Part shown: in pieces, positions 1 through 64,000 of the stretch | Numbering within the stretch: position 1 is the first letter of the stretch | Layout of the letters: every line of letters starts with the position of its first letter | Assembly: GCA_964544335.1 (NCBI GenBank) | Contig: CAZJAJ010000001.1 | Coordinates: 29,199 to 93,198, forward strand | Source of the DNA: an uncultured Methanosarcinales archaeon | GTDB lineage: Archaea > Nanobdellota > Nanobdellia > Woesearchaeales > JABIAG01 | Reading direction: 5' to 3' | Length of the DNA: 64,000 nt | Translations under genes and position numbers: made by a program | The notes under the pieces: model-generated | What the model was told of the DNA's origin: nothing | Database searches by the model: none | The model's input: only the letters and a program-made list of their open reading frames with translations

Positions 1-3
1 CTA

Positions 4-219
4 GTGCGAAAAGTTGATTCTTTAGAAAGGCTCAAAAATTATATCACGCGATTTAATGAAATAGAAGGTATTGAACGAAAAATAGGAATTACGTCTCTCT
101 TTGTACTCAAGAAAGTACTCAAAGCATACTATACAGTAACTAATGCATTTGACTATAACCCTGTTTGGGAAGAAACACAGTCTACCAAAGGCCAGATCAT
201 AGATGCAAAAACACACTAG
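4..219 (+). CDS. hypothetical protein (possibly truncated at the window edge)
   Basis: ORF only, no recognisable motif. Confidence 0.3.
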   Translation: MRKVDSLERLKNYITRFNEIEGIERKIGITSLFVLKKVLKAYYTVTNAFDYNPVWEETQSTKGQIIDAKTH

Positions 220-257
220 AAGACAACATTTATAGACAGGAGTGACTATTATGTCTC

Positions 258-911
258 ATGCGCCGTAAACTTGAAGAAGTTGTTGAAGAAAAAATCGAGC
301 CACTACTTGATGAGGCAATGAAAAAGTTTCTTGGCGTAAGAATTTCAGAAATTAAGGGTGACATATCAGATAAAATAATGCGATCTCCTCTTCTGGGACT
401 TCCCATTGCATATCATTTACCTTACAAAGAAGCAAAAGCACAATTTAAACAGGCGTTTCTTAGGCAACTACTCAAAACACACCATGGAAATATTTCTGAA
501 GTTGCTCGAATATCTGGAACGAATAGACGGCATGTGCACAGACTGGTAAATGTTGATGAAGCAAAGAAGATTAGAAAAGAACTTCCAAAGCCGTACTATC
601 TTAAGCAGCAAGAAGTTGAACATATTATTGATGAAGTACTTGATGATTACAAAAACACCATCCATGAAGAAAAAGTAGAACAGATGTATGAAGGCATGCA
701 TGCCATATCAAAAGATATTGTAGATACCTTACCAGAAGAAGAGATGTCTCTTAAAGATGCAGAAAAAGAATTTGATGAGAAATACTTACTGCACGCATTA
801 CAGAAACATCATTTCAATACCAAGGAAACAGCAAAAGCAATTGGTCTTCGATACGAAACATTACTAAGAAAAATGAAAAAATTAGAACTTTCTAGAGAGA
901 TTAGTGAATAA
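258..911 (+). CDS. DNA-binding protein with two tandem Fis-type (HTH_8) helix-turn-helix domains
   Basis: Two copies of an NtrC/Fis-like C-terminal HTH pattern: ...FLRQLLKTHHGNISEVARISGTNRRHVHRLV and ...YLLHALQKHHFNTKETAKAIGLRYETLLRKMKKL. Confidence 0.5.
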   Translation: MRRKLEEVVEEKIEPLLDEAMKKFLGVRISEIKGDISDKIMRSPLLGLPIAYHLPYKEAKAQFKQAFLRQLLKTHHGNISEVARISGTNRRHVHRLVNVDEAKKIRKELPKPYYLKQQEVEHIIDEVLDDYKNTIHEEKVEQMYEGMHAISKDIVDTLPEEEMSLKDAEKEFDEKYLLHALQKHHFNTKETAKAIGLRYETLLRKMKKLELSREISE

Positions 912-1126
912 AATCCTCAAATGCCCATTCCCATTCAAGATCGTCTTCCCACGTTTCCGATTCTTCCATACCTGCCCGTTCGTGCATCCCATATTAAAAG
1001 ACTTAGTATATAGAGCATTTGACCTTCATCTTCTCAAATGACAAAAATGTCTCAATTCTAGCTACCACAGTCTACAACCATATATAAACTCTGCAACCAG
1101 TATAGACGAGAAAGGACATATTTAAC

Positions 1127-1939
1127 ATGTATATGAATCAACCACAAACCTATGCAGGAAGCACGCAAATGCACTACAGCGTAGCTGTGCAACCAAGCAT
1201 GCACACACCTCACTATCATTTCTCCACCATGCCTGCCCAGGAAACATATCATTTAGAAGGACAAATGCACTTCTCAAGCACACAAGCATATACAAAGCAA
1301 CATGCACTATCTAATCAATACGATCTCTATATCGCTCAACCTACAGCAGTCTTTTCTCCTGAAACATTTATAACGCAACCAACGAGGTTTATTGGATCTG
1401 CTGCAGAAATTGAAGAATATGTCAAAGAAGCATTCCTACACACTACAGGAAAAGCACTTCCAGATAACATTGAAATTACGCTGTGCACTAAAGAAGAGCT
1501 CAAAGAAGCAAATGCACGTTGGGGTGGCACATGGAGCGAGGGTATTCAAGGGTTTTGTATTAACAAACACGGGAAAGGCATTTCACATGTCTTTGTTAAA
1601 ACAGGTGAGCTTGCAAATGTGATGCTTACCGTAGGTCACGAGCTAGGTCACGTGCAATCGCCTGCTCTTAAAAATCATGCTGATGAGGAAGCAAAAGCAT
1701 TTGCATTTAGTATGGCGTTTATGAACGCTATTCGAAAAAAGGATATTGCAGGATTAAAAGAGGTGTTTGTAGAGCATCTTCCTGCACACAATGGCATCCA
1801 TGATGTGGGGTATGTGTATGTAGCAAATAAAGTACGATTTGGAGAAGATCCGTTTGATGTATTTAGAACATTAGTAGAGCAAAGTTTAAATACACAGCAA
1901 ATAGGAAGTCTCTATGGTCTACTACAACGCTATGGATAA
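1127..1939 (+). CDS. putative zinc metalloprotease-like protein (HExxH) with a Q/H/Y/T-rich low-complexity N-terminus
   Basis: VGHELGHV motif; N-terminal low-complexity region. Confidence 0.45.
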   Translation: MYMNQPQTYAGSTQMHYSVAVQPSMHTPHYHFSTMPAQETYHLEGQMHFSSTQAYTKQHALSNQYDLYIAQPTAVFSPETFITQPTRFIGSAAEIEEYVKEAFLHTTGKALPDNIEITLCTKEELKEANARWGGTWSEGIQGFCINKHGKGISHVFVKTGELANVMLTVGHELGHVQSPALKNHADEEAKAFAFSMAFMNAIRKKDIAGLKEVFVEHLPAHNGIHDVGYVYVANKVRFGEDPFDVFRTLVEQSLNTQQIGSLYGLLQRYG

Positions 1940-3680
1940 AGAAGAACATGGCATAGGCCTTGATGCACAAGACATCGGGGTAACCACAAATCCGTTTGCA
2001 GACCAACTGCAAGAGCTTCAGGCAAAAATTCGAGGCGGATTTTCTAAGTTAGAATTAGGGTTTGGTGGCGCAGGAAAGGGAAGTGGACAAAATCTTACAC
2101 CAGGTTCATATGGTACTAAACAACGATCTGCCATTAGAGAACTTGCAAAAGTCAATGATATTGAACTGACCACACACGCAAGTTTTAGTATTCCAGGCGT
2201 TTCTGGACTTACACAACAAGGGTATAACGATAGAGCGCAAAAAGCTGCAGTTGATGAAATTAAACGAGCAATTGATTTTGCAGCAGATACTGCTGGAGGT
2301 GGTGCTGTTGTGTTTCACCTTGGGGAACATGCAAGACCAGTTATGGAAGCAGGCATGAGCGAGGAAGAAATCATTAAGCAACGTCTTGAAATACAAAAGA
2401 AAGGGGATGAATACAAACCACAATTCCTTGATTCGAGCCAACAAAGAAATCGAGGACATTTTGGTGTTGTCGATACGCGAACAAATAAAGTAGTAGAAGG
2501 ACCTATTGATACCACACAAGTGTTCTATGAACCTGTTCTTGAAGATGGTGCTGTAAAAACCTACAATGGCGGTGAAACAAAACCAGATGGTTCTATTGCA
2601 GAGCGAGGTGATCCAGTTACTCGAGCATATACATGGGATACGATTGTTGCTGAAACTGAAGAACATAATAGACGAATTAAACAACAAGGCGCAGACAGAG
2701 ATGAACGGTTTCTAAATACAAAATATAAAGATAAACAAATTACTCCAAGTGAGTATTTTAGACTCAAACAAATCAATGATCAAATTTTCCAACTCCGAGG
2801 TCAGGAAGCATACTACAGACAATTCTCAAGACAAGGAGGAAGTGCAAGGGATAAGCAATACTATCTACAAGGCATTGCTCAGGTAGAGGGTCAAATTGCA
2901 GAAGCAAAAGCAGCCCGTGATAGTTTAATGAGCATTAGGGAATTTGCAAATAAAGAAGCGGCAAAATCTATTGCAGAACTTGGCATGCACGCAATAAAAG
3001 AACAACAACGTGCAGAAAGAGAACAAGGACACAAATTCAAGAAAGACTTGTATGTAGCACCAGAAAATGTATTTCCTGAACAATATGGTGGGCATCCTGA
3101 AGAGATGAAACAGATAATCAAAGAGGGAAGGGAAGAACTTGCTCGCCGATTAAAAGCAGAAAAAGATATGTCCTGGGAAGATGCAAAAAAAGAAGCAAAT
3201 AATAGAATCAAGGGAACATTTGATATTGCACACTTTAATTTATTCAAAAAATATCACACCGGAACAAAAGAAGAATATGATAAATGGTATTGGGAGCAAA
3301 TTAAAAACGTAAAACAAGAAGAGACGCTTGGACACATTCACATTTCTGATAACCTTGGGTATAATGATGAACACTTAACACCTGGAGAAGGTTCGCTTCC
3401 CGTAAAAGAACTGGTTGAAGAATTCAAGAAAGGAGACGTTGACTTTGTTGTAGAAACAGGACGTCAAGGTGAAGAATCTTACATTGGTGCATTTAGAGAA
3501 TTTGGAACACCCGTTCATGGACTTTCCAGACCAAATAAAGCCGATCCTTGGAACGTTATTGAACACTCATATTTTGGAAGAACTGCATCACCATACTTTG
3601 TTGTAGGCGAGTATGCGTCGCGACTGGGCATGGGATCGCAAGAGTCATTTAGAACATGGCACGGCGGACCTATGGAATAG
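1914..3680 (+). CDS. xylose-isomerase-like TIM-barrel (AP endonuclease family 2 / sugar-phosphate isomerase fold) protein with a ~300-aa charged helical insertion
   Basis: N-terminal half ...AVVFHLGEH...; C-terminal half HIHISDNLGYNDEHLTPGEG...VVETG, typical of the C-terminal metal-binding strands of this fold. The likely true start is the internal MDKEEHG at about 1932. Confidence 0.5.
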   Translation: MVYYNAMDKEEHGIGLDAQDIGVTTNPFADQLQELQAKIRGGFSKLELGFGGAGKGSGQNLTPGSYGTKQRSAIRELAKVNDIELTTHASFSIPGVSGLTQQGYNDRAQKAAVDEIKRAIDFAADTAGGGAVVFHLGEHARPVMEAGMSEEEIIKQRLEIQKKGDEYKPQFLDSSQQRNRGHFGVVDTRTNKVVEGPIDTTQVFYEPVLEDGAVKTYNGGETKPDGSIAERGDPVTRAYTWDTIVAETEEHNRRIKQQGADRDERFLNTKYKDKQITPSEYFRLKQINDQIFQLRGQEAYYRQFSRQGGSARDKQYYLQGIAQVEGQIAEAKAARDSLMSIREFANKEAAKSIAELGMHAIKEQQRAEREQGHKFKKDLYVAPENVFPEQYGGHPEEMKQIIKEGREELARRLKAEKDMSWEDAKKEANNRIKGTFDIAHFNLFKKYHTGTKEEYDKWYWEQIKNVKQEETLGHIHISDNLGYNDEHLTPGEGSLPVKELVEEFKKGDVDFVVETGRQGEESYIGAFREFGTPVHGLSRPNKADPWNVIEHSYFGRTASPYFVVGEYASRLGMGSQESFRTWHGGPME

Positions 3681-3681
3681 G

Positions 3682-4194
3682 TTATATATGATACTCTCTT
3701 CCGGGAACATCATTGTGTTCTTCAAAACCAAATCGATTCTTTTTCTTCTCTTCTTTATGATGTACGTCTGAGTGGTACGGTCTGTTTTCAGGTTGTTGTT
3801 GATACGAATCTTGTGAGGACGAATCAGATGTTTGGTATGCTCTGGTTTCAGGTGCGTTTTGACTACTACCATACAATTGTTGATGCGTTGAACTTTGATA
3901 GAATTCATCAACAGCAGTTGAATCAGAAGGACGATCAAGCTCAATATCTGAAACAATCTCTTCTATACTTTCTGTTGATGCCTCTTCCACAGTTGCATCC
4001 TCCGTGGTTTCTTTTTTTGTAGGTTTTTCTTCTTTAAGTCTGTGAGATATATCCTCTAATTCTTTTTGCTCTAGTTCTTTTTCAGCAGATGCGATATGAA
4101 TAAGTAATTCAGGATCTTCTTCTTGTTCATAGAGCTCGCGAAGTTTTTTTAATCGCTCCTTAAGAGGAAGTTTAAGTATCTTTTTTAGATCCAT
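3682..4194 (-). CDS. hypothetical acidic low-complexity protein
   Basis: ORF; E/D/S/Q-rich. Confidence 0.35.
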   Translation of the reverse strand: MDLKKILKLPLKERLKKLRELYEQEEDPELLIHIASAEKELEQKELEDISHRLKEEKPTKKETTEDATVEEASTESIEEIVSDIELDRPSDSTAVDEFYQSSTHQQLYGSSQNAPETRAYQTSDSSSQDSYQQQPENRPYHSDVHHKEEKKKNRFGFEEHNDVPGREYHI

Positions 4195-4233
4195 AAGAGA
4201 AGATACACTATTTTACTTTTAAAATAAACGTAT

Positions 4234-5856
4234 TTACCAAGAAATATGCCCATGAGATTTTTTATAGAATCGCGAGAGCAAATAACATTTTTGCATGGAG
4301 TGTTTCTTTGCTTTTGCAAAATCTCCTTTATTTGGCCCTCTTGTCTTAGGTGTAGAAGCAACACGAAATTTAAATGGTTCAACAAAGAGACCAAATCCTT
4401 TTACCACTTCTGTAAATGGACTAAGCACAGAATCATTACTTACTTTTTTTTGCATATCTTGTTGCTTGATCTTCACCACTTTCCCTGTTCGCTTATCTAT
4501 TTTGTATTTTGGTCCAGTGTAGCCAGGAACAACTGGATCAGGTTCATCTTCTTTTTCATCAAGATAGTGCATAATGTCAGCTTTCATAGAATCCATAGCC
4601 TCATGTATACCCATATCAATATCCTTGAGTAATTCCATGTCCTCTTCTTCTTTCATTTTAACATAGTTTTCAATTTGTTCTTTTGTCCATGCATACGACT
4701 TAAGATTCATTTCAAGTTTTCCCATCATTACGGATCGTCGCTCTTGCGAATTTGGAACGTACTCCATGTGCGGAAATGTTCTAAAACTAAAATTAACCAG
4801 CACCACAGAGTTTGCTGTGCCAATAGGACGTACTCCAAGATATTCTATTTCAATAAGTTGATTTTCAAATGCAGAAACAAGTTCTGGGCTTTTTGAAAGA
4901 CTGCTGTTTGGCGTGAGTGTTTTGATATTTTTCAAATAAGGTTTTACCCACTGCATATAGAGTTTAATATTATTGTAATGTTGTTTAAGATAGCTTTTAT
5001 ACAGCTTTCTATACGTCTTTAGTTGGTCATATGTTCTAAATTTCCAACTGTAATACTCAGATAATTTTCGCTCCAAGACATCTTTGAATGTTTTGTTTCC
5101 AAATTTTTGCTTTTGCATAAATGGATGAATGTTCTTTTTTACTTCCTCAAGCGTTTTACCAGGTACTCGTGTTTGAAAAAAGAGTGATGGTAGTGTAACA
5201 AAGTTAAAATTCTGCGCCATACCAAAAATACTTGCCGGATTTTTTGGTCCTCCTTCAACAAGATCTGCATATTGTCCTTTAAGTACAATTTCTCCATCTT
5301 GGGCAGTGTTTGGATCATCGCCAAAAGTTTGTTTATAATATCCTAATTTTTCATCAACAATGTTAAGATCACGAATAAGTTGGAACATAGTTTTAGTCAT
5401 CTCAGCAATAAAACGAAGATATTGTGCTGCTCGATCCTGTTGAATTGATAGACGTTGTGCAGAAACACCCCAGTACGTACTTAATTCAGATGCTGAAAAC
5501 ACATCAGATATCTTGATCATGTCTTTTGCGTTAAATCCATGATCGTGCATCATTTGGCCAAGGATCCAGTAATAACTCTCCTCAACACTGAGTTGATAAT
5601 TTTGATGCACTAAACGATAATTTCTGAGTGACTTAGGATACCCACTAAATTCTGGCTTATATCCTGCATTATTAAAATCAGATTGAAAATGCATGAACTC
5701 AGGATCACTAAAATCCTTTGCGTCAAAGACAAATGACTCGTCTTTTCGTAGCTTTTTTCTCTCTTGCACACTCATGTGACCAAATTTAGCCTTTCCTGCT
5801 GAGTTCAAGAAGCCATAATCAAAGAGGAGCTCGTGCGTAACCATGGGTATTTTCAA
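4234..5856 (-). CDS. large hypothetical protein (540 aa), no recognised domain
   Basis: Long uninterrupted ORF with coding-like composition. Confidence 0.4.
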   Translation of the reverse strand: MKIPMVTHELLFDYGFLNSAGKAKFGHMSVQERKKLRKDESFVFDAKDFSDPEFMHFQSDFNNAGYKPEFSGYPKSLRNYRLVHQNYQLSVEESYYWILGQMMHDHGFNAKDMIKISDVFSASELSTYWGVSAQRLSIQQDRAAQYLRFIAEMTKTMFQLIRDLNIVDEKLGYYKQTFGDDPNTAQDGEIVLKGQYADLVEGGPKNPASIFGMAQNFNFVTLPSLFFQTRVPGKTLEEVKKNIHPFMQKQKFGNKTFKDVLERKLSEYYSWKFRTYDQLKTYRKLYKSYLKQHYNNIKLYMQWVKPYLKNIKTLTPNSSLSKSPELVSAFENQLIEIEYLGVRPIGTANSVVLVNFSFRTFPHMEYVPNSQERRSVMMGKLEMNLKSYAWTKEQIENYVKMKEEEDMELLKDIDMGIHEAMDSMKADIMHYLDEKEDEPDPVVPGYTGPKYKIDKRTGKVVKIKQQDMQKKVSNDSVLSPFTEVVKGFGLFVEPFKFRVASTPKTRGPNKGDFAKAKKHSMQKCYLLSRFYKKSHGHISW

Positions 5857-5895
5857 AATGTTGTGCTATTTATATGTTGTGATAGAAAAAAGAGA

Positions 5896-6174
5896 CTATT
5901 TGCTCTTTTTTTCTTCATCTTCTTTTTTCTTATGAGCCAATTTACCTACCTGAATGGTTGCAATGACTGCAATAAGCGTTACAAGAATTGCATATACCCA
6001 AGGGCCAGTCTCAGAGAGTGAGCAGAGTGGTCCTGCATTCTCAACGCCGCATGGACCTTCAAAAAGTGATTTTATTGCATCATTCCACGCAAGTGCGGCC
6101 ACAAGACCAAATGCCGCAGTTATGAGTGCTGCTAATTTATCTTCAACTTCTGCTTTAACACGAGATACTTTCAT
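5896..6174 (-). CDS. small membrane protein
   Basis: Two hydrophobic helices; K/E-rich C-terminus. Confidence 0.35.
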   Translation of the reverse strand: MKVSRVKAEVEDKLAALITAAFGLVAALAWNDAIKSLFEGPCGVENAGPLCSLSETGPWVYAILVTLIAVIATIQVGKLAHKKKEDEEKKSK

Positions 6175-6254
6175 GCGTTTTTGTTAAAAAAAGAGGTATT
6201 TAAATCTTATGTCTGCACAGAAGATATATAAATCACAAAGAAACACACTACACC

Positions 6255-6599
6255 ATGAGTATGAAACAAACCATCATTATGCGAGCAGATCTTAAGCTTC
6301 CTAAAGGAAAAGCAGCAGCACAGGCAGCGCACGCTTCAGTTGAGGCAACCCTTCGAAGTGATAAAGCAGAGGTAAAAGAGTGGCGATCTGAAGGAATGGC
6401 TAAAATTGTCCTTAAAGTAGCAGATGAGAAGGAGCTGCTTAAATATAATCAACTCGCAAAAGACGCAGGTCTTGTTACTGCTGTCATTACCGATGCAGGA
6501 CACACCGTTGTTGCACCTGGCACGAGAACATGCATGGCAGTTGGTCCTGCAGATGAAGAGAAATTGGATGCATTATTTGGTGAGTTGAAACTGTTGTAA
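6255..6599 (+). CDS. pth2: peptidyl-tRNA hydrolase, archaeal/eukaryotic PTH2 type
   Basis: IIMRADLKLPKGKAAAQAAHASV matches the PTH2 signature (RtDL..gKGKiaAQc.HA). Confidence 0.85.
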   Translation: MSMKQTIIMRADLKLPKGKAAAQAAHASVEATLRSDKAEVKEWRSEGMAKIVLKVADEKELLKYNQLAKDAGLVTAVITDAGHTVVAPGTRTCMAVGPADEEKLDALFGELKLL

Positions 6600-6624
6600 A
6601 GAAAATTCTAAAAAAATAAATCTT

Positions 6625-6894
6625 TTATTCTGTGTGATTATTTTCCATGTGATCATCTTCCATATGGTTCTCTTCCATGTGTTCTTCATCATGGTCATCT
6701 TCCATAGCATGATCTTCATCTGAATGGTTGTCATCCATATGATCACCTTCCATGTGTTCATCATGATCTTCTGCTGCATGGTCACTTATACCATCACCGT
6801 CATGATCATGATTATCAACAAGATCAGTACTACATCCCACTACAAACAATAAAGAAAGTAGCATACCTAACAATAATAACATATATTTTTTCAT
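6625..6894 (-). CDS. His/Asp/Glu-rich secreted lipoprotein, putative metal-binding (zinc) protein
   Basis: Lipobox LLFVVGCST, then repeated H-D/E motifs (EDHDEHMEGDHMDDNHSDEDH...); directly adjacent to a ZIP transporter. Confidence 0.6.
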   Translation of the reverse strand: MKKYMLLLLGMLLSLLFVVGCSTDLVDNHDHDGDGISDHAAEDHDEHMEGDHMDDNHSDEDHAMEDDHDEEHMEENHMEDDHMENNHTE

Positions 6895-6903
6895 TTTTTC
6901 CCC

Positions 6904-7806
6904 CTAATGACTATGCCCAGGTGCATAGATGGTAAGTGCGATAATAATTCCAACACCAAGAAGTATTGCAAATACATGTAATACGGTATCTTTAACTCCA
7001 TGGTGTCTGTGCAGTTGTGGGACTAAACTAGATGCTGCGATATACAGAAAATTTCCAGCAGCAATTGCAAGTATTATTCCTGTTGCACCACTAATTTTTT
7101 CAATAAGCACATACCCCACAATTACCCCCAATATTGCAAAGAGTGCTGAAAAGAAATTGAAGATTAATGCCTTTGTTTTAGAAAGTCCTGCATAGAGTAA
7201 AATGCCAAAGTCTGCTACTTCCATTGGTATCTCGTGAAGTACAATTGAAATAGTGGCTCCAATACCAAGTGGGACGCTCACTGCATAACTTCCTGCAATA
7301 ACTAGTCCATCAATAAAATTATGAAACCCTTCACCTAGAAGATTAAGTGGTGCCAGGTGGTATGCGTGACCATGAACATGGCATTCAACATCATGATCGT
7401 GATCATGGTCGTGGTGATGAATTTCTTTGTCATGATGATGGTGATGCGAATGTACAAATTTTTCAACAATAAACATCAATAAGAATCCTCCAATGATGTA
7501 AAGCACGGTCCCAATAGTGTAAGAATGTGCAAGTAATTCAGGAACAAAATCTATAAAAACAATGGATAAGAGTACACCTACAGAAAGGCTCAGTAAGAAA
7601 AGAAGCAAACGTTCTGAAATTTTCTTTTTAAGAAGCAGTGGAACTATAGCAACCACTGATACTAATGATACAATAATTGCACTACTGATTGATAATATAA
7701 GTGTCATGCATTCATGAGATGGGATATCTTTATAAAGTTTAATGATTCTCATTCTCAATAAGAATGAAAACACGACAGACACGGCAAAAAGAGATACTTC
7801 AAGCAA
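6904..7806 (-). CDS. zupT: ZIP family metal (zinc) transporter, ZupT-like
   Basis: HNFIDGLVIA and HEIPMEVADFGILL motifs; His-rich loop HHHHHDKEIHHHDHDHDHD; multiple TM segments. The likely true start is the internal MTLILS at about 7707. Confidence 0.85.
   Translation of the reverse strand: MLEVSLFAVSVVFSFLLRMRIIKLYKDIPSHECMTLILSISSAIIVSLVSVVAIVPLLLKKKISERLLLFLLSLSVGVLLSIVFIDFVPELLAHSYTIGTVLYIIGGFLLMFIVEKFVHSHHHHHDKEIHHHDHDHDHDVECHVHGHAYHLAPLNLLGEGFHNFIDGLVIAGSYAVSVPLGIGATISIVLHEIPMEVADFGILLYAGLSKTKALIFNFFSALFAILGVIVGYVLIEKISGATGIILAIAAGNFLYIAASSLVPQLHRHHGVKDTVLHVFAILLGVGIIIALTIYAPGHSH
7749..7767. promoter_or_regulatory. candidate Zur/Fur operator (perfect 7-5-7 inverted repeat TCATTCT-CAATA-AGAATGA)
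   Basis: Perfect palindrome in the divergent region between the ZIP transporter and the Fur-family regulator; overlaps the regulator ATG. Embedded in AATGATTCTCATT, resembling the Fur box half-site GATAATGATAATCATTATC. Confidence 0.5.
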
Positions 7807-8120
7807 TCATTGACAAACAAACACACTTTTTTGGTGCAGAAGATATTTATGAGAAGGCAAAGAACGATCAAATAAGTCTTGCAACCATTTATCGTTTTCT
7901 CAAAGAGCAAGAAAAGAATAATGAGCTCTATATGTACCGATGCGAAGGAAGAAGCATTTATAGTAAGCACAAGAAGAGTCACTGCCATTTCATATGTGAA
8001 GAAACAGGCAAAGTAATACACTTTGATATAGATTCACTTGATTTTCTTAAAAATAAAATTCCTGGAGACATTAATAGTTTTCACATTGAAGTAAGAGGAA
8101 TATGTAAGAAGTGTAAATAA
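7764..8120 (+). CDS. zur: Fur family transcriptional regulator (probably Zur)
   Basis: N-terminal wHTH ...ISLATIYRFLKEQEKN...; C-terminal HCHFICEETGKVIHF and CKKCK metal sites. Confidence 0.8.
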   Translation: MKTRQTRQKEILQAIIDKQTHFFGAEDIYEKAKNDQISLATIYRFLKEQEKNNELYMYRCEGRSIYSKHKKSHCHFICEETGKVIHFDIDSLDFLKNKIPGDINSFHIEVRGICKKCK

Positions 8121-8131
8121 TGTATAAATAG

Positions 8132-8548
8132 CTACGCTTTCTTTTCTACACTTTTTTCAGAATATCTGGTTATTTTCTTTGCAATACCACATCGCGGACT
8201 ATCAAGTGCATATTTTACCGTGTTACCAATGAGTTTGCCAGATCTGCCAACAAGACCATTAAGCTCTTTAGTTGCAGTTTTTCTATCCATACTGCCTAAA
8301 AAAGACTTCAGAAATCGAACCGTTACGGGTTTTTTATCTTTCAGAAAATTTTTGATATCAAGTGCAATATTATCACTAATGCCTTGTTTTCCTATTTGAA
8401 CAATAACTGGCTTTTCCATGCATACTTGTAAATAGGCAGAGTATATAAAGGTGCCTTTTATAGCATCATTAACGATACGTACCAGTTGGAAGCAGACGAA
8501 TAATTTCATCGACATCTGCATCAAACTTTTTTGCAAGTTTTTTTGCAA
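8132..8548 (-). CDS. YhbY/CRS1 (CRM domain) RNA-binding protein
   Basis: VIVQIGKQGISDNIALDIKNFLKDKKPVTVRFL resembles the YhbY core; the likely start is the internal MEKPVIV. Confidence 0.6.
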   Translation of the reverse strand: MQKNLQKSLMQMSMKLFVCFQLVRIVNDAIKGTFIYSAYLQVCMEKPVIVQIGKQGISDNIALDIKNFLKDKKPVTVRFLKSFLGSMDRKTATKELNGLVGRSGKLIGNTVKYALDSPRCGIAKKITRYSEKSVEKKA

Positions 8549-9233
8549 TATCGCTTACTTTCTTATCCCCTTGTTTGAGTTCAATGGCATCTTTGTCATA
8601 TGCCTTTACACTAGCACATGGACCTGCCATCACCATGTCATCTTTTCTGCCCATACACACATTCACCTCATTGTCTACATACGTTGTCTTTCCACGAATC
8701 ATAAAAGATCCTTTTGATAAGTACTCACCAGAGTTTGCTTCCTTCGTTACTTGCTCTTTTGTGACATAGAATACTTTTTGTGAAGAAAGACCCATTTTCC
8801 ATGCACGAGAAAAGGTTGCGGTTGCATCAGCCACTTCACGAAGGGTTTGTTCATCTACGTCTTTTCCTTCCGTTTTAAGGACAAAAAAAGGACTTCCTGC
8901 CATATCGGTGTGGAAAATAAGATCATCTTTATCTACGTGTTTTTTAATGACAATTTCATTTGACGTAGCATCTCGCCCACCAATTACTAAGAAGCCGGTT
9001 GAAGTGTAGAACCATCTAAATTTTTCAAACCACTGCTGTTTTCGCTTTTCTTTTATTTCCTGTTTTTGTGGTTTTTTCTTTTCTAGTTTTGCAAGACGTT
9101 TTTTTGCATCCTCTACCGTTTCTGTTGCGCCAACTATTTTACGCTTAGACTTCTTTGCCTGTTCAAAATAGCGCGCAGCATTCTCTTCAAGGCTTTTGGT
9201 AAGGTCTAGAAGTATTTCCATATAGTTAATCAA
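8469..9233 (-). CDS. NFACT-R (DUF814) domain protein, Rqc2/FbpA-related
   Basis: FYTSTGFLVIGGRDATSNEIVIKKHVDKDDLIFHTDMAGSPFFVLK matches the DUF814 core; coiled-coil K/E-rich N-terminus. Confidence 0.55.
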   Translation of the reverse strand: MINYMEILLDLTKSLEENAARYFEQAKKSKRKIVGATETVEDAKKRLAKLEKKKPQKQEIKEKRKQQWFEKFRWFYTSTGFLVIGGRDATSNEIVIKKHVDKDDLIFHTDMAGSPFFVLKTEGKDVDEQTLREVADATATFSRAWKMGLSSQKVFYVTKEQVTKEANSGEYLSKGSFMIRGKTTYVDNEVNVCMGRKDDMVMAGPCASVKAYDKDAIELKQGDKKVSDIAKKLAKKFDADVDEIIRLLPTGTYR

Positions 9234-9320
9234 GTAGTGAAAGAATATAAAGGTTTTTACAGAGATACTTTATTTAGTCTAGTAATTTTTATATAAAATA
9301 ATTTGAAAAAGAATTATCCC

Positions 9321-9563
9321 CTATGTTAAAATTCCAAGACCTTGCCCTACAACCAAAACCCAATCTTTTTTAATGAAACCATGAATAGTCCATAGTGAAT
9401 ATCCAATTACTGCAATAACTATCATTATGGTAGATAAACCATCAGTTGATTTTCTTTTATGATTTTTTCTGATTTGATCAGGAAATCCAATTACCTTAGC
9501 AAGTATTCCAAATACAACAGTTAAAACTGCAATAGTGCTTGCAAATGTAATTTCATAAATCAT
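9321..9563 (-). CDS. SemiSWEET / PQ-loop family small membrane transporter
   Basis: 80 aa, 3 TM segments, PQ-loop-like motif FPDQIRKNHKRKSTDGLS. Confidence 0.55.
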   Translation of the reverse strand: MIYEITFASTIAVLTVVFGILAKVIGFPDQIRKNHKRKSTDGLSTIMIVIAVIGYSLWTIHGFIKKDWVLVVGQGLGILT

Positions 9564-9648
9564 AGTTTTTTTAATTCTTTTTAAGTTATAAATTTAACTC
9601 TTTCTAAAACACTTGAAAATAAGATAATTAATTTAATACAACTAACCC

Positions 9649-10146
9649 CTATTCTACGACAAAGCGTGGGTTTGTTTGCGTAATAGTTACAGAGGAATCT
9701 GAACACGTCAGTAATTCATTACCAGAAAGTTCAAGTGGAATAAGCGTTACTTCATACACCCGTTCTACTTCATCACTATTTACAATGGTTTTTACAATTC
9801 CTACATCAAATGGTGCAAGCTGTTGGCTTACTTGCTGTGTGTATCCTTGTGTGTAGTCGTTATTAAAGAATTTGAGTAAGAATCCATCTATTGCAACACC
9901 TTGATTATCTATGGTAACTAATACAGAATTATCTGCAGTCGTGTATTTTACGGTTTTCACACTATAGGAAAGTGCACTACAAGAGCTTTCAGGAAGTCCG
10001 CCTGCTTGCGTAACATAATCTTGACCAAGACTCATGACAATTGATCCAAGTGCTACAGCAACTGCGATAAGAAAAATGGTTGCAATGAGCGGTGATATTC
10101 CTCTATTATTCATGACGTAATCTCTCCTTTTCGTGAAACAATACAC
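9649..10146 (-). CDS. archaeal type IV pilin-like protein (class III signal peptide)
   Basis: MNNRGISPLIATIFLIAVAVALGSIV N-terminus typical of prepilin-peptidase substrates; the likely start is MNNRG. Confidence 0.6.
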   Translation of the reverse strand: MYCFTKRRDYVMNNRGISPLIATIFLIAVAVALGSIVMSLGQDYVTQAGGLPESSCSALSYSVKTVKYTTADNSVLVTIDNQGVAIDGFLLKFFNNDYTQGYTQQVSQQLAPFDVGIVKTIVNSDEVERVYEVTLIPLELSGNELLTCSDSSVTITQTNPRFVVE

Positions 10147-10309
10147 AACCCATTATTAAAGCTGATGCAAAGATGAATGAAAACACGGTTGTTCCCGTTC
10201 CCATAATTGTTCCCACATTAATGTAGGAGTGAAGAGCAAAAAGCCCTATGACAATAATAAAAAAAGAGAGAAGTGTATTATAGTAGTGCCCTCGAATGTG
10301 TCTACTCAT
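10106..10309 (-). CDS. small membrane protein
   Basis: Two hydrophobic segments. Confidence 0.25.
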   Translation of the reverse strand: MSRHIRGHYYNTLLSFFIIVIGLFALHSYINVGTIMGTGTTVFSFIFASALIMGCVLFHEKERLRHE

Positions 10310-10338
10310 TACTTCTCTCCATATTCTTCAACATATTT

Positions 10339-10713
10339 TTACCGTGTACTTGCAAGGTACCAAATGTGCTTTAGTGCAACAATAATCACTGCAGGTACCG
10401 TAAATACTAAAATTTTACCAAAGATACCAATAAGTAGATCACCAATACTTACACCGGCAACCATGCCAACTGATCGTAGTGCAACATCACTCATACCTAG
10501 TGCAGTTGCAATGATAAGTACTGTTGCGGTAAACAAAAAGTCTCTTGTTTCCTCACCCGTAATATTAACAATTCCTACTATAACGCCAAGAAGTACCAAA
10601 ACTGATGTAAGTACTGCTTGAACAGCTGAAGTAAATGCGCCTGCTGCAAGTCCAAGGACTAGAGCGATAACAACACCAACAGCAAAAGAATAATTTCCTA
10701 ATCGTTCATCCAT
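10339..10713 (-). CDS. membrane protein, hypothetical
   Basis: Four predicted TM helices. Confidence 0.35.
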   Translation of the reverse strand: MDERLGNYSFAVGVVIALVLGLAAGAFTSAVQAVLTSVLVLLGVIVGIVNITGEETRDFLFTATVLIIATALGMSDVALRSVGMVAGVSIGDLLIGIFGKILVFTVPAVIIVALKHIWYLASTR

Positions 10714-10817
10714 ATGAGATCACCTCTATTTTTTAGCACAAAGTATCGTATATAAGTATTTATCATCACTCTTGAATAGTTGCACATGTTTAAATAAGCC
10801 GTTTGTAGAGGACAGCC

Positions 10818-12179
10818 ATGGGAATTTTCGGCGCATACGATGTACGAGGTGTTTTTCCGGATCATATCAATCCACACCTTGCAGAAAAAATAGGATTAAC
10901 ATTTCCCGACATTGTCTCTGCTAAAAAAGTATTAGTGGGATACGATGCACGGAAAAGTTCACCAAAACTCTACAATGCACTTATCAGTGGCCTTAAAAAA
11001 AGAGGAGTACATGTATTTACTCTAGGTAAATGTTCAAAACCACAATTTTGTTTTTCAGCATTCTTTTATGAATTTGATGCAAGTATCTACATTACTGCGT
11101 CACACAATCCAAGTAAGTATAATGGGTTTAAGTTTCTTGGAAGAAATGGTGTACAAATTGGATACGACCAAGGTCTCAAAAAATTACAGCGCCTTATTCA
11201 TCAAGGTGTATGGCACGAATCACGACATGATGGTTTAGTAGTTAATTTTGATACAAGCATCGATTACGAAATGTTTCTTGAGCGATATCTTATTCCCAAT
11301 ACAGAAACAAAAGTAGTTATTGATGCACTTAATGGTGCGGGCGATAGGGCTTCAAAGCTCATTGCAAAATATACTACGGCAACACTGCTCAATCAAAAAG
11401 CAGATGGATCATTTCCACAAGGAAATCCAAATCCAACGGTTGCAAGTGTTCGAAAAAAACTAGAAGATACGGTCAAGAAAAAGAAAGCAGATATTGGTAT
11501 TGCCTTTGATGGTGATGCCGACCGTGTTGTGTTTGTAAATGAAAAAGGAAAAGTGATTCCACCTGACTTTATTCTCGCACTTCTCATAGACCATCTTGGT
11601 GAAAAGGGAGATAAAGTTGTTGTTGATGCACTGCTCAGTAAAGTAAATGATGAAGAGTGTAAGAACAATAAAATGAAACTCTACCGAAGTAAAGTTGGCA
11701 CATCATACATGATCCACAATATGAAAAAGAAACGAGCACGTTTTGGTGCTGAGTGGTCAGGACATTTTTACTTTGATGAAATAAATCATACCGATTCAGG
11801 AGTGCTTTGTGCAATTCACGTACTCAACATTATGAAGAACACAAAGAAAAAGATTTCTGAACTCATAAAACCATACGAACGCTACACCATTAGTGAAATG
11901 CACAACTATGAAGTTGCAGATAAAGAAAAAGTCATCAAGATGGTTAATGAAAATTTCAAGGGAAAGAAGAGTACACTTGATGGCCTGAGCGTTGAGACCG
12001 ACACATACAAATTTAATATTCGTCCGTCAAATACTGAACCACTACTCAGGTGCAGAATCGAAGGTAAAAATCAAAAAGAGATGGACAAAGTACTTCGAGA
12101 AATTGACATCATAATTGCAAATGTGGGAAAAGAGGTGAAACATGGCAACAAAAAAACGAGCAAAAGCAAAAAAAAGTAA
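10818..12179 (+). CDS. phosphoglucomutase/phosphomannomutase family (GlmM/ManB-like)
   Basis: Active-site TASHNPSKYNGFK; Mg site FDGDADR; Lys-rich C-terminal tail. Confidence 0.85.
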   Translation: MGIFGAYDVRGVFPDHINPHLAEKIGLTFPDIVSAKKVLVGYDARKSSPKLYNALISGLKKRGVHVFTLGKCSKPQFCFSAFFYEFDASIYITASHNPSKYNGFKFLGRNGVQIGYDQGLKKLQRLIHQGVWHESRHDGLVVNFDTSIDYEMFLERYLIPNTETKVVIDALNGAGDRASKLIAKYTTATLLNQKADGSFPQGNPNPTVASVRKKLEDTVKKKKADIGIAFDGDADRVVFVNEKGKVIPPDFILALLIDHLGEKGDKVVVDALLSKVNDEECKNNKMKLYRSKVGTSYMIHNMKKKRARFGAEWSGHFYFDEINHTDSGVLCAIHVLNIMKNTKKKISELIKPYERYTISEMHNYEVADKEKVIKMVNENFKGKKSTLDGLSVETDTYKFNIRPSNTEPLLRCRIEGKNQKEMDKVLREIDIIIANVGKEVKHGNKKTSKSKKK

Positions 12180-12477
12180 AAAGGCATTTAGCCTAGGTGA
12201 TATTTTCTTTAGAATCGTGCACGAAGGATTTGATGCACTATTTGAGAATGTACGAAGTAAATCATTTGAAGCATTTCCAGTGCTCATGAAAAGTATGGTA
12301 CACAAACTCCTTAAACGATACATCTACATGATGATCCTTGGGTTTGTTGGACTGCTTCTTGTAGGTATTGGTATTGCAGAATATTTAGTACTTAGTGAAG
12401 TGCCAAAATATCTTGCATACATTGCAGTAGGTTTCTTATTTGGACTTATTGGCGTGTGGCAATTTAAGAAAGAATAG
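12142..12477 (+). CDS. small membrane protein
   Basis: Basic N-terminus plus two TM helices. Confidence 0.3.
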   Translation: MATKKRAKAKKSKKAFSLGDIFFRIVHEGFDALFENVRSKSFEAFPVLMKSMVHKLLKRYIYMMILGFVGLLLVGIGIAEYLVLSEVPKYLAYIAVGFLFGLIGVWQFKKE

Positions 12478-12478
12478 A

Positions 12479-12703
12479 TCAGAGCAAATGTAAAAAATCT
12501 TCACGTGTCAATTTGACATCGTGTTTTATTATTTTATTCATAAGTCCACGATCAAGTTTTTCTCCTGGATGATTTGGTACCACTGTGGTTCTTCCATCAG
12601 GATGTGCAAAAAACATATGACTTCCTTTTTGTCGTTTACATACAAAACCTAATCTCATTAATATACTAGAAAATTCTTTTGCTGTAAGTTGAGGCAGTTT
12701 CAC
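12479..12703 (-). CDS. hicA: HicA family toxin (mRNA interferase)
   Basis: LPQLTAKEFSSILMRLGFVCKRQKGSHMFFAHPDGRTTVVPNHPGEKL matches HicA (YcfA-like). Confidence 0.8.
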   Translation of the reverse strand: MKLPQLTAKEFSSILMRLGFVCKRQKGSHMFFAHPDGRTTVVPNHPGEKLDRGLMNKIIKHDVKLTREDFLHLL

Positions 12704-12958
12704 CTATGCTTCAACGTTAATGTTTTTTATAGCAATAAGTGGACGTTTTGGAGTGTGTTCATGCAAACAAAGAGAAATAGCTTCCTTTGTTCTTGCCATG
12801 AGTTCTTTCATACTCTTTGCTTGAGTATGACATCCAGGTATTTCCACTACTTCAGAGAGCAAATAGCCATCTTCGCCCTTTTCTACAAGTACCGTATATC
12901 TTGCCACAGTGTTCATAACGCAGACCTCCTTAAATACATTTCGGAGATATGTCTTCAT
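12704..12958 (-). CDS. hicB: HicB family antitoxin (UPF0150)
   Basis: YTVLVEKGEDGYLLSEVVEIPGCHTQAKSMKELMARTKEAISL matches HicB; abuts hicA. Confidence 0.7.
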   Translation of the reverse strand: MKTYLRNVFKEVCVMNTVARYTVLVEKGEDGYLLSEVVEIPGCHTQAKSMKELMARTKEAISLCLHEHTPKRPLIAIKNINVEA

Positions 12959-13000
12959 AAGTGCTTTTGAGAAAAAATCGGAATATTTTCGAAAAAGTGC

Positions 13001-13396
13001 CTACTCTTTCTTTTTTAGGACTTCTGTTGTACCATCATATTCAATATACACTCGTTCTTGTTGAAGTGCATTGCCAAGACTAGATGCGTATGAACGAAGC
13101 GCTCTGTGAAAATCATCTTTTGGAATTTGAAGAATAGATCGTGGACTCCATGAGAAATTGCATCGATACACGTCTTCAACATATTCATCGTCTCCTGCTC
13201 TTCCAACCAGTGTTCCTTCTTGTACTATGCAAGGAATTACTAGTTCTTGTGCAGTTGATCGCACTTTATTGATCGTAGATAGTTGATAAACAATATCATT
13301 AAGATGATACGTGAAATCCGAATTATAACCTGGTTTTGAACCAAGCGTAACTATTCCAGAAAGTGTTTTACCCTTTGCTTCAGTTTCATAGATCAT
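13001..13396 (-). CDS. hypothetical protein
   Basis: ORF only. Confidence 0.3.
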   Translation of the reverse strand: MIYETEAKGKTLSGIVTLGSKPGYNSDFTYHLNDIVYQLSTINKVRSTAQELVIPCIVQEGTLVGRAGDDEYVEDVYRCNFSWSPRSILQIPKDDFHRALRSYASSLGNALQQERVYIEYDGTTEVLKKKE

Positions 13397-13427
13397 AAGA
13401 ATAAAAATAAAAAGTTAAGAAAAACAT

Positions 13428-13802
13428 CTACTGAACAATCAGCAGACCTTTATTTTCTTCAATACGATTACCGTATCCATACATGCCTGTTTCCACTGCA
13501 TCAACAGTAAATACTGCAGTTGCCGTTGCTGGAATTTCTTCTTCGTGTAGGCCTTCAACAATAAAGATCATGTCTTCATTACCAAGATTACTTACTTCGA
13601 ATTGTACGGTGTCGCCTTGTTGTACAGTGATTTGATCAAGTTCTGGTACGCTATCTTCCATTCTTAGGATGATATGGTGTACTTGACCTTCTGTTTCAAC
13701 ATCAACTACCTGAGCATGTACGCTAGTATCTGCTTCAGGAACGTATTGTGTACTGCAACCTACAGCAAACAATAGTAGTGCTAAAATTAGGAATTGTTTC
13801 AT
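13428..13802 (-). CDS. secreted lipoprotein, hypothetical (possibly cupredoxin-like beta fold)
   Basis: Lipobox LLLFAVGCST. Confidence 0.4.
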   Translation of the reverse strand: MKQFLILALLLFAVGCSTQYVPEADTSVHAQVVDVETEGQVHHIILRMEDSVPELDQITVQQGDTVQFEVSNLGNEDMIFIVEGLHEEEIPATATAVFTVDAVETGMYGYGNRIEENKGLLIVQ

Positions 13803-13916
13803 TAGTATACCCCCGAGTATACATTACAGGAGTGAAAGAACGTTTTTAAAGATTATCCACATGTTTATAGAAGTAAAAGAAATAAACTAGATGTAAAAAT
13901 AGAAAATGAAACGGAT

Positions 13917-14240
13917 CTATACCATTTCAACTTTCTTCAGACGCATACCACCTGCCTGTACTGCGATTCGACCGCACTTTGAACAGGTGTATCTAAAGTC
14001 AGTTTTCTTTGTAAGCTTCTTACCCGTCATCTTAAACTTGGTAATTGCTTTACGTGAGAATCTTCCTCTGTTGCCCATACCAATACCAACACCACGGTGT
14101 CTTAACTGTTGTCTTTTACGGCTACCACTGGTTTGATGGTGTGTTGCATTAAGACCTTTACGCTTTGCTTGAGCGACTTTATGCTCAGTGTGTGTTTTGC
14201 ACTTAAGGCAGTATCGTTTTTGCAATTTAGGAAATTTCAT
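13917..14240 (-). CDS. rpl44e: 50S ribosomal protein L44e
   Basis: KRYCLKCKTHTEHKV ... KKTDFRYTCSKCG zinc-ribbon pattern of L44e. Confidence 0.9.
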   Translation of the reverse strand: MKFPKLQKRYCLKCKTHTEHKVAQAKRKGLNATHHQTSGSRKRQQLRHRGVGIGMGNRGRFSRKAITKFKMTGKKLTKKTDFRYTCSKCGRIAVQAGGMRLKKVEMV

Positions 14241-14275
14241 AATACTATCACGAAAACAGGGTCTATTTATAAAGC

Positions 14276-14896
14276 TTATTCTTTGAGAATACTCACGCAG
14301 CCACGCTTAAGAAGCATATCTGCCATTTTAGAAGGAAAGGTCTCTGTAGCATCTTTTTCATAGGGACCATACATCTGCATATCCTCGCCAGCAAAGGCTT
14401 CTGTTTGTTCAAGGAATTTTACTTCAACTGCATCATCTTCCTCTTCTTGCTGTATCAACTCTTCCTTTGCAGGGGTAGTTAATGGCAACTTGCCAAGGAT
14501 TACGCGTTTTAGTACCTGCTCGCGAGACTTATCAAGGAACATGATACAATCATCATAAAACATTTTCTCTTCAGGAAGGATAAATTCCTCATCTCCAGGA
14601 GAGCGTCCTGTTTTTGAGCGCATAAGTGCCATGTCAACGAGTTTTTTCTCTCGTGTTTCATAGAGTTTGCGAATCAACTTCTTTATGTGGATGATCTGAT
14701 TTTGTGTCTGCTCACTATCGCCAAACATGTCATCATCAGACGCAGATGAGAGAAGCTCTTTCTTTTGCTCAAGGTACGCAATAGTATTTCGATAGAAGTC
14801 TTTGTCAAGCTGCTGTAGCTCACCGCGGCTTTTTTCTCGTCGTACTAACTCAAAGAGTGTTTCGTACGTAATAACTACAGTTCCCCCCTCGTCCAT
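14276..14896 (-). CDS. putative GINS subunit (Gins51/Sld5-like)
   Basis: N-terminal ITYETLFELVRREKSRGELQQLDKDFYRNTIAYLEQ resembles the GINS A-domain; weak. Confidence 0.4.
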   Translation of the reverse strand: MDEGGTVVITYETLFELVRREKSRGELQQLDKDFYRNTIAYLEQKKELLSSASDDDMFGDSEQTQNQIIHIKKLIRKLYETREKKLVDMALMRSKTGRSPGDEEFILPEEKMFYDDCIMFLDKSREQVLKRVILGKLPLTTPAKEELIQQEEEDDAVEVKFLEQTEAFAGEDMQMYGPYEKDATETFPSKMADMLLKRGCVSILKE

Positions 14897-14953
14897 AGCA
14901 TTAAGATAAGAGAGAGGCTATTTAAATTTTTGTGTAGAAATAGAAGAAGGATT

Positions 14954-15457
14954 CTAACTCACCAAAATGGTTCGCTGTAGTGTTCGTGACACTTCCATAA
15001 CAGATCCAGAAGGTAGCGTATAATCTTCAGAGTTTGACATTACAAGAGCACCCTCACGCGTATTCTGGGCACCACTTCCTGCTACCAGCAAAGACTGGTG
15101 ATCTTCAAACGTAAAAAGTTGAATAAGCGCTGTATTTGGCTTAATTGGATCATAGCATGGCAAAGGAAATGCCAGTAGTGCTGCTGCAACACTATTTGCA
15201 CACGGACCACCCACCACCACAAGATCTTGAGCAGTAACATCATTTATTTCAGATGCAAGGACTGCTTCAACAGAACGCGCTTCAAAACTCAAGTATGTTG
15301 CAATATCAACAGCACCAATCGTATCTGATGCAGCTGCTTGATCGCCCACTACAATCTTAATATCCTTACCTGCAAAGAAGTTGGGGTATTCTGAAAGTGT
15401 GCTTGCAAGTGCGCCTGGCACCAGTACAAGAATCAGTAAAGCAACTAACCATTTCAT
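14954..15457 (-). CDS. small S-layer-domain protein (S_layer_N plus S_layer_C, no central region)
   Basis: N-terminus LSEYPNFF..IVVGDQAAASDTIGAVDIATYL and C-terminus VVVGGPCANSVAAALL parallel the ends of the adjacent large S-layer protein. Confidence 0.55.
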   Translation of the reverse strand: MKWLVALLILVLVPGALASTLSEYPNFFAGKDIKIVVGDQAAASDTIGAVDIATYLSFEARSVEAVLASEINDVTAQDLVVVGGPCANSVAAALLAFPLPCYDPIKPNTALIQLFTFEDHQSLLVAGSGAQNTREGALVMSNSEDYTLPSGSVMEVSRTLQRTILVS

Positions 15458-15545
15458 GAAATAAATAGAAAAGAAGAGCTATATAAGTTTTTTGTGTCAG
15501 AAAAATTGTTTAGAAAAGAGAAAAAAAAAGAAAAAAGAATCAACC

Positions 15546-18059
15546 TTATACGGTTGATACTTGGATGTTGGTAAAGTCTGTACCAGTTACTACAACTTCT
15601 TCACCACTTAGGGTGTAGTCATCATAGTTAGCTAGAACACGTGCAGCTCTTCTGGTATCCATTGCGCCGTACCCGTTAACGAGTAGAGCAACATTTTCTC
15701 CATATTCCTTAAGGGAAACAACTGCTGTGTTTTCTTCTGGTGCACCTTCTAGACAGTTACTTGCTGTAACGCCAAGGAACTCTGCAGCTTTAGCGTTAGC
15801 ACAAGGACCACCTACAACAATGGTGTTTTGACTTTCGAAACTTCCAACTTCACTTGCAAGCTTAGCTGTACCAACTTCGATCTTCTGAACGTTTACACTT
15901 TCAGCTGATTGAGCAGTTACAACGTTAGCACCTACAGGACTAATGAATACATTAGCATATAGTTCGTCACCAGGGAAGGTGAGAACTAGACTTCTCTTGT
16001 CTTCATCATCGTGTACAACTTTTGTACCGTAGTCGGAGTAGTATAACTGATCATCGTCGTTAGAGTCTGAAAAGTCTACTGAACCGTAGGTTGCATCACT
16101 AAATACAGGTGTTCGAACATTCAGTTCTTCATCATCACTGATATCTCTAGTAATGTTAAAGCTGATAGTTCCTCGGGAATCATCTGCACCACTACCGTCG
16201 GTATCACCGTCGCTTTCATCGAAAACAAATTTGAAGGTTGAGTTTCCGTCAATGATGGTGTTGTTGTTAGCACCATTATTTGTACCGTTTCTCTCAATAC
16301 TTAATAGACCTTCATACATGGTTTCCATGTCGTCTCCAAGATTGATGATGTCATCACCAGAATCACTGTGTGTAAAGTTCAGGGACTCGTGACCAATGGT
16401 TAAGTATACATTTGCACCACCAGCAGGTAGGTCTAATGCATCTACAGCACCATCAGGTGTAAAGTCTTCAGTCTTTTCTCCACCGTATGTGATATCTTTC
16501 AAGGTTGTTTCGTTGTCGTTCACATCAATGTCAGAGATTTCAATAACGTGTACTTCATCTCCTTCATTTACAAGGAATCGAGCGCCTTCACAATCTTGTA
16601 CATCACTACTTGCAGGAGCACAACTGTCACCTTCAAAGTAGTATTGTTCATCATCATCTGAATCTGTACCGAAGTAGATGTTATCGTTTGTTGCATCACA
16701 GCTTCCGTCACAGAAGAATGGTAGAACAATTTCTTTACCATCTGAGTTCATGAAGGTTACTGTAAAGTCATCTCCACTTACATCAGCAGTAACTACGTCT
16801 TCTTTAGCAACAAGGCTAGCAAAGGTAATTTCCCAATTTCCAAGAACAGGGTCTGCCCATGTGTCGCCAGGACCTAAGTAGATTTCATCTTCAGGTTCGT
16901 ACCAGATACTGAATTCTTCAAGTGCACCAGCACTACCAATGAATTCAACTTCTGAACCGTCAACTTCTTTACCGTTGATTTCTACTTCGTCACCTTCTTT
17001 TAAGGTAATTTCAGTTGCACCAAGGTTAACTTCACAAACATCGGTATCTTGAGCTTCACTGTGTACAGAGATAGCTTCAGTTACACCAACTTCAACACCA
17101 TTGATAGTTTCAGAACTACCTGTGTCAAGCCATTCTAGTGAACCATCAATTAAGATACCACACTTGTCTTCGTTTTCGTTTACATCAACGAGTTCAACTT
17201 CGTGTTCTTCACCACCGATAATTCGGGTAATTGGGTTATCTTGTTCAAGCCATACGGTTGTGTCACCAGCTTGTAGTTTTAGTTCACTAATTACACTGCT
17301 TGATAATTTTACATTAACAATAGTGTAGGTATTACCTTGGATATCGATCTTTGCAGTTTCGAAATCGTCTTCAGCAGTACTATCACTGGTTGAGTCGTAG
17401 TCAACTTCGTTGTCAAACTCAAGTGTATAATTGTACATCATAGCACTGTTGTCAGTAAAGAGATATAGACCACCATCTGGAGCGTCACTATCATCCTGAT
17501 CTAGCTGAAGTGTACCTGCAGCAGAACCCCAAGTAATTTCTTGGTCGTACTGTTCATCGTTGTCATTTGAACCTTCACTTTCGTCGAATACACCATCACC
17601 GAGAACGGTTGGTAATTCTGAGTTGTCAACATCGCCTTCGATACTTGCGAATGCTTCACCAATATTTAGGTCGTTACCTGAACTTCCTAGGCTTGAACCA
17701 TCGGAAATAGTTACAACAGCACCTGAACCGCTTGAAGCAGTTGTGGAACTGAATTGTAGACCAGTTGCAATATCAATAGCACCAAGAGTATCGGAACTAA
17801 TAGCGTTGTCACCTAATACGATTACACCGTTAAATACACCATCTTGAATTACAAGAGGACTTGGGTAATCACTCAAATCTGCAGCCACTGCACCCATCAC
17901 AGTTGCACCAAGCATTGATGCACCAAGACCGATTGCAGCAACCTTTTTGATTGCCTTTCTTACTTTCATTGTTTTAAACACCTCCGTGTTATGCTTCATG
18001 AATTTTTCATGAAACAAGTTGCGTCCACCTCTGAACGCACATATGTACCAACAGCACAT
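15546..18059 (-). CDS. S-layer protein (archaeal S_layer_N/S_layer_C type), highly acidic
   Basis: Signal peptide MKVRKAIKKVAAIGLGASMLGATVMGAVAA; LSDYPSPLV..SSDTLGAIDIATGL N-domain; C-terminal IVVGGPCANAKAAEFLGV; D/E-rich. The likely start is the internal MKVRK at about 17969. Confidence 0.7.
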   Translation of the reverse strand: MCCWYICAFRGGRNLFHEKFMKHNTEVFKTMKVRKAIKKVAAIGLGASMLGATVMGAVAADLSDYPSPLVIQDGVFNGVIVLGDNAISSDTLGAIDIATGLQFSSTTASSGSGAVVTISDGSSLGSSGNDLNIGEAFASIEGDVDNSELPTVLGDGVFDESEGSNDNDEQYDQEITWGSAAGTLQLDQDDSDAPDGGLYLFTDNSAMMYNYTLEFDNEVDYDSTSDSTAEDDFETAKIDIQGNTYTIVNVKLSSSVISELKLQAGDTTVWLEQDNPITRIIGGEEHEVELVDVNENEDKCGILIDGSLEWLDTGSSETINGVEVGVTEAISVHSEAQDTDVCEVNLGATEITLKEGDEVEINGKEVDGSEVEFIGSAGALEEFSIWYEPEDEIYLGPGDTWADPVLGNWEITFASLVAKEDVVTADVSGDDFTVTFMNSDGKEIVLPFFCDGSCDATNDNIYFGTDSDDDEQYYFEGDSCAPASSDVQDCEGARFLVNEGDEVHVIEISDIDVNDNETTLKDITYGGEKTEDFTPDGAVDALDLPAGGANVYLTIGHESLNFTHSDSGDDIINLGDDMETMYEGLLSIERNGTNNGANNNTIIDGNSTFKFVFDESDGDTDGSGADDSRGTISFNITRDISDDEELNVRTPVFSDATYGSVDFSDSNDDDQLYYSDYGTKVVHDDEDKRSLVLTFPGDELYANVFISPVGANVVTAQSAESVNVQKIEVGTAKLASEVGSFESQNTIVVGGPCANAKAAEFLGVTASNCLEGAPEENTAVVSLKEYGENVALLVNGYGAMDTRRAARVLANYDDYTLSGEEVVVTGTDFTNIQVSTV

Positions 18060-18359
18060 TTAAAGACTGCATCGGTTTGAACCGAGTACAATTCTTCTGT
18101 GCTGTTAGCACAATAGTAGAACAATAACTCCAAGAGTGCTTTATAAACTTTTCGCAAACAATAGGGTCTAAAATAGGGCACAATGCAGGACAAAAGGTAT
18201 ATCTGCAAAATACCCAAAATATAGACGTTCATCACTATTGGATAGTACACTCAAAAGACCCACTTCTTAACAGAATCCTTTATAAACCACAACAATTAAG
18301 TTTATAAAGAGGGAGCAGTATCTGCACGATATTGATCAAATACGATCAAATACCTTTGC

Positions 18360-18443
18360 GCGGGGTTGCCGGAGTGGTCAAACGGGATAGGTTTAGGCCC
18401 TATTAGCTTAGTGCTTACGCAGGTTCGAATCCTGTGCCTCGCA
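18360..18443 (+). tRNA. tRNA-Leu (anticodon UAG), class II with long variable arm
   Basis: Hand-folded cloverleaf: acceptor GCGGGGT/GCCTCGC, 3-bp D stem, anticodon stem ATAGG/CCTAT with loop TTTAGGC, variable arm AGC-TTAGT-GCT, T loop TTCGAAT, discriminator A; no encoded CCA. Confidence 0.85.
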
Positions 18444-18454
18444 TTCTTTATTTT

Positions 18455-18620
18455 TATGAGCTTGAGCGTAGCGAAACTCATCTTGGTGTGCAACTGACAA
18501 TGCAGTGCTTCTGGATCCTGTGCCTCGCATATTTCTTTTTTATTCGTACTACCGAGCATTTAGCGAAGGTGTACAAGGTGTGAAGTGACTTAGCACTTCT
18601 GCCTAGCATTCTTTATCTTT
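18455..18620 (+). repeat. two degenerate tandem copies (~85 bp each) of the tRNA-Leu 3' region
   Basis: 16-nt exact repeat atcctgtgcctcgcat at 18429-18444 and 18515-18530; 17/17 with one mismatch tgcct(c/a)gcattctttat at 18434-18450 and 18599-18615; shared internal tagcgaa...ggtgtg blocks. Confidence 0.6.
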
Positions 18621-18624
18621 AACA

Positions 18625-19329
18625 TCATATGCTCTTTCTCAATAATAATCTAAGAAGTCTTCTCATCTCATGCACAATATACCATGCCACATCACAAAAA
18701 AAATGCATACTACTCATTGGACGTACTTTATTTTTTACTCTGCCTTGCTTTATCGACGAGATGACTGCACCAATAGCAAGATCTGCATCAATAACACAAT
18801 ACTGCCTACCAAAGTTACGCAAGATATGCAAATCTGTTGTTGCAACCAAGGGTTTTCTGAGCACATGTGATGATGCAACCGCATGTTTGTTTGGATTATA
18901 CCACCGCGTGTGAAGTGAACAATACTCAATAGCATCAAAGAGATCCTCATGCTCGATAAATACATCCCGTAAACAAGTAGAACCAGGGTAGAATACATGT
19001 GGTGCAATAACTAAATGATGATCTTGTTTTAGCTTTCTTAAATCTGAAAATGAATTGATGTTTCTTAATTCCTCATCGAAAAAATTATACAGAAGCACAT
19101 GTTTTCCTTCAATGGTCTTTTCAATACCTGGAATGAGTAAAATACCCCTCTTTTTTGCATAAGATTGTAGGGTCAAAGGGTAAAACAATTGATCATGAAA
19201 CGTAAAAGAAAGAACCCGATATCCCCTTTTTGCTGCACGATCAATAACATCTTTTGCACGATACGATACAAGATCAACGACATCTTCTTTTGCATGCACA
19301 TGCAAATCAGCTTTCAATGCTCTTGACAT
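18625..19329 (-). CDS. PHP domain metal-dependent phosphoesterase
   Basis: N-terminal DLHVHAKED... and further His/Asp positions typical of the PHP family. Confidence 0.7.
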   Translation of the reverse strand: MSRALKADLHVHAKEDVVDLVSYRAKDVIDRAAKRGYRVLSFTFHDQLFYPLTLQSYAKKRGILLIPGIEKTIEGKHVLLYNFFDEELRNINSFSDLRKLKQDHHLVIAPHVFYPGSTCLRDVFIEHEDLFDAIEYCSLHTRWYNPNKHAVASSHVLRKPLVATTDLHILRNFGRQYCVIDADLAIGAVISSIKQGRVKNKVRPMSSMHFFCDVAWYIVHEMRRLLRLLLRKSI

Positions 19330-19381
19330 TACCGACGTGAATTACATAATACTTAAATAGGTAATGAACGAGTAATCAATT

Positions 19382-19699
19382 ATGTCAATTCCACACTTTA
19401 AAGACTACATACAACGCATGGTTGACCTTGAAGAAAGAAAAGGGCACGACTATGCATCAGTTGAAGATCCGTTCAAAAATTTTCTTGAGTGCGAAAACCT
19501 AGAAATTTGTTCTGCAGAAAAGGGCATCCTTGTGCGAATGGCAGATAAAATTACTCGAGTCTCAAACCTCATCGATAAACAAGAAGCAGCACATGTTGCT
19601 GATGAGAAACTCGACGACACCCTTATTGATCTTGCAAACTATGCAATTATTTTAGCGTGTTATTTGAAAGTAAAAAGCATGAAAGAAAAGAGTGAATAA
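19382..19699 (+). CDS. small all-alpha protein, possibly MazG-like NTP-pyrophosphohydrolase fold (DUF1599-like)
   Basis: RKGHDYASVEDPFKNF...VRMADKITRVSNL pattern; weak. Confidence 0.3.
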   Translation: MSIPHFKDYIQRMVDLEERKGHDYASVEDPFKNFLECENLEICSAEKGILVRMADKITRVSNLIDKQEAAHVADEKLDDTLIDLANYAIILACYLKVKSMKEKSE

Positions 19700-19721
19700 A
19701 AAACAAAATTATTCTTTAGAA

Positions 19722-19883
19722 TTATTTCTTTTGCCAGCTGTATGAACGTAGCTTAGCAGTTTTACCATAGCCACATGAACTGCAGGTTTTCTTACTGGTG
19801 TGGTAACACATCTTACCGCATCGCCGACACTTTATGGTGTTGGTCTTTCCAGATTTTTTACCAAAACTTGCTGTTCCTTTCAT
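19722..19883 (-). CDS. rpl37e: 50S ribosomal protein L37e (53 aa, below the ORF-track cutoff)
   Basis: Manual translation [53 protein letters not shown] (C4 zinc ribbon). Its ATG overlaps the upstream Sm gene stop (ATGA). Confidence 0.85.
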
Positions 19884-20113
19884 TGTGGTGAAATAAAGAT
19901 GATGGTATCTCCTCGAATGAAGATTTTACCAAGACTTCGCTTGGTCTCACCATCTACCCGTTCCTCAGTATTATCTAGGACGGTATTAATGTGAATATCA
20001 AATGAGACTAAGTTACCAACGAACTGTTTTCCGTTTTTGAGTTCAACTATTACACGCTTGTTTCTTGCAGCGTTTAATGCATCAAGTGGTCTTGAGTTTT
20101 CCATACACGTCAT
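19880..20113 (-). CDS. archaeal Sm-like protein (SmAP)
   Basis: [38 protein letters not shown]....[11 protein letters not shown] gives Sm1/Sm2 motifs. Confidence 0.85.
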
Positions 20114-20146
20114 GAAACAGGGTCGCTTTTTAAAGGTTACTAATTA

Positions 20147-20938
20147 TTACTCACTAGAATCACTTGGATCTGCAGAATCAACTGATGCATTTTCCTTTGC
20201 TTTTTCTAATGCTTCTGCTTCTGCAATTATTTGAGGAAGCTCAAAGGTTCTTCGACAAAACTGCATATTTTCAAACGCACTCATTCGCTTACATGCAGAC
20301 GTATCACCATTCATGGCAACCACCCAAAGACAGTTATCCTTACCTGAAGAAAGTTCATCACACGTTGTTTTATTGACGATATTTCCCTCAGAAGGAGGAG
20401 ATGGTGTGAATCGAAGTTCATCAAATGCATTACGATAGCAAAACTCCTTGCCTGTTACTTGATAAGTGTGATTTGCATCCTCTCTAAAGTTATACACAAA
20501 TTCGGTAGCATTATCACAATAGATAATGGACTCGTCAGTAACATTCTTATCAATGAGATGAATGAGGCACGCATCCCTGAGTATCATGATAGATTCATTT
20601 TCTGCATGATCGATGAAATCACCAAGGCGTGTTGCATTAAATGCATCTTGCTCACTATACGATAAGCAAGATTCAGGAGTGGTAAGTGATGAGAAAAAGA
20701 GATCAAGTGCATCAGGTTCTTTTACTGGTTCTGATGCAGAACATCCTACGAGCAATAGTGCACATATAGCGACGATAACAAGCAGTGTGTGTTTCATGCA
20801 AAAACCTGAATATTTCTCCTTAATAAATATTACGACGATAGGAATAAAAGAATAAGATTTATAAAAGGATCTGGGTTTCAGGAAGACATGATCACACGAA
20901 AACGATCCAATAGAAAAGCTACAACCGGTAGATACCAC
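20147..20938 (-). CDS. Cys-rich secreted lipoprotein, hypothetical
   Basis: Internal start MKHTLLVIVAICALLLVGCSAS (lipobox); many Cys; acidic C-terminus. Confidence 0.45.
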   Translation of the reverse strand: MVSTGCSFSIGSFSCDHVFLKPRSFYKSYSFIPIVVIFIKEKYSGFCMKHTLLVIVAICALLLVGCSASEPVKEPDALDLFFSSLTTPESCLSYSEQDAFNATRLGDFIDHAENESIMILRDACLIHLIDKNVTDESIIYCDNATEFVYNFREDANHTYQVTGKEFCYRNAFDELRFTPSPPSEGNIVNKTTCDELSSGKDNCLWVVAMNGDTSACKRMSAFENMQFCRRTFELPQIIAEAEALEKAKENASVDSADPSDSSE

Positions 20939-21259
20939 AATGGTCGTAAAAAACGACAGTCAGAACTTGGTAGACTTCCTACAATGACTAAAGTAGGAGA
21001 AACCAGAGCTAAGACTGAACGAGTACGTGGTGGAAACGAAAAACAGCGTGTTCTACAATCAAATACAGTGAACTTATTCGACGGTAAAAAATACGTTAAA
21101 GCAACTATTAAACGTGTAGTTGAAAATCTTGCAAACCGAAACTTTATTCGGCGAAACATTATCACCAAAGGTGCCATTGTTGAAACCGACAAAGGAAATG
21201 CAAAGATTACCTCACGACCTGGTCAATCAGGTAGCCTTAACGCAGTTCTTGTAAAATAA
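20888..21259 (+). CDS. rps8e: 30S ribosomal protein S8e
   Basis: RKATTGRYHNGRKKRQSELGR ... NLANRNFIRRNIITKGAIVETDKGNAKITSRPGQSGSLNAVLV. Confidence 0.9.
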   Translation: MITRKRSNRKATTGRYHNGRKKRQSELGRLPTMTKVGETRAKTERVRGGNEKQRVLQSNTVNLFDGKKYVKATIKRVVENLANRNFIRRNIITKGAIVETDKGNAKITSRPGQSGSLNAVLVK

Positions 21260-21304
21260 ACCTCGAAGTAACATTTATATACTTCTTTTTTTAGTTGAAT
21301 TCTT

Positions 21305-21760
21305 ATGTGGAATCCTTTTAAGAAAAAATCCGACTCATTTGATGACGATGGATTAGATAGTCCTTTCTCAGGAGAGGGCAAATACCCACCAGGCGCAGAT
21401 CCAATGCAATCACCATTTCCTTCTAGTAACGATATGGGAAGTTCAGATCCATTCTCAAGACCTGATCCACTTGGAACGCCATCATTTCCACCAAGCATGG
21501 GACAACAAGAACAAATGCCTTCTTTTCCATCTCAAGAACCTATGAGACCTACACCAAATGGGTTTGGAAATCCACGGCCTATTTTATCTGAAGAACGACC
21601 ACTACCATCAGTACCACCTGTGCAACAATCAAATACCGGTGATAAAATGGAAGTAGTTATTGCAAAACTTGATAGTCTTAGATCCATGATGGATGTTATG
21701 AACCAGCGTATTGCGAATCTTGAAAATAAACTGGGTAATAACAACAATAGACAATGGTAA
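21305..21760 (+). CDS. Pro-rich low-complexity protein with C-terminal coiled coil, hypothetical
   Basis: ORF; P/S/F repeats then a heptad-like C-terminus. Confidence 0.35.
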   Translation: MWNPFKKKSDSFDDDGLDSPFSGEGKYPPGADPMQSPFPSSNDMGSSDPFSRPDPLGTPSFPPSMGQQEQMPSFPSQEPMRPTPNGFGNPRPILSEERPLPSVPPVQQSNTGDKMEVVIAKLDSLRSMMDVMNQRIANLENKLGNNNNRQW

Positions 21761-22185
21761 AGAATTTCTGGCACATCATCGTGAGCATAGTTGCACTTGA
21801 TCAAATCACTAAAGCACTTGTTGCAACATATACTCCAAATATTTCACTGCTTCCTTTCTTTTCATTAGTTACCGTAAAAAATTATGGTGCGGGATTTGGC
21901 ATTCTACAAGGACAACAATACATTCTTATTGCCATTTCACTTCTGGTACTTGCAGGTATTGTGTACTTTAGAAAAAGTATTGCAAAAGAAGATCATCTTG
22001 CGTTTGCATTAATCACTGGCGGACTTATTGGAAATCTTATTGATAGAATTTTTCGCAGATATGTGATTGATTTCTTTGATTTTTTTATTGGAACCTATCA
22101 CTGGCCTGCGTTTAATGTTGCAGATATTGCACTTGTTGTTGGTGTTGCATTGTTGATTATTAACGAAATAAGAAAGAAGAAATAG
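21754..22185 (+). CDS. lspA: lipoprotein signal peptidase (signal peptidase II)
   Basis: ALDQITK, NYGAGFG, GGLIGNLIDR, VIDFFDF and FNVADIAL match all conserved LspA blocks. Confidence 0.85.
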   Translation: MVKNFWHIIVSIVALDQITKALVATYTPNISLLPFFSLVTVKNYGAGFGILQGQQYILIAISLLVLAGIVYFRKSIAKEDHLAFALITGGLIGNLIDRIFRRYVIDFFDFFIGTYHWPAFNVADIALVVGVALLIINEIRKKK

Positions 22186-22190
22186 ATCTG

Positions 22191-23057
22191 TTAGTCAATT
22201 AACTTTTCTTCAAGAAATTTTCCCGACTGTTTTTTTAGAAAAGGAAAGTATAACATGGATTGGTAATGGCCACAGGGAAGATATGATGTTTCTGGTTGGT
22301 GAAGAGCTTTTCTAAAAAGTTCGGATTGCCTTGTTGGGACGGTTGTATCTTTTTCTGCAATTATCAAATATACAGATGTAGGGTCAATGTATGGTGCAAA
22401 ATCAATTGGATCAGGCGCAGTGAGTGTGTCAAGATCAATCTTTTTTCTTAGACGGCGCAATATTCCTTCCTCAGATGTTTCAAATATTTTTGGTATATCT
22501 CCACCCGTTAACATAAACACGTGTGCTGAACTCTCAACTCGTCCTGCAATGGTTGAACCAACAATACCACCAAGGCTAAAACCTACAATACCCAGCTTCC
22601 CTTTTTCATATGTTCTTAGCCAAGATGCGACATCACATCCTTCTTGATGAATAGTTGCTGCCCACTGTTCAAGTTCTGATTGCGTAAATGATTCTTCTAT
22701 TTCATCTGACTTTAATACGCATCCATTCATGCCATTTCTTGCATAGTGTTTTGCAAGAAGGTGCGCTAAGATATCGGGTCCTTTGAGCTGCGGGATTACA
22801 AGTACAGAGTTATTTTCCCCGTGTGCATTATACATCGTTATCTTTGAATTACCCAGTGTATATTTTTCAACAATATATGATGATTTTTTTGTAGTTGATA
22901 CGTGTGTTGGCTTTCGCATTGGAATATAGACTTCTTTTTGTAGTGGTTGTGGTTGATGTGTTGCTGCAGGAATAGTTGAAGGTGTTCTACAGCTTGTTGT
23001 AAGTAGCAGTGAAAGGCTAATGCAAGAGAGTAGTTTTTGGCTGCGCATGAAATCCAA
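22191..23057 (-). CDS. alpha/beta hydrolase, secreted or lipoprotein
   Basis: GFSLGG nucleophile elbow; N-terminal signal with Cys (LLLTTSC). Confidence 0.6.
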   Translation of the reverse strand: MDFMRSQKLLSCISLSLLLTTSCRTPSTIPAATHQPQPLQKEVYIPMRKPTHVSTTKKSSYIVEKYTLGNSKITMYNAHGENNSVLVIPQLKGPDILAHLLAKHYARNGMNGCVLKSDEIEESFTQSELEQWAATIHQEGCDVASWLRTYEKGKLGIVGFSLGGIVGSTIAGRVESSAHVFMLTGGDIPKIFETSEEGILRRLRKKIDLDTLTAPDPIDFAPYIDPTSVYLIIAEKDTTVPTRQSELFRKALHQPETSYLPCGHYQSMLYFPFLKKQSGKFLEEKLID

Positions 23058-24510
23058 GCTCCTTTACTTTTTTCTTTACACCCTTTGCAAGAAAATGCAT
23101 CGAGTCACCTTCATTAAGAACCGTACTATGTAGTGTAACTGATTCTGGACTAAGAGCACCTGCATCAATTTTTTTTCTAAGCCACTTAAGAAAATCAAGT
23201 CCATCATTTTTTGCCGTAAATCCACCACCCATAATACTTAAATCCATGTCTGTTAGAATTACTTCTGCTTGTGGTGCAAGGGACTTTGCTTGCGCAAGTG
23301 TTCCTGCTTGCAATACATGATATCCTTGCTGTTCATAGATTTTCACGAGTCTATCTCTGGTGTGTTTTTTATCTTCAACAATTAATGCAACGGGCTTTGT
23401 TGGTTGTTCTTGTTGTTGTTTTTCAGATAATTGTGCAAGATAATACGGAAGAAGGAAATCTATGCCAAAGTACTGTGCTTCACCAGAATTACCCAGATTT
23501 TCTCGTGCGTGAAAGGGATTTTTTTTCCATACATTATAGTGTGTCCCTCTTGCATACACGGGAAGTGGTTCTTTTACTTGATGCTTCCAACCATTCTTCA
23601 CCCACACCATCCGTTGTGTTCTGTGAAGTATTTCTCTGTTCGTATTAAGAAGAGGATATTCGTTGAGTATCTCTAAAGGATCTTGTGAAGGAATACCGTT
23701 GAGTTGTGCTATTGCTTCAAAAAGTGCATTATCTTCATCTGATTGTGTCACATAGTGACGTTCAAGTGCAATTTTGTATTCAGGAGAGGGATTAAAGTTC
23801 ATAAGTGCTCCAAGACGTATCATGAATAACCAATCACTGCTATGTGTTGGTACTTTAACAATGCCTGCATCAATTTCAAGGTTTCTTATTTTTTTAAGAT
23901 AATTTGCCCGAATGCATTCTTGAAGTAGAGCATCTGCTTCTTTAGAGGGTGCCATTTTTTTCAACCCTTCTGCAAGTACCAATGTATCAAGTACCCTACT
24001 ACGAGAGAGTTTCATTTTTGAAACACGAAGGTCGCTATGTGTTCCTGGAAGTTCAAGATCGTTCTCAAAAAGCATTGCACTAATTTCTGATGCATGTGCT
24101 TGTACATCTTCTCTTTCTTGCATAAAACTGTAGGCAAAAAGTAATTGAGAGAGTTTATTTGCAGAAAGAGCTTCAGCAGTAAGTGAACTAAATGTCTGCA
24201 CCATTTCAGCTATGCGTCGACTATCCTTTTCATTTGGATCAGTATGCTGTTTTACTGCAAGTGCTGCAAGATATTGCATGGTTGAGTCAATGTGTGCTTC
24301 ACCACGAGAGTTTTGTGGAACCATCCCTGCATCAAGTGGAACACGTTCTGAGAAATACTGTTCTTTGAAAGATAGATCATACGCTGCCTGTTCTTTTCTT
24401 AGAGCAATGTGCTCAAGAGAACTATCGTATCTATGTTGTTCAATAGAGCTACACCCTGCAACTAATAAGGATGCTACAGATGCGGCTATTGGTTTTACAA
24501 ATCTATTCAT
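23017..24510 (-). CDS. predicted lipoprotein with C-terminal response-regulator receiver (REC)-like domain
   Basis: Lipobox LLVAGCSS; C-terminal VALIVEDKK...ILTDMDL...HST...FLAKG has the REC DD/D/T/K spacing. Confidence 0.45.
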   Translation of the reverse strand: MNRFVKPIAASVASLLVAGCSSIEQHRYDSSLEHIALRKEQAAYDLSFKEQYFSERVPLDAGMVPQNSRGEAHIDSTMQYLAALAVKQHTDPNEKDSRRIAEMVQTFSSLTAEALSANKLSQLLFAYSFMQEREDVQAHASEISAMLFENDLELPGTHSDLRVSKMKLSRSRVLDTLVLAEGLKKMAPSKEADALLQECIRANYLKKIRNLEIDAGIVKVPTHSSDWLFMIRLGALMNFNPSPEYKIALERHYVTQSDEDNALFEAIAQLNGIPSQDPLEILNEYPLLNTNREILHRTQRMVWVKNGWKHQVKEPLPVYARGTHYNVWKKNPFHARENLGNSGEAQYFGIDFLLPYYLAQLSEKQQQEQPTKPVALIVEDKKHTRDRLVKIYEQQGYHVLQAGTLAQAKSLAPQAEVILTDMDLSIMGGGFTAKNDGLDFLKWLRKKIDAGALSPESVTLHSTVLNEGDSMHFLAKGVKKKVKELGFHAQPKTTLLH

Positions 24511-25245
24511 CTACTTTTTCTTTTTAGTTACCTTCTTTTTAGTTGTTTTCTTTTTGGTAGCTTTTTTAGTAGACTTTTTGGATGATTTTTTAGTGGTTTT
24601 TTTTGCAACTTTTTTCTTTGCAGGAGTTTTCTTAGTGGCTTTTTTCTTCGTTACTTTCTTCGTTACTTTTTTTGTTGATGTTTTAGATTTCTTAGCTGCT
24701 TTTTTTGTCACTTTGGTAGGTGCTACTTGTTCTTTCTCAAGTGCAACTGCTGCCTGAGCAGATCCATCCATGACAATAGTACCTTCAAGATCAGTATTCT
24801 CTCTGTTTTTTGCAGCAACATCAAATGCTGCCCGTAGTTTATCAAATGCTGCTTCTGTTGAAATTTTTTCTTCTTGTAGTGTTTTCATTTCTGGTTCGTA
24901 TTCAGCAGTAAATTCATAGGAACTTACACGCTTTACTGTACCTGCAAAAACACATACTATGAAGGAAATTACTTGGAGTACAATAAGCACGAATCGAGTA
25001 ATGGTTGCGCTTTGTACAAACAAGAAGAGCATGTAACTAATAGTAAAGGCAAAGATGATCATGGAAAGAATGTACCCTTCTTTTCTATCGTTGCCCACCA
25101 TGATGAGTGAGACCATTGCAAGAATGGAAAAGAGTGCAAAGATTACAAGGTCACTTGATGTGATCGCCTGTTCTAGTGTAGTGATCAACATATACACAAA
25201 TGAGAGTGCATAGGTAATAAATATAGTTAGGTATGCTCGATTCAT
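24511..25245 (-). CDS. membrane protein with Lys-rich histone-H1-like C-terminal tail
   Basis: Four TM helices then KKxTKK repeats over ~70 aa. Confidence 0.45.
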   Translation of the reverse strand: MNRAYLTIFITYALSFVYMLITTLEQAITSSDLVIFALFSILAMVSLIMVGNDRKEGYILSMIIFAFTISYMLFLFVQSATITRFVLIVLQVISFIVCVFAGTVKRVSSYEFTAEYEPEMKTLQEEKISTEAAFDKLRAAFDVAAKNRENTDLEGTIVMDGSAQAAVALEKEQVAPTKVTKKAAKKSKTSTKKVTKKVTKKKATKKTPAKKKVAKKTTKKSSKKSTKKATKKKTTKKKVTKKKK

Positions 25246-25277
25246 AGAAGAAAAAAGAAAAAAGAGGTTTTTAAATA

Positions 25278-26240
25278 TTATGAGGCTCGAATATCATGCT
25301 TCCCATATGCTCCTGAATACTCAGGAATAGGCATATCTTTGATGTGTCGTTGTTGTAGTTGCGTAATGCAGTACCCGAGCTTTTCGCCAAAGTCAATTTT
25401 GGTTGTTGCTTGTGATGCCTGATGTAAGAGTTGCTGGCTGGTACACAAGGATTGATAGGTGAGTGGAACAAGTTTTGATATTCGTTCAAGATCATCTATC
25501 ACATACGTACCTACTTGATTAAGACGTTCAAGGCATTGTTTGTCAAGTTCTAATTGTATTAGGTCGTTTTGTGCACGGTTGTAGGACATTTTATGTCTTC
25601 CAACAGAGCATTGCAAACTTTCTCTTCTTGGGTGTTGACCTTCGTGCTGTATACGAAGGTCAGATAACTCAAGAAGTATTGCAAGAAACTGAGGCGATGT
25701 TTCATCTACGGCTACAAGTTGTTTTTCAATTTCTGCAATATGTGATTCAAGGTCAGGACTGTCTTGTTCTATTCGCCGTAATGAATCAAGTGCTTTTTGA
25801 TAGGATACTACTTCTTCTTTGAATGTGCGTTGCATGTCACTTGCACATCGATCGGTTCGTTGTATTTGATGACTTATGGTAGATAAATCTTGTTTAAGTA
25901 ATCCAATTTGATCTCGTATTACGGGTTCTACATTTGCAAGAACATCGTGAATACTTTTTGGAGAGGTATCTACATATGTTGCAAGACCAATTGATGCGAG
26001 TCCTTCATAACACATCTTTGAAAACCAATGCATACGTGGTTCTTTTATCGTGAATGTTTTGAGTAATTCTTTGTGCGGAATGTGTTGCCTTAGTGCATCA
26101 ACAACTCGTTGTGATCGATCTGCCATTGTTGATGAATAGATGGCAAGTGAGTTGGCACTACTGCTTCTTAATGCCAAACCACCATCTAGGCCTTTTGCAC
26201 CATACTGTTGTGATAAAAAATAATCAGATGTTTTTTTCAT
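25278..26240 (-). CDS. hypothetical coiled-coil protein
   Basis: ORF; 4-nt ATGA overlap with the upstream gene. Confidence 0.35.
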   Translation of the reverse strand: MKKTSDYFLSQQYGAKGLDGGLALRSSSANSLAIYSSTMADRSQRVVDALRQHIPHKELLKTFTIKEPRMHWFSKMCYEGLASIGLATYVDTSPKSIHDVLANVEPVIRDQIGLLKQDLSTISHQIQRTDRCASDMQRTFKEEVVSYQKALDSLRRIEQDSPDLESHIAEIEKQLVAVDETSPQFLAILLELSDLRIQHEGQHPRRESLQCSVGRHKMSYNRAQNDLIQLELDKQCLERLNQVGTYVIDDLERISKLVPLTYQSLCTSQQLLHQASQATTKIDFGEKLGYCITQLQQRHIKDMPIPEYSGAYGKHDIRAS

Positions 26241-26479
26241 GGTCGCACCTCCGTGTAATCCAATGCATCTTCGAGCGTGCTAGTGTCTAACTGACGGATA
26301 TAACGCATGACATTTACCGGGTCTGCATGCAAGTAGATTTGTCCATTTGTTGAACGTAGTGCATCACAACCCTGATAGTGCAAGTACTCTGGTTCTCGTG
26401 GAAGTGTGTGATAGAGATAATTTCCTGCTGCCACTAGTAATCCAAATGCTCCTGCTCCTGCAATAATTCTCCTCATCAT
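26237..26479 (-). CDS. small membrane-anchored protein
   Basis: N-terminal TM; ATGA overlaps on both sides. Confidence 0.3.
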   Translation of the reverse strand: MMRRIIAGAGAFGLLVAAGNYLYHTLPREPEYLHYQGCDALRSTNGQIYLHADPVNVMRYIRQLDTSTLEDALDYTEVRP

Positions 26480-26970
26480 CGTAATCGTTCCTCCAAGAGT
26501 TGCTGATTGTGTTGTTGCTGTGTTGCTGATGCTGCTTTAGGATCATCTTTTGGTGTAATCAAATATTCTATTGCACTTTCTGCTCGTTTAAATGCAGACT
26601 TTCCTCGTGCAAGTGCTGCTTCTTCAAAGTACTTGTTCAAAAATGCATTACGATCTTTTTCTGAAAGTTCACTTACACCTTGTTGAAGGATGTAATACTT
26701 TTCTTTTTCTGAAAAGAGATTCCATTTTGCTCCAAGACTCATCTCATCTGTAAGGTAAGAACGAAGTTCGTGTACTTGAGATCCTGTTAGGTTACGGGTC
26801 AGAGATTCAGGACTGGTGTAGGTAGTGTGTTCAACTATGCTTCGAGAAATTTCTCGCGGTGATGGCAGCTCTGCAATGTGTTGCGGACGTAAATAACTTC
26901 CAAGAACAAAAGCCCCCACCACTGTTGCTCCTGCCAATGCACATGCTTTTTTCTTAATGATGTATGCCAT
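26476..26970 (-). CDS. membrane-anchored hypothetical protein
   Basis: N-terminal TM; first gene of a three-gene translationally coupled unit. Confidence 0.35.
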   Translation of the reverse strand: MAYIIKKKACALAGATVVGAFVLGSYLRPQHIAELPSPREISRSIVEHTTYTSPESLTRNLTGSQVHELRSYLTDEMSLGAKWNLFSEKEKYYILQQGVSELSEKDRNAFLNKYFEEAALARGKSAFKRAESAIEYLITPKDDPKAASATQQQHNQQLLEERLR

Positions 26971-27099
26971 ACCATATTCTTAATTAGAATCTGTATATGT
27001 TGCTCGATGGAATTGTTGAAATATTTTCGGAAAGGATCAGAATATTTTCAAAAACGTGAATAAGAATTGTAAATTTTTCAGAAAATTAATTTTTAACGT

Positions 27100-27765
27100 C
27101 TATTTACCAAAGTTTCGTGTTCGTTCTTTAAATTGTGCTACAATGTCTGCAATATGTTCATTGGTGAGTGCTGGCCAAAATGTTTCTGGAAAGAACCATT
27201 CTGAGTATGCAGACTGCCAGAGTAAAAAGTTTGAAATTCTTTTTGCACCACCGGTTCGAACAACAATATCGGGATTATCGTTCATGTCAAGTAATTCTGC
27301 AAAAGTTTCTTCGGTTACCTCTTGTCCATTGTTGATTGCTTTGTTACATGCACGAACTATTTCATCTCGCCCACCATATCCAAAACAAAAATTAAGTTTG
27401 AGTGGACCGTGTGATCCTTGTTCTAAATCTGCAATCATCGTTTGCATATCTTTTGGAAATAGTGCAGGATTTCCAAGAAAGGAAATAGTGTATTTTTCTT
27501 TTGTTTCTGGCGTGTTAAATTTTTTGAAATATTCTCTAAAGAGATCAAAGATCACTTTTTTTTCTATTGCTGTTCGATTAAAATTTTCAGTTGAAAAGAG
27601 ATAAAATGTTAATGCTCTTGCTCCTTGTTCTTTGCAATACTCTATGACACGCTCAAGTGTTTTTGCACCTTCAAGATGTCCTTCTAGTTTGGATTTACCA
27701 ACTGAAACAGCCCATCGCCGATTGCCATCGCAAATAAATGCAAGGTGTAGATCTTTACATAACAT
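27100..27765 (-). CDS. uppS: undecaprenyl diphosphate synthase (cis-prenyltransferase)
   Basis: FICDGNRRWA, YLFSTENFNR and RTGGAKRISNFLLWQSAYSEWFF match UPPS. Confidence 0.85.
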   Translation of the reverse strand: MLCKDLHLAFICDGNRRWAVSVGKSKLEGHLEGAKTLERVIEYCKEQGARALTFYLFSTENFNRTAIEKKVIFDLFREYFKKFNTPETKEKYTISFLGNPALFPKDMQTMIADLEQGSHGPLKLNFCFGYGGRDEIVRACNKAINNGQEVTEETFAELLDMNDNPDIVVRTGGAKRISNFLLWQSAYSEWFFPETFWPALTNEHIADIVAQFKERTRNFGK

Positions 27766-27816
27766 AAGAGATAATAGACGATAAGAAGTTTATAAAGGTA
27801 ATGAACTATTGGTCAG

Positions 27817-28848
27817 CTATTGATCAATGTCCTGTACATATCGTACTGTTCCATCTTGCATGAGCATTTTTGAAAAACGCATAAAGACGACATCATTAAC
27901 GCGAAGGGAAAGTGCATCTTTTGCAAAATCAACACGAGAAGTAATTGAGATAGGAAGATTTTTCACCAGATGATATTGTTCTAGAATATGACGTTTGATT
28001 TTATCCATCTCCTCTTCTTGTTCATTAAATGGGAGGCATACAAGATCAACGCCACATGCTTGAAGGTGATGAAATATTCTTTTTGGTCTTGATTTGAGTG
28101 CGCGAAAAGGTTTTCGTCTAAATAACTGTTGTTCATGTGCCATAAGCACATATGTAAATGAAGCAGAGGGGAATAACGTTTGCATGGGTTCAAAAAGTTC
28201 TGTTTGCAAGGAAGGGATGTGCATATCTATTACTCCACATTTACTTTCCATGATAAGAATGTGGTGATTACCGCCATCATGATAATCAAACATACCATCA
28301 ATTTCTTTGATTTTACGATAGGAGAATTGTTCTTTTTCATCTTTTTTAAGAAGTACAAGGTTAGGATACCGTTCTATTTTAAGAATCAAATCATTAGTAT
28401 TTGTTAATACATATCCTTCCCTTTTTTCAGGGTCAAATCCTCTATCAAATATCCCTTTTCTTTTTCCACTATGGAATTGAGTTCTAAGCCAACGCTTGGT
28501 TATTCTTCGTGCAACTTCTTCGGCGCATGCGCCCACTATGTTTCGCATGTGTCCTTCTAGCGACCCATCTTCAGGAGTACACTCAAGTGCAAGTAAGTCA
28601 TCTACACCCACAAGGTCGTAAGAATTACCATTAATTGCATAGGAAAGAACTGCTCTTTCAAGATCTGATTTTTTTGCATTATATGCATCAAATGGCGTAT
28701 GATAGATATACCTTCCAGAAATTGCGTGGGTTGAAGAAACCACAAGATGTTCACTTCCTTGTGCATATGGTCTTGGGGTATAGAGATGAAAAGGTGAGAG
28801 AGAAGAAGGTGCCATGAATGATCCTACGAAAAGGAAGTATAAGAACAC
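27817..28848 (-). CDS. hypothetical protein
   Basis: ORF only. Confidence 0.35.
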   Translation of the reverse strand: MFLYFLFVGSFMAPSSLSPFHLYTPRPYAQGSEHLVVSSTHAISGRYIYHTPFDAYNAKKSDLERAVLSYAINGNSYDLVGVDDLLALECTPEDGSLEGHMRNIVGACAEEVARRITKRWLRTQFHSGKRKGIFDRGFDPEKREGYVLTNTNDLILKIERYPNLVLLKKDEKEQFSYRKIKEIDGMFDYHDGGNHHILIMESKCGVIDMHIPSLQTELFEPMQTLFPSASFTYVLMAHEQQLFRRKPFRALKSRPKRIFHHLQACGVDLVCLPFNEQEEEMDKIKRHILEQYHLVKNLPISITSRVDFAKDALSLRVNDVVFMRFSKMLMQDGTVRYVQDIDQ

Positions 28849-28899
28849 TTCTATCCTCTAGACAAGAAGATTTATAAAATATCAACCCTTCAAGAGTGT

Positions 28900-30159
28900 A
28901 TGGTAAAACCTGGAGATCTTGTTCGTGTAAAGACTGAAAATGATGTCTTTGAGGGGATATATATTGAAAAGCCAACTCTTCTTGGGAGCGACACCATTGT
29001 ACTTAAACTAGAACACGGATATAATATTGGGATTGATAAAAATAAGATCAAAGATATTAAGCTCCTTAAGGAAGGGACAAAGAAAAACGTAAAACACAGT
29101 CCACTTCCGGTTGATGAAAAACTTCCTACAGTACTTATTCTTTCTACGGGAGGGACTATTTCTTCTAAAGTAGATTATACTACGGGCGGTGTTCTTGCAG
29201 AGTATGATGCACGAGACTTTGTTGAGATGTGTCCTGAACTTACATCTATTGCAAACATTCAAGCAGAACGAGTCATGCAAATTATGTCAGAAGATATCAG
29301 CACTGCTGATTGGAGCGCAATTGCTGAGGTGATTGCTGATAAAATCCAGAAAGTGGATGGTATTGTGATGACTATGGGAACAGATACACTTGCATATACT
29401 GCAGCTGCCATGTCATTTGCACTTACACTTGGAAAACCTGTTGTGATTACTGGAGCTCAGCGAAGTATTGATCGTGGTTCTTCTGATGCGTTTTTCAATC
29501 TTATTTGTGCTGTAAAAGCTGCTGCAGAATGGGATGGTGCAGAAGTAGTTACGTGTATGCACGGGACATCTGCTGATGATCACTGTTTACTACTTAGAGG
29601 AACAAAGGTAAGGAAAATGCATGCTTCACGAAGAGATGCATTTAGACCTATTAATACACGACCTCTTGCCAAGGTAACACCTACAAGTATTACTCCTGGA
29701 AATATTCCATATCATAAACGAAGTAAACAAAAATGTAGTGCTTCAAGTGTATTTTCTGCAGATGTAGCACTGGTGTATGCACATCCGGGAATGAAACCAG
29801 ACGTACTTGATACCTACAGATCATACAAAGGGATTATTATTGCAGGTACAGGTTTTGGACATGTACCTATTCAATTATATGATAGAATTAAAGAGCTTGT
29901 TGATACGGGCGTGTTTGTTGGACTCACTACGCAGTGTTTGTATGGTGCAACCTCTGCAACAGTATACAGTCCACTACGACGACTTTCTCTTGAAATAGGT
30001 GTTACGTATCTTGGAGATATGCTTCCTGAAACAGCATTTGCTAAGCTCTCTTGGGCTGCAGGAAAATCAACTACAGACGAAGAAATTAAAAAGATCATGA
30101 CTGATACTATGAGACATGAGTCAAATGATCGCCAAGATTTCAATGACTTTTTGAACTAA
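28900..30159 (+). CDS. gatD: Glu-tRNA(Gln) amidotransferase subunit D
   Basis: N-terminal GDLVRV domain then asparaginase-like ILSTGGTISS and TMGTDTLAYTAAA. Confidence 0.85.
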   Translation: MVKPGDLVRVKTENDVFEGIYIEKPTLLGSDTIVLKLEHGYNIGIDKNKIKDIKLLKEGTKKNVKHSPLPVDEKLPTVLILSTGGTISSKVDYTTGGVLAEYDARDFVEMCPELTSIANIQAERVMQIMSEDISTADWSAIAEVIADKIQKVDGIVMTMGTDTLAYTAAAMSFALTLGKPVVITGAQRSIDRGSSDAFFNLICAVKAAAEWDGAEVVTCMHGTSADDHCLLLRGTKVRKMHASRRDAFRPINTRPLAKVTPTSITPGNIPYHKRSKQKCSASSVFSADVALVYAHPGMKPDVLDTYRSYKGIIIAGTGFGHVPIQLYDRIKELVDTGVFVGLTTQCLYGATSATVYSPLRRLSLEIGVTYLGDMLPETAFAKLSWAAGKSTTDEEIKKIMTDTMRHESNDRQDFNDFLN

Positions 30160-30160
30160 A

Positions 30161-31258
30161 ATGAAAGCTCAATGGTTTATTCGCGTATTTTTAGTAGGAT
30201 ATCATGTACTACTTTTTACATTACTACCTACCTACATCATTCTTTTTGGAGTACCCAGTATTAGTATTGTACTGTGGACCGTTTTCTTGTTTGCAGCATG
30301 TAATTTATCCATTACTACAGGATATCACAGGTTGTATGCACATAGAAGTTATAATGCATCAAAAATCGTTGAGGTTCCACTCTTATTTTTCTCCACATTA
30401 AGTCTGCAGGGAAGCGCTATTGCATGGAGTGCTGACCACAGAACGCACCACAGGCATGTTGATACAGATAAAGACCCATATAATATTGAGCGTGGGTTTT
30501 GGTATGCACACATGGGATGGTTATTTGAAGACCGTGTTGTTGATATTACCAATGTAAAGGATTTACAACAGCAAAAAATGCTCATGATACAGCACAAGTA
30601 CTACATTCTTCTTGCAACACTTGCAAATGTAGTAGTTACAGTTGGGCTTGGAATGATTTTAGGAGAAGTATTTGCCGCTATTGTCTTTATCTTCTTGCTG
30701 CGCCTATTTTTAACGCATCACACCACGTTTTTCATTAATTCACTTGCGCACACATGGGGCTCTAGGCCATATTCAAGAGAGCATAGTGCAGTCAATAACT
30801 TTGTTATTTCTTTGCTTACATTTGGAGAAGGGTATCATAACTATCATCACACCTTTGCAGGAGATTATAGAAATGGCGTTAGATGGTATCAATATGACCC
30901 TACTAAGCTGCTTATTTGGACCATGAGTAAATGTGGTCTTGCACAAGATCTTAAACGAAGCAATAGATATTCTGCAACACTACGATTAATCAACGAAGAC
31001 AGAAAAGAGATGCTCAATGAAATGAGGTTGAAAGGGATTGCTCGCTATAAGGCAATTGAGTCTGACATACAGCATAAATATAAGATGCTCATAGAAGATC
31101 TTCAGGGTTTGCATCGTCAAGTACAGGCGTATAAAGATGCTGCTCAACTAAAAAAGGATGAGAAACGATTGCTTAAAGCACAAATCAGAAGTCAACGTCT
31201 TCGTGTGAAAAAAAGTTTCAAAGCGTGGTCACTTTTGTGCAAACATGTGTTTGGATAA
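30161..31258 (+). CDS. acyl-CoA (stearoyl-CoA type, delta-9) fatty acid desaturase, membrane
   Basis: Three His boxes HRLYAHR, HRTHHRH and HNYHHTF with TM helices; coiled-coil C-terminal extension. Confidence 0.8.
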   Translation: MKAQWFIRVFLVGYHVLLFTLLPTYIILFGVPSISIVLWTVFLFAACNLSITTGYHRLYAHRSYNASKIVEVPLLFFSTLSLQGSAIAWSADHRTHHRHVDTDKDPYNIERGFWYAHMGWLFEDRVVDITNVKDLQQQKMLMIQHKYYILLATLANVVVTVGLGMILGEVFAAIVFIFLLRLFLTHHTTFFINSLAHTWGSRPYSREHSAVNNFVISLLTFGEGYHNYHHTFAGDYRNGVRWYQYDPTKLLIWTMSKCGLAQDLKRSNRYSATLRLINEDRKEMLNEMRLKGIARYKAIESDIQHKYKMLIEDLQGLHRQVQAYKDAAQLKKDEKRLLKAQIRSQRLRVKKSFKAWSLLCKHVFG

Positions 31259-31960
31259 TTAGAACGTAATTTCTCCAAAGTCAAAGAGTTCTTTGTTTTG
31301 TGTAATAGTAATGTGTGCTTTTTTGATGTCTTGTAAAAATGGACTTAGAAATGTATGTTCCTGTATGTCAGTTCCAATGGTGAGTTGCGAGAATGATGGA
31401 AGGACATAGAGTATTTTCTTTTGATAAGTAGTTTTCATAAAGCATTTGTAGAGTTCTCGTTTGTTATCTTCTTCTAATGCAAATGCAGGGTGTTCATGAC
31501 CTATGATTATAGTGGTTGCTTTGGTGAAGTCTTCGTTTTCTTGTAGTGTGTCACCATGACAAATGTAGATGTCATTGAGTAGGAAGTGATCTGTAACTTG
31601 GGTGTGTGTTTTTTCTGCGATGATTTCTGTGACTTTGTCATGATTACCTTTGATCAGTGTGAGTTGTGCATGTTCTTGAATGAGCCTGATGACTTTTTTT
31701 ACTTCTCGCCATTCTTGATCGGAGATGGTTCCAAAGTCATGTTTGAGATCACCATTAATGATGACGTGCTTTGGTTTATGTGTAGTGAGAAGTGATTTGA
31801 TGTCTTTGAGGAGTTGATCTATTTGATGATTGGGAACAAGCGTTCCTTTTTTCCGCATAGATGCTTCCATACCCAGATGAAGATCTGATATGATGAGTGT
31901 GTTATGTACTAAAATTCCTCTATCTACATATTGCAGTTTCATGTGAGTTAGAGTATTCAT
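31259..31960 (-). CDS. calcineurin-like metallophosphoesterase
   Basis: SDLHLG, INGDLKHDF, GNHD and GHEHP motifs. Confidence 0.7.
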   Translation of the reverse strand: MNTLTHMKLQYVDRGILVHNTLIISDLHLGMEASMRKKGTLVPNHQIDQLLKDIKSLLTTHKPKHVIINGDLKHDFGTISDQEWREVKKVIRLIQEHAQLTLIKGNHDKVTEIIAEKTHTQVTDHFLLNDIYICHGDTLQENEDFTKATTIIIGHEHPAFALEEDNKRELYKCFMKTTYQKKILYVLPSFSQLTIGTDIQEHTFLSPFLQDIKKAHITITQNKELFDFGEITF

Positions 31961-31982
31961 GTGTATAAAAAAGTACCTGGAA

Positions 31983-33785
31983 TTATAAGATTTTTTTACG
32001 TTGCGCCCAATCTAATTTTTTCCTTTTTGTTGACCACTCACTCAAAAGAATTGCAGTATTGATGATTGCAATGTGTGTGTATGCTTGTGGAAAATTACCA
32101 AGAAGATGTTTTCCTTTCATGGTGAGATCTTCTGAAAATAATCCTGAATTATTGGCATAGGTTAACATTTGTTCAAAGTATTTTTTTGCTTCCTTGTGTT
32201 TGCCTATATAATGCAATGCATCAATAAGCCAAAATGAACAGATGGTAAATGCACTCGTTGATTTCCCAAAGTCATCTTTGGCATTGTAACGGTGTACCAA
32301 TGGTCCGTTTGCAAGTGTTTTTTTAATTTGCTTAACGGTGCTGATGAGACGTGGATCATCTGGCGGTAAGAATTCATGATAACACATCAAAAGTACTGCT
32401 GCGTCAAGTTCTTCTCCACCGTAATACATCGTGAATGCCTTTGCTTCATCTGACCAGGCGTTGGTGAGAATATCATGGCGAATCTCATCTCGAAGTTTAC
32501 ACCACGCATGTGATTTTGATGTGAGATTACAATAGTCTGCAATTCTAATTGCACGATCGATGCCCACATAACACATGAGTTTTGAGTAGGTAAAGTGTTC
32601 TTTACTTCCACGAAATTCCCAGATGCCGTTGTCTTTTGTTTTCCAGTGTTTTTTTATTTCTCTAACTAATTTTGATAAGTAATTGATGTATCGTTTACTG
32701 AGTTTTTTTTCTACTTGTTGAAATACAAAGTAGATATACATAATATCAATGATATTTCCATAAATGTCATGCTGTTGTTGATCATATGCTGCATTCCCAA
32801 TACGAACGGGAGCAGAGTTTTTGTATCCAGAAAGATGAGGTAAAATTTCTTCGGTAAGCTCAGTTTCACCATGAAGACCATACATGATTTGAAGGTGTAA
32901 TTTTTTCTCGATGCTATGTTCAAAGATAAATTCCATGAGTCGTTTTGCTTCAAAAGAACGCCCTATTTTATTGAGTGCGTCTACAGTGTATGCAGCATCA
33001 CGTACCCAGCAAAATCGATAGTCCCAATTTCTTTCATGCCCTATTTGTTCAGGAAGTGATGTGGTTGCTGCTGCCATGATTGCTCCTGTTTCTGACATGG
33101 TCAAGAGTTTTAGTGTGATTGCAGACCTGATTATTTCTTTTTTGTATCTTTCTGGTGTGTCTAGTGATGCAACCCACTTCTTCCAATAGCGTTTTGTTGC
33201 GGTGAGTAAGTTGAGTGCTCTACGTACTGTGTAATCGCCATCACCATCACCAAAGACAAAATAGGATCGATGTGTTATTTCGATGCATTGTTTTTTGAGT
33301 ATTTGTTTTGGATCAATGTTTGTTTTACAATAGAGTTCTTGTGATGCTTCTTTTGCAAAAAGTCCATCTTCTACTGCAGTGGAAATGGTAATGTTTTTTG
33401 CATAGTTAAGTTTGGGATCAAAGTGAATTTTTACTTTTGGTATTCCTCTGATGGGTTCAAGGATTCGAATCAGTTTATTGATACGATAGACTTTTTGCTT
33501 TTTTTTTGGAAGGATTTTATTGTAGCGTCGAAAAAAATCTAGTACACGAAAAGCATATGCCTTGCAAGTGTACGTTGTTTCTACAATTGCGGTGTCTTCA
33601 ATATACTGTTGCGTTACTGTGCATGCTTGATCTGGTTGTATATGAAATGATCCACCATTCTTTTTATCGAGCAAACGTGCAAAGACACTAGGAGAATCAC
33701 TTTCTGGGTAACAAAACCAATCGATGCTACCCGATGAGTGAACAAGCGCACAGGATTTACAATTTCCTATGATGCCATAATCCAT
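31983..33785 (-). CDS. glycoside hydrolase family 15 (glucoamylase/trehalase-like)
   Basis: N-terminal GIIGNCKSCALV..SIDWFCYPESDSPSVFARLLD is typical of archaeal GH15. Confidence 0.8.
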   Translation of the reverse strand: MDYGIIGNCKSCALVHSSGSIDWFCYPESDSPSVFARLLDKKNGGSFHIQPDQACTVTQQYIEDTAIVETTYTCKAYAFRVLDFFRRYNKILPKKKQKVYRINKLIRILEPIRGIPKVKIHFDPKLNYAKNITISTAVEDGLFAKEASQELYCKTNIDPKQILKKQCIEITHRSYFVFGDGDGDYTVRRALNLLTATKRYWKKWVASLDTPERYKKEIIRSAITLKLLTMSETGAIMAAATTSLPEQIGHERNWDYRFCWVRDAAYTVDALNKIGRSFEAKRLMEFIFEHSIEKKLHLQIMYGLHGETELTEEILPHLSGYKNSAPVRIGNAAYDQQQHDIYGNIIDIMYIYFVFQQVEKKLSKRYINYLSKLVREIKKHWKTKDNGIWEFRGSKEHFTYSKLMCYVGIDRAIRIADYCNLTSKSHAWCKLRDEIRHDILTNAWSDEAKAFTMYYGGEELDAAVLLMCYHEFLPPDDPRLISTVKQIKKTLANGPLVHRYNAKDDFGKSTSAFTICSFWLIDALHYIGKHKEAKKYFEQMLTYANNSGLFSEDLTMKGKHLLGNFPQAYTHIAIINTAILLSEWSTKRKKLDWAQRKKIL

Positions 33786-33828
33786 GTATTTTTTGTAAAA
33801 AAGTAATGATATAAAAAAATTACGATTA

Positions 33829-34341
33829 TTAGAGAATAAATTCTGATTTAAGTTGCTTAAAACTAACTAGTGATTTTGTTTTTCCAATGCCTGGTTTGCT
33901 CAGCACTCGTTTGACAAAATCATAGTAGGTGTGCTGATCTTTTGTTCGAATTTTCATGATGATTTCCCAATCACCGGTGCAAATGTCAACACTTTCTACT
34001 TCTGGTTGTTTTGCAAGCATGGTTGCTATTTTTTCAGGAACACCATATTGATCGGGCGATAGACTAAGAAGTACATACGTACAAAATCCCATGTCAATTT
34101 TACTATAATCAAAGACTGCTTTGTAGGTTTTGATGACCTTTTCAGATTCTAATTTTTTGATATTATAGTGCAGTGTTGCAGAGGGTGCTTTTGTTGCTTT
34201 TGCAAGTTTACTTATCTGCGGCGTGCAGTACCCCTGCATGAATAATTGAATGAGTTTGTTTTTAATGTCTCTCATAATTTGAATAATATTCAATAATTTA
34301 AATATTTTTTGATAAAAAATTGAATAATCTTCAGTCATCAA
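33829..34341 (-). CDS. Lrp/AsnC family transcriptional regulator
   Basis: HTH (CTPQISKLAKATKAPSATLHYNIKKLE) plus RAM domain; the likely start is the internal MRDIK. Confidence 0.75.
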   Translation of the reverse strand: MMTEDYSIFYQKIFKLLNIIQIMRDIKNKLIQLFMQGYCTPQISKLAKATKAPSATLHYNIKKLESEKVIKTYKAVFDYSKIDMGFCTYVLLSLSPDQYGVPEKIATMLAKQPEVESVDICTGDWEIIMKIRTKDQHTYYDFVKRVLSKPGIGKTKSLVSFKQLKSEFIL

Positions 34342-34368
34342 TTAATACATCATTCACCATGTGTACGT

Positions 34369-34776
34369 ATGAAACAAATCAAACCACTGACATTGCTTTT
34401 GAGCAGTAGTGCGTGGGACGGGAGTATTGCAATTATGGCATCACAACACATTATCCAGAAAGAATTGATTTTGACCATTGCGCTGATCTTTATGGCAGGG
34501 CCTGTTGTGCTCATTAGTGCAAGCATGGTTGAAGGGAGCTTGGGCGAGAGGTTGTTTATTGCAGCAGTTGCTGGATGCATTGCAACCTTTGCTGTGATGA
34601 TGGCTGCAGGTTTTGGTCCTGTGTTTTTAGAGTGGTTTCATGCAGGCGTGTTGAAATGGACTGCAGCATTTGCTGTTGTTGCTATTGCATGTATAATCAT
34701 AGAACTACCTATCCCCAGTAGCATGCCAGTGTGGATCATGATTGTTGGTATTGTCATAGGAGGACTCATGAGATGA
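34369..34776 (+). CDS. membrane protein, hypothetical
   Basis: Four TM helices. Confidence 0.35.
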   Translation: MKQIKPLTLLLSSSAWDGSIAIMASQHIIQKELILTIALIFMAGPVVLISASMVEGSLGERLFIAAVAGCIATFAVMMAAGFGPVFLEWFHAGVLKWTAAFAVVAIACIIIELPIPSSMPVWIMIVGIVIGGLMR

Positions 34777-35057
34777 ACCACAGAAATTTAACAGAAGAAC
34801 AAAAATATTGGATTGGTGAAATACAACGAGGTGTACAAGGAAATAATGATGTTGCATACACAGTAGACCCAGAAGGGAATGTGTATGAGCTATTATTTAG
34901 AGGAGGAGATATTCAGGACGAGTTTTTCAAAGTGGGTTCGATTCCAAGAAAAGCAATCCCCTATAAAGAATCACTTGAACAATTGGTAGAAAATAAGGTG
35001 CTTGAAGCATTCCCACTTATTTTACCACAGCACTGGAAATATTTTACCATACTCTAA
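34731..35057 (+). CDS. hypothetical protein
   Basis: ORF. Confidence 0.3.
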   Translation: MDHDCWYCHRRTHEMNHRNLTEEQKYWIGEIQRGVQGNNDVAYTVDPEGNVYELLFRGGDIQDEFFKVGSIPRKAIPYKESLEQLVENKVLEAFPLILPQHWKYFTIL

Positions 35058-35068
35058 TTTTTTTATTA

Positions 35069-35539
35069 TTATATTCCCATCCAATCATCAATCTCTTTTG
35101 CCATATGCATGAGATTTTTCATATTGTCTTCAAGGTCTTTTTTGAGTTCTTCAACAACAGCAGAAAGGTTGTCCTCACGAAGATAATATCTGCCCCGTGA
35201 TCGCACAGCAATTCCTGCATCCATGAGCTTATTTAGATGGTGCACCACAGTTCCTCTGGTGAGGTCAAGTCTAAATGCAAGTTCATCCGAGGTCAGGCCT
35301 GCTTTCATTTTTGCTGCCTTAAGCAATTCCACAAATACCCGATAACAACTTCGATCTTTATCTCGTAGACCAAAGAGTCCAAGAGAGGTACCAAAGTACT
35401 GTAGGTCGTGGTTAACGTCATCCACTTTTGGCGGAGTGATGTTAATGATGGTTATTTTACGGCTGTAGCGCATGGTTGATGTAACGTCAACACCTATATA
35501 TAGCTTTTGGAGAGAAAACTTATATATTCGTTTTTTCAC
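35069..35539 (-). CDS. winged-helix transcriptional regulator, hypothetical
   Basis: LTSDELAFRLDLTRGTVVHHLNKLMDAGIAVRSRGRYY looks like a wHTH. Confidence 0.4.
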   Translation of the reverse strand: MKKRIYKFSLQKLYIGVDVTSTMRYSRKITIINITPPKVDDVNHDLQYFGTSLGLFGLRDKDRSCYRVFVELLKAAKMKAGLTSDELAFRLDLTRGTVVHHLNKLMDAGIAVRSRGRYYLREDNLSAVVEELKKDLEDNMKNLMHMAKEIDDWMGI

Positions 35540-35550
35540 ATGTACTGTTT

Positions 35551-36021
35551 ATGGGTCGCAAGTTAAGAGGAAAAGCAAAGAAACTTGCACGAACACTTGA
35601 TCACATGAATGATTTAGTTACTGCACTCTACGGATGGGTACTTTTCCTTGTCTACGAAGTGGTGGTGAGAACATATGATTTGTATGCACCCATTCCGACA
35701 GTAGATATAGGCGGGCATTTTCTTGCAGGTGTTGCGCTTGGTGCAACATTCTTTTGGATTGGAAAAAAGAAGAAAGTGTACTGGCGTAACTGGTTTGTAA
35801 TTCTTGGTTCTTTTGTAATGAGCATGCTCTGGGAAGGAGTTGAAATTGTGCAAGAGTGGTTTATTCCAAACCCACCACACCTTGTTGATGTGTTCTTTTG
35901 GGACGGCGTAGTAGATGTTATTGTTGCGCTTCTTGGTACGACATTGTATTTACTCATCAAGCACTTTAATAAAGAAGACAAGGTTGAAGAGTTTAATGAA
36001 ACTCCTAAAAACAGCAGATAA
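35551..36021 (+). CDS. membrane protein, hypothetical
   Basis: Three to four TM helices. Confidence 0.35.
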   Translation: MGRKLRGKAKKLARTLDHMNDLVTALYGWVLFLVYEVVVRTYDLYAPIPTVDIGGHFLAGVALGATFFWIGKKKKVYWRNWFVILGSFVMSMLWEGVEIVQEWFIPNPPHLVDVFFWDGVVDVIVALLGTTLYLLIKHFNKEDKVEEFNETPKNSR

Positions 36022-36625
36022 TTCTTATACCTGCCACAATGCTGATTTTGATGAACACTACCATACCAAATCAGGCGCTATTGAAGAGGCATTTGAAAAG
36101 CATGTGCGTCCTCTTGGTGTTCGTGATGGCATGAAAATACTTGATTTTTGTTTTGGCCTTGGATACAATGGAATTGCTGCGTGTCATAGGCATAAGAATA
36201 TGCATGTGATTGCACTTGAGATTGATCCTAAAATTATTACGATGATGAAAGAGATTGAGCCACCAAAAGAAATAGAAAAAGAGTTTATGTTCTTTAGAAA
36301 CATTGGTGATGAGAAAAAAATGTGTGATGAGAACGGCAATTGTATTGAGCTCATCATGGGTGATGCGATGCAAACCATCAAGGAGTTACCCGCAGAGATA
36401 TTTGATGTGTGTTTCTTTGATCCCTTTTCTCCCCAAAAGCATCCTGAAATGTGGGAAGTAAATGTGTTAGCTCAAGTGTTTCGCGTATTAAAGAAAGGTG
36501 GGAAGCTGAGCACATATTCTTGTGCGCGCCGTGTTCGAGATAATTTACGTGAAGCAGGGTTTGTAGTAACTGATGGTCCTGTTGTGGGTAGACGATCCCC
36601 GAGCACTATTGCTGTGAAAGAATAA
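35915..36625 (+). CDS. SAM-dependent methyltransferase, MnmC-like (DUF752) family
   Basis: ILDFCFGLGYNG SAM-binding motif; FDPFSPQKHPEMWEVNV...GGKLSTYSCARRVRDNLREAGFVV resembles the MnmC methyltransferase domain. The likely start is the internal MKLLK at about 35996. Confidence 0.55.
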   Translation: MLLLRFLVRHCIYSSSTLIKKTRLKSLMKLLKTADNSYTCHNADFDEHYHTKSGAIEEAFEKHVRPLGVRDGMKILDFCFGLGYNGIAACHRHKNMHVIALEIDPKIITMMKEIEPPKEIEKEFMFFRNIGDEKKMCDENGNCIELIMGDAMQTIKELPAEIFDVCFFDPFSPQKHPEMWEVNVLAQVFRVLKKGGKLSTYSCARRVRDNLREAGFVVTDGPVVGRRSPSTIAVKE

Positions 36626-37034
36626 TTGTTCTCATGTGCTCTAGAATGTGAGCAATGGTATTTTGCCGTGATGGAACAACGCTTTGGGTAAGGCCGGTTT
36701 CTTGTGCAAAATGAGAAATATGTGCGAGTCCTTTTTCTACGTCTTCTACAGGAAGGTCATTCATGGCGTTGAGGACAATGGCAACATACCCTTTGATGAT
36801 AACTGACGTTGAGGTTCCTTCAAAGTGCATACGGTTGTTGATTATTTTTCCTGTGATGTATACACCAGAGATGCACCCTTGGACTTTATGTTCTTCTTTG
36901 ATAATGGATTGATCTACTTTGAGATGTTTTCCGTAGTCCACAAGCCACTCAAGTTGCTTTCTTTTGTCCGTAAAGGACGCAAGTGCTTGCTGCATCTTAT
37001 GTAGATAGATTTCTAATTCTTCTATAGATTGCAT
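36606..37034 (-). CDS. sufE: SufE-like sulfur acceptor protein
   Basis: EHKVQGCISGVY...IIKGYVAIVLNAMNDLPVEDV...LTQSVVPSRQNTIAHIL matches SufE. Confidence 0.8.
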   Translation of the reverse strand: MQSIEELEIYLHKMQQALASFTDKRKQLEWLVDYGKHLKVDQSIIKEEHKVQGCISGVYITGKIINNRMHFEGTSTSVIIKGYVAIVLNAMNDLPVEDVEKGLAHISHFAQETGLTQSVVPSRQNTIAHILEHMRTIILSQQ

Positions 37035-37105
37035 GTATTTGTGTATGTGAAGGAGTTTAAGAATGTTTAGTGGTTTTTGTTGTTACTTAATAGTGGTTAA
37101 ATATG

Positions 37106-37324
37106 GAAAGATTTATAATGGCTAATTATAGCTACCACTACGTTAAAACGGATAATTTCACCTTTTTAACCAAAAAGCGATTTGGCGTCGTAATGACGCT
37201 TTCCTCGAATCCGTCATAAGCAGATGAATTTTCTGAAAAAAACAGAAAAAAGCGAGCGGAAACTTCAGATGACAGCGGAAAAGTCATTCTCAGGTTATGC
37301 TGTCAAAAGAAAGTGAATTAAGAA
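37106..37324. repeat. R1 copy a, 219-bp non-coding repeat module
   Basis: 100% identical to 39747-39965; begins with the GAAAGATTTATA core (TATA-like); contains hairpins gcgtc-gtaat-gacgc and gacagc...gctgtc with T-runs on the minus strand. Confidence 0.9.
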
Positions 37325-37689
37325 TTTGATGTGAAAGGGGCAATAAATCCTACTAAAATTCCGATAATGAGCATAAAAACTCCAAACCCTGAACTGATAA
37401 ATATGCCTCCGATAAACGCCAGACCTACAGCAATTAATCCAAGCCAACCTCCTAAAAAATAAGAACCAGCAAGAGATCCTAGAGTTGCAATAATTGGAAT
37501 GAGCCAAAAAGCAAAAGAGTAGATTGGGTCTGGAGATAATTCTTGAATTATAGATGCAAATGCTTTGATAATTTCTGATTCTGGATTAACTCCAACATGA
37601 ATCCATAAACCGCTTAGAAAACCAAATCCTAAAACGAATTCTTGAACAAATGATTTTCCTATATCTTCAGCACCCATTTTATACTCCAA
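37318..37689 (-). CDS. membrane protein, hypothetical (cassette 1)
   Basis: Four TM helices; its 3' end runs 7 bp into R1. Confidence 0.35.
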   Translation of the reverse strand: MEYKMGAEDIGKSFVQEFVLGFGFLSGLWIHVGVNPESEIIKAFASIIQELSPDPIYSFAFWLIPIIATLGSLAGSYFLGGWLGLIAVGLAFIGGIFISSGFGVFMLIIGILVGFIAPFTSNS

Positions 37690-38371
37690 AAAATGATTTA
37701 ATTTTATCCCAAATTGAAGATTTCATCTTTTCGTCTGGATTATAAGAACCATCAAAATATCTTTTCAACAAACCAATTGTTCTATTGTATGCTTTTCTAT
37801 TTTTTGCTAATCTCCTATCAAACATTTTTCTCTGTAAGAAATCATATTCTCTTAGAATTTTACCGCCTTTTAGAAGTGTTGCTCTTACAACAATATGTTT
37901 AAAGTTAGGGTGTGGTTTATTTTTAATGTAGTTTTTAACATGACGAAACTTATCTGGGCTTAATTTCATAGCTACAGTGGAATGAAAGTAATATTTTCTT
38001 TCATAGTCAATTGGTTGAAGTGTACAATAAGGTTGTAGTTTTTTTGACAGGTGCCATCTGAATTCATCTAAATTAGAACTTGGATGTATATCAACATATA
38101 CAACTCTATTTTTCTCAAAAGTGTCGAATCCTTTGACGGTGAATTTCATTAAAGATTGCTTTGAACATATAGAATAAAAATCACTGATTAATTTTCTCTC
38201 ATTATTTGTTTGAAACGGTGCAACCAGAGTAATATGTGGGACTGGTCTTTTCTTCTTAGCATTACCTATTCTGCATCTTTTATCAACTTCCCATATCAGC
38301 TTTTTTAATTCAGATTTTGCTTTTCCTTGAAATCTGAATTCAATTAGATAATGAACCATTTTTCCACGCAT
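37679..38371 (-). CDS. 2H phosphoesterase superfamily protein (LigT/2'-5' RNA ligase-like cyclic phosphodiesterase)
   Basis: Two H-x-T/S-x motifs (PHITLVAPF and YFHSTVAMK) with appropriate spacing. Confidence 0.7.
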   Translation of the reverse strand: MRGKMVHYLIEFRFQGKAKSELKKLIWEVDKRCRIGNAKKKRPVPHITLVAPFQTNNERKLISDFYSICSKQSLMKFTVKGFDTFEKNRVVYVDIHPSSNLDEFRWHLSKKLQPYCTLQPIDYERKYYFHSTVAMKLSPDKFRHVKNYIKNKPHPNFKHIVVRATLLKGGKILREYDFLQRKMFDRRLAKNRKAYNRTIGLLKRYFDGSYNPDEKMKSSIWDKIKSFFGV

Positions 38372-38711
38372 AATATTTTTTTATTATATCTTTAGTGCCT
38401 GTTGAAAGCTTAATTGATTTTTCAGGTAAGTAATAATCTATTCGTTTAACTTCGTGTTTTGGTTTTGGAGTGCCTTTAGCTTTTATCAAAACAACTGTGT
38501 GTTCATGGCTGTGACTTTCATGTCTAAATATTATTTTAGCTTCATTTGCCATTAATCCAGTTTCTTCTTCAAGTTCACGAATTGCTGCTCTAAATCTACT
38601 TTCTCCTTTATCTGCTCCACCACCTGGCAAAAGATAAGTTCCACCCATTGAAGTTAAGAGAATGCCTTTGGATGTTTCAACAATAGCAGTTCCTCTTCTT
38701 CTTTTTGACAT
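38340..38711 (-). CDS. NUDIX hydrolase
   Basis: Nudix box GGGADKGESRFRAAIRELEEETGL. Confidence 0.8.
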   Translation of the reverse strand: MSKRRRGTAIVETSKGILLTSMGGTYLLPGGGADKGESRFRAAIRELEEETGLMANEAKIIFRHESHSHEHTVVLIKAKGTPKPKHEVKRIDYYLPEKSIKLSTGTKDIIKKYYAWKNGSLSN

Positions 38712-38713
38712 TT

Positions 38714-39319
38714 CTAATCCTCAAATAATTTTTTTGAGTCGTATTTTTCTTGGTCTCCTTGATTTATCTGATTTCCAAGACTAAGATATTCTAACTCTTT
38801 GAATCTATGAACCCATGCGACAATATTTCTTGGAAAGATATTTACTCTTTCATTGTATTTTTGAACAACTCTGTTGTATGCTAATCTAAAGTTTCTTAAT
38901 TTTGATTCCATTCTTGAGATGCTTCCACGTCCCATAATACTTTTATGCAACGCATCTGCTTTTAATTTGGGATATCTCTCAAAAACTGCTTGGATTTTAA
39001 GGAATGCATTATCTACTTCTTTGAATGTTTGAGCTTTTTCATTTAATGAAGCGTCTTTTGTCCATCGGCTTCTCGCCTCAATAACATCTTTCAATGCTTT
39101 GTATTCATGAATGTCATATTTTTTGATAACTTGTGCAAGTGCAGGCAACATATCTATTCTTTGTTGCATTAAAACATCAATATCTGCAAATTTCCTCTTC
39201 GCTCTATTTATCCAATATTGAAATTTGTTATAAATTACTATCCATCCTTTTATTAGCCAAATACTTGCTAATATCGCAATGATTCCAATTGCCCATTTGA
39301 TTATTGTTGTTTGATCCAT
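38714..39319 (-). CDS. lemA: LemA family protein
   Basis: N-terminal TM then ...RYPKLKADALHKSIMG...AYNRVVQKYNERVNIFPRNIVA matches LemA. Confidence 0.75.
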   Translation of the reverse strand: MDQTTIIKWAIGIIAILASIWLIKGWIVIYNKFQYWINRAKRKFADIDVLMQQRIDMLPALAQVIKKYDIHEYKALKDVIEARSRWTKDASLNEKAQTFKEVDNAFLKIQAVFERYPKLKADALHKSIMGRGSISRMESKLRNFRLAYNRVVQKYNERVNIFPRNIVAWVHRFKELEYLSLGNQINQGDQEKYDSKKLFED

Positions 39320-39330
39320 GTTAAGTCCTC

Positions 39331-39531
39331 CTAAACAGAGAAATAATCTTTCTCATTGATGTTTTTTGGTTTGACTTCTGCCTTGAAGTAGGTAATCATC
39401 TGTTTAATGGCTTCTTGTTTAGTTTTCAAATTATTGACTAATTTGTATATCTCAACAATTCTATCCTCTTCCGATGATAAATCAATTTGAATTTTAACCA
39501 TTATATATCGCCACGATATATGGAAATACAT
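39331..39531 (-). CDS. small hypothetical protein (66 aa)
   Basis: ORF; first gene of cassette 1. Confidence 0.3.
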   Translation of the reverse strand: MYFHISWRYIMVKIQIDLSSEEDRIVEIYKLVNNLKTKQEAIKQMITYFKAEVKPKNINEKDYFSV

Positions 39532-39556
39532 TGAAATATATAAATCTTTCTGATAA

Positions 39557-39758
39557 AAAAAGAAAAAAAGCGATCGTTACTTCGCTCCTTTTTGCCTACC
39601 ACACCCAAAGTATTCGCCTAAGGATGCTAGGTCTCGTTTCTGCTTAAAACGTCTAAAAGTCCAAAATTCCTTAATTTCAGACTTTTTACTCTTTGGTGGT
39701 TTAGTGACGCTTTTTTGAAAATCCGCCATAACTACTACACAATGACGAAAGATTTATA
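39557..39758. repeat. R2 copy a, ~202-bp non-coding repeat module
   Basis: ~96% identical to 41212-41414 (six substitutions, one 1-nt indel); ends in the GAAAGATTTATA core shared with the R1 start. Confidence 0.85.
39569..39594. terminator. hairpin plus T-run (agcga-tcgttactt-tcgct-cc-ttttt), bidirectional terminator-like element inside R2
   Basis: Perfect 5-bp stem; poly-T on the plus strand and poly-A upstream (T-run on the minus strand). Confidence 0.35.
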
Positions 39759-39965
39759 ATGGCTAATTATAGCTACCACTACGTTAAAACGGATAATTTC
39801 ACCTTTTTAACCAAAAAGCGATTTGGCGTCGTAATGACGCTTTCCTCGAATCCGTCATAAGCAGATGAATTTTCTGAAAAAAACAGAAAAAAGCGAGCGG
39901 AAACTTCAGATGACAGCGGAAAAGTCATTCTCAGGTTATGCTGTCAAAAGAAAGTGAATTAAGAA
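39747..39965. repeat. R1 copy b, 219-bp repeat module
   Basis: Identical to 37106-37324. Confidence 0.9.
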
Positions 39966-40004
39966 AATCTATTAATCGTTGAGAATTCAATTAATAATTT
40001 ACCT

Positions 40005-41174
40005 TCAATAAAAGAATCTTCCGTTAGGAGTAGCATTTGGAGTTGGCTCCTTGATTTTGTGAGCATATGCTTTTACAACATCTTCAAATTCTTTAAAATC
40101 AGTAGTTCTAAAATGTTGTAATGCTTCTTCTAAATCTCCTGTAATTACATAAGGTTCTCCTGTGAAAATAGAATTTTTACAATCTTGTTTTCTTCCCATA
40201 GATGTAAAGATAAAAGGAGCTTCTTCAAAGCCTGGAGCAGATGAAGTCCTATATTCGGCTACATTAACAGAACCACTTCCTCTGAACATTGGTTTTTGCA
40301 TATCAAATTTACTCATGTGCCCTAAAAAATTATTTGAAAAGTATAACATTGGCTTTGTAGATGTTGTGTATGTTCCTTGCATATACAATGAACCATCATC
40401 ATCATCTTTAGCAACACCTAATAGATAAACTTCCTCTTTTGATCCAACATAAACAAAATCTCCATGTTCTAAATCTTTAGTTGCTCTTGTCAACCAATCA
40501 TGTGCAACCCACATATTAAAACTACCATATGAAGGTTTTCTTGAATCACCGTTGCTTTTAAATCTATTAATCAATCCAGTGATCATGTTTCCTTTAGTAA
40601 CCCATTTAGGCATTTCTAAATCAGTACCTCTATTCTCAAGAAATGGAACTACATTTCTTTCGAAATATCCAGGTCTAGTAATCTCTTTTAATTTATCAAC
40701 CAATAAACTTTCATCAGCAATAACAGTTACACCATCAACTGTTTTTTCAACACGACCATCTCCAAATTTGTTTGCTAGAGTTAAATATAGGTCGGTGTGA
40801 CTTTCAGCAGAAGGCAGATACAAACCAAATTCCTGATCAAAATCAAAGTCAAGTCTGTGAGTTCCAAGAATTTCTATTCTTGCTTTAGCAGTAATTCTTT
40901 TTGAGGGATCTTTATGAGTATATGGATCGCCTTCTTGTGGCATCAATATATTCCCTATACACATTATGCTTGTATGTCTATTGGCTCGAACTCTCAATGG
41001 ATCGCTAGAACCAATTTCAGCACCTTCATATTTTAACAGAGAAACAGAATCTCCAAACTGAATCAATATATTTTGTCCTTTTTCTAGAGGTTCAACTACT
41101 TGTTTTACTGGAAGTAGCATATTATCTAAAGATTCAACTTCATTACTATTTGTAGTAGCTAATTGTTCCCCCAT
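40005..41174 (-). CDS. hypothetical protein (389 aa), sole gene of cassette 2
   Basis: Long ORF, no recognised motif. Confidence 0.4.
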   Translation of the reverse strand: MGEQLATTNSNEVESLDNMLLPVKQVVEPLEKGQNILIQFGDSVSLLKYEGAEIGSSDPLRVRANRHTSIMCIGNILMPQEGDPYTHKDPSKRITAKARIEILGTHRLDFDFDQEFGLYLPSAESHTDLYLTLANKFGDGRVEKTVDGVTVIADESLLVDKLKEITRPGYFERNVVPFLENRGTDLEMPKWVTKGNMITGLINRFKSNGDSRKPSYGSFNMWVAHDWLTRATKDLEHGDFVYVGSKEEVYLLGVAKDDDDGSLYMQGTYTTSTKPMLYFSNNFLGHMSKFDMQKPMFRGSGSVNVAEYRTSSAPGFEEAPFIFTSMGRKQDCKNSIFTGEPYVITGDLEEALQHFRTTDFKEFEDVVKAYAHKIKEPTPNATPNGRFFY

Positions 41175-41211
41175 AACTACTTGAAAATAGTATTTATATA
41201 TAAATTTAATT

Positions 41212-41414
41212 AAAAAGAAAAAAAGCGATCGTTACTTCGCTCCTTTTTGCCTGCAACACCCAAAGTATTCGCCTAAGGATGCTTAGGTCTCGTTTCTGCT
41301 TACAACGTCTAAAAGTCCAAAATTCCTTGATTTCAGACTTTTTACTCTTTGGTGGTTTAGTGACGCTTTTTTGAAAATCCGTCATAACTACTACACAATG
41401 ACGAAACATTTATA
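41212..41414. repeat. R2 copy b, ~203-bp repeat module
   Basis: See R2 copy a; ends with the core variant GAAACATTTATA. Confidence 0.85.
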
Positions 41415-42438
41415 TACTCACCCAGCTACACAGGCCATAATGACCGAAAAAAAAGAGTCAAAAATAGTAACATTTCTAGGAGCAGCAGCTCTTGCTACAT
41501 ACATTACAGGAGCACTGTATCACGCCATCAGATCAGAGCCAGATACAAAGCCTAGCAGAATTGAACATATTGTAGAAGAACCTAAAGAAAAAAAGGTAGA
41601 GAATATAGAGGTCTCAGTACCAAAAGCATACGAAGCAGTAAAACATCGTGTAGTTAATGGAAAGATTCCAGTTACAGTAAAGTATGGATATAACAAAGTT
41701 GACCTCCAAATCCCACTTGAAGAATATCTTCAATCAGTTGCTATTTCAACTGCCGAAGGTCCAATGAATGAACACTATGAACAAGTTATTCAGCACGTGT
41801 TTGCTAGTAACTACGATAGTCTTGATCCCCTAGTAAAAGAAATTAAGGGAAGATACTATAGGCGAGACGGATTCGAAGATGCCTCACGCATGTTCTTTAA
41901 TGGCAATAATATTAGATATGTGCTTGACCAAGACAATAGATACAATCAAGACGGTAAAAGAGTACTACGAATGGAACTTCCAAAAACACCTATTCAAACA
42001 CTTGTTGATGGTACTGGAGATTGTGAAGATTTCTCACTTGCACTAGGATATACTCTACACAGAACAGGAAAAGACGTATGTATTGCAACCATGTATAGAA
42101 CAGATGAGAATGGTGAAGTAAAGGGACATACAATCATGGGTCTTGAAGAAGATGCACTAGGTATTGAATACGATGAACTACTTGATCAACTCAATGCCAT
42201 TGGAAGCAATCGAGCAAGAACAAAGAGATATGTTAATTCACACGTTACTGCGCAAACAAGCGATGGACCAATTACCTACAGACTTATTGAACCACAGAGA
42301 GAAAATAAGAAGTGGGAAAGTGATACCATTGGCGACTATGTACTGCAAAGTATCTACATTCCAAAACGAAATGAATGGATAAGGGCAGACCACCTTACTC
42401 GAAAAGACGTTGTGAGTGAACACCGTAAAAACTATTAG
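41371..42438 (+). CDS. transglutaminase-like cysteine protease superfamily protein, membrane-anchored
   Basis: GTGDCEDFSLALGYTLHRTGKDVCIATMY matches the transglutaminase-like core (G.C..F......R..GIpaR); TM helix near the N-terminus. The likely start is the internal MTEKKES at about 41443, outside R2. Confidence 0.6.
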   Translation: MKIRHNYYTMTKHLYTHPATQAIMTEKKESKIVTFLGAAALATYITGALYHAIRSEPDTKPSRIEHIVEEPKEKKVENIEVSVPKAYEAVKHRVVNGKIPVTVKYGYNKVDLQIPLEEYLQSVAISTAEGPMNEHYEQVIQHVFASNYDSLDPLVKEIKGRYYRRDGFEDASRMFFNGNNIRYVLDQDNRYNQDGKRVLRMELPKTPIQTLVDGTGDCEDFSLALGYTLHRTGKDVCIATMYRTDENGEVKGHTIMGLEEDALGIEYDELLDQLNAIGSNRARTKRYVNSHVTAQTSDGPITYRLIEPQRENKKWESDTIGDYVLQSIYIPKRNEWIRADHLTRKDVVSEHRKNY

Positions 42439-42630
42439 ATTTTCTTTCATTTTCTCGTCGATAAAAAGACAGCATATAGAAAAGTATTTAAGCAAGTTCA
42501 TACACATTGCATACACCTGTTTAGCAGACGAAAAAGTCTGCAAGTGGTAAGACGAACAACTCGATCAACGTTTGCTAGGTAGGTAGATTATTCTCTTATG
42601 TTTAGAGCTCCATCATATATGTAGTAGACG

Positions 42631-42861
42631 TTGGTCTTGTACGGAGGCCTTAAATTGGCAGCAAAAAAAACAAGTAAAAAAGCGGTAAAGAAATCAACTA
42701 AAAAAGCAGTGAAGAAAGTTGCTAAAAAAGCAACCAAGAAAGCTGCAAAGAGCGTAGCTAAAAAACCTGCTAAAAAAGCAGTAAAGAAAACAGCAAAGGC
42801 AGCAGCACCTAAAAAGGCTGCTAAGAAAGCTGTAAAAAAGGCGAGCAAAAAGAAACGATGA
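42631..42861 (+). CDS. Lys/Ala-rich basic protein (histone H1 / AlgP-like KKAAKK repeats)
   Basis: 76 aa, about 45% Lys; repeats of KKAVKK/AKKAAK. Confidence 0.5.
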   Translation: MVLYGGLKLAAKKTSKKAVKKSTKKAVKKVAKKATKKAAKSVAKKPAKKAVKKTAKAAAPKKAAKKAVKKASKKKR

Positions 42862-42971
42862 GTGAAGCACTTTACTTTGAAGAAAAAATGATCGGCTTTG
42901 GAACATCCTATGACGACAGCGACGATGATGACGACTGGGATGATGACGATGACGACGACGATTACAATTAA
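42858..42971 (+). CDS. poly-Asp acidic micro-protein (37 aa), translationally coupled
   Basis: Manual translation MSEALYFEEKMIGFGTSYDDSDDDDDWDDDDDDDDYN; its ATG overlaps the stop of the basic protein (ATGA). Confidence 0.35.
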   Translation: MSEALYFEEKMIGFGTSYDDSDDDDDWDDDDDDDDYN

Positions 42972-43026
42972 GAAATAAGGAAGTAAACTAACGTACCTCC
43001 TTGGATCATTTTTTTATTTTTTTTCT

Positions 43027-43767
43027 TTATTGTCTTGGAATAATATATGCAACTTCTTTTCCAAGCACAGTACCTGGCACACGTACTTCATCTGGCACAT
43101 AACCATATTGTTCTAGTTGATCAAACATAGATCTTGCTGCAAACTCAGGATCTATTTCTGAGTACAGGTGTGCAAGTTTTCGAGCAGATTCAACTACTCT
43201 TCTTCTAGTAACATTACAGCAAGGATTAAAAATAAGGTTATCTAATTCGGATTGAATAACATCGCGTTTACCAACCACTTCAATTCCATCTTTTTCTATA
43301 CTTTGAATACCATATTTAGGATGATTAAAATTACATACATAGTCAACATATTGTTTCAGGTTTCCTTGTAGAGTAACTGGCCATCGTTCCCTTGAAGGTC
43401 CTTTCCAATCAAGATATCCTGCACACTTCATTTGCGGAATATATGAGGATAGTTGACTAAAATCTTCATTTACAACATACACTTTTGGAAAAATATCTTC
43501 TAGCTCCTGTAAATCAGGGTGTCGCCACACGCCTTCCCCAGTATGACAGAGAGTAACTCTATCCGTAATAAAACGAGTGAAATGATCAAGTGTAATACGA
43601 GCTCTCACATCATCGGTTTTTTCTTCTTCGCGATCGATATACACTCGAGCAAAATCTCCACGCATATTATTTTCAGGATCATGTAACTCGCTTTCACAAA
43701 TATAACTCATTTGAGTTTTTTTTCCAATACGACAATGATGTAAAAGTACAGTAAATGAAGGGAACAT
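43027..43767 (-). CDS. hypothetical protein, paralog A of a tandem pair
   Basis: Shares the FPKVYVVNEDF...KGPS block with 43813-44505. Confidence 0.35.
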   Translation of the reverse strand: MFPSFTVLLHHCRIGKKTQMSYICESELHDPENNMRGDFARVYIDREEEKTDDVRARITLDHFTRFITDRVTLCHTGEGVWRHPDLQELEDIFPKVYVVNEDFSQLSSYIPQMKCAGYLDWKGPSRERWPVTLQGNLKQYVDYVCNFNHPKYGIQSIEKDGIEVVGKRDVIQSELDNLIFNPCCNVTRRRVVESARKLAHLYSEIDPEFAARSMFDQLEQYGYVPDEVRVPGTVLGKEVAYIIPRQ

Positions 43768-43812
43768 AGCGTGCTGAAAACAAGATGGTATTTAAAAAAT
43801 TAATGGAGAAGA

Positions 43813-44505
43813 TTATTCCATCCAATACGCAAGTTCTTTTTCAATACCAATGGTGCCTTTTTTAGGAACTTCTTTGAGGGTAAATCCCATGTGTTCGAGT
43901 TTTGATTGTACTTGGTGTTCAATACCATCAAGGCATTGCCCTGCACCTTTTTTTATTGACTCATCAGCAATAAGTTCAGGAGTAATATTACTTGTTAAAT
44001 TTGATGTTACTGACTTATACACATGCTCTGCAACAATGTCTGAAAAGACTTCATCAGGAAGGAACATCCCCATATACTGCTCATACTTTTCTACTGAAAG
44101 CCAGTGAGTAAACTCACCTATAAAACACTCAGTCCCGGTTACAGGGCTTGGGCCAGACCAAGTATTTTTCCCATAGGCATTTATTTTTGAAGGTGCATTA
44201 AAAAGATACACATTATTATCAACATTAGAAACAAATACTTTAGGAAAGAGGCGTAATAGATCATTATCATCAGCAGAGCGATACTGAACCGCATCTGCAG
44301 AAAATGCACGTGGAACCATAGCACACTGTTTTGCAAAATAGGTAAAACGACCCATGATAAATCCTAATGGATTGTCATAAAAGAACTTTTCAGGAACACG
44401 ATTTCTAAAGATAAGTAATGGAGTTTTCCTGGCATCATATGCCATTACCGATACCACATCATCTAGCACATGACAATCCAATAATACGCCGTTTTCTTCA
44501 TCCAT
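43813..44505 (-). CDS. hypothetical protein, paralog B of a tandem pair
   Basis: LFPKVFVSNVDN...WSGPSPVTG is similar to the neighbouring gene. Confidence 0.35.
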   Translation of the reverse strand: MDEENGVLLDCHVLDDVVSVMAYDARKTPLLIFRNRVPEKFFYDNPLGFIMGRFTYFAKQCAMVPRAFSADAVQYRSADDNDLLRLFPKVFVSNVDNNVYLFNAPSKINAYGKNTWSGPSPVTGTECFIGEFTHWLSVEKYEQYMGMFLPDEVFSDIVAEHVYKSVTSNLTSNITPELIADESIKKGAGQCLDGIEHQVQSKLEHMGFTLKEVPKKGTIGIEKELAYWME

Positions 44506-44854
44506 GAGGTGATGTGTAAGGGTCGTATTTTATATAGATTTGTGATTAAGAAGTGATTCCATACAAGTAGTAAGAACTACGTATTTTAAAACACCAGAGG
44601 AAATAGAAAAATCGCGGGATAAAAAAATTGCTTATTTGCTTGCACTTCTTGGATTAATATTTTTCACAGTACCAAAAGCAATGCTAGAACTAAGAACGCC
44701 TTGGAATGAATAAAAGATTACTTTGTATTATTAGAAAATCAATTTAACACCGATCGATTTAGGCCTTTTCTCCGAAACCTTTATAAAGAAGTGCATCCCA
44801 ACTCATCTTAGTTGATCTTAAGTCAACCAAAAACAATCAAAAAGGTGTACAAAA

Positions 44855-45376
44855 ATGGTCGATAAAAACGAACAATTACAAGAAGAACAAAAGAATGACG
44901 TGCTAGAAGAAGCACTTGATAACGCAAAAAGACAAGCAGAACACAACACCGATGACAAAGTCAAAGAACTCACCTCTACTATACAACACCTCCAAGCTGA
45001 CTTTGAGAACTATCGGAAACGAACAGAAAAAGAGCGAGTAGAACTCAAAAGTCTCTTCAAAAAAGACTTTCTCAAAAATATGCTCCCTACGTTAGATATG
45101 TTTGATCTTGCACTACAGCATAAAAGCAACCATGAAGAATTCCTTAAGGGAGTTGAAATGATTTACGCTCAATTTCTAGGAACACTAGAAAGCGAAGGCG
45201 TTGAAGAAATTAAAGACACAGAAAACTTCAACCCAAGCAAACACGAAGCTGTACTTACCGATGATGGTGAGGATGGCAAGATCCTAGAAGTATTACAAAA
45301 AGGCTACACGCTCAATGGTGAAGTTATCCGATGCACCAGAGTTAAAGTAGGTAAACAACCAAAGGAGACGCAATAA
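44855..45376 (+). CDS. grpE: nucleotide exchange factor GrpE
   Basis: [15 protein letters not shown]... core GrpE motifs; upstream of dnaK. Confidence 0.9.
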
Positions 45377-45377
45377 A

Positions 45378-47207
45378 ATGGCAGAACAAGGAAAAGCAAT
45401 TGGAATTGATTTAGGTACAACGTTTTCTGCAGTTGCAGTAATCGAAGGTGGTAAACCAACCATTATACCTAATGCAGAAGGAGATAGAACAACACCATCA
45501 GTAGTACTTATCAAAGACGGAGAGAGAACCGTTGGTAAGCACGCACGAAATCAGGCAGTAATGAATCCTGAACATACCATTAGATCCATTAAACGATTGA
45601 TGGGTACTGATGAAAAAGTAAACATTGATGGAAAAGACTACTCACCACAAGAAGTATCAGCAACTATTCTACAAAAACTCAAAGCAGATGCTGAAAGCTA
45701 CCTTGGAAGAAAAGTTACTGATGCAGTCATTACCGTTCCAGCATACTTTAATGATGCTGAACGTCAAGCAACAAAAGATGCTGGGAAAATTGCAGGTCTA
45801 AATGTACTTAGAATTGTAAACGAACCAACCGCAGCATCTTTAGCATACGGGCTTGACAAATCACAAGACCACACCGCACTTGTATTTGATTTTGGTGGAG
45901 GTACGTTTGATGTATCTGTACTAGAACTTGGCGATGGCGTCTTTGAAGTAAAATCTACTGCAGGAGATAATAGACTTGGTGGAGATGATGTTGACCAAGT
46001 AATTATTGACAAACTCGCAGAAGACTTCAAGAAAGAACAAAATATTGATCTTAGATCTGATAAGCAAGCACTACAGCGACTTAAAGAAGCTGCAGAAAAA
46101 GCAAAAATTGAACTGAGTTCAAAACCAACAACTGATGTAAACCTTCCGTTCATCACCTCCGATGCAAACGGTCCAAAACACCTTACTCGAACCATTAAAC
46201 GAGCTGAGTTTGATCAATGGATTCAAACAATCCTTGACAAGCTCAAAGGACCAACACAGCAAGCAATCAAAGATGCTGGCGATGTAAAAATTGACAAAGT
46301 AATCCTGGTAGGTGGTTCAACACGAATCCCTGCAGTACAAGACATTGTTAAGAAGATTACTGGCATTGACCCTGACAAATCCGTTAACCCTGATGAGGCA
46401 GTAGCACTTGGTGCTGCAGTACAAGCAGGTATTCTTGGCGGAGAAGTAAAGGATGTATTGCTTCTTGATGTTACACCTCTAAGCCTTGGTATTGAAACAC
46501 TCGGTGGTGTTTTTACCAAATTAATTGAGCGAAACACCACCATTCCTACCAAGAAGTCTCAGATCTTCTCTACTGCAGCAGACAATCAACCTGCAGTAAC
46601 AGTTCGAGTCTTCCAAGGGGAACGATCCATGGCAGCAGACAATAAACTGCTTGGTCAATTTGATCTTGAAGGTATTCCACCAGCACCACGAGGTGTTCCA
46701 CAAATTGAGGTGACATTTGATATCGATGCAAATGGTATCGTAAATGTTAAAGCAGTGGACAAAGGAACCAATAAAGAGCAAAAGATCACCGTGACCGGTT
46801 CTAGTAACCTAAGCGATGATGAGATCAAGAAGATGCAGGAAGCTGCAGAACAACACGCTGAAGAGGATAAGAAAAAAGCAGAAGAAGTAATCCTCTACAA
46901 TGAAGTGGATAACTTGATCTATCAGTCTGAGAAGATGAAAGATGAGTACAAGGATAAACTTGATAAAGCTCAGCTTGAAGAACTCGATAAAGAACTTGAG
47001 GAAATCAAGAAACTTCGTGACGAAAAGAATACAGACGCACTTAAAGCAAAGATGGACGAATTAAACAAAAAGGTCCAAGAGATGGGCGCGGCTATGTATA
47101 AACAGCAAGCAGAAGCTGCTGCTCAAAATCCTGATGAAAAGAAGGATGATGGCGTTGTTGATGCTGAAGTGGTTAACGAAGAGAAGACTGACGATAAAAA
47201 AGAATGA
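45378..47207 (+). CDS. dnaK: molecular chaperone DnaK (Hsp70)
   Basis: [34 protein letters not shown] and EEVD-like acidic tail. Confidence 0.97.
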
Positions 47208-47360
47208 ATGAAGCAATAACTATTGCTGCTCTTCTTCTTATTTTTCTTTTTGTAAGAAGAGTTGTTAAGAATTCGATGATCTCTGCAAAAAAAACGCGAA
47301 TCATCAAAGATGAATTACTTGACATAGTGAACAATCCAAAGTACAAAGTGAGGGGCAAGT

Positions 47361-48431
47361 ATGAGTAAGGACTATTACAAGATTCTTGGTGTTGAAAAAA
47401 ACGCATCTAAAGAAGAGATTAAGAAAGCATACAAGAAACTTGCAAAAAAATACCACCCTGATTTAAACAAAGACGACCCAGAAGCCGAAGCAAAGTTCAA
47501 GGAAGCATCAGAGGCTGCTGCAGTACTTGGCGATGAGCAAAAGAGGCAACATTACGATCAATTTGGCACCGCAGATAATCCTTTTGGCGGTGGACAAGGC
47601 GGTCAAGGGTTTTCTGGATTTGAAGATATCTTCGGAGACATTTTCTCTGGTTTTGGCGGATTTGGTGGAAGAGGTAATCGACGGCCAACACGAGGAAACG
47701 ATCTACAGTACGAATTATCAATTACGCTCGAAGAAGCATACAAGGGCGTTGAAAAACAAATTAAAATTCCTAAATACGATACTTGCAAAGCATGTTCTGG
47801 TTCTGGTGCAAAGTCACCTGATGCAGTAGATACCTGTGGTACATGTCATGGACAAGGTGTGGTGAATAGACAAACACGAACACCGTTTGGTGTGTTTAAT
47901 ATGCAATCCACCTGTCCTTCCTGTAAGGGAGATGGAAAAACAATTACTGATCCGTGTATGGAGTGTCATGCAAGCGGTAGAGTTGAAGTAACCAAAAATA
48001 TCAAAGTTAAAATTCCAGCAGGTGTGCACACCCGTTCACAACTACGTGTTGCAGGCGAAGGAGAGGCAGGAGAACATGGCGTACCACCTGGCGATTTGTA
48101 TGTATTTATCCACGTAGAACAACACGATGTATTTACACGAAAGAATGATGACATCATAATCAAACATCAAATTCCATTTTCCATGGCAGCACTTGGCGGA
48201 GAAATTGATGTGCCAACACTTGATGGCAAAGCAACACTCAAAGTACCTGCAGGGACCACTGCTGGAACTATTCTAAGAATGAAAGGACGAGGTATCCCAC
48301 ACCTTGGCAGGTCATCATCTGGTGATTTACATGTGGTGATTGACATCCAAGTACCTAAGAAAGTGTCCAAAAAAGCACGAAAGCTCCTTGAAGATCTTGA
48401 CAAAGAGATTGAGAAGAAGGGCTGGTTCTAA
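47361..48431 (+). CDS. dnaJ: molecular chaperone DnaJ (Hsp40)
   Basis: J domain with HPD (KKYHPDLNK), G/F-rich region, four CxxCxGxG repeats. Confidence 0.95.
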
Positions 48432-48477
48432 ATACACTCAAAGATACATTTTTATAGTATTATTCTAATATAACACC

Positions 48478-49056
48478 ATGAAGATCTATTCATGGCTTGT
48501 TGCACTGAGTTTATTACTGCTTATTGCAAACTTCACATTTGATAACACGCAAGTGCAAGATTTTCTCATAACCCATCACTCTAACTCTGATAATGCCATT
48601 GAAGAAAATAGAGCAATATTGAATTTTTTACAAACAGGCGAACTTACTGTAACTCTTACGGTTGAAGAATATGAACATATGCAAGATGTACGAAATGTGA
48701 AAAAGACATTTGCAATGATATCCATAGCCATTATTGTATGCACGCTCCTACTATACTGGTTTAAACGACCAGAGATTAATTTTACACCCGTGGTAAACGC
48801 TACTGCAATTATTATTGCGCTCATTGCAGTACTTCCGGGTAAAATATTTGAACTATTCCATGAAGTAGTATTTCATCAAGGTAACTACACCTTTGCAACA
48901 GATTCATTTCTAATAACGCTTTATCCAGGAGAATATTTCTTTGCACTTACCGCATGGATTTTAGGTGTAACATTATTACTCTTAATCAGCGTAGAATGTG
49001 CACGAAAGCATTACTGGCGACGTAATTTTCTAGTAAGACTATTTATCAAAGAATGA
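48478..49056 (+). CDS. membrane protein, hypothetical
   Basis: Four TM helices. Confidence 0.35.
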   Translation: MKIYSWLVALSLLLLIANFTFDNTQVQDFLITHHSNSDNAIEENRAILNFLQTGELTVTLTVEEYEHMQDVRNVKKTFAMISIAIIVCTLLLYWFKRPEINFTPVVNATAIIIALIAVLPGKIFELFHEVVFHQGNYTFATDSFLITLYPGEYFFALTAWILGVTLLLLISVECARKHYWRRNFLVRLFIKE

Positions 49057-49706
49057 GGCAAATCACTTTCTGAAACAAGCTTTGCTGCAGTATTACTTGC
49101 TTCTTCATCTTGCATACGCACAACGGCATTTACAAAAAGTTCAAATTGTGTGGTGATGTGCTTTTGAATGTGTGCTTCTGCATGTGCCAAATCAAGAAAA
49201 TAGTTTTTCTTTAGTTTTTTGAAGATACTTTCTTGTGCTTTCATATCTTTGACAATTCGATGAAATTCAGTTAAAGATAACACACGCTGTTCTTGTCTAT
49301 CCACTTCTTCCATCTTTTCATCAAGCTCTGCAAGTGTTTTAAGCGCAGTTGTTAATTGTTGTACATAGCGCTTAATTTCTTTTGCTTGCTTAATACGATC
49401 TTTTTGAGACATACCTGTTATTCCACGAACAGTTAATTTCTCTCCCCAGTTTAGTTTTGCATCTTCATGAAGGGTTTGATCAACTTGGCCAGGTATCTTT
49501 TCAAGAAGATATAACACCTGTTGAACTTCTTTTGGATCGTCTGCCTGAAATGTAGTCACGATTTGTCCTAGCTCTTTGGTTGTTCGAGTAAGATCTTTAT
49601 CTGCAGCGCTCAGTTCAGAGATGCCGCCATGGGCAGAAAATTGTGTTAAAGCAGCTGCAAGAAGAGATACTATTTTCTTCAAACGTCTTTTTCTAAATAA
49701 ACCCAT
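49011..49706 (-). CDS. hypothetical coiled-coil protein
   Basis: ORF. Confidence 0.3.
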   Translation of the reverse strand: MGLFRKRRLKKIVSLLAAALTQFSAHGGISELSAADKDLTRTTKELGQIVTTFQADDPKEVQQVLYLLEKIPGQVDQTLHEDAKLNWGEKLTVRGITGMSQKDRIKQAKEIKRYVQQLTTALKTLAELDEKMEEVDRQEQRVLSLTEFHRIVKDMKAQESIFKKLKKNYFLDLAHAEAHIQKHITTQFELFVNAVVRMQDEEASNTAAKLVSESDLPHSLINSLTRKLRRQ

Positions 49707-49783
49707 GGGTCATTACAAGAAATAATGCATTTAAATGTTTCGAATGAGAAGGCTTTTTATACTCTCTTTCATCAAAGAAATAC

Positions 49784-51823
49784 ATGTGCGGCATTATTGG
49801 CATTTTCAATAGTAAGAACGTTAGGAAGCAATTAGCTACTGCTCTTGAGGTGATGCAAGCACGAGGACAAGATGCATCCAAGGTTTACACAAAGGGATCA
49901 TGTGGTATTGGACATAACTTACATGCCATTGTCAATTACACACCACAGCCGCTTGATAATAGACTTGTTACGAATTGTGAAATATACAATTGGGAAGCAC
50001 TCAATAAGAAACACAACCTTAATGCAAAAAATGATGCAGATGCACTACTCAAGATCCTTGAAAAGAAAGGAACAAAAGGACTTGATGAAGCCGATGGAGT
50101 GTATGCACTCTGCTTATGGGATAAGGATACTGTAATTCTTGCACGAGATGTTCTTGGAGTAAAGCCATTATGGTATACACATAGCGATGTGTTTGCGTGT
50201 GCATCTGAAAAGAAGGCACTTGAAGCAGCAGGCTTTCTTGACATTCATGAATTAAACCCAAGAATGATTTTGACCTACAACGTCAAAACAAATGAGATCA
50301 CACTCAAAGAACGATCCTTCTTTACACTTGAAAAGACACACAAAGATAAAAAGAAAACAAAAGAGCTTCTTGAAGCTGCGATCAAAAAGAGAATTCCAAA
50401 AGGACAAAAAATTGGACTCTTATTTTCAGGCGGTGTTGATTCTACGTACATTGCAACGATTCTAAAAAATATGAACATTCCATTTACCTGCTACACGGCA
50501 GGAATCAAAGAAGAAGGGATGAAAGAAGCAGATGATGTGGTGTATGCAAAAAAAGCTGCAGAATTACTTGATCTTCATCTCAAAATTTCATCAATCCCCA
50601 TTAGCAAAGTGCCAACGTATCTAAAAACCATTGTTCCACTCATTGAAGATTCTAATGTGGTAAAGGTTGGTGTTGCACTGCCGTTTTATGTGGCATGTGA
50701 AGAGGCAAAAAAAGATGGTGTGCGGGTGATGTTTTCCGGCCTTGGCTCTGAAGAAATATTTGCGGGGTATGAGCGGCACATCAAATCATCAGACATTAAT
50801 GAAGAGTGTTTATTTGGATTAAAACAAATGTATCAACGAGATCTGTATCGGGACGATGTGCTTACGATGCACCACTCTATTGAACTACGATTGCCATTTC
50901 TTGACAAGGCACTCGTGCAAACTGCACTTAATCTTGATCCAAAATTAAAAATCACCAAAGAAAATAATAAAGCAATTCTTAGAACCATTGCACAAGAAGC
51001 AGGAACTCCAGAGATTATTGCACAACGAAAAAAGAAAGCGGCGCAGTATGGGTCTAAGTTTGATAAGGCGCTTGCAAAGCTGGCAAAGAAAAAAGGACTC
51101 ACCAAATCTGCGTATCTGCGAACCTTCTACCCAAAAGCAAATTTGCGTGTGGGTGCACTGTTTTCATCAGGAAAGGATTCAACGTATGCACTCTATATTA
51201 TGCAGAAGATGAATTATGAAGTTTCATGTTTAATTACACTTGAGTCTAAGAACTCATCTAGTTACATGTTCCACACACCAAATATTGAACTTACCAAATT
51301 ACAATCACAAGCACTTGGCATTCCACGCATGGTGCAAACAACAGAAGGAAAAAAGGAAGAAGAGCTTGCAGATCTTGAAGCTGCTATTAGAGAAGCAAAA
51401 AAGAAGTATAAGCTGGATGCTATTGTGACGGGTGCTATTTTTTCAACATACCAGAGAAATAGGATTGAAACTATTTGTGACAAGTTAGGATTAAGTGTCT
51501 TTGCACCGTTGTGGCATAAAAACCAGGAAGAGGAAATGCGAGAACTTATTTCTGCTGGGTTTGAAGTGATGCTCTCATCCATTGCTGCATATGGACTTAC
51601 AAAAGAGTGGCTTGGAAAGGTACTTACACTCAACGATGTGGACAAACTTGCACAACTTGAGAAAAAATACAAGATCAATGTTGCAGGCGAGGGAGGAGAA
51701 TTTGAATCCCTGGTCATCAACGGACCTAATTTTTCAAAGAAAATAGACATTACCAAATCAAAGGTAGTGATGGAAGATGAAAATACAGGAAATTTCATCA
51801 TAGAGGAGGCACAGTTAGTATGA
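49784..51823 (+). CDS. asnB: asparagine synthetase (glutamine-hydrolysing) fused to a C-terminal DUF71/MJ0570 (Dph6-like) PP-loop ATPase domain
   Basis: N-terminal MCGIIGIF (Ntn amidotransferase); SGGVDS PP-loop; second PP-loop domain ALFSSGKDSTYALYIM...AIVTGAIFSTYQRNRIE resembling diphthine-ammonia ligase/MJ0570. Confidence 0.75.
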   Translation: MCGIIGIFNSKNVRKQLATALEVMQARGQDASKVYTKGSCGIGHNLHAIVNYTPQPLDNRLVTNCEIYNWEALNKKHNLNAKNDADALLKILEKKGTKGLDEADGVYALCLWDKDTVILARDVLGVKPLWYTHSDVFACASEKKALEAAGFLDIHELNPRMILTYNVKTNEITLKERSFFTLEKTHKDKKKTKELLEAAIKKRIPKGQKIGLLFSGGVDSTYIATILKNMNIPFTCYTAGIKEEGMKEADDVVYAKKAAELLDLHLKISSIPISKVPTYLKTIVPLIEDSNVVKVGVALPFYVACEEAKKDGVRVMFSGLGSEEIFAGYERHIKSSDINEECLFGLKQMYQRDLYRDDVLTMHHSIELRLPFLDKALVQTALNLDPKLKITKENNKAILRTIAQEAGTPEIIAQRKKKAAQYGSKFDKALAKLAKKKGLTKSAYLRTFYPKANLRVGALFSSGKDSTYALYIMQKMNYEVSCLITLESKNSSSYMFHTPNIELTKLQSQALGIPRMVQTTEGKKEEELADLEAAIREAKKKYKLDAIVTGAIFSTYQRNRIETICDKLGLSVFAPLWHKNQEEEMRELISAGFEVMLSSIAAYGLTKEWLGKVLTLNDVDKLAQLEKKYKINVAGEGGEFESLVINGPNFSKKIDITKSKVVMEDENTGNFIIEEAQLV

Positions 51824-52005
51824 ATGATCACTTTGAACACCTTCTGGCACGTAAGGATCAGCAGATTGCAGAGCTTGAAGAGAAAAACGACACCCTTCTT
51901 GGTACAATATTTAAAAAAGAACAAGAAAACGCTGAATTAAAGCGTAAATTAGAGGATTTACAGCGGGCTTTTCTGAGATCTGAAGACCACATAGAGCGCC
52001 AATAG
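51820..52005 (+). CDS. small coiled-coil protein
   Basis: ORF; ATGA overlap with asnB. Confidence 0.25.
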   Translation: MNDHFEHLLARKDQQIAELEEKNDTLLGTIFKKEQENAELKRKLEDLQRAFLRSEDHIERQ

Positions 52006-52043
52006 GATAAATCGTTATAAATAGAATTTTACTTCCTTTATCA

Positions 52044-52532
52044 ATGCGAAGGCTCAATTTATATCAAACAATAGATATTCTTTCACGAAATGGTTTTGAC
52101 CATAGTGATGTAGGACAAATATATGTAGCTGGTGTAGATGCTGCACACGATAGTTTTCTTTCAAAAAAATGTCCACACGGATTTGAATCAGGCGATTCAC
52201 TACTTCGAAGAACAGCACGAGAATTTCAAAGAAATGTGAGAGGGTACTTTTACGAGGTTAGAACTCAATGTGTTATTAAGAAAAAAGAACGAGCAGAAAT
52301 CATACTATCTATTCCAGAAATATTCCCCTTCATTACTGAATCAGATGATGAAGTGTTTATTGAAGGTACACTAAGAGATTTGCTTTCTGAAAATAATCCT
52401 GAAGTTATGGAATGTATTGGTTGTCGGATTACTGAGGGTGCAAAAGAATATGCTGATGTAACAAGAAGAACGGATCACTATATTAGAGAATATGAAGCTA
52501 TTCATAATGCATTACGGAAGGAACAACAATGA
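52044..52532 (+). CDS. hypothetical protein
   Basis: ORF; ATGA overlap with the downstream PhoH2 gene. Confidence 0.3.
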   Translation: MRRLNLYQTIDILSRNGFDHSDVGQIYVAGVDAAHDSFLSKKCPHGFESGDSLLRRTAREFQRNVRGYFYEVRTQCVIKKKERAEIILSIPEIFPFITESDDEVFIEGTLRDLLSENNPEVMECIGCRITEGAKEYADVTRRTDHYIREYEAIHNALRKEQQ

Positions 52533-53968
52533 CCACTTTTGAGAAGGAGCAATATTTTGTTCCAGATACAAATATTTTTCTTTCAGACCCTACTGCAATA
52601 GATCAATTTAAACCACAGGATAAGAATATAAGAAATACAGTTGTACTTCCGATGCAAGTTATTGCAGAAATTGATGAGAAGAAAAATGAAAGCCACAGTG
52701 ATCGAGGATTTGCTGCACGAGAAACATTAAGACTTCTTAAAGAAAGAATAAGAGAATCGGGATCTAATTTACTTCAAGGAGTTGATTTAGAACCAAATTA
52801 CAGAATAATTGCTTCTACAAACCTTTCACAAGGAACAGATGTAATAGATGCACACGATAACACGCCAGATAGTAGAATCATACAAGTCGTCAGTGATTTG
52901 CAAAGAGCGGGACATAAAACAACTTTTGTAACCAATGATACTGGTGCATATGTTATTGCAAATGCACTAGGTCTTCACACTGAATCATGGAGAGAAAAAG
53001 AAGTAGAAGCTACTGTAGAACCCTACAAAGGTTGGAGAGCATTAGAAATTGATCCTAATTTATTCTTTGATAAAGTACACCACAATCGTGGAGAAGTTGA
53101 AGTAAAACATCTTCCTATGGACGGATTAGAAGGACTACTTCCTAATGAGTTCGTTATTTTCACAGGAAATAGAGTTGAAACAACAGCACTACGGCACATA
53201 GATGGAAGACTTCACCGACTTTATCACTATGAAGGGAGACAATCTAAAGTAAAAGCAAAAAATGTACTTCAACAATGTTACATGGATGTGCTAAGAGATG
53301 AAGATATTGATGTGGTATTTTGTATGGGTGAGGCAGGAACAGCTAAAACATACCTTGCTACAGATGCTGCAATTGAACTCTGTTTTACTGATGAAGTTGC
53401 ACGAAATGCAGGTAAAAGACCAATTGCACACCATACCGGAGATGAATTAAGAGAATTTGCTAAACTACTTATCACAAGACCTGCTGTAAATGAAAATAAT
53501 AGAGATGTAGTAGATCTTGGTGCAATTCCTGGTGACCTCACAGATAAAATGATGCCGTGGGTTGCACCCATTTATGATCAAATTGAACAACTTGCGGAAA
53601 CATATAAGATTGATGCTGATATGATTGAGGATTTAAAAAAAGAAGGGCTACTTGAAATTCTTGTTACTACTCATATGCGTGGTAGAAGTCTTACAAATGC
53701 ATATTGGGTCTTAGACGAAGGACAAAATACATCTTTTTTCCAGCTAAGAACTGCAATGACACGTGTTGGTGAAGGGACAAAAATGGTTCTTACTGGAGAT
53801 CCAAAACAATGTGATCTTAAAGGAATTGCTGATCGCAAAAATAATAGTCTTGTTATTGCAAACGAACGATGGAAATCATACAAAGGTGCAGCAACCATAT
53901 ACTTCCAAGGAAGTGAGTATGTTGTACGTTCAAGACTTGCACAAGAAGCAGTTAATCGTATGCAATAA
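52529..53968 (+). CDS. PhoH2: PIN-domain plus PhoH-like ATPase
   Basis: N-terminal PIN (FVPDTNIFL...VVLPMQVIAEID) and Walker A FCMGEAGTAKTYLA. Confidence 0.8.
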   Translation: MTTFEKEQYFVPDTNIFLSDPTAIDQFKPQDKNIRNTVVLPMQVIAEIDEKKNESHSDRGFAARETLRLLKERIRESGSNLLQGVDLEPNYRIIASTNLSQGTDVIDAHDNTPDSRIIQVVSDLQRAGHKTTFVTNDTGAYVIANALGLHTESWREKEVEATVEPYKGWRALEIDPNLFFDKVHHNRGEVEVKHLPMDGLEGLLPNEFVIFTGNRVETTALRHIDGRLHRLYHYEGRQSKVKAKNVLQQCYMDVLRDEDIDVVFCMGEAGTAKTYLATDAAIELCFTDEVARNAGKRPIAHHTGDELREFAKLLITRPAVNENNRDVVDLGAIPGDLTDKMMPWVAPIYDQIEQLAETYKIDADMIEDLKKEGLLEILVTTHMRGRSLTNAYWVLDEGQNTSFFQLRTAMTRVGEGTKMVLTGDPKQCDLKGIADRKNNSLVIANERWKSYKGAATIYFQGSEYVVRSRLAQEAVNRMQ

Positions 53969-54017
53969 TTCTTTTTTTTTACAAATATTTTTTAGAAATA
54001 AAAGAAGTAATCTAACT

Positions 54018-54539
54018 CTACTTACTTTTTACTTTAGCCTTCACGGCTTTTTCAGAAATGATTGCGCTGTTACCCGTTGGGTCTTCGATGATCAGTTTTG
54101 CTTTTTCTTGACCCCACATGATTTTTTGCAGTTTTTTGAGCATGTTTTTAATTTTCTTTTTCTTATCGTTATCTTCTTCACTCTCTCTTGCGTTTTCAAG
54201 CGTGTCTTTGAAACGATTAAGGATACCTTCAACATTGGTCACATATCCATTTGATGCAGGACCTGGATCAAGAGTAATCATGTGTGGTATTTTAACGGTT
54301 GCTTCAGAACTTCGAACAACACGAACAGTTAAATCTTCTTCTGATTCAATTTCAAGTGTGTACTTAGCACCTTCTTTTTCTTCTAGTGCTTCTACATCAG
54401 ATTTCTTAAATCCGCAGTCGGTGCAGTGCATGCCAAATACTGCAACATGTCCAAAATAGGGGATTTCCTGTTCTCCTTCAGAGAGGGTACAGGTGTTTTT
54501 TCCGCAAATAGGGCATGGTTGATTTTCAAGTGTATCCAT
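54018..54539 (-). CDS. ZPR1-type zinc finger protein
   Basis: CPICGKN...IPYFG...CTDCGFKKSDV then the beta-domain ...TVKIPHMITLDPG...GYVTNVEGIL. Confidence 0.7.
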   Translation of the reverse strand: MDTLENQPCPICGKNTCTLSEGEQEIPYFGHVAVFGMHCTDCGFKKSDVEALEEKEGAKYTLEIESEEDLTVRVVRSSEATVKIPHMITLDPGPASNGYVTNVEGILNRFKDTLENARESEEDNDKKKKIKNMLKKLQKIMWGQEKAKLIIEDPTGNSAIISEKAVKAKVKSK

Positions 54540-54594
54540 ATCTTACTTGAACATAAATTTGTTTAAAAAGATTTCTAAATGTATTCCAGAAAGG

Positions 54595-54972
54595 CTATTT
54601 TCTCGTCGATTTAGTTGTCGATTTCTTTGCTGCCTTCTTCTTTCTATACCGATCATCTACGTGATTGAGCTGAGTAAAGAGCATGTAAATTATAAGGATG
54701 ATCATCATGAGTTCAAAGACTGCGTTAAACCATCGCGGAACCATTTGTTCGGTAATGATATTAAAGAATTTCATGGCAGTAATAAGAGACTCAAGTAAGA
54801 ATATTCCAATAACAGCACAAAGATAATACCATGGGTCTAGATAGATGCTTTTGTGCACATCCTTCATTCTAACCAGTTTAATGATAAGATAGAATGCTAC
54901 AAGAACAAGTGCAATGTTATAGATTGGAGCAATTTGTCCAACGCATGTTGTTGCGCTACATGCTAAGACCAT
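54595..54972 (-). CDS. membrane protein, hypothetical
   Basis: Four TM helices. Confidence 0.3.
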   Translation of the reverse strand: MVLACSATTCVGQIAPIYNIALVLVAFYLIIKLVRMKDVHKSIYLDPWYYLCAVIGIFLLESLITAMKFFNIITEQMVPRWFNAVFELMMIILIIYMLFTQLNHVDDRYRKKKAAKKSTTKSTRK

Positions 54973-55271
54973 TGTTTCTCCTTGACCACTTCAATTTGAC
55001 GCAAGATTGCACCAATCAAAAAGGCCATAATAAAACTTGGAATAATATGACGGAGATAGTTAATACTTCGCATGATGTTAAACGCATCAAGCACACCCAC
55101 TATTTCAACTACTGCAAATAGGATGAGTGCGATGATCATCAGTTTCCATGCACGAAGTTCTTTATTTCTGTGGCTTACTTTGTAGAGCGATGATGCAATG
55201 ATTCCTGCTGCAATTGAAAGAAAGACTACTGTGAGTTGTAGTACACCAATGTAGAACAGCGTATCTGCCAT
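54963..55271 (-). CDS. membrane protein, hypothetical
   Basis: Three TM helices. Confidence 0.3.
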   Translation of the reverse strand: MADTLFYIGVLQLTVVFLSIAAGIIASSLYKVSHRNKELRAWKLMIIALILFAVVEIVGVLDAFNIMRSINYLRHIIPSFIMAFLIGAILRQIEVVKEKQWS

Positions 55272-55346
55272 GCATAAATTACACGAAAACTCCTATTTAA
55301 ATGCTTCGTTCGAAGGTTTTATAACACCTACCACAACAACACTCAC

Positions 55347-55805
55347 ATGGAATATGAAGATGCAGATCTCTACAACACATTAAGAACTGAGGAACAACTG
55401 GCAAAAACACGAATCCTCAGAAGAGAGCTTGGTGATCACAAGACCCTTGATGTAGGGTGTGGCACAGGTATTAGTTCTTCACTCTTCTCAGATGTGGTGG
55501 GTATTGACCCAAAGCAAACGCTGCTTGATGCAAATCCATATCCTCATGTGCGTGCAAGTGCTGAAGAGATTCCATTTGGAGATAACGAATTTGAAGTAGT
55601 TATTGCTGTAACATCCATTCATAATTTTAGTGATATCAAAAAAGGACTTGATGAAATGAAACGAGTAGGGAAGAGATTTGGTTTCTCGCTACTTAATGCA
55701 AGTAAAAGAACAAAAGAATGCATTTCCATGATACAAGAACGCTTTATTGTTGATAAAATCATTGATGAGCAGACTGATACTATCATTATCTGCCATAAAG
55801 AATAG
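55347..55805 (+). CDS. class I SAM-dependent methyltransferase
   Basis: LDVGCGTGI motif I; acidic motif II. Confidence 0.65.
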   Translation: MEYEDADLYNTLRTEEQLAKTRILRRELGDHKTLDVGCGTGISSSLFSDVVGIDPKQTLLDANPYPHVRASAEEIPFGDNEFEVVIAVTSIHNFSDIKKGLDEMKRVGKRFGFSLLNASKRTKECISMIQERFIVDKIIDEQTDTIIICHKE

Positions 55806-55806
55806 T

Positions 55807-57717
55807 CTAGTGCACACTACTGCCATCTGGCACATCAAGTGTGATTGGTTTTCCTTTAATGAGTACAAGATTGCCATCTGCATGCAGTTGTTTACCAGTA
55901 ATTTCTAACTTTACTTTCATGAAGTCATCAAAGAGTATGCGTGATGTTTTTGGTTTTAAGCCTTCAGGAACTGCGTGATCTCCAGGTTTTGCATCAGGTG
56001 CTTCTACAACTACTATGTCCTCACCATGATCTGCTGCAAGAAGCATCCCAAAGCTCTCAACACCGCGAAGTTTTGCTTTTTTAAGATTGCACACGACAAG
56101 CACGTGTTTTCCAATAAGTTCTTCTGGTGTGTAGTATGGCGCAATTCCTGAAACAATTTGACGTTGTTCTGTGCCAAGGTCCACTTGTTCTTTGTAGAGT
56201 TTATCTGCACCTTCAATTTTTTCAACTGCAGTTATTTTTCCTACACGCAAATCAAGAGTGAACTCTTCTTCAATAGTTTCTTCAATTCGCGGGAAAAGAA
56301 TTGGTGACTTTTCAAGTTCATAGAACTCTTCTCCATATTTCCACTCATCAACGGGTGTAATGCGAACGCCAAGGGCAGCTGCAATCTTTTTTGTTGCATC
56401 AGGAATGCAGGGATGGAGTAAAATGATGAGTAATCGAATGTGTTCTAGTACATTATAGAGCACCGTATCTCGTCCTTGTTCGTTTTTCCAAGGTTCTTTT
56501 TCATTCAAGTATGCATTAATTCTATTGGAATATTTGCTGAGCTCTTCTAGCACACGATGATAGGCATATTGATCATAGAGTGATTTAATATGTTCTACAT
56601 CTATACTGATCTCTGATTCACCTGATGGATTTACAACACCACCATAGTATTTTGTGGAAAGTACGGTGATTCGATTCACTAAATTTCCAATATCATTTGC
56701 AAGATCTGCATTATACATCGCAATAAGATCTGATTCGTTAAATTTACCATCATCTCCATGTGTTACACTTTTGAGCAAATAGTACCGTAGAGCATCAACA
56801 CCATATTTTTCTAGCAGTTCTATAGGATCAACACCATTCCCTTTGCTTTTACTCATTTTTTGCCCGTTTTTATCATTGATAAATCCGTGTACAAAGAGTT
56901 TTTTGGGAAGATCATACCCTGCTGAAAGAAGCATTGCGGGCCAGATCACTGCATGAAACCACTGGATGTCTTTACCAACTACGTGAAGATCACAGGGCCA
57001 AAAACCATCTTTTCCTGCTGTGAGATAATTATTCAGTGCATCAAACCACACATAGAGAATGTGTTTGTTATCGCCAACAAATTCAATACCCCAAGGTAAG
57101 CGTTCACGAAGACGAGTAATACTTAAATCATGAAGTGGCTCTTTGAGTCTTGAAAGTAATTCATTTCTTCGTGATTCTGGGATGACATACCCATTTTTGA
57201 TAAACTCAATAATTTGCTCTTGATATTTGGATTGTTTAAAGAAATACGATTCTTCTATGCGTAGTTGTACTTCACGATGACATTCTGGACACATTTCATT
57301 GTCAAGTTCTTTTTCTGTCCAGAATCGTTCACAAGGAACACAATACCATCCCGTGTATTCTCCTTTATAGATATCTCCCCTATCAAGAACCACTTGTGTA
57401 AATTGTTTTACGTGGTCAATGTGATCTTTGACCGTAGTTCGAACAAATCGATCATAGGAGATGGATAGTTTTTTTGCAAATTCGATAAAGATATGTGCTT
57501 GCTCATTCACAAAGTCTTGTGGAGATTTGCCCTCATCACATGCTTTGTCATAAATTTTCTGACCATGTTCATCAAGGCCGGTTGTAAAGAGTACTTCTTT
57601 ACCCAGTAGTCGTTCCCAACGCGCTCTCACATCTGCTAGAATCTTTTCATATGCATGACCAATGTGTGGTTTTGCATTGGGATAGTCAATTGCCGTGGTA
57701 ACAAAGTAAGTTTTCAT
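55807..57717 (-). CDS. metG: methionyl-tRNA synthetase with C-terminal tRNA-binding domain
   Basis: HIGHAYEKI, CPECH zinc knuckle, KMSKS, C-terminal EMAP-like domain (LDLRVGKI...). Confidence 0.95.
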   Translation of the reverse strand: MKTYFVTTAIDYPNAKPHIGHAYEKILADVRARWERLLGKEVLFTTGLDEHGQKIYDKACDEGKSPQDFVNEQAHIFIEFAKKLSISYDRFVRTTVKDHIDHVKQFTQVVLDRGDIYKGEYTGWYCVPCERFWTEKELDNEMCPECHREVQLRIEESYFFKQSKYQEQIIEFIKNGYVIPESRRNELLSRLKEPLHDLSITRLRERLPWGIEFVGDNKHILYVWFDALNNYLTAGKDGFWPCDLHVVGKDIQWFHAVIWPAMLLSAGYDLPKKLFVHGFINDKNGQKMSKSKGNGVDPIELLEKYGVDALRYYLLKSVTHGDDGKFNESDLIAMYNADLANDIGNLVNRITVLSTKYYGGVVNPSGESEISIDVEHIKSLYDQYAYHRVLEELSKYSNRINAYLNEKEPWKNEQGRDTVLYNVLEHIRLLIILLHPCIPDATKKIAAALGVRITPVDEWKYGEEFYELEKSPILFPRIEETIEEEFTLDLRVGKITAVEKIEGADKLYKEQVDLGTEQRQIVSGIAPYYTPEELIGKHVLVVCNLKKAKLRGVESFGMLLAADHGEDIVVVEAPDAKPGDHAVPEGLKPKTSRILFDDFMKVKLEITGKQLHADGNLVLIKGKPITLDVPDGSSVH

Positions 57718-57752
57718 AGGATCAAAAAAAGAGAAATAGTTTATAAAGGTTC

Positions 57753-58184
57753 TTAGGTGTTTAAGGAAAGTACTTGACCTGCGATCAGAATTTCACAAAT
57801 GCCATCTTCTCCATCTGCATGTAATAGGTCTGCTTCAAAAACATGAATACGAATATTTTGGACAACATCATTTGATCCTTCTTTAATCCATGCCGTTTCA
57901 CCATTTACTTTAATGCCACAGGTGTCTGCTTCTCTATTTACACCCACAAGAGAAATGGTAGTTATGCCGCCTTTTTTAGGTTCTGCTGCTTCTTCTGCTT
58001 GTTCTTGTTGCTTTAATTCTTCTACTTCTGCCTTTTCAGCAGAGGATGGGAAGAGTGGTTTTGCGGTAAGATCTGATGCAGAAGGTGGTTCATAATCAAT
58101 TAAACCAGACTGACCAGTAAAACTACAACCGGCACAGATAAACACTGCGTAGATACACACGATGAGAATGGAGAGTCTACCCAT
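57753..58184 (-). CDS. secreted lipoprotein, hypothetical
   Basis: Lipobox FICAGCSF. Confidence 0.4.
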   Translation of the reverse strand: MGRLSILIVCIYAVFICAGCSFTGQSGLIDYEPPSASDLTAKPLFPSSAEKAEVEELKQQEQAEEAAEPKKGGITTISLVGVNREADTCGIKVNGETAWIKEGSNDVVQNIRIHVFEADLLHADGEDGICEILIAGQVLSLNT

Positions 58185-58244
58185 ACATGAATAAAAAGAA
58201 AAGTCAAAGATAAATGTTTCGTTTATGTAGCAGTAAAATCACCA

Positions 58245-58661
58245 TTATTTCATCTTTTTGGTGATAGCAAGCTTTTCATTACAGGATTCACAGTGAAAAA
58301 CCACTGCTTTTGCTGCTTTCTTCTTTTGTTCTTCTTCATCAAAGATTTGAACTGATTTTCGCTTAAAAGGAACAGCAACTTCACCTTCGTGAGCACATTT
58401 TGGACAAACGTATTGAATTTCACACTCAAGGGTGTCTTCATATGCCTCTTTTTCAACATTGTGTTTACATTCAGGACATTCGTATTCTTTTGAACGAATT
58501 TTTGGCTTGCCAGTTTTTTCATCAAGCGGTTTGCCCATCTTTGCCTTGCCACATTCGGGACAAGGTTGTTTGTATACCCAGGCAATAATTTTGCCTTTTT
58601 CGCCTACTGCTCGTCTTGTCATGTATACAAGATCATCCATTGATTCAGGAAAAGTAACCAT
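58245..58661 (-). CDS. multi-CxxC zinc-ribbon protein
   Basis: Four CxxC pairs (CPECG, CPECK, CPKCA, CESCN). Confidence 0.4.
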   Translation of the reverse strand: MVTFPESMDDLVYMTRRAVGEKGKIIAWVYKQPCPECGKAKMGKPLDEKTGKPKIRSKEYECPECKHNVEKEAYEDTLECEIQYVCPKCAHEGEVAVPFKRKSVQIFDEEEQKKKAAKAVVFHCESCNEKLAITKKMK

Positions 58662-58746
58662 ACCCTATCGTTTAGAAGAATTCTTTAAAAAAGTTTTCAT
58701 GGACATTAAAAAGGAATAGAAGAAGAAGAAGAAAAATCAAAAAAAT

Positions 58747-58968
58747 CTATTCAGAGGTACTATTCTCTTCGCTTGCAGGAAGCCAGTCTAATGCAATGGC
58801 ATGACCAACTAACGCCTTCCCATTACCAAACAGGTTTCCTACCCATGATGAGAATTTAAATAAAAATGTACTTTGATCTGATTTATTGTCTAGATCAAGA
58901 TCATTTGTTTTTACGATTAAAAAACTTCCAATGACAAGGAAGATTAGGATTATTACCCACAGTTTCAT
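58747..58968 (-). CDS. small membrane protein
   Basis: N-terminal TM. Confidence 0.25.
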   Translation of the reverse strand: MKLWVIILIFLVIGSFLIVKTNDLDLDNKSDQSTFLFKFSSWVGNLFGNGKALVGHAIALDWLPASEENSTSE

Positions 58969-59603
58969 TGTACTCCTCCTGAGTTCATGATTTCACGAAC
59001 GTTTCTAAATGATGTTTTTGCAAATTTACGAAAATCTTTACCTGCATCTCGCATACTAATGAGCGTGTCAAAGACATGTGTGCTTCCAAGGGGCAGTTTT
59101 TGCCCTGCAATAATTGAGAGTTCTTGCATTTGTTCAAGTGCAAGTGCACGCGCTATAACTGATGCTGCTGCAACTTCAATGTACTTATCTTCTGCTTTGG
59201 TAACCAGTGTTGCACCAGGAACATCAGCACCCGGATATTGATCTACAATAACCTCTTCATCGGTAAATTCAAGTGATTTAATACATTTATGATGGAGTTT
59301 ATTCAAAACAGCCGTAAGACCAAACTTGTCTACTTCTGTGTTGTACTCTTCCGGGTACATGTTCACAAAGTACACTTTTGCAACATCTTTTACTTTCTTT
59401 GCAAGAATTTTGATTTTTTGATCTGAAAGTTTCTTTGAATCACGAATTCCTAGGTCTTCAAGAGCTTTTCTTTCCGTGTCATCTGCTTTTACTGCTGCAA
59501 CAACTATGCCTCCAAAGGTATCTCCTTTAAGAGATTCGTCCGAACCAATACGCGTTGCCATGAAAATAGTGTGTTTTGTAGGTATATAAGCATTTCGAAT
59601 CAT
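58965..59603 (-). CDS. divergent RNase HII paralog
   Basis: RIGSDESLKGDTFGGIVVAAV...LGIRDSKKLSD...VAAASVIARA collinear with the canonical RNase HII at 60015-60668, but the GRGP loop is replaced by LKGD. Confidence 0.6.
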   Translation of the reverse strand: MIRNAYIPTKHTIFMATRIGSDESLKGDTFGGIVVAAVKADDTERKALEDLGIRDSKKLSDQKIKILAKKVKDVAKVYFVNMYPEEYNTEVDKFGLTAVLNKLHHKCIKSLEFTDEEVIVDQYPGADVPGATLVTKAEDKYIEVAAASVIARALALEQMQELSIIAGQKLPLGSTHVFDTLISMRDAGKDFRKFAKTSFRNVREIMNSGGVQ

Positions 59604-59661
59604 CTATTCAAGAAAGAGTAAATAGAAACATTAATTAAGGAGTTTTGAGGATAAAAGAGAT

Positions 59662-60018
59662 ATGATGCTGAGTAATTGGATTAGTTTGTTTAGTAAGACA
59701 CATGACCAAGAGCACGTTTTAGAAGTTTCTAACAATCAAATTAAAGATAGGCTTATTGCAAATGGTGCAATGCAAAAAGGATGGTTTGCAAGTAAAAGGC
59801 TAAGAATGAAATCAACAGATGAAGTAATTAGAGTACTTGATGCTTGTGGTGTAAATATACGAACAGAACACATTATTTTATACGATGGTCACCTTGATAT
59901 TACAAACCACAAAAGCAAAGAGAATGCACTAGATGTAAAGCTAGTACATGATATTCATAATGTGGGACGACTGCACCTTACCGGTGTACAAGATACGCAA
60001 AAACTCTTTAAATTCTAA
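59662..60018 (+). CDS. hypothetical protein
   Basis: ORF between the two RNase HII genes. Confidence 0.3.
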   Translation: MMLSNWISLFSKTHDQEHVLEVSNNQIKDRLIANGAMQKGWFASKRLRMKSTDEVIRVLDACGVNIRTEHIILYDGHLDITNHKSKENALDVKLVHDIHNVGRLHLTGVQDTQKLFKF

Positions 60019-60668
60019 AACGAGTCTAAACTGGTCTGACTCTTCTTTTCTTTCACATTCTTAAACGTAGCCCAAGATTTTCTAATAATATGAGAAACAT
60101 TTGGGTTATCCCAGTGCTCATCTATAAATTTACGGGTGTTGGGGTCTGATGCATACCCTGAACCAAATGCAAGTTTGTGGATTTTGGCAAGTTCTTGCAT
60201 TTTTCTGTCACGAATCACTTTTGCAATAATAGATGCTGCTGCAACAACAGCGTGTTCTTCTGCTTTGTGCTGCACGATGAGTTCTGCTTCGTGGTTGAGA
60301 CGTTTAAAGAGATATTCCTTGTACCCATCAAGATTTCTATCCGGACAATCAATGATCACCTTGCCTGGTGTAAGTGCTTCAATTATTTCAATGGTTTTAT
60401 TGGCTTCAAGTTTATTGAGATTAAGTGTGGAGGATGCAAGTGCATCATCTATTTCTGCAGGATCAATGATCACTACATGATAGTCTTTTACCACTTTAAT
60501 GATACGATCAAAGAGTGCTTCTCTTACTTTTGGTGTGAGATCTTTGCTGTCTTTTACACCAAGTACTTCAAGTTTTGGAAGAAGGGCATCATCTATTACA
60601 ACGCCGCACATGACCAAACTACCAAGCACAGGGCCTCTTCCTGCTTCATCTATACCTGCAAGTAACAT
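60015..60668 (-). CDS. rnhB: ribonuclease HII
   Basis: LAGIDEAGRGPVLGSLVMCGV...GVKDSKDLTPKVRE...AAASIIAKV. Confidence 0.9.
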   Translation of the reverse strand: MLLAGIDEAGRGPVLGSLVMCGVVIDDALLPKLEVLGVKDSKDLTPKVREALFDRIIKVVKDYHVVIIDPAEIDDALASSTLNLNKLEANKTIEIIEALTPGKVIIDCPDRNLDGYKEYLFKRLNHEAELIVQHKAEEHAVVAAASIIAKVIRDRKMQELAKIHKLAFGSGYASDPNTRKFIDEHWDNPNVSHIIRKSWATFKNVKEKKSQTSLDSF

Positions 60669-60822
60669 GTAAAAAAGAAGCGTGAGGTCCTATATAAGTT
60701 TTTACAGACCCTTCTATAGACCTACAATAAAGCTTCCAATAAGGCCACCAATAAGCCATCCAAAGCCCACAAAGACAAGACTACCTACAATAAAATCAAT
60801 ACTCCACAATTGTCCTTTTCTA

Positions 60823-61395
60823 TTATTCATTGAGTGTGATAGTCCCATTTGTTTTTCGTATGGTGTTTGTTCCTTTTAGAGGCTGCCCCTCTGTTTGAAA
60901 GATTATTTTAGAGGATTCAAAACGGCTTGTGCTTGCTATAATGACTGATTCGTTGATAATACTTACCGTATACTCTTTTCCACTAATTTTTTCAGGAAGA
61001 GTAAAATTTCGAGCATACCCTTCACTTACTTGCGTTGCAAGAAGTACTTCATCAAAGAGTGTATCTACCACAGAGCGAAGACCTTCTTGTTCAATTTGGG
61101 TTGTTCGAGAATTCGTATTCACTATAATCACGGAAGTTATTGCAACCATAAGACCAAGTGCTGCAACAAAGTAAATTAACAACTCAATTGTTGCTTGGGC
61201 TTTATGAGACTTCAACATACGTCCCTTTGTTTTCGATCTGTAACACATACGTTCCCCCTTTTGAAGGCAAAGTACCAGTGATATTAATAGATGTTGGTAT
61301 GATGACTTCCGTGTTGGTATTACATACCATGAGCGATATTTCTCTATTAGCAAGAGTTCCTGCATCCATTGATGATGGAAGACGAATGCGCACAT
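60823..61395 (-). CDS. archaeal pilin-like protein (class III signal)
   Basis: Internal start ...KAQATIELLIYFVAALGLMVAIT. Confidence 0.5.
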   Translation of the reverse strand: MCAFVFHHQWMQELLLIEKYRSWYVIPTRKSSYQHLLISLVLCLQKGERMCYRSKTKGRMLKSHKAQATIELLIYFVAALGLMVAITSVIIVNTNSRTTQIEQEGLRSVVDTLFDEVLLATQVSEGYARNFTLPEKISGKEYTVSIINESVIIASTSRFESSKIIFQTEGQPLKGTNTIRKTNGTITLNE

Positions 61396-61597
61396 CAGCT
61401 TTTGATGGGTACCCTAAATAGAAAACGGTTTCTGCGGTGTCTGCAATACGCTGACCTGCAATATATGCATGCTCTTGATCAACACGACAAATAAAATCCG
61501 TGCTTTGTTGAGTATAAATAAGAAATAAAGGAATAAGGACGGCGATCGCAACCCCGATGACAAGCATGTACTCGAGTGCTATCTGTCCCTTATTCAT
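61202..61597 (-). CDS. archaeal pilin-like protein (class III signal)
   Basis: MNKGQIALEYMLVIGVAIAVLIPLFLI. Confidence 0.55.
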   Translation of the reverse strand: MNKGQIALEYMLVIGVAIAVLIPLFLIYTQQSTDFICRVDQEHAYIAGQRIADTAETVFYLGYPSKADVRIRLPSSMDAGTLANREISLMVCNTNTEVIIPTSINITGTLPSKGGTYVLQIENKGTYVEVS

Positions 61598-61601
61598 AAA
61601 A

Positions 61602-62042
61602 TTATTGAACTGTTTTTACAATTCGTCCTTTTGCTGTGTGTGCAAGACCTGAGTCGCTGTTCACATATGAAATGTTCACATCTTCTTGGAATCTTGATCC
61701 AGCTGTTAATGCAGGACTACATGTCACGACAAAAGTATCTTGTTCGCCGTTAACAATTGTTGTGTTTGATACGTTTGTACCACAATCGTTAATTGCAACA
61801 GTTACGTTTTCCATGTCAAACCCTAGTCCATTTAACATAACTATTGTTACTCCTGAAGCAGCTGTTGCTTGTGCGTCTACACAGTTGATACCACTTTGCA
61901 TTGTACATGTCTCAGGTAGGAATCTTTCTGGAGAAAGAACACCAAAGAATGCCAGTGCTGCGATAGAGGCAAGTACTACTAATATTGCCCAACCGTATGT
62001 CATCAAGAACTCAAGTGCTGCTTGACCTCTATTATTTACCAT
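61602..62042 (-). CDS. archaeal pilin-like protein (class III signal)
   Basis: MVNNRGQAALEFLMTYGWAILVVLASIAALAFF. Confidence 0.6.
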   Translation of the reverse strand: MVNNRGQAALEFLMTYGWAILVVLASIAALAFFGVLSPERFLPETCTMQSGINCVDAQATAASGVTIVMLNGLGFDMENVTVAINDCGTNVSNTTIVNGEQDTFVVTCSPALTAGSRFQEDVNISYVNSDSGLAHTAKGRIVKTVQ

Positions 62043-62206
62043 ACATTACACCTCCGTAGCATGATTAGTTAAAAATTGTAATTCTCATATTTAAATGTTG
62101 GCATTTAATATCGAGTATAATAGAGGATATAGGTTGATAAGAAACATATTTTTTCATAAAAGACCAATAAAAAAGATTTTTATATCACCATTTTAATAAA
62201 ACATGC

Positions 62207-62548
62207 ATGGTTGCACTACCACCTTCAAAACAACGCGGAGCTAAAGGAACAGAACATCTTACCATTTACAAAGCACCCGAAGATGATGATGCAAAAGAGC
62301 ATGGGATGCGCGTTGTTGTTCTACAGAGAAAACATGTGCTTACGAGCTATCATGAAAAAGGATACATGCTGCAAAAAGATCACAAAAAATTATTTCAACA
62401 TGCAGATAAAGTAAAAGCAGAAGTAGGTCCTACAGGAAATAAAAAACGTTCATGGCGAGAATGCACCATTCACTACAAAAGCCACAAGTATTCTGTATTT
62501 GTTGAAGAACGACATCTGCCACGACTATTTACATTTATTAAAGAATAG
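62207..62548 (+). CDS. hypothetical basic protein
   Basis: ORF. Confidence 0.3.
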   Translation: MVALPPSKQRGAKGTEHLTIYKAPEDDDAKEHGMRVVVLQRKHVLTSYHEKGYMLQKDHKKLFQHADKVKAEVGPTGNKKRSWRECTIHYKSHKYSVFVEERHLPRLFTFIKE

Positions 62549-62552
62549 AATA

Positions 62553-63452
62553 TTACTCAGTAGTTAGAATCTCGCACCCATCTTTGGTTACAATAACCGT
62601 ATGTTCTGCTTGACTCACAAGCCCTTTACCTGAATCAATCAGTGGCGGGTGTGCATGTAGACAATCTAAACGAAGTAAATTCTTTAGCGCCATCTTTACT
62701 TTAAATACAGGCATTTCTTCAGTAAGATAACGTGTGGTAAATGGCATTCCTTCAAACAACCCAATAGTTTCAAGCACCTTACGATCACCAGGTGTTCGCA
62801 TAGGCTTGATATCAATTTGTGAGAAGATCGTTGGTTCTCCTGCTTCAATGACTTTTCCAGAACCAGATGAGGCAAATGGTTCTATGGCAAAGACCATACC
62901 TTCTTCAATCACTACATCGCTTCCGTTGTTATAGTTAGGAATAGTTGGACGCGTGTGAATCGTGTTATAGTCAAGTCCATGACCTGATAAGTTTACTACT
63001 GGCGTAAATCCTTTTGCAACAATGGCATCTTCAATTGCTTTTCCAATTTGCGTTGTGGTAATGCCTGGTTTAATTATGGCAATTGCTGCGGCAAGTGCAT
63101 CACGTGATGCTTGTACAAGATCTGCATGCTCACCACTAAGATCAACTGTAACTGCATTATCACCAATTGCACCATGTACTTGTGCACCACAATCAAGACT
63201 TACCACATCCTTCTCGAGAACAGTGTTATCTCCTGCTTCAGGACAGAAGTGTGCTGCAATACTATTTCGTGCTATTTGTGTTGGAAATGCTGGCTCTGCG
63301 CCAAGCTCTTGGATTTTTGCGTCAACAGCATCACAGATTTCAAGAACACTTGCACCTTCTTTGATAAGTGATTTACCATACGCAAGTGCTTGTGCTGCTA
63401 TTTTTCCTGCTGCTTTCCAATCGTCAATGTGTTTTGTGTAATGATCATTCAT
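62553..63452 (-). CDS. map: methionine aminopeptidase, type 2 (archaeal)
   Basis: ...CDAVDAKIQELGAEPAFPTQIARNSIAAHFCP...DCGAQVHGAIGDNAVTV... metal ligands in MetAP2 order. Confidence 0.85.
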   Translation of the reverse strand: MNDHYTKHIDDWKAAGKIAAQALAYGKSLIKEGASVLEICDAVDAKIQELGAEPAFPTQIARNSIAAHFCPEAGDNTVLEKDVVSLDCGAQVHGAIGDNAVTVDLSGEHADLVQASRDALAAAIAIIKPGITTTQIGKAIEDAIVAKGFTPVVNLSGHGLDYNTIHTRPTIPNYNNGSDVVIEEGMVFAIEPFASSGSGKVIEAGEPTIFSQIDIKPMRTPGDRKVLETIGLFEGMPFTTRYLTEEMPVFKVKMALKNLLRLDCLHAHPPLIDSGKGLVSQAEHTVIVTKDGCEILTTE

Positions 63453-63924
63453 GTGCTACGTATCCTTTGAGAAGGAGTTTTCCCATCGTGCTAAGAGTAA
63501 TGGATATTTTTCCTTCATGTTCATGGGTTTCTACAACACCCAGGTCTTTTAATCCTTCTGATTTTCTATTCCCATTTACGTGGTAAGAAATAAGTGGAAG
63601 ACTCATTTTTGCTTTTTTTGAAAGTTCATCAAGTGAACTGCAGCAGCTCTCATCTTCGAGTGCTTTAAGTAGGTCCATTTTTTTATCTGTAAGCATTTTG
63701 TAATATGAAAATTTGAGGATAGGAAGCACCATTACGTTTGGTCCATCAACTGCAATTGCTTTAACGCCATTCACAAATGAGGCAGATGTTGCCGCGCATT
63801 GTGTTGTGGAATCACCAGATGAGGTGTTTACAATAAATTGGTGCGGGTTTTGGTCTGCCGTTACTTCTGCAATGGTTTCAAAGAGTTTTTCCCAGATATT
63901 ACCTTCGATGGTAACTACAGACAC
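63445..63924 (-). CDS. hypothetical protein with C-terminal wHTH-like region
   Basis: ORF; ...SLPLISYHVNGNRKSEGLKDLGVV... Confidence 0.3.
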   Translation of the reverse strand: MSVVTIEGNIWEKLFETIAEVTADQNPHQFIVNTSSGDSTTQCAATSASFVNGVKAIAVDGPNVMVLPILKFSYYKMLTDKKMDLLKALEDESCCSSLDELSKKAKMSLPLISYHVNGNRKSEGLKDLGVVETHEHEGKISITLSTMGKLLLKGYVAHE

Positions 63925-64000
63925 CTTCGTATTCTTTTCTTCAAGTTGTTGTTTTATTTCCTCTGCTTTTGCTTTACGTGATACTGGCGTAATGAGAATA

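Follow-up and report, generated by a model that had tools for sequence, protein, structure and literature searches.

The window that we analysed is a 64-kb stretch of DNA with a G+C content of ~38% from a Woesearchaeota-like (DPANN) archaeon. The nearest named homologues of the proteins encoded on either side of the locus described here belong to Candidatus Woesearchaeota. ARAGORN finds a single tRNA gene in the whole window, a tRNA-Leu(UAG) gene on the forward strand (18360-18443). This gene is intact, has a length of 84 nt and does not encode the CCA end (ARAGORN, Rfam RF00005). It scores 47 bits with the Rfam tRNA model, for which the cut-off is 29, and it is the anchor of an array of short repeats. 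On one side lies a reverse-strand gene for an 807-aa S-layer protein (15546-17969), divergent from the tRNA gene. On the other, a reverse-strand gene for a PHP-family phosphoesterase (18625-19329) converges with the tRNA gene and forms the distal limit of the array. A second S_layer_C protein and Gins51 are also encoded nearby. One Logan contig is 100% identical to the window DNA over 3,025 bp.

The tRNA gene is directly followed by an 86-bp and then a 79-bp unit, and at the end of each the tRNA 3' end is repeated, together with a T-rich tail. A repeat search recovers three in-register 29-nt copies, starting at 18429, 18515 (86% identity) and 18594 (76%), with spacings of 86 and 79 bp and a T-rich tail after each. 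The first core copy, ATCCTGTGCCTCGCAT (18429-18444, forward strand), is inside the tRNA itself; it begins in the T-loop and ends 1 nt past the discriminator base. The second (18515-18530, forward strand) repeats this tRNA 3' end exactly (16 of 16 positions), and the T-rich tail TATTTCTTTTTTAT comes next. The third (18598-18622, forward strand) has decayed to TCTGCCTAGCA; compared with TCCTGTGCCTCGCA, 3 nt of the T-stem strand are deleted and a C has changed to A. The tail that follows it, TTCTTTATCTTTAA, differs from the tail of the tRNA itself at 1 of 13 positions, and the stop codon of the PHP gene is 16 nt past this third core.

An initial annotation of this DNA had described an intact tRNA gene followed by two ~85-bp units with 3'-end copies, an exactly repeated 16-mer and a second repeat with one mismatch. 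All three observations hold. The 16-mer ATCCTGTGCCTCGCAT has exactly two occurrences, which are the first two cores, and TGCCTCGCATTCTTTAT (18435-18451) is found again at 18600-18616 with one mismatch. Furthermore, the repeats are real and non-random: at up to three mismatches, 0.26 matches to ATCCTGTGCCTCGCAT are expected per shuffled window, and two matches were reached in 1 of 100 shuffles.

Little of each unit comes from the tRNA. Within the core copies, identity with the tRNA starts at the T-loop (ATCC...) and reaches the discriminator base and the tail. Of each unit, the tRNA has contributed only the last 11 to 16 nt and the T-rich tail. The remaining DNA amounts to ~55 to 65 nt per unit. 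The tRNA-proximal unit, U1 (18444-18529, forward strand, 86 bp), consists of a T-rich tail, a hairpin (hairpin 1), a less structured stretch and the exact core. The distal unit, U2 (18530-18608, forward strand, 79 bp), consists of a T-rich tail, hairpin 1, a further hairpin (hairpin 2) and the decayed core. Neither unit has an open reading frame (ORF), and there is thus no cargo gene at the window locus. U1 and U2 are only ~61% identical over 70 nt. Because of this low mutual identity, Tandem Repeats Finder does not report them, and they cannot be the product of a recent duplication.

The initial annotation also raised the alternative that the units are decayed tRNA pseudogenes, that is, degraded tandem copies of the whole tRNA gene. 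A MAFFT alignment can indeed stretch U1 over the whole tRNA, where AAAC and AGTGCT are among the few short stretches that match. However, local alignment detects no significant similarity between the U1 or U2 interiors and any part of the tRNA, and these alignments are no better than those of shuffled sequence (z from −2.0 to +0.8 for tRNA positions 1-44 or 45-72). The search for pseudo-tRNAs that the annotation had proposed gave none in the units, either with ARAGORN or with the Rfam tRNA model at E values up to 10. In Rfam 15 as a whole, the tRNA is the only match above threshold in the array, and relaxing the E value to 10 adds only noise-level snoRNA matches on the opposite strand. In relatives, moreover, protein genes sit between the copies. 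We therefore reject the pseudogene alternative, which we regard as highly improbable. By eye, hairpin 2 gave the impression of being derived from a T-arm or variable arm; this candidate failed a shuffle test.

With the proteins of the two flanking genes (PHP and S-layer) as anchors, we fetched orthologous loci from eight related lineages in clusters A to E, all of which are metagenomic contigs. Their S-layer proteins are 54 to 59% identical to that of the window. The conserved frame is S8e, LSM, a variable region, tRNA-Leu(UAG), S-layer, S_layer_C and Gins51. Across the eight lineages, there are zero to four extra same-strand copies of the tRNA's own last 11 to 18 nt. The window has two extra copies, which close its 86- and 79-bp units. 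Single extra copies occur in three further clusters: in the L003 species (cluster C; 13 near-identical contigs) at a spacing of 98 bp, in L035/L036 (cluster B) at 89 bp, and in L038 (cluster E) at 92 bp. The L003 copy is a 38-nt exact repeat that extends 26 nt past the tRNA end into the trailer, and in L038, the orientation of the tRNA with respect to the S-layer gene is reversed. Two cluster A loci have gene cassettes between their copies, of which L031 has three exact and one decayed extra copies and L032/L033 has three near-exact and one decayed. L029 (cluster A) and L037 (cluster D) have no extra copies and are empty sites. L037 shares the PHP neighbour of the window, and its tRNA sequence is identical to that of the window tRNA-Leu(UAG).

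The copies carry the acceptor strand of their own species (CCTCGCA in the window, CTCCGCA in L003 and L038, CGCCGCA in L035, and CCCCGCA in L031 and L032). In the best-kept copies, identity with the tRNA begins inside the T-loop, at ATCC in window unit U1 and at CGAAT in L030. Work by Williams in 2002 is said to have placed the crossover of one class of tRNA-targeting tyrosine integrases in the T-loop. The initial annotation had proposed aligning the locus across related genomes to see whether an element sits between the repeats elsewhere. It does: variable DNA, including HicAB and RHH-ParE modules, lies between the repeats of relatives. Cargo between cores is absent from the window and comprises HicAB, RHH-ParE and small ORFs in relatives, with insert sizes of 58 bp to about 1.2 kb. 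A single metagenome scan with the tRNA pattern returned only the L003 species again and one unrelated archaeon without the repeats. The one locus recovered when contigs were scanned for the PHP protein is distant and has no tRNA. The L040 contig stops short of the tRNA.

The cluster A arrays have a clear polarity. All segments between cores in L031 and L032 are single modules that are co-oriented with the tRNA. In L031, the tRNA is followed by a 44-aa ORF (208 bp), HicB-HicA with a 40-aa ORF (624 bp), a gene-less 58-bp unit and RHH-ParE. In L032, it is followed by two copies of a gene-less 145-bp unit, a 91-aa Zn-ribbon ORF and RHH-ParE. The distal-most cassette of both species is RHH-ParE, with 88% identity between the two over 736 nt, whereas the tRNA-proximal cassettes differ. 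The decayed cores are likewise the distal ones. The last copy in L031, AATCTGCCCCGCA, lacks the 3 nt that are also missing from the U2 core of the window, and the decayed core of L032, GCCAACGCCCCGCG, sits between the Zn-ribbon and ParE modules. Thus, shared and decayed parts are distal and exact, lineage-specific parts are proximal, which is what serial insertion at a tRNA-proximal core predicts.

Some of these repeats invite a simpler explanation, namely, that they arose purely by local duplication through replication slippage or unequal crossing-over between short repeats, with neither a mobile element nor a recombinase. The 145-bp unit is exactly tandem-duplicated in L032 and L033, the 38-nt exact repeat of L003 includes 26 nt of trailer, and the tail of the third copy in the window is nearly the same as that of the tRNA. 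However, local duplication does not account for the non-tRNA interiors of the units or for the differing gene cargo between the cores of relatives, and the first pair of repeats would still need an origin. We consider it improbable. One species nevertheless appears to vary in copy number. The 145-bp unit is present twice in L032 and L033 and once in L030 and L034, with flanks that are 100% identical, and two single-nucleotide polymorphisms are reassorted among the 145-bp units of assemblies of the L032 species. This points to ongoing gain and loss via recombination between cores, although the counts of one versus two units come from short-read assemblies, in which collapse of a 145-bp repeat could partly explain the difference.

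Direct repeats around variable DNA, empty sites, distal decay and differences in copy number are together the signature of repeated site-specific insertion. We therefore think it probable, though by no means certain, that, throughout the clade, site-specific insertions have occurred serially at the 3' end of tRNA-Leu(UAG), which acts as their attachment core. This core would be the last 11 to 18 nt of the tRNA gene, from the T-loop or the 3' strand of the T-stem to the discriminator base. Each insertion would land adjoining the tRNA, restore its 3' end and bring a new T-rich trailer, which would act as an archaeal terminator. The earlier tRNA 3' end would be displaced downstream, so that the youngest unit is proximal and the oldest farthest away. 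The window would then be a minimal array, with U1 as the younger gene-less unit with an exact core and U2 as the older one with a decayed core. Such units could be miniature cassettes that lack an integrase, or larger elements may have lost their middle by internal deletion and left only their arms, now joined. Recombination between the repeated cores could alter the copy number of the units. We infer that insertion is always tRNA-proximal and that it is catalysed by a recombinase encoded elsewhere.

Several observations count against serial insertion. No recombinase gene was detected in the window or in the variable regions of relatives, and no attP donor was matched. In the window, this covers integrases and other recombinases among all 31 ORFs of at least 230 aa (Pfam, with the unannotated ones also compared with PHROGs); in relatives, it covers the variable regions and arrays. 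Among viral sequences in IMG/VR, the exact 16-mer has nine matches, none of which is in a tRNA-like context. A degenerate 22-nt pattern from the T-arm to the tRNA end has one match, in an unrelated huge-phage tRNA array. A blastn search with the tRNA 3' half and the units gave no match among PLSDB plasmids and GenBank phages. Furthermore, a conventional double-stranded circular substrate has to be larger than these units of 58 to 145 bp. The initial annotation had read the repeats as the scar of integrase-mediated insertion and excision. That reading is partly supported. Relatives bear the signature of repeated site-specific insertion, but neither an integrase nor an attP donor was found, and the window units are cargo-free and not large enough to be independent elements.

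Known cases of tandem accretion are bacterial, kilobases long and tied to a known integrase family. Displaced tRNA 3' fragments mark the ends of tyrosine-integrase genomic islands, as outlined for the 'Islander' logic (PMC4383910). The present locus resembles such tRNA-linked islands in having an intact tRNA with direct-orientation 3' copies, identity that runs from the T-loop or T-stem through the 3' end, variable DNA between copies, and empty sites in relatives (L037 and L029). It differs in that no integrase is found beside the tRNA or in the arrays, and in that inserts are 58 bp to about 1.2 kb, and gene-free in the window, whereas islands are several kilobases long. Elements that are flanked by att sites and have no integrase (cis-mobilizable elements) are among the subjects reviewed in PMC5704250, and tandem islands at ssrA in Dehalococcoides are described in PMC3146451. 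The likeness to cis-mobilizable elements is in the serial arrangement at one att site, with repeated cores between elements and no recombination genes. However, the units here measure tens to hundreds of base pairs and are from a DPANN archaeon. They are one to two orders of magnitude smaller than those of tRNA-linked islands and integrase-less att-flanked elements. We therefore class the locus as a tRNA-anchored insertion hotspot, a variant of known tRNA-linked insertion.

A tRNA-Leu target in Archaea also brings to mind casposons, the Cas1-dependent transposons. In Methanosarcina, casposons target tRNA-Leu 3' ends and leave 14-bp duplications that start with CGCA, as well as tandem arrays and solo remnants (PMC4779613). 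The similarities are the archaeal tRNA-Leu 3' end as a repeated target, tandem insertions, short remnants and CGCA at the junction, with which all cores here end. Were our repeats casposon target-site duplications, a 14-bp duplication from CGCA would be expected, but the repeat instead reaches 8 to 13 nt upstream of CGCA and varies in length from 11 to 38 nt. Read from their sequences, the units have no terminal inverted repeats, and Pfam detects no Cas1 or PolB gene in the window or in the loci of relatives. A casposon origin is therefore exceedingly improbable.

The gene-less units of ~80 to 100 bp form a family of their own. The set comprises five units from four lineages (U1, U2, L003, L035 and L038), with lengths of 79 to 98 bp, which are collinear and ~62% identical. 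U1 is 63% identical to the L003 unit over 92 nt (pairwise E = 2e-5), 61.5% to the L035 unit over 104 nt and 61.8% to the L038 unit over 102 nt; note that these alignments take in the shared tails and cores. Similarity of the interiors only is weak, being significant for L003 versus L035 (z = 4.2) and marginal for U1 versus U2 and U1 versus L003. The relation of the units to a conserved element 'X' of relatives is not significant. The cores are perfect across the four lineages, and the interiors have drifted to ~62% identity. An old, passive scar would be expected to decay, so the cores must be maintained by a process that is still going on or by selection. Together with tiny units and no integrase, perfect cores suggest that the cores are still in use or under selection.

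Four of the five units (U1, U2, L003 and L038) have hairpin 1, which is absent from L035. It consists of an outer stem, GA, GC, a loop of 3 to 6 nt, GC, GA(A) and the other strand of the outer stem. In U1, where it was found by folding and motif scan, it lies at 18456-18481 on the forward strand (ATGAG(C)TT-GA-GC-GTA-GC-GA-AACTCAT). In U2, it lies at 18546-18574 on the same strand (GTAC(T)ACC-GA-GC-ATTTA-GC-GA-A-GGTGTAC; z = −2.56). The GAGC...GCGAA centre is kept, and the stem sequences differ yet remain complementary (ATGAG(C)TT/AACTCAT, GTAC(T)ACC/GGTGTAC, GATC/GATC and GATT/AATC). The motif GAGC-N3-7-GC[GA]A has 13 background matches on the two strands of the window (128 kb). In all DNA scanned, a flanking stem of at least 4 bp is present at 1 of 64 background matches, compared with three of the four unit hairpins. 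The L038 hairpin is an independent confirmation, because the motif had been defined before L038 was examined. A recombination signal and a small RNA are both possible roles for hairpin 1. As candidates for its identity, C/D-box, H/ACA, K-turn and bulge-helix-bulge elements were rejected by inspection, which revealed neither a RUGAUGA/CUGA pair nor a 3-nt bulge or an ACA box. U2 also has hairpin 2 (18577-18603, forward strand; GGTG-T-GAAGTG ACTTAG CACTTC-TGCC; z = −2.44), the 3' foot of which enters the decayed core.

The preservation of hairpin 1 by different complementary stems is unexpected for inert scars and counts against serial insertion. It also prompts the question of whether the units are functional structured elements under selection, either as a small RNA or as a single-strand DNA fold signal. 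A small RNA would be transcribed either from a start of its own or by read-through of the tRNA gene, comprise hairpins 1 and 2 and an acceptor-like 3' tail, and end at the T-tract. This possibility draws on the conserved centre and four different but complementary stems of hairpin 1 in U1, U2, L003 and L038, and on the excess of stems of at least 4 bp over background (3 of 4 versus 1 of 64). It would also fit perfect cores with diverged interiors, several stems that depend on G-U pairs in the tRNA-sense strand, and the finding that gene-less units follow the tRNA whichever of three genes comes next downstream (PHP, polyprenyl synthase or a 117-aa ORF). However, RNAalifold gives no consensus structure over whole units. 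U2 as a whole folds better than its shuffles (z = −2.06), whereas U1 (+1.55), L035 (−0.09) and L038 (−0.74) fold no better than theirs. Moreover, hairpin 1 is missing from L035, and L037 and L029 have no units at all. The T5-T8 tracts before each unit should halt archaeal RNA polymerase, no convincing promoter is visible, and with five units only, covariation statistics are weak.

On balance, we consider it unlikely that the units are functional structured elements of this kind. The initial annotation had mentioned a small RNA family, and it had held that compensatory changes preserving a structure in the units of relatives would indicate a functional noncoding RNA. The first idea gains from the hairpin kept by different complementary stems in the units of relatives and loses from the lack of a match in Rfam. 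As for the second, homologous units do keep the hairpin with complementary stem changes, which speaks in part against reading the repeats as mere scars.

Serial insertion at the tRNA-Leu(UAG) 3' end can also be set beside integrons. Archaea, Nanoarchaeota among them, are reported to have clusters of attC sites without an integrase, in which toxin-antitoxin cassettes abound (PMC9668308). Like integron and attC arrays, the present arrays have small, co-oriented, single-module cassettes with prominent toxin-antitoxin modules and gene-less members. They also share anchor-proximal placement of the newest cassettes, no linked integrase, and imperfect hairpins at some cassette ends, as in the L032 unit (z = −3.9). 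The anchor, however, is a tRNA gene rather than an attI next to intI. No IntI with an adjacent attI is present, and the S-layer gene occupies the other side of the tRNA. The boundaries read ...CCTGTGCC(N)CGCA followed by GTTTTAC, GCGAAG, TTTTTC, CTTGAC or TAATAA, none of which fits GTTRRRY, and the attC pair of inverse core RYYYAAC and core GTTRRRY does not occur at cassette boundaries. The locus is not an integron, because tRNA 3' ends, not attC sites, form its boundaries and because it has neither IntI nor attI.

An extension of serial insertion, which we put forward only tentatively and consider doubtful, is that the window units and the gene cassettes of relatives belong to one tRNA-anchored, integron-like cassette system in DPANN archaea, in which the ~80- to 100-bp units are active. 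Single-module cassettes, each with a copy of the tRNA-Leu(UAG) 3' end at its end, would be inserted serially by a recombinase supplied from elsewhere in the genome or by a visiting element. The GAGC...GCGAA hairpin and the cassette-end hairpins would be folded recognition signals. The ~80- to 100-bp units would be active, non-autonomous 'empty' cassettes instead of dead scars, which would account for perfect cores with drifting interiors.

DPANN archaea have very small genomes, and their gene gain and loss are poorly understood. If such a system exists, it would be a compact gene-capture platform without a resident integrase, between tRNA-linked islands and integrons. If the conserved hairpin is instead an RNA, it would represent a new small RNA tied to a tRNA gene. 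Regardless, short tRNA 3' fragments in such genomes flag a variable locus that is useful for strain typing, and they should not be annotated as tRNA pseudogenes.

The initial annotation had also linked the tRNA repeats to a cassette array at 37-41 kb of the window. That link has no support: the repeats there are unrelated in sequence, and the region has neither similarity to the tRNA-Leu core nor an integrase. They comprise two pairs of direct repeats, of which the first (37106-37324 and 39747-39965) is 219 nt long and 100% identical, and the second (39557-39758 and 41212-41414) is about 203 nt long and 97% identical. The genes around these 200- to 220-nt repeats are LigT-like, NUDIX, LemA and unannotated.

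The locus downstream of tRNA-Leu(UAG) appears to vary in copy number within a single species. A gene-less 145-bp unit, ending in a copy of the tRNA 3' end (core), is present twice in two assemblies (L032:8869-9158 and L033:8721-9010) and once in two others (L030:2311-2455 and L034:196-340), although these are short-read assemblies in which a repeat of this length could have collapsed. The flanks of the unit are identical among all four, and two SNPs are reassorted between unit copies. The unit includes a long imperfect hairpin (z = -3.9), with the tRNA-like core as the 3' arm of the hairpin. We also found that, in the related lineage L038, the tRNA and its unit (L038:1-131, + strand) show an inverted orientation with respect to the S-layer gene, from which they are separated by a 117-aa ORF of unknown function. 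The inversion therefore places a rearrangement breakpoint at the tRNA-Leu(UAG) locus.

Between the tRNA and the PHP gene, two related lineages share a Y-shaped non-coding element of about 78 nt (L003:10715-10805 and L037:125-210, both on the - strand), which is absent from the window. The two elements have an exact 21-mer in common (GAGCTTTCCTAAAGAAAGCGT), and 10 of the 31 predicted pairs are changed on both sides between L003 and L037. On the tRNA-sense strand, fold z-scores were -5.5 and -3.0 in the two lineages. No match to the element was found in Rfam. We regard this element as a candidate for a new small RNA.

In the window, two TATA-like boxes, CTTTATAAAC (18278-18287) and GTTTATAAAG (18300-18309), lie in inverted orientation to each other immediately 5' of the tRNA, followed by a perfect tandem of the 10-mer GATCAAATAC (two copies; 18334-18353). 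In all relatives the TATA-like box is kept ahead of the tRNA, whereas the tandem is not conserved.

Two pairs of large, near-exact direct repeats lie at 37106-41414, one of 219 nt (37106-37324 and 39747-39965; 100% identity) and one of about 203 nt (39557-39758 and 41212-41414; 97%). The repeats enclose genes for a LigT-like 2'-5' RNA ligase, a NUDIX protein and LemA, together with two ORFs (355-389 aa) that lack annotation. This interval holds no integrase, and its repeats show no similarity to the tRNA-Leu cores. The region looks like a segmental duplication or island, separate from the tRNA-Leu array.

In the stretch that separates the S-layer start codon from the tRNA promoter (window ~17970-18300), several short blocks recognized by eye are kept in every relative (CACCTCCGTGTT, CATATTTAAAGA, CAATTCTTCT, TTTATAAACTTTTCGCAAA and TTCATCACT), despite protein identity of about 55% between the window and these relatives. 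The blocks presumably represent the promoter of the highly expressed S-layer gene, together with its long 5' leader.

What the first reader, a model, noticed from the sequence alone, without database searches (positions are those of the whole stretch)
21754..22185. Bacterial-type lipoprotein signal peptidase (LspA) in an archaeal context with many lipobox proteins
The ORF has every conserved LspA block: N.GaaFg, GGalgNliDR, VvDffdf and FNvADiai. At least five proteins in the window carry strong canonical lipoboxes: VVGC at 6625, AVGC at 13428, LVGC at 20147, VAGC at 23017 and AGCS at 57753. A sixth, weaker candidate is LTTSC at 22191. How archaea process lipobox proteins is poorly resolved and Lsp homologs are generally considered absent. 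An LspA here would indicate a bacterial-like lipoprotein pathway acquired by this lineage.
Basis: partly seen in the sequence, partly recalled or inferred. Interest (0 to 1): 0.6.

Follow-up and report, generated by a model that had tools for sequence, protein, structure and literature searches.

The report
Bacterial-type lipoprotein signal peptidase in archaea
A small DPANN archaeon (Woesearchaeota/Nanoarchaeota) carries a complete, apparently active copy of the bacterial enzyme that trims lipoprotein signal peptides, an enzyme that reviews say archaea lack; it belongs to a large archaeal family and is nearly always coupled to a small uncharacterised partner gene.

Summary
ORF 21754-22185 (+) is a full-length LspA (signal peptidase II). 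It scores 124 bits against Pfam PF01252 and 113 bits against TIGR00077, above both curated cut-offs. Both catalytic aspartates are present, and the AlphaFold model matches solved LspA structures at TM-scores of 0.81-0.92.

The contig is archaeal. Ribosomal protein S8e, LSm and L37e lie within 2 kb, and GatD, GINS and S-layer genes are also in the window. The same gene order recurs in independent Woesearchaeota MAGs and metagenomes, so mis-binning is excluded.

A profile of the archaeal sequences retrieves at least 120 close relatives. All 14 that carry an organism name are Nanoarchaeota, Woesearchaeota or Nanobdellota, and NCBI already labels them 'signal peptidase II'. Reviews from 2018 and 2025 nevertheless state that no archaeal Lsp homolog exists, and I found no paper that mentions this family.

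Five window ORFs pass a strict lipobox rule and a sixth passes a relaxed reading. Two of the lipoboxes are kept in orthologs.

No Lgt was found in the window or in about 0.8 Mb of related archaeal loci, so the lipidation step is unresolved.

One result is new. lspA is coupled to a small conserved partner gene in 9 of 9 archaeal loci and follows it in 67 of 74 metagenomic loci. The partner is absent from 80 bacterial lspA loci.

The parts
21754..22185 (+). lspA: lipoprotein signal peptidase (signal peptidase II, peptidase family A8), 143 aa. Catalytic D106 (22069-22071) and D124 (22123-22125).
   Evidence: Pfam PF01252 124 bits and TIGR00077 113 bits, both above cut-off. Aligns to 6RYO and 5DIR. 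AF2 model pLDDT 92.7; Foldseek TM 0.92 to 6RYP. 16 residues invariant across 120 relatives.
21305..21760 (+). Conserved partner ORF, 151 aa. N-terminal MWNPFKKK motif, Pro/Ser-rich disordered linker, and C-terminal helix EVVIAKLDSLRSMMDVMNQRIANLE...RQW. Its stop overlaps the lspA start (ATGGTAA, 7 nt).
   Evidence: Present directly upstream of lspA in 9 of 9 independent archaeal loci. No match at E<=1 in 80 bacterial lspA loci. 59 clusters found among 1.84 billion representatives. lspA lies downstream in 67 of 74 loci found by the partner motif alone. No Pfam, NCBIfam or PDB family.
24511..25245 (-). Conserved neighbour, convergent to lspA: 4-TM N-terminal domain plus a Lys-rich tail, 244 aa. 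Function unknown.
   Evidence: Homologs lie immediately downstream of lspA in L003, L086, L088, L089, L090, L091 and L093. An HMM built without the window protein scores it at 65.5 bits, E 2e-19. In the window it is separated from lspA by two lipobox genes.
22191..23057 (-). Candidate substrate: alpha/beta-hydrolase-like protein with signal peptide and lipobox LTTSC (Cys codon 22989-22991).
   Evidence: Passes the PROSITE-like lipobox rule. Of its Pfam alpha/beta-hydrolase hits, only ABHD18 (25 bits) clears its cut-off of 21.
23017..24510 (-). Candidate substrate: 497-aa protein with lipobox LVAGC (Cys codon 24451-24453).
   Evidence: Sub-threshold Response_reg hit in the C-terminal part (24.5 bits, cut-off 30.2).
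20147..20797 (-). Candidate substrate: 216-aa protein (start at Met 20797) with lipobox LLVGC (Cys codon 20741-20743), between LSm and S8e.
   Evidence: The ortholog in L084 (8237-8878) keeps the lipobox as LVAGC.
13428..13802 (-). Candidate substrate: cupredoxin-like protein with lipobox FAVGC (Cys codon 13755-13757).
   Evidence: Pfam Cupredoxin_1 35.7 bits. Lipobox rule passed. The ortholog in L084 (562-945) keeps LAVGC.
6625..6894 (-). Candidate substrate: 89-aa protein with lipobox FVVGC (Cys codon 6832-6834), next to a ZIP metal transporter.
   Evidence: The ZIP neighbour at 6904-7806 is shown.
57753..58184 (-). Weaker candidate substrate: 143-aa protein with ICAGC (Cys codon 58125-58127).
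   Evidence: Signal-peptide-like N-terminus. Fails the strict rule because of Cys at -3.
48478..49056 (+). Tentative: distant member of the Lit/TIGR01906 membrane-protein family (Lit is the lipoprotein intramolecular transacylase of Firmicutes). Downstream of grpE-dnaK-dnaJ.
   Evidence: Pfam PF07314 at 40.1 bits (cut-off 24), full-length match. The NCBIfam Lit equivalog scores only 22.5 bits (cut-off 400) and TIGR01906 35.2 bits (cut-off 74.8). Only one other close homolog in 5.8 billion proteins.
19722..21259 (.). Context markers showing archaeal origin: L37e (19722-19883, -), LSm (19880-20113, -), S8e (20888-21259, +).
   Evidence: Pfam hits of 70, 84 and 116 bits. The same block lies beside lspA in L003, L084, L085 and L089, and within 10 kb of the partner gene in 13-20 of 80 metagenomic loci.

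Best explanation
This is a functional lipoprotein signal peptidase of bacterial type. It is a four-helix membrane aspartyl protease with catalytic dyad D106/D124. An ancestor within the Nanoarchaeota/Woesearchaeales (DPANN) most likely acquired it from bacteria, and the lineage has kept it since.

It most likely removes the signal peptide just before the lipid-modified cysteine of lipobox proteins exported by this archaeon. At least five such proteins are encoded in the window.

In these archaea lspA is translated from a conserved two-gene unit with a small partner protein. The partner has an N-terminal basic or amphipathic motif, a disordered linker and a C-terminal helix. A 4-TM protein usually lies beside the pair.

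Shown: family membership, intact active site, fold, archaeal genomic context, vertical conservation, presence of lipobox ORFs, and the partner linkage.

Inferred: catalytic activity, the substrates, the bacterial origin and donor, and any role for the partner.

Unknown: which enzyme lipidates the cysteine (bacterial Lgt elsewhere in the genome, or an archaeal AliA-type enzyme) and which lipid is attached.
For: Family membership: Pfam and NCBIfam scores are above the curated cut-offs.

Active site: D106 and D124 align to the catalytic D118 and D136 of S. aureus LspA. They are invariant, together with N43, G45, G90, G93, N94, D97, R98, P118, F120, N121 and A123, across 120 relatives with 47% mean column identity.

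Fold: the AF2 model has pLDDT 92.7. Only LspA structures match it (6RYP, 6RYO, 5DIR; TM 0.81-0.92, E about 1e-11); the next hit has E>1.

Archaeal context and synteny: the window carries S-layer, L37e, LSm, S8e, partner, lspA, UPPS, GatD and a desaturase. These recur, in whole or in part, in GCA_018675265.1, in two ENA metagenome contigs and in JGI 3300023199. Other archaeal contexts (aIF-1A, aIF-2, Topo VI, RIO1) occur in L088, L091 and L093.

Coherent archaeal family: the archaeal profile's top 120 hits score 160-222 bits. All 14 with organism names are Nanoarchaeota, Nanoarchaeia, Nanobdellota or Woesearchaeota.

Substrates: lipobox ORFs are 6 of 94 chosen ORFs against 1 of 130 decoys, and the lipobox is kept in orthologs.

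Partner: present in 9 of 9 archaeal loci with an [A/G]TGGTAA junction. lspA follows in 67 of 74 loci retrieved by the partner motif alone. No match in 80 bacterial loci.

Bacterial affinity: NJ trees place the archaeal sequences beside Firmicutes-type LspA (lspA-rluD and PolC contexts) and Lentisphaerae LspA.
Against: There is no biochemical evidence.

No Lgt was found in the window or in about 0.8 Mb of related archaeal loci, so the normal prerequisite for LspA cleavage is not documented. AliA/AliB could not be searched for lack of a query sequence.

The phylogeny is unresolved. Archaeal monophyly has 0-9% NJ bootstrap support, so a single acquisition and the donor are inferred mainly from the shared partner-gene arrangement.

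Lipobox density in other loci of the lineage is low (7 of 921 ORFs).

The window is only 64 kb of a contig of at least 351 kb.
Confidence: 0.85

Rival explanations
1. The contig is bacterial or chimeric (mis-binned or mis-assembled), so the LspA is an ordinary bacterial gene.
For: LspA is near-universal in bacteria. The closest non-archaeal relatives are 45-50% identical.
Against: S8e ends 495 bp upstream of lspA; LSm and L37e are within 2 kb. GatD, GINS, L44e-like, S-layer and NFACT genes are spread over the window. The same gene order occurs in independent assemblies from NCBI, ENA, JGI and Logan. GC content is flat at 0.32-0.41 with no step at the gene.
Confidence: 0.01
2. Full bacterial pathway. 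The lineage also carries a bacterial Lgt elsewhere in the genome and possibly ester-linked, fatty-acid lipids. In that case LspA cleaves diacylglyceryl-cysteine prolipoproteins exactly as in bacteria, and the Lit-like protein might remodel them.
For: LspA in bacteria requires prior Lgt action (established knowledge). Woesearchaeota are reported to carry bacterial fatty-acid and G3P lipid genes and may be episymbionts of bacteria (PMC8204110). The window encodes a DesA-family fatty-acid desaturase that is conserved in L084 and L085 and a Pfam-level Lit-family protein.
Against: No Lgt in the window, in 9 archaeal lspA loci, or in 636 kb of partner-anchored loci. In contrast, 14 of 80 bacterial lspA loci have lgt adjacent. 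The Lit match fails the NCBIfam equivalog cut-off by a wide margin. Only neighbourhoods were searched, not whole genomes.
Confidence: 0.35
3. Hybrid pathway. Cysteine lipidation is done by an archaeal enzyme (AliA/AliB-type or another), attaching an archaeal or scavenged lipid. The acquired LspA supplies the cleavage step, whose enzyme is still unidentified in other archaea.
For: AliA (arCOG02177) is reported in DPANN 'with some gaps', and lipobox proteins are reported as prevalent in DPANN (PMC12462473). No Lgt lies near any archaeal lspA examined. The archaeal lspA has its own conserved partner and 4-TM neighbour, which bacterial loci lack.
Against: No AliA homolog could be searched for here, and none of the multi-TM ORFs in the window looks like one. 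It is unknown whether LspA accepts ether-linked isoprenoid-modified cysteine.
Confidence: 0.4
4. The protein keeps the LspA fold and dyad but serves another role. Examples would be a decoy or immunity paralog against globomycin- or TA-type antibiotics made by neighbouring bacteria, or a protease for non-lipoprotein substrates together with its partner.
For: Extra LspA paralogs with resistance roles are known in some bacteria (my own knowledge, not tested here). The tight coupling to an uncharacterised partner is not seen in bacteria. Lipobox density elsewhere in the lineage is low.
Against: It appears to be the only LspA copy in the loci examined. All substrate-binding and catalytic residues conserved in bacterial LspA are invariant. 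Canonical lipobox ORFs are present and conserved.
Confidence: 0.08

Closest known systems
Bacterial LspA (signal peptidase II, MEROPS A8), e.g. S. aureus 6RYO/6RYP and P. aeruginosa 5DIR
   Same: Same family by curated HMM thresholds. Same catalytic Asp dyad and the same conserved N-x-G-A-x-F-G, G-N-x-x-D-R, V-x-D-F and F-N-x-A-D blocks. Same predicted four-helix plus beta-cradle fold (TM 0.81-0.92). 31-34% identity to the solved structures and 45-50% to the closest bacterial sequences.
   Different: The host is an archaeon. The protein is short (about 143 aa against 155-170). The gene context differs: there is no ileS, rluD or lgt neighbour, and lspA is instead translationally coupled to an archaeal-specific partner ORF and flanked by a 4-TM gene. 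The lipid on the substrate is unknown.
Auto-annotated 'signal peptidase II' proteins of Nanoarchaeota/Woesearchaeota MAGs (e.g. MBT3304227.1, MFO7711058.1, Woesearchaeota archaeon CG10_big_fil_rev_8_21_14_0_10_45_16)
   Same: Same archaeal family, 45-65% identical, with the same upstream partner and partly the same synteny.
   Different: The window protein is an unannotated member; its exact sequence is on an unannotated NCBI contig of 350,984 bp. None of these entries appears to have been discussed in the searched literature.
Haloarchaeal lipoprotein biogenesis (AliA/AliB, arCOG02177/02178; Nat Commun 2025, PMC12462473)
   Same: Both act on lipobox proteins exported by archaea. In both, signal-peptide cleavage is expected to follow Cys lipidation.
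   Different: AliA and AliB perform lipidation and are not LspA homologs. In that system the signal peptidase is still unidentified, and the authors state that no archaeal Lsp homolog exists. Here the peptidase is identified by homology and the lipidation enzyme is not.
Lit (lipoprotein intramolecular transacylase of Firmicutes, PF07314)
   Same: Window ORF 48478-49056 matches the Pfam family over its full length, above the gathering score.
   Different: It fails the NCBIfam Lit equivalog (22.5 against 400 bits) and TIGR01906 (35 against 74.8) cut-offs. It is not linked to lspA, and its function is unsupported.

Membership tests
LspA / signal peptidase II (Pfam PF01252, TIGR00077, MEROPS A8) | Full-length match to curated family models above their trusted cut-offs | tested here: met
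   PF01252 at 124.1 bits (cut-off 25), covering profile positions 1-140 of 142. TIGR00077 equivalog at 112.9 bits (cut-off 73.95).
LspA / signal peptidase II (Pfam PF01252, TIGR00077, MEROPS A8) | Catalytic aspartate dyad (S. aureus D118/D136; P. aeruginosa D124/D143) | tested here: met
   D106 and D124 align to chain positions 142 and 160 of 6RYO, which are D118 and D136 after the 24-residue tag. Both are invariant in 120 sequences.
LspA / signal peptidase II (Pfam PF01252, TIGR00077, MEROPS A8) | Other strictly conserved residues around the active site and beta-cradle (Asn and Gly of N-x-G; G-N-x-x-D-R; F-N-x-A-D) | tested here: met
   N43, G45, G90, G93, N94, D97, R98, V104, P118, F120, N121 and A123 are invariant across 120 relatives.
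LspA / signal peptidase II (Pfam PF01252, TIGR00077, MEROPS A8) | Four transmembrane helices plus an extracytoplasmic beta-cradle fold | tested here: met
   AF2 model with pLDDT 92.7 and pTM 0.84. Helices at 2-26, 55-71, 78-101 and 122-142; strands at 29-43 and 104-112. Foldseek matches 6RYP at TM 0.92 and 5DIR at 0.81-0.85, with no other fold at E<1.
LspA / signal peptidase II (Pfam PF01252, TIGR00077, MEROPS A8) | Lipobox-bearing prolipoprotein substrates encoded in the same genome | tested here: met
   Five ORFs pass a PS51257-like rule and one more passes a relaxed reading. The decoy rate is 1 of 130. Two lipoboxes are conserved in orthologs.
LspA / signal peptidase II (Pfam PF01252, TIGR00077, MEROPS A8) | Acts after Lgt: a prolipoprotein diacylglyceryl transferase (PF01790) in the same genome | tested here: inconclusive
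   No Lgt by tblastn or HMM in the window, in 9 archaeal lspA loci, or in 636 kb of partner loci. The positive control found lgt in 14 bacterial loci, two of which were confirmed as PF01790 at 240 and 267 bits. Whole genomes could not be searched.
LspA / signal peptidase II (Pfam PF01252, TIGR00077, MEROPS A8) | Cleaves N-terminal to the lipidated Cys; inhibited by globomycin or myxovirescin | not testable with these tools
   Requires biochemistry or genetics.
Archaeal AliA/AliB lipoprotein lipidation system (arCOG02177/02178) | AliA-type membrane protein with two conserved pocket arginines encoded in the genome | not tested
   No AliA sequence or profile was available: the paper's supplements are not held and there is no Pfam or NCBIfam model. 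None of the window's multi-TM ORFs resembles a roughly 7-TM enzyme of this kind.
Lit (lipoprotein intramolecular transacylase) | Match to the Pfam family PF07314 above the gathering score | tested here: met
   40.1 bits (cut-off 24), profile positions 8-176 of 176, for ORF 48478-49056.
Lit (lipoprotein intramolecular transacylase) | Match to the NCBIfam Lit equivalog (NF051877) above its cut-off | tested here: not met
   22.5 bits against a cut-off of 400. TIGR01906 scores 35.2 against 74.8. No PDB match.

The most novel reading that the evidence does not exclude
In Nanoarchaeota/Woesearchaeales, a bacterial-derived LspA has been built into an archaeal lipoprotein pathway that has no Lgt. A non-homologous archaeal enzyme lipidates the cysteine with archaeal or host-scavenged lipid. 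LspA supplies the long-sought archaeal lipoprotein signal-peptidase step. It works as a unit with an archaea-specific, translationally coupled partner protein and possibly the adjacent 4-TM protein. This would be a three-gene module with no bacterial counterpart.
Probability: 0.3. Interest if true: 0.75.

Novelty: new member of a known kind. Interest (0 to 1): 0.55.

Why it matters
Reviews and the 2025 paper that identified AliA/AliB state that no archaeal genome encodes a homolog of signal peptidase II, and that the archaeal lipoprotein signal peptidase is still unknown (PMC6098224, PMC12462473). This window and its relatives show that the statement fails for a large DPANN lineage. A canonical LspA with an intact active site is stably inherited there, alongside lipobox proteins.

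This gives a concrete, clonable enzyme with which to ask two questions. Can a bacterial-type LspA process archaeal lipid-modified cysteines? Which lipidation enzyme does it pair with?

It also adds an envelope-biogenesis gene to the list of bacterial systems kept by Woesearchaeota.

The tightly coupled partner gene is an uncharacterised protein family. Its only known genomic association is with archaeal lspA, which gives a lead on how a membrane protease is adapted to a foreign membrane.

The finding does not explain lipoprotein processing in Euryarchaeota, and the gene is already auto-annotated in public MAGs. The advance is recognition and context rather than a new kind of enzyme.

Tried and rejected
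1. Genome-contig scan with the window LspA. It was useless for archaeal distribution, but it supplied 80 bacterial control loci.

2. NJ phylogenies with 100 bootstraps. The archaeal sequences sit near Firmicutes-type and Lentisphaerae LspA, but archaeal monophyly has only 0-9% support. I therefore make no claim about the donor or the number of transfers from trees. No maximum-likelihood program was available.

3. Lgt search. An HMM was then built from those loci. Neither found anything real in the archaeal DNA. Two hits of 17-22 bits in L103 and L127 fall on the lspA ORF itself.

4. AliA/AliB could not be tested. The paper's supplements are not held and no model exists in Pfam or NCBIfam.

5. 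The Lit-like ORF passes the Pfam threshold but fails the NCBIfam equivalog and has no PDB match. I treat it as a distant family member only, not as evidence for lyso-form lipoproteins.

6. The 244-aa membrane ORF was considered as a lipidation enzyme and rejected. It has only 4 TM helices, poorly conserved polar residues and a Lys-rich tail.

7. Partner protein. It has no consistent Pfam hit among 56 members. The only PDB near-hit is Vipp1/PspA at E 0.087, which is not significant. The first attempt to scan metagenomes with the full partner alignment failed for lack of a conserved stretch; a trimmed C-terminal alignment worked.

8. Literature searches that combined LspA, signal peptidase II or Lgt with DPANN, Woesearchaeota or Nanoarchaeota found no paper reporting this family.
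Full report
**The ORF**

ORF 21754-22185 (+) encodes a 143-aa protein. It matches Pfam Peptidase_A8 (PF01252) at 124.1 bits against a gathering score of 25, over essentially the whole profile. It matches the NCBIfam lspA equivalog TIGR00077 at 112.9 bits against a cut-off of 73.95.

By sequence it hits the three solved LspA proteins: 6RYO (S. aureus), 9EMZ and 5DIR (P. aeruginosa). In the 6RYO alignment, chain residues 142 and 160 are the catalytic D118 and D136 once the 24-residue tag is subtracted. They align with D106 and D124 of the window protein (codons 22069-22071 and 22123-22125).

An AlphaFold2 model built on a 120-sequence alignment has mean pLDDT 92.7 and pTM 0.84, with four long helices and two beta segments. 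Foldseek against the PDB returns only LspA structures (6RYP TM 0.92, 6RYO 0.86, 5DIR 0.81-0.85, E about 1e-11). Every other hit has E above 1.

**Archaeal context**

The gene lies in archaeal DNA.
- Immediately upstream are ribosomal protein S8e (20888-21259), an LSm protein (19880-20113) and ribosomal protein L37e (19722-19883).
- Elsewhere in the window are two S-layer proteins, a GINS51-like protein, GatD, NFACT, and ORFs with type IV pilin-like class III signal peptides.
- GC content is even across the window.

The neighbourhood recurs in independent assemblies.
- The 527-kb contig JABGYM010000008.1 of GCA_018675265.1, whose LspA is 59% identical and named 'signal peptidase II [Candidatus Woesearchaeota archaeon]', has S-layer, L37e, LSm, S8e ... 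LspA ... UPPS, GatD.
- Two ENA metagenome contigs (LspA 65% identical) share almost the whole order, including the fatty-acid desaturase after GatD.
- A JGI contig has LSm, S8e ... LspA.
- More distant members sit beside aIF-1A, aIF-2, EF-1beta, Topo VI A/B and RIO1.

**A large archaeal family**

The gene is not an oddity of one genome. A profile of 13 archaeal sequences retrieved 120 best hits of 129-162 aa scoring 160-222 bits. All 14 that carry an organism name are archaeal: Nanoarchaeota archaeon, Candidatus Nanoarchaeia, Nanobdellota, and Candidatus Woesearchaeota, including CG10_big_fil_rev_8_21_14_0_10_45_16. Across 120 sequences with 47% mean column identity, sixteen residues are invariant, among them both catalytic aspartates and the N-x-G, G-N-x-x-D-R and F-N-x-A-D residues. 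That is the pattern expected for an enzyme under selection for activity.

The nearest bacterial sequences are 45-50% identical.
- Lentisphaerae (P0010 cluster).
- A Firmicutes-type group, recognised by lspA-rluD and PolC contexts and by Virgibacillus names.

In NJ trees the archaeal sequences sit next to these groups. Strict archaeal monophyly is recovered in only 0-9% of bootstraps. I therefore treat the donor and the number of transfers as unresolved.

**Candidate substrates**

A PROSITE PS51257-like rule passes five ORFs (Cys codons in brackets).
- 6625-6894: FVVGC (6832-6834).
- 13428-13802: cupredoxin-like, FAVGC (13755-13757).
- 20147-20797: LLVGC (20741-20743).
- 22191-23057: alpha/beta-hydrolase-like, LTTSC (22989-22991).
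- 23017-24510: LVAGC (24451-24453).

The ORF at 57753-58184 (ICAGC, Cys codon 58125-58127) fails only because of a Cys at position -3.

The rule hits 6 of 94 chosen ORFs against 1 of 130 decoy ORFs. One search lists seven passes, of which two are internal GTG starts and are discounted. Two orthologs in L084 retain their lipobox.

By a cruder count over ATG ORFs of at least 80 aa, the window (5 of 116) is richer than bacterial lspA loci (52 of 2885) and than other loci of the same archaeal lineage (7 of 921). Two of the lipobox genes lie directly downstream of lspA.

**The lipidation step is not resolved**

It was validated because it found lgt immediately beside lspA in 14 of the 80 bacterial control loci; two of those hits were confirmed as PF01790 at 240 and 267 bits.

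Neither that query nor an HMM built from those loci found anything in the window, in the nine archaeal lspA loci, or in 636 kb of metagenomic loci anchored on the partner gene. The multi-TM ORFs of the window are a ZIP transporter, a DesA-type desaturase, a Lit/TIGR01906-like protein and two small unknowns.

Whole genomes could not be fetched, and no AliA/AliB sequence or profile was available. Two readings remain open, and I rate them about equally:
- 'Lgt elsewhere in the genome', meaning a full bacterial pathway.
- 'An archaeal lipidation enzyme plus an acquired LspA', meaning a hybrid pathway.

Castelle et al. report bacterial fatty-acid and G3P lipid genes in Woesearchaeota and suggest that some are episymbionts of bacteria (PMC8204110). 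Together with the conserved desaturase here, this keeps the ester-lipid scenario plausible.

**A conserved partner gene**

This was not in the finding. The ORF just upstream of lspA (21305-21760, 151 aa) ends in ...RQW-stop, and its stop overlaps the lspA start (cAATGGTAAag). The same arrangement is found in all nine independent archaeal loci examined. In each, a small protein ends in a conserved helix (E-[VIL]-[VI]-x-[AS]-K-L-D-x-[LI]-[KR]-x-x-[LM]-[DE]-x-x-N-Q-R-[LI]-A-N-[LI]-E) with a terminal Trp, and the junction reads [A/G]TGGTAA.

An HMM of this C-terminal helix has no match at E<=1 in the 80 bacterial lspA loci (1.3 Mb).

An exhaustive phmmer search of 1.84 billion representative proteins finds only 59 clusters. 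Apart from one 421-aa outlier and a few fragments, they are 107-175 aa long and share three features: an N-terminal M-G-x-[FL]-x-K-[LI]-x-F-W-K-K-K-D-like motif, a Pro/Gly/Gln-rich linker, and the C-terminal helix. Forty-six of the 59 end in Trp.

As an independent test, a metagenome scan seeded only with the partner's C-terminal motif returned 80 loci.
- 74 of these have at least 300 nt of downstream sequence.
- 54 have lspA within 60 nt of the partner's end.
- 13 more have lspA further downstream on the same strand.
- 7 have no lspA.

S8e, LSm or L37e lie within 10 kb in 13-20 of the 80 loci.

The partner has no Pfam, NCBIfam or significant PDB match. The best is Vipp1/PspA at E 0.087, which I do not count.

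A second conserved neighbour is a protein with four TM helices and a Lys-rich or Cys/His tail, encoded convergent to lspA. Its window ortholog is 24511-25245, scoring 65.5 bits against an HMM built without it. In the window it is displaced from lspA by the two lipobox genes. What either protein does is unknown. I infer only that the partner is co-translated with LspA.

**Comparison with what is known**

[quoted passage not shown] Six full-text searches combining LspA, SPase II or Lgt with DPANN taxa found no paper describing this family. The DPANN 'bacterial systems' paper does not mention lipoproteins or signal peptidases. NCBI's pipeline, on the other hand, already names many of these proteins 'signal peptidase II'.

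The enzyme is thus a new, unannotated member of a known family, in a lineage where databases already list it and the literature denies it. The coupling to the partner gene appears undescribed.

**Verdict**

The enzyme, the archaeal host and the candidate substrates hold up; the claim of a complete bacterial-like pathway is unproven, and the gene is neither unique to this lineage nor unknown to databases.
- The most likely mechanism is canonical signal peptidase II cleavage of lipid-modified lipobox proteins by a horizontally acquired, vertically maintained LspA (confidence about 0.85).
- The lipidation enzyme and the role of the partner module are open.
- Interest is moderate (0.55). The finding corrects a repeated statement in the field and gives a testable handle on archaeal lipoprotein processing. 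Transfer of bacterial genes into DPANN archaea is common, though, and the finding does not settle the euryarchaeal case.

Noticed in passing
window 21305-21760 (+); also L003 9655-10017, L084 9555-10007, L086 9156-10007, L088 4010-4399, L089 1793-2215, L091 9642-10007, L093 4157-4534: Small uncharacterised protein family: N-terminal MGxFxKLxFWKKKD-like motif, disordered Pro/Gly/Gln linker, and a conserved C-terminal helix that usually ends in Trp. Its stop overlaps the lspA start. It is specific to archaeal lspA loci and has no known family match.
   Followed up: yes
window 24511-25245 (-); L003 10714-11289, L086 10416-11015, L088 4966-5481, L089 2631-3188, L090 684-1277, L091 10979-11536, L093 4996-5592: A conserved gene convergent to lspA. 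It encodes a 4-TM domain followed by a Lys-rich (histone-H1-like) tail or a Cys/His 'YHxxxCxWAKxI...HxC' tail. In the window and in L084 it is displaced from lspA by inserted lipobox genes.
   Followed up: partly
window 48478-49056 (+): A membrane protein that matches the Pfam Lit family (lipoprotein intramolecular transacylase) above the gathering score but falls far below the NCBIfam Lit and TIGR01906 cut-offs. It lies just after grpE-dnaK-dnaJ. Only one other close homolog was found in 5.8 billion proteins.
   Followed up: partly
window 30161-31258 (+); L084 17843-18895; L085 10338-11390: A DesA-family membrane fatty-acid desaturase directly after gatD, conserved in the closest relatives. 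This is unusual for an archaeon and bears on whether these cells have ester-linked fatty-acid lipids.
   Followed up: partly
window 44855-48431 (+): A bacterial-type grpE-dnaK-dnaJ operon, recognised from the translations and not scanned against Pfam. It is consistent with the bacterial chaperone systems reported for DPANN (PMC8204110).
   Followed up: no
window 23017-24510 (-): A lipobox protein whose C-terminal part has a sub-threshold match to a response-regulator receiver domain (24.5 bits, cut-off 30.2). A receiver domain on an exported lipoprotein would be odd. Part of the protein is homologous to a separate 200-aa ORF in L084 (11054-11656).
   Followed up: no
window 6625-8120: A small lipobox protein (6625-6894) adjacent to a ZIP metal transporter (6904-7806). 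The overlapping divergent ORF (7764-8120) looks like a Fur-family regulator by eye and was not scanned. The lipoprotein may be part of a metal-uptake unit.
   Followed up: partly
window 9649-10146 (-) and 61602-62042 (-): ORFs with archaeal class III (type IV pilin-like) signal peptides (MNNRGISPLIATIFLIAVAV..., MVNNRGQAALEFLMTYGWAILVV...). These are a further archaeal signature and a second, independent signal-peptide processing route.
   Followed up: no
L102, L106 (1.16-Mb contig Ga0066336_11), L107, L110, L115, L125, L171: Seven metagenomic loci carry the partner gene but have no lspA downstream. The partner can therefore occur without LspA in some genomes, or lspA has moved.
   Followed up: no
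L009, L006, L007, L012, L021, L038, L042, L047, L049, L056, L063, L070, L074 (lgt directly after lspA) and L033 (lgt about 5 kb upstream on the opposite strand): In many Nitrospirota, Desulfobacterota and Elusimicrobia genomes lgt lies directly downstream of lspA; L033 (an alphaproteobacterium) has lgt nearby on the opposite strand. These were used as a positive control, and the adjacency is absent from all archaeal loci.
   Followed up: partly

Follow-up and report, generated by a model that had tools for sequence, protein, structure and literature searches.

Isoprenoid ethers in archaea and fatty-acyl esters in bacteria define the so-called lipid divide between their membranes. Aerobic, single-enzyme routes to Δ9 unsaturation are known from Pseudomonas aeruginosa, in which DesA is a Δ9 desaturase for the sn-2 chain of phospholipids and DesB, with its DesC reductase, is a Δ9 desaturase for acyl-CoA (PMC10634369), so that DesA and DesB provide functional models for both substrate classes possible for the enzyme presented here. 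Most DPANN archaea are unable to make lipids, which are thought to be supplied by their hosts (PMC6349945). FabG, FabI, FabZ and cyclopropane-fatty-acid synthase have been reported in Woesearchaeota (Zhang et al., mBio 2024, PMC10936187). [quoted passage not shown] We found nothing relevant in the literature on SCD-type desaturases in DPANN or other archaea, and Woesearchaeota MAGs already carry similar genes auto-annotated as "fatty acid desaturase".

Here, we analyzed a 64-kb stretch of DNA, hereafter the window, in which one gene probably encodes a functional di-iron, O2-dependent acyl desaturase of the Δ9 class with an SCD1 fold, which would have been acquired from bacteria and vertically inherited since. 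This prediction builds on sequence comparison and structural modeling. The main features of the locus are listed below.

Features of the gatD-desaturase locus (window coordinates; AF2, AlphaFold2)
Feature	Position	Strand	Basis
TATA-box-like TTTATAAA, candidate archaeal promoter	28871..28878	+	~25 nt upstream of gatD ATG; direct sequence reading
gatD, Glu-tRNA(Gln) amidotransferase subunit D	28900..30159	+	NF003217, 477 bits (cut-off 310)
Predicted membrane Δ9-type ("first desaturase", SCD-fold) fatty-acyl desaturase	30161..31258	+	Pfam, SCD1 match, AF2, Foldseek
TM1-TM2 hairpin, aa 2-60	30164..30340	+	Hydropathy block aa 5-54; AF2 helices 2-29, 34-60
His box 1, HRLYAH (H56, H61)	30326..30343	+	Aligns to SCD1 HRLWSH; H56 and H61 invariant in 62 aligned sequences
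Tunnel-kink triad residues Q83 and W89	30407..30427	+	Align to human SCD1 Q147 and W153
His box 2, HRTHHRH, aa 93-99 (ligands H93, H96, H97)	30437..30457	+	Invariant; SCD1 alignment
TM3-TM4 hairpin, aa 148-199, with T189 and NSLAH	30602..30757	+	AF2 helices 148-167, 170-199
His box 3, HNYHHTF, aa 226-232 (ligands H226, H229, H230)	30836..30856	+	Invariant; SCD1 alignment
C-terminal helical tail, aa 269-365, ~95 aa	30965..31255	+	AF2; heptad pattern; alignment

Fold, active site and C-terminal tail

The 365-aa open reading frame, which starts with ATG and whose coordinates include the stop codon, matches the Pfam family FA_desaturase (PF00487) with an E-value of 1.1e-22 and 81.5 bits, where the cut-off is 29.7. 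A phmmer search of the PDB retrieved human SCD1 (4zyo, E=1.7e-43) and mouse SCD1 (4ymk, E=5.9e-43). The AlphaFold2 model (pLDDT 90, pTM 0.86) led to the same proteins, since SCD1 entries were the only significant Foldseek matches in the PDB (E=6e-13 to 3e-12), with a target-normalised TM of 0.71-0.74. These matches lie well outside what chance would produce. A carotenoid, sterol or alkane-hydroxylase identity was rejected, as neither Pfam nor NCBIfam returned such a family and the PDB matches, by sequence and by fold, were to SCD1 only. The original prediction of an acyl desaturase, rather than a member of a carotenoid or sterol clade, is thus upheld.

All the elements of an SCD1 active site can be recognized. 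The three His boxes previously read from the sequence (HRLYAHR, HRTHHRH and HNYHHTF) are indeed there, the first extending over aa 56-62 as HRLYAH(R), and their order and spacing follow the HX4H, HX2HH, HX2HH pattern (HRLYAH 56-61, HRTHH 93-97 and HNYHH 226-230). The fourth ligand motif is the NX3H of SCD1-type enzymes, here NSLAH at aa 193-197 in TM4, in which N193 and H197 align to N265 and H269 of human SCD1 and are invariant across the 62 aligned sequences. The full set of SCD1 metal ligands, that is, nine His and one Asn, is therefore present, and it is invariant over the same 62 sequences. The protein also shows the membrane topology of Δ9 desaturases that had been proposed for it, with four TM helices in two hydrophobic hairpins detected both by hydropathy (second block, aa 147-192) and in the AlphaFold2 model. 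Finally, T189 completes a triad with Q83 and W89, which match T261, Q147 and W153 of human SCD1, and both Q83 and W89 are invariant within the archaeal clade. In SCD1-type enzymes, this Q-W-T hydrogen-bond triad has a role in the tunnel kink and in positioning C9-C10 (PMC8533217).

The resemblance to SCD1 amounts to 33% identity over ~250 aligned residues and encompasses fold, ligands, Q-W-T triad and TM topology. In contrast to SCD1, the archaeal desaturase has no N-terminal extension, the basic loop that follows His box 2 is shorter, and a three-helix tail of ~95 aa is added at the C terminus. Its host, moreover, has no endoplasmic reticulum, and neither cytochrome b5 nor b5 reductase was seen in the 64-kb window. 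As for DesA, it has different His boxes, HRKHH and HNNHH (PMC4975390), and the archaeal protein falls below the cut-off of the NCBIfam equivalog for the DesA family of fatty acid desaturases (NF049918), with 76.3 bits against 400. So do ten archaeal and bacterial homologs, which score 51-98 bits. The desaturase belongs to a family with no curated equivalog or characterized close relative.

The closest likeness is to a bacterial SCD-like family, with 39-50% full-length identity, tail included, and the same invariant residues. Its members are found in Rhodothermia/Bacteroidota, Chlamydiota, Opitutales, Vibrio, Idiomarina, Moraxella and some CPR; they are uncharacterized and carry no annotation beyond "fatty acid desaturase" or "stearoyl-CoA desaturase (delta-9 desaturase)". 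Their genes, like the archaeal one, are solitary, with no adjacent reductase. The archaeal copies differ in forming their own clade and in displaying archaeal signals, either a gatD operon or their own TATA box. As an enzyme, the desaturase is unremarkable within this very large family of bacteria, and it is not new biochemistry.

The C-terminal tail consists of three amphipathic helices in the AlphaFold2 model (aa 269-291, 296-325 and 332-364, with block-mean pLDDT mostly 79-97). Hydrophobic residues occupy a fraction of 0.67-0.89 of the a/d heptad positions, against 0.39-0.43 overall. The last helix, strongly basic with a net charge of +9, harbors W356, which is invariant among aligned homologs. 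A coiled-coil extension had been proposed at this end of the protein; the helical tail and its heptad pattern are real, but the model does not show one single coiled coil, and the tail is better read as a three-helix, coiled-coil-like structure. SCD1 has no such tail, its alignment to the desaturase stopping near aa 273-275. The tail is not an archaeal peculiarity, since all 61 aligned homologs, largely bacterial, have it, with a length of 85-148 aa across the 62 sequences, and bacterial homologs from labelled genomes align as far as about residue 363. Homologs of 314 aa correspond to gene calls that are short at the N terminus.

Archaeal residence and probable bacterial origin

The gene lies on an archaeal contig. 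The best named homologs of the upstream GatD are all from Candidatus Woesearchaeota, Nanoarchaeia or Nanoarchaeota. The window also encodes an SbcD_rel_arch phosphoesterase, a Dph6_archaeal domain, a type II methionyl aminopeptidase, ribosomal proteins S8e and L44e, PTH2, S-layer proteins and an LSM protein, the latter with 92% aa identity by tblastn to a Pfam-annotated LSM gene of a relative (L083, see below); a match to the Gins51 C-terminal domain was weak and below threshold. The concern that the contig might prove bacterial is answered by GatD, S8e, L44e, LSM, PTH2, Dph6 and the type II aminopeptidase.

A misjoin of bacterial DNA to this archaeal contig, by chimeric assembly or mis-binning, might be suspected in view of a family that is overwhelmingly bacterial and of nearest non-archaeal relatives only ~50% identical. 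The organization of the locus makes this extremely improbable. Archaeal genes flank the desaturase on either side, with intergenic gaps of 1 and 0 nt, and only 1 nt separates the gatD stop codon from the desaturase ATG (TAA-A-ATG). The 1-nt junction is kept in two relatives from separate assemblies of other samples, L083 (Logan ERR4674684), where it reads TAG-G-ATG, and L084 (ENA ERZ807171), and gene order recurs with it. In an independently assembled relative, 13 genes are colinear with ours and 58-92% identical at the aa level, the desaturase itself being 64% identical. The GC content of the gene equals that of the window (0.380 vs 0.375), and a sister subclade occupies another genomic context that is just as archaeal. 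Contamination is thus effectively refuted. That the desaturase is resident in its genome is shown by the 1-nt gatD junction, the colinearity in a relative and an archaeal clade with a bootstrap of 100.

The sister subclade adjoins an A-ATPase operon in archaeal order, and the AtpA encoded beside it is 71% identical to the AtpA of the window's own 350,984-bp contig. In another locus (L042), the desaturase adjoins archaeal Cbf5. The neighborhoods of P0019, P0079 and P0004 are taxonomically uninformative, and the context of L079, labelled "archaeon", is ambiguous.

The gatD-desaturase transcript may well be leaderless and start from the TATA-like candidate promoter upstream of gatD; no comparable TATA-like motif was found between the two genes, and gatD is probably the co-transcription partner of the desaturase. 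In the sister subclade, the desaturase copy has its own TATA box ~25 nt upstream of its start codon. A scan for sigma-70 promoters and terminators gave fewer promoter-like sites than shuffled controls and roughly the same number of terminator-like sites as these controls, and this lack of signal is as expected for an archaeon.

Where the gene came from can be approached through phylogeny. In the species-representative scan of GTDB with the desaturase, 77 of the 80 best loci are bacterial. The placement against bacterial desaturases suggested with the original prediction was carried out by neighbour-joining, and seven archaeal desaturases group in clades with bootstraps of 99 and 100, nested in an otherwise bacterial family. 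The archaeal clade next joins one with many Bacteroidota and Rhodothermia, at a bootstrap of only 32; the direction and donor of transfer are read from this tree, the backbone of which is unsupported. Among the matches listed from a scan of metagenome_contigs with the archaeal-clade alignment, relatives reach at most 51% identity and no new clade member appears. The archaeal desaturases have diverged to 55-65% identity, and every ligand is retained in all archaeal sequences that cover these positions; P0003, an N-terminal fragment, begins after His box 1. The best explanation for this pattern is acquisition of a bacterial gene by a Woesearchaeal (DPANN) lineage, followed by vertical inheritance; judged from these alignments, the desaturase is under purifying conservation in its archaeal host.

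Predicted reaction and choice of substrate

In the mechanism that we propose, four TM helices would hold a cytoplasmic cap in which H56, H61, H93, H96, H97, N193, H197, H226, H229 and H230 would bind two iron ions. The tunnel would admit a saturated C16-C18 acyl chain, and the bend at Q83-W89-T189 would turn C9-C10 toward the metals, and O2 together with two electrons from a soluble donor would take off two hydrogens to leave a cis-Δ9 double bond. Desaturation of C16-C18 acyl chains at cis-Δ9, a regiochemistry that we infer, is the most likely function.

Within the 64 kb of the window, we found neither an electron donor (cytochrome b5, ferredoxin, flavodoxin or DesC-like reductase) nor any FAS, acyl-CoA synthetase or acyltransferase gene. 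No electron-donor neighbor is conserved in 79 bacterial loci, where the recovered clusters are lineage-specific housekeeping genes, and a motif screen for a DesC-like 2Fe-2S/FAD reductase beside bacterial homologs gave no matches. The absence of nearby partner genes, in genomes that in DPANN are under reductive evolution, would suit a transferred gene that is decaying or has lost its function, a reading that is nonetheless very unlikely here. The reading frame is intact, catalytic residues are kept in the archaeal sequences that span them despite divergence, the compact junction with an essential gene is conserved, and useless genes would tend to vanish from streamlined genomes. On the intact frame, the kept catalytic residues and the conserved gatD junction, we rejected a pseudogene and retain a functional desaturase. 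Many DPANN are described as anaerobic fermenters; set against the O2 need of the desaturase, this picture counts against our best explanation.

The label "stearoyl-CoA-type" given to the protein in the original prediction holds for fold and active site, on the strength of the SCD1 sequence, ligand and Foldseek matches, and does not extend to the substrate. A real, though less likely, possibility is that the same enzyme works on acyl-CoA proper, as mammalian SCD1 and P. aeruginosa DesB do; it would act on imported, CoA-activated fatty acids prior to their incorporation into lipids or lipoproteins. Acyl-CoA enzymes are the closest solved relatives of the desaturase, its HRxxxH, HRTHH and HNYHH motifs are nearer to SCD1 than to the HRKHH and HNNHH of Pseudomonas DesA (PMC4975390), and outside plastids "first desaturases" are mostly specific for acyl-CoA (PMC5037126). 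However, the missing acyl-CoA synthetase in the window speaks against such a substrate, as does the lack of any homolog with an adjacent desC-like reductase, in which the archaeal gene and its homologs differ from DesB. Furthermore, two features of SCD1 that we take to be CoA-binding are altered: in the archaeal clade, the basic segment RKHPAVKEKG is shorter and has turned acidic, and Ala, Ser or Cys takes the place of the arginine of "WARDH", by His box 2. Loss of positive head-group residues marks the acyl-lipid members of the family (PMC5037126). On balance, we lean slightly to a phospholipid-bound over a CoA-bound substrate.

A desaturase fold working on another substrate altogether appears improbable. 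Such an enzyme could act on acyl or alkyl chains of lipoprotein anchors, on ether-linked alkyl chains or on isoprenoid chains of archaeol or polyprenol, or it could be a hydroxylase. Archaeal membranes are, after all, made of isoprenoid ethers, a cis-prenyltransferase gene (27100-27765) lies 2.4 kb upstream of the desaturase, the window also codes for LspA, a Lit-like protein and proteins with a lipobox, and the PF00487 superfamily also includes hydroxylases and ketolases (PMC5037126). Yet the kink triad and all the ligands are those of Δ9 acyl desaturases, ordinary bacterial homologs are 45-50% identical along their full length, and the invariant positions show no clade-specific change. The cis-prenyltransferase gene is divergently transcribed, with another gene in between, and a methyl-branched isoprenoid would presumably fit an SCD-type tunnel poorly. 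Desaturation of fatty-acyl chains remains the reading that we prefer.

Possible fatty-acyl lipids in a Woesearchaeal lineage

The window that carries the desaturase gene also contains bacterial-type lipoprotein genes, coding for LspA (signal peptidase II), a Lit-like transacylase and lipobox proteins. [quoted passage not shown] The desaturase finding gains weight because these genes share its window.

Taken at face value, the desaturase points to an archaeon that deals with fatty-acyl lipids of the bacterial style, which are normally missing from archaeal membranes, and the presence of the enzyme makes it plausible that such lipids occur in the cell. The role of the enzyme would be to tune the fluidity of fatty-acyl chains, which may be self-made or, more likely for a DPANN symbiont, derived from a partner; this supplier would be bacterial or eukaryotic. 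We put forward, speculatively and as a rather unlikely proposition in its full form, that the Woesearchaeota lineage keeps bacterial-style fatty-acyl lipids in functional use in its envelope, as membrane glycerolipids and/or lipoprotein anchors, which are acquired from or shared with a bacterial or eukaryotic partner and remodelled by enzymes imported from bacteria, namely the desaturase, LspA and the Lit-like transacylase.

A conserved, inherited gene whose only known chemistry is fatty-acyl desaturation is genomic evidence that such chains matter to these cells, and it implies that the cells are exposed to oxygen. It raises the hypotheses that these Woesearchaeota have bacterial or eukaryotic, not archaeal, partners, and that they themselves tune the lipids that they scavenge. 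The gene is small and easily expressed, so the proposed activity is directly testable. If the proposition is true, a naturally occurring archaeon would straddle the lipid divide, with the desaturase as the mark of an oxic or micro-oxic lifestyle.

An SCD-type desaturase and its active site

The desaturase is encoded by an uninterrupted reading frame starting with ATG. The original prediction had assigned it three canonical His boxes and the TM topology of membrane Δ9 desaturases, and both are borne out. The boxes lie at aa 56-62 (HRLYAHR), 93-99 (HRTHHRH), and 226-232 (HNYHHTF), and a long hydrophobic block stands on either side of the first cytoplasmic region (aa 5-54 and 147-192). An AlphaFold2 model built from 62 homologs (mean pLDDT 90, pTM 0.86) displays four TM helices forming two hairpins (2-29, 34-60, 148-167, and 170-199). 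When all PDB chains were searched by sequence, the sole matches were human (4zyo, E=1.7e-43) and mouse (4ymk, 5.9e-43) SCD1, the mammalian stearoyl-CoA desaturase, aligned over aa 26-275 of our protein. As for the model, only SCD1 entries in the PDB were significant in Foldseek (E=6e-13 to 3e-12, target-normalised TM 0.71-0.74). Motifs, hydropathy, the PF00487 match, the SCD1 matches, and the modeled fold thus confirm the observation, far beyond chance, and the protein displays every structural feature that defines the SCD-fold "first desaturase" (Δ9) family. No curated subfamily covering this group was found; the "DesA family" equivalog NF049918 scores far under its cut-off of 400 bits on the desaturase (76 bits) and on ten homologs (51-98 bits).

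Beyond the three His boxes, the protein exhibits an NSLAH motif (aa 193-197). The metal ligands of human SCD1 are H120, H125, H157, H160, H161, N265, H269, H298, H301, and H302 (PMC8533217, which prints H157 as HIS127), to which H56, H61, H93, H96, H97, N193, H197, H226, H229, and H230 correspond in the alignment; all ten positions are invariant among the 62 homologs. The Q147-W153-T261 hydrogen-bond triad, which puts a kink in the SCD1 substrate tunnel that turns C9-C10 toward the metals (PMC8533217), has aligned counterparts in Q83, W89, and T189, kept across the archaeal clade. Since both ligand set and tunnel-kink triad are conserved, we infer, on solid grounds, Δ9 regiochemistry. Judging by its fold and ligands, the enzyme is predicted to work like SCD1 and bacterial Δ9 desaturases.

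In Pseudomonas aeruginosa, DesA desaturates 16:0 chains in the sn-2 position of phospholipids already formed, and DesB acts on acyl-CoA (PMC10634369); the His boxes of DesA, HRKHH and HNNHH, differ from those found here (PMC4975390). Among the "first desaturases," members that act on acyl lipids have lost the positively charged residues that bind CoA (PMC5037126). The archaeal clade has a shortened version of the basic loop that follows His box 2 in SCD1, and the Arg of the SCD1 "WARDH" motif is replaced there by Ala, Ser, or Cys, which hints, weakly, at a lipid-bound substrate. Neither the 64-kb window nor the genes beside the bacterial homologs yielded a reductase, ferredoxin, flavodoxin, or cytochrome b5.

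The SCD1 alignment stops near aa 273-275, and the ~95 remaining residues had been described as a coiled-coil extension. "Coiled-coil-like" is fair, since the modeled tail consists of three helices (269-291, 296-325, and 332-364; block-mean pLDDT mostly 79-97) whose a/d heptad positions are 0.67-0.89 hydrophobic vs 0.39-0.43 overall. However, the tail is not archaeon-specific: it occurs in 62/62 aligned, largely bacterial sequences (85-148 aa), and bacterial homologs align as far as about residue 363. The last helix has a net charge of +9 and holds W356, invariant among aligned homologs. Speculatively, this tail might dock an acidic electron donor or touch the surface of the membrane.

Residence in a Woesearchaeal genome

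The possibility that the contig is bacterial is countered by its gene content and by the relatives of GatD, and the window is archaeal. It encodes an SbcD_rel_arch phosphoesterase, a Dph6_archaeal domain, a type II methionyl aminopeptidase, an Arch_GlmM-like mutase, ribosomal proteins S8e and L44e, PTH2, S-layer proteins, and an LSM protein (92% aa identity to the Pfam-annotated LSM gene of L083, a contig discussed below). A weak match to the Gins51 C-terminal domain stays under its threshold. Every top named homolog of GatD belongs to Candidatus Woesearchaeota, Nanoarchaeia, or Nanoarchaeota, and a single NCBI contig (350,984 bp) carries both desaturase and GatD records.

The desaturase ATG follows the gatD stop codon after 1 nt (TAA-A-ATG), no gap separates its own stop codon from the end of the convergent phosphoesterase gene, and its GC content equals that of the window (0.380 vs 0.375). 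The closest homolog with context, P0121 (about 64% identical), sits on contigs of two other assemblies, L083 (Logan ERR4674684) and L084 (ENA ERZ807171), which share the gene order of the window: LSM, S8e, LspA, cis-prenyltransferase, hypothetical, GatD, desaturase, phosphoesterase, AsnC, HTH, methyltransferase, SufE. Between the window and L083, 13 colinear genes display 58-92% aa identity (desaturase 64%, GatD 79%). The database call of P0121 (350 aa) begins late; the true start of the L083 gene (9956-11053) is ATG 9956, which yields an N terminus like that of the homolog P0002 and the same 1-nt gatD junction (TAG-G-ATG). The homologs P0006 and P0010 (314 aa) are likewise short calls, the full form starting from GTG 9821 in locus L085. 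A TTTATAAA motif lies ~25 nt upstream of the gatD ATG and none like it was seen directly before the desaturase, which suggests that the two genes form a leaderless bicistronic transcript.

Farther downstream, a GH15 gene interrupts the phosphoesterase-AsnC pair in the window, while in L083 sulfotransferase and CorA genes follow the desaturase. This spot is a variable island.

Selected features of the window
Feature	Position (strand)	Match or motif
Lipobox ORF	6625-6894 (-)	..FVVGC/S
ZupT-like zinc transporter	6904-7806	
Lipobox ORF	13428-13802 (-)	..FAVGC/S
Lipobox ORF	20147-20938 (-)	..LLVGC/S
LspA, signal peptidase II, bacterial type	21754-22185 (+)	PF01252 Peptidase_A8, E=6.3e-36, 124 bits vs cut-off 25
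GatD	directly upstream of desaturase	NF003217, 477 bits vs 310; TIGR02153 gatD_arch, 441 bits
Desaturase, 365 aa	30161-31258 (+)	PF00487 FA_desaturase, E=1.1e-22, 81.5 bits (cut-off 29.7)
GH15 trehalase/glucoamylase-like	31983-33785 (-)	TreH1-like, 384 bits, under equivalog cut-off
GrpE-DnaK-DnaJ, bacterial type	44855-48431 (+)	DnaK, 912 bits to bacterial equivalog
Lit-like lipoprotein intramolecular transacylase, 192 aa	48478-49056 (+)	PF07314, E=5e-10, 40 bits vs cut-off 24
Dph6 fusion, 679 aa	49784-51823 (+)	TIGR01536 (N-terminal part); TIGR03679 (aa 458-676)
Lipobox ORF	57753-58184 (-)	..ICAGC/S
RNase HII paralog	58965-59603 (-)	E=5e-24
RNase HII paralog	60015-60668 (-)	E=2e-41
Pilin-like ORF, 146 aa	61602-62042 (-)	MVNNRGQAALEFLMTYGWAILVV at start; no Pfam match

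An archaeal clade among bacterial relatives

Phylogenetic placement was done by neighbor joining (100 bootstraps, 370 columns post-trimming) on 202 sequences, comprising top database matches, taxon-labeled GTDB loci, and human SCD1 as outgroup. The desaturase clusters with P0002 and P0003/P0121 (bootstrap 99), and this group joins P0006/P0122 and P0010 (bootstrap 100), giving a clade of seven. The second subclade adjoins an operon whose A-type ATPase genes follow the archaeal order H-I-K-E-C-F-A-B-D. The AtpA of this operon has its best named matches in Woesearchaeota and Nanobdellota and is 71% identical to an AtpA (P0256) on the window's own 350,984-bp contig. The desaturase of this subclade has its own TTTAAATATATA box ~25 nt before the GTG start. 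Clade grouping, A-ATPase context, and AtpA relatives identify all seven members, on sequence grounds, as Woesearchaeal. The clade has diverged to 55-65%, yet every ligand is intact in the members that cover these positions (P0003, an N-terminal fragment, begins after His box 1). This pattern favors prolonged vertical descent with purifying selection.

The archaeal clade next joins a Bacteroidota/Rhodothermia-rich clade, at a bootstrap of only 32. Relatives are encoded by 597 stretches from GTDB species representatives; of the best 80, 77 are bacterial: many Chlamydiota and Opitutales/Puniceicoccaceae, with Vibrio, Idiomarina, Moraxella, Bacteroidota/Rhodothermia, and two CPR. Two of these 80 loci, L042 and L079, bear an archaeal label. 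A further archaeal copy (P0018) lies on a 338-kb Woesearchaeota contig, and archaeal Cbf5 adjoins the desaturase in L042; both copies are placed elsewhere in the tree, the backbone of which is unsupported. Transfer from bacteria to archaea, in one or several acquisitions, would be the parsimonious reading.

In L079 (JABHRS010000025.1, 3503-6857, labeled "archaeon SI039_bin19"), the desaturase homolog is followed directly by an α/β-hydrolase and an adenylate-forming protein, the latter a distant phenylacetate-CoA ligase match (TIGR02155, 34 bits vs 646, far below cut-off). This trio could be a small acyl-remodeling cluster.

Acyl-lipid and lipoprotein genes

Further bacterial-type genes tied to acyl lipids also occur in the window, among them a clear LspA and a Lit-like protein. 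LspA, whose neighbors are S8e and LSM, is conserved in L083 (2159-2587, 65% identical). Lit is a bacterial lipoprotein-remodeling enzyme that moves an acyl chain, surprising in an archaeon. At least four ORFs start with signal peptides that carry a classic lipobox of the bacterial kind. Among them are a cupredoxin (PF13473) and an extremely His/Asp/Glu-rich protein, 89 aa long and directly beside the ZupT-like gene; its composition and neighbor suggest a metal-binding lipoprotein. No FAS, acyl-CoA ligase, or acyltransferase gene was found within the 64-kb window. Some Woesearchaeota are reported to carry FabG, FabI, FabZ, and cyclopropane-fatty-acid synthase (PMC10936187). DPANN are thought to rely on hosts for lipids, and co-variation with bacteria is described for Woesearchaeota (PMC6349945).

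Elsewhere in the window, the GrpE-DnaK-DnaJ chaperone cluster is probably another old bacterial import. The Dph6 fusion combines a glutamine-dependent asparagine-synthase-like N-terminal part with archaeal diphthine-ammonia ligase, and ~400 bp separate two RNase HII paralogs, of which the first is far more divergent. The 146-aa ORF begins with a signal resembling that of archaeal type IV pilins and probably encodes an archaeal pilin or a subunit of an adhesion filament.

Public annotation already includes a homolog named "fatty acid desaturase [Candidatus Woesearchaeota archaeon]," and in the literature searched we found no discussion of an SCD-type desaturase in DPANN or other archaea. The new aspect is not the enzyme type but its host and degree of domestication: the archaeal copies form a separate clade, the gene is joined to gatD in a probable operon, and the sister lineage has a predicted archaeal promoter. 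For the biology of these Woesearchaeota, the finding may mean that they live under oxic conditions and actively sustain and reshape acyl lipids and lipoproteins of bacterial style, a reading we consider rather unlikely.
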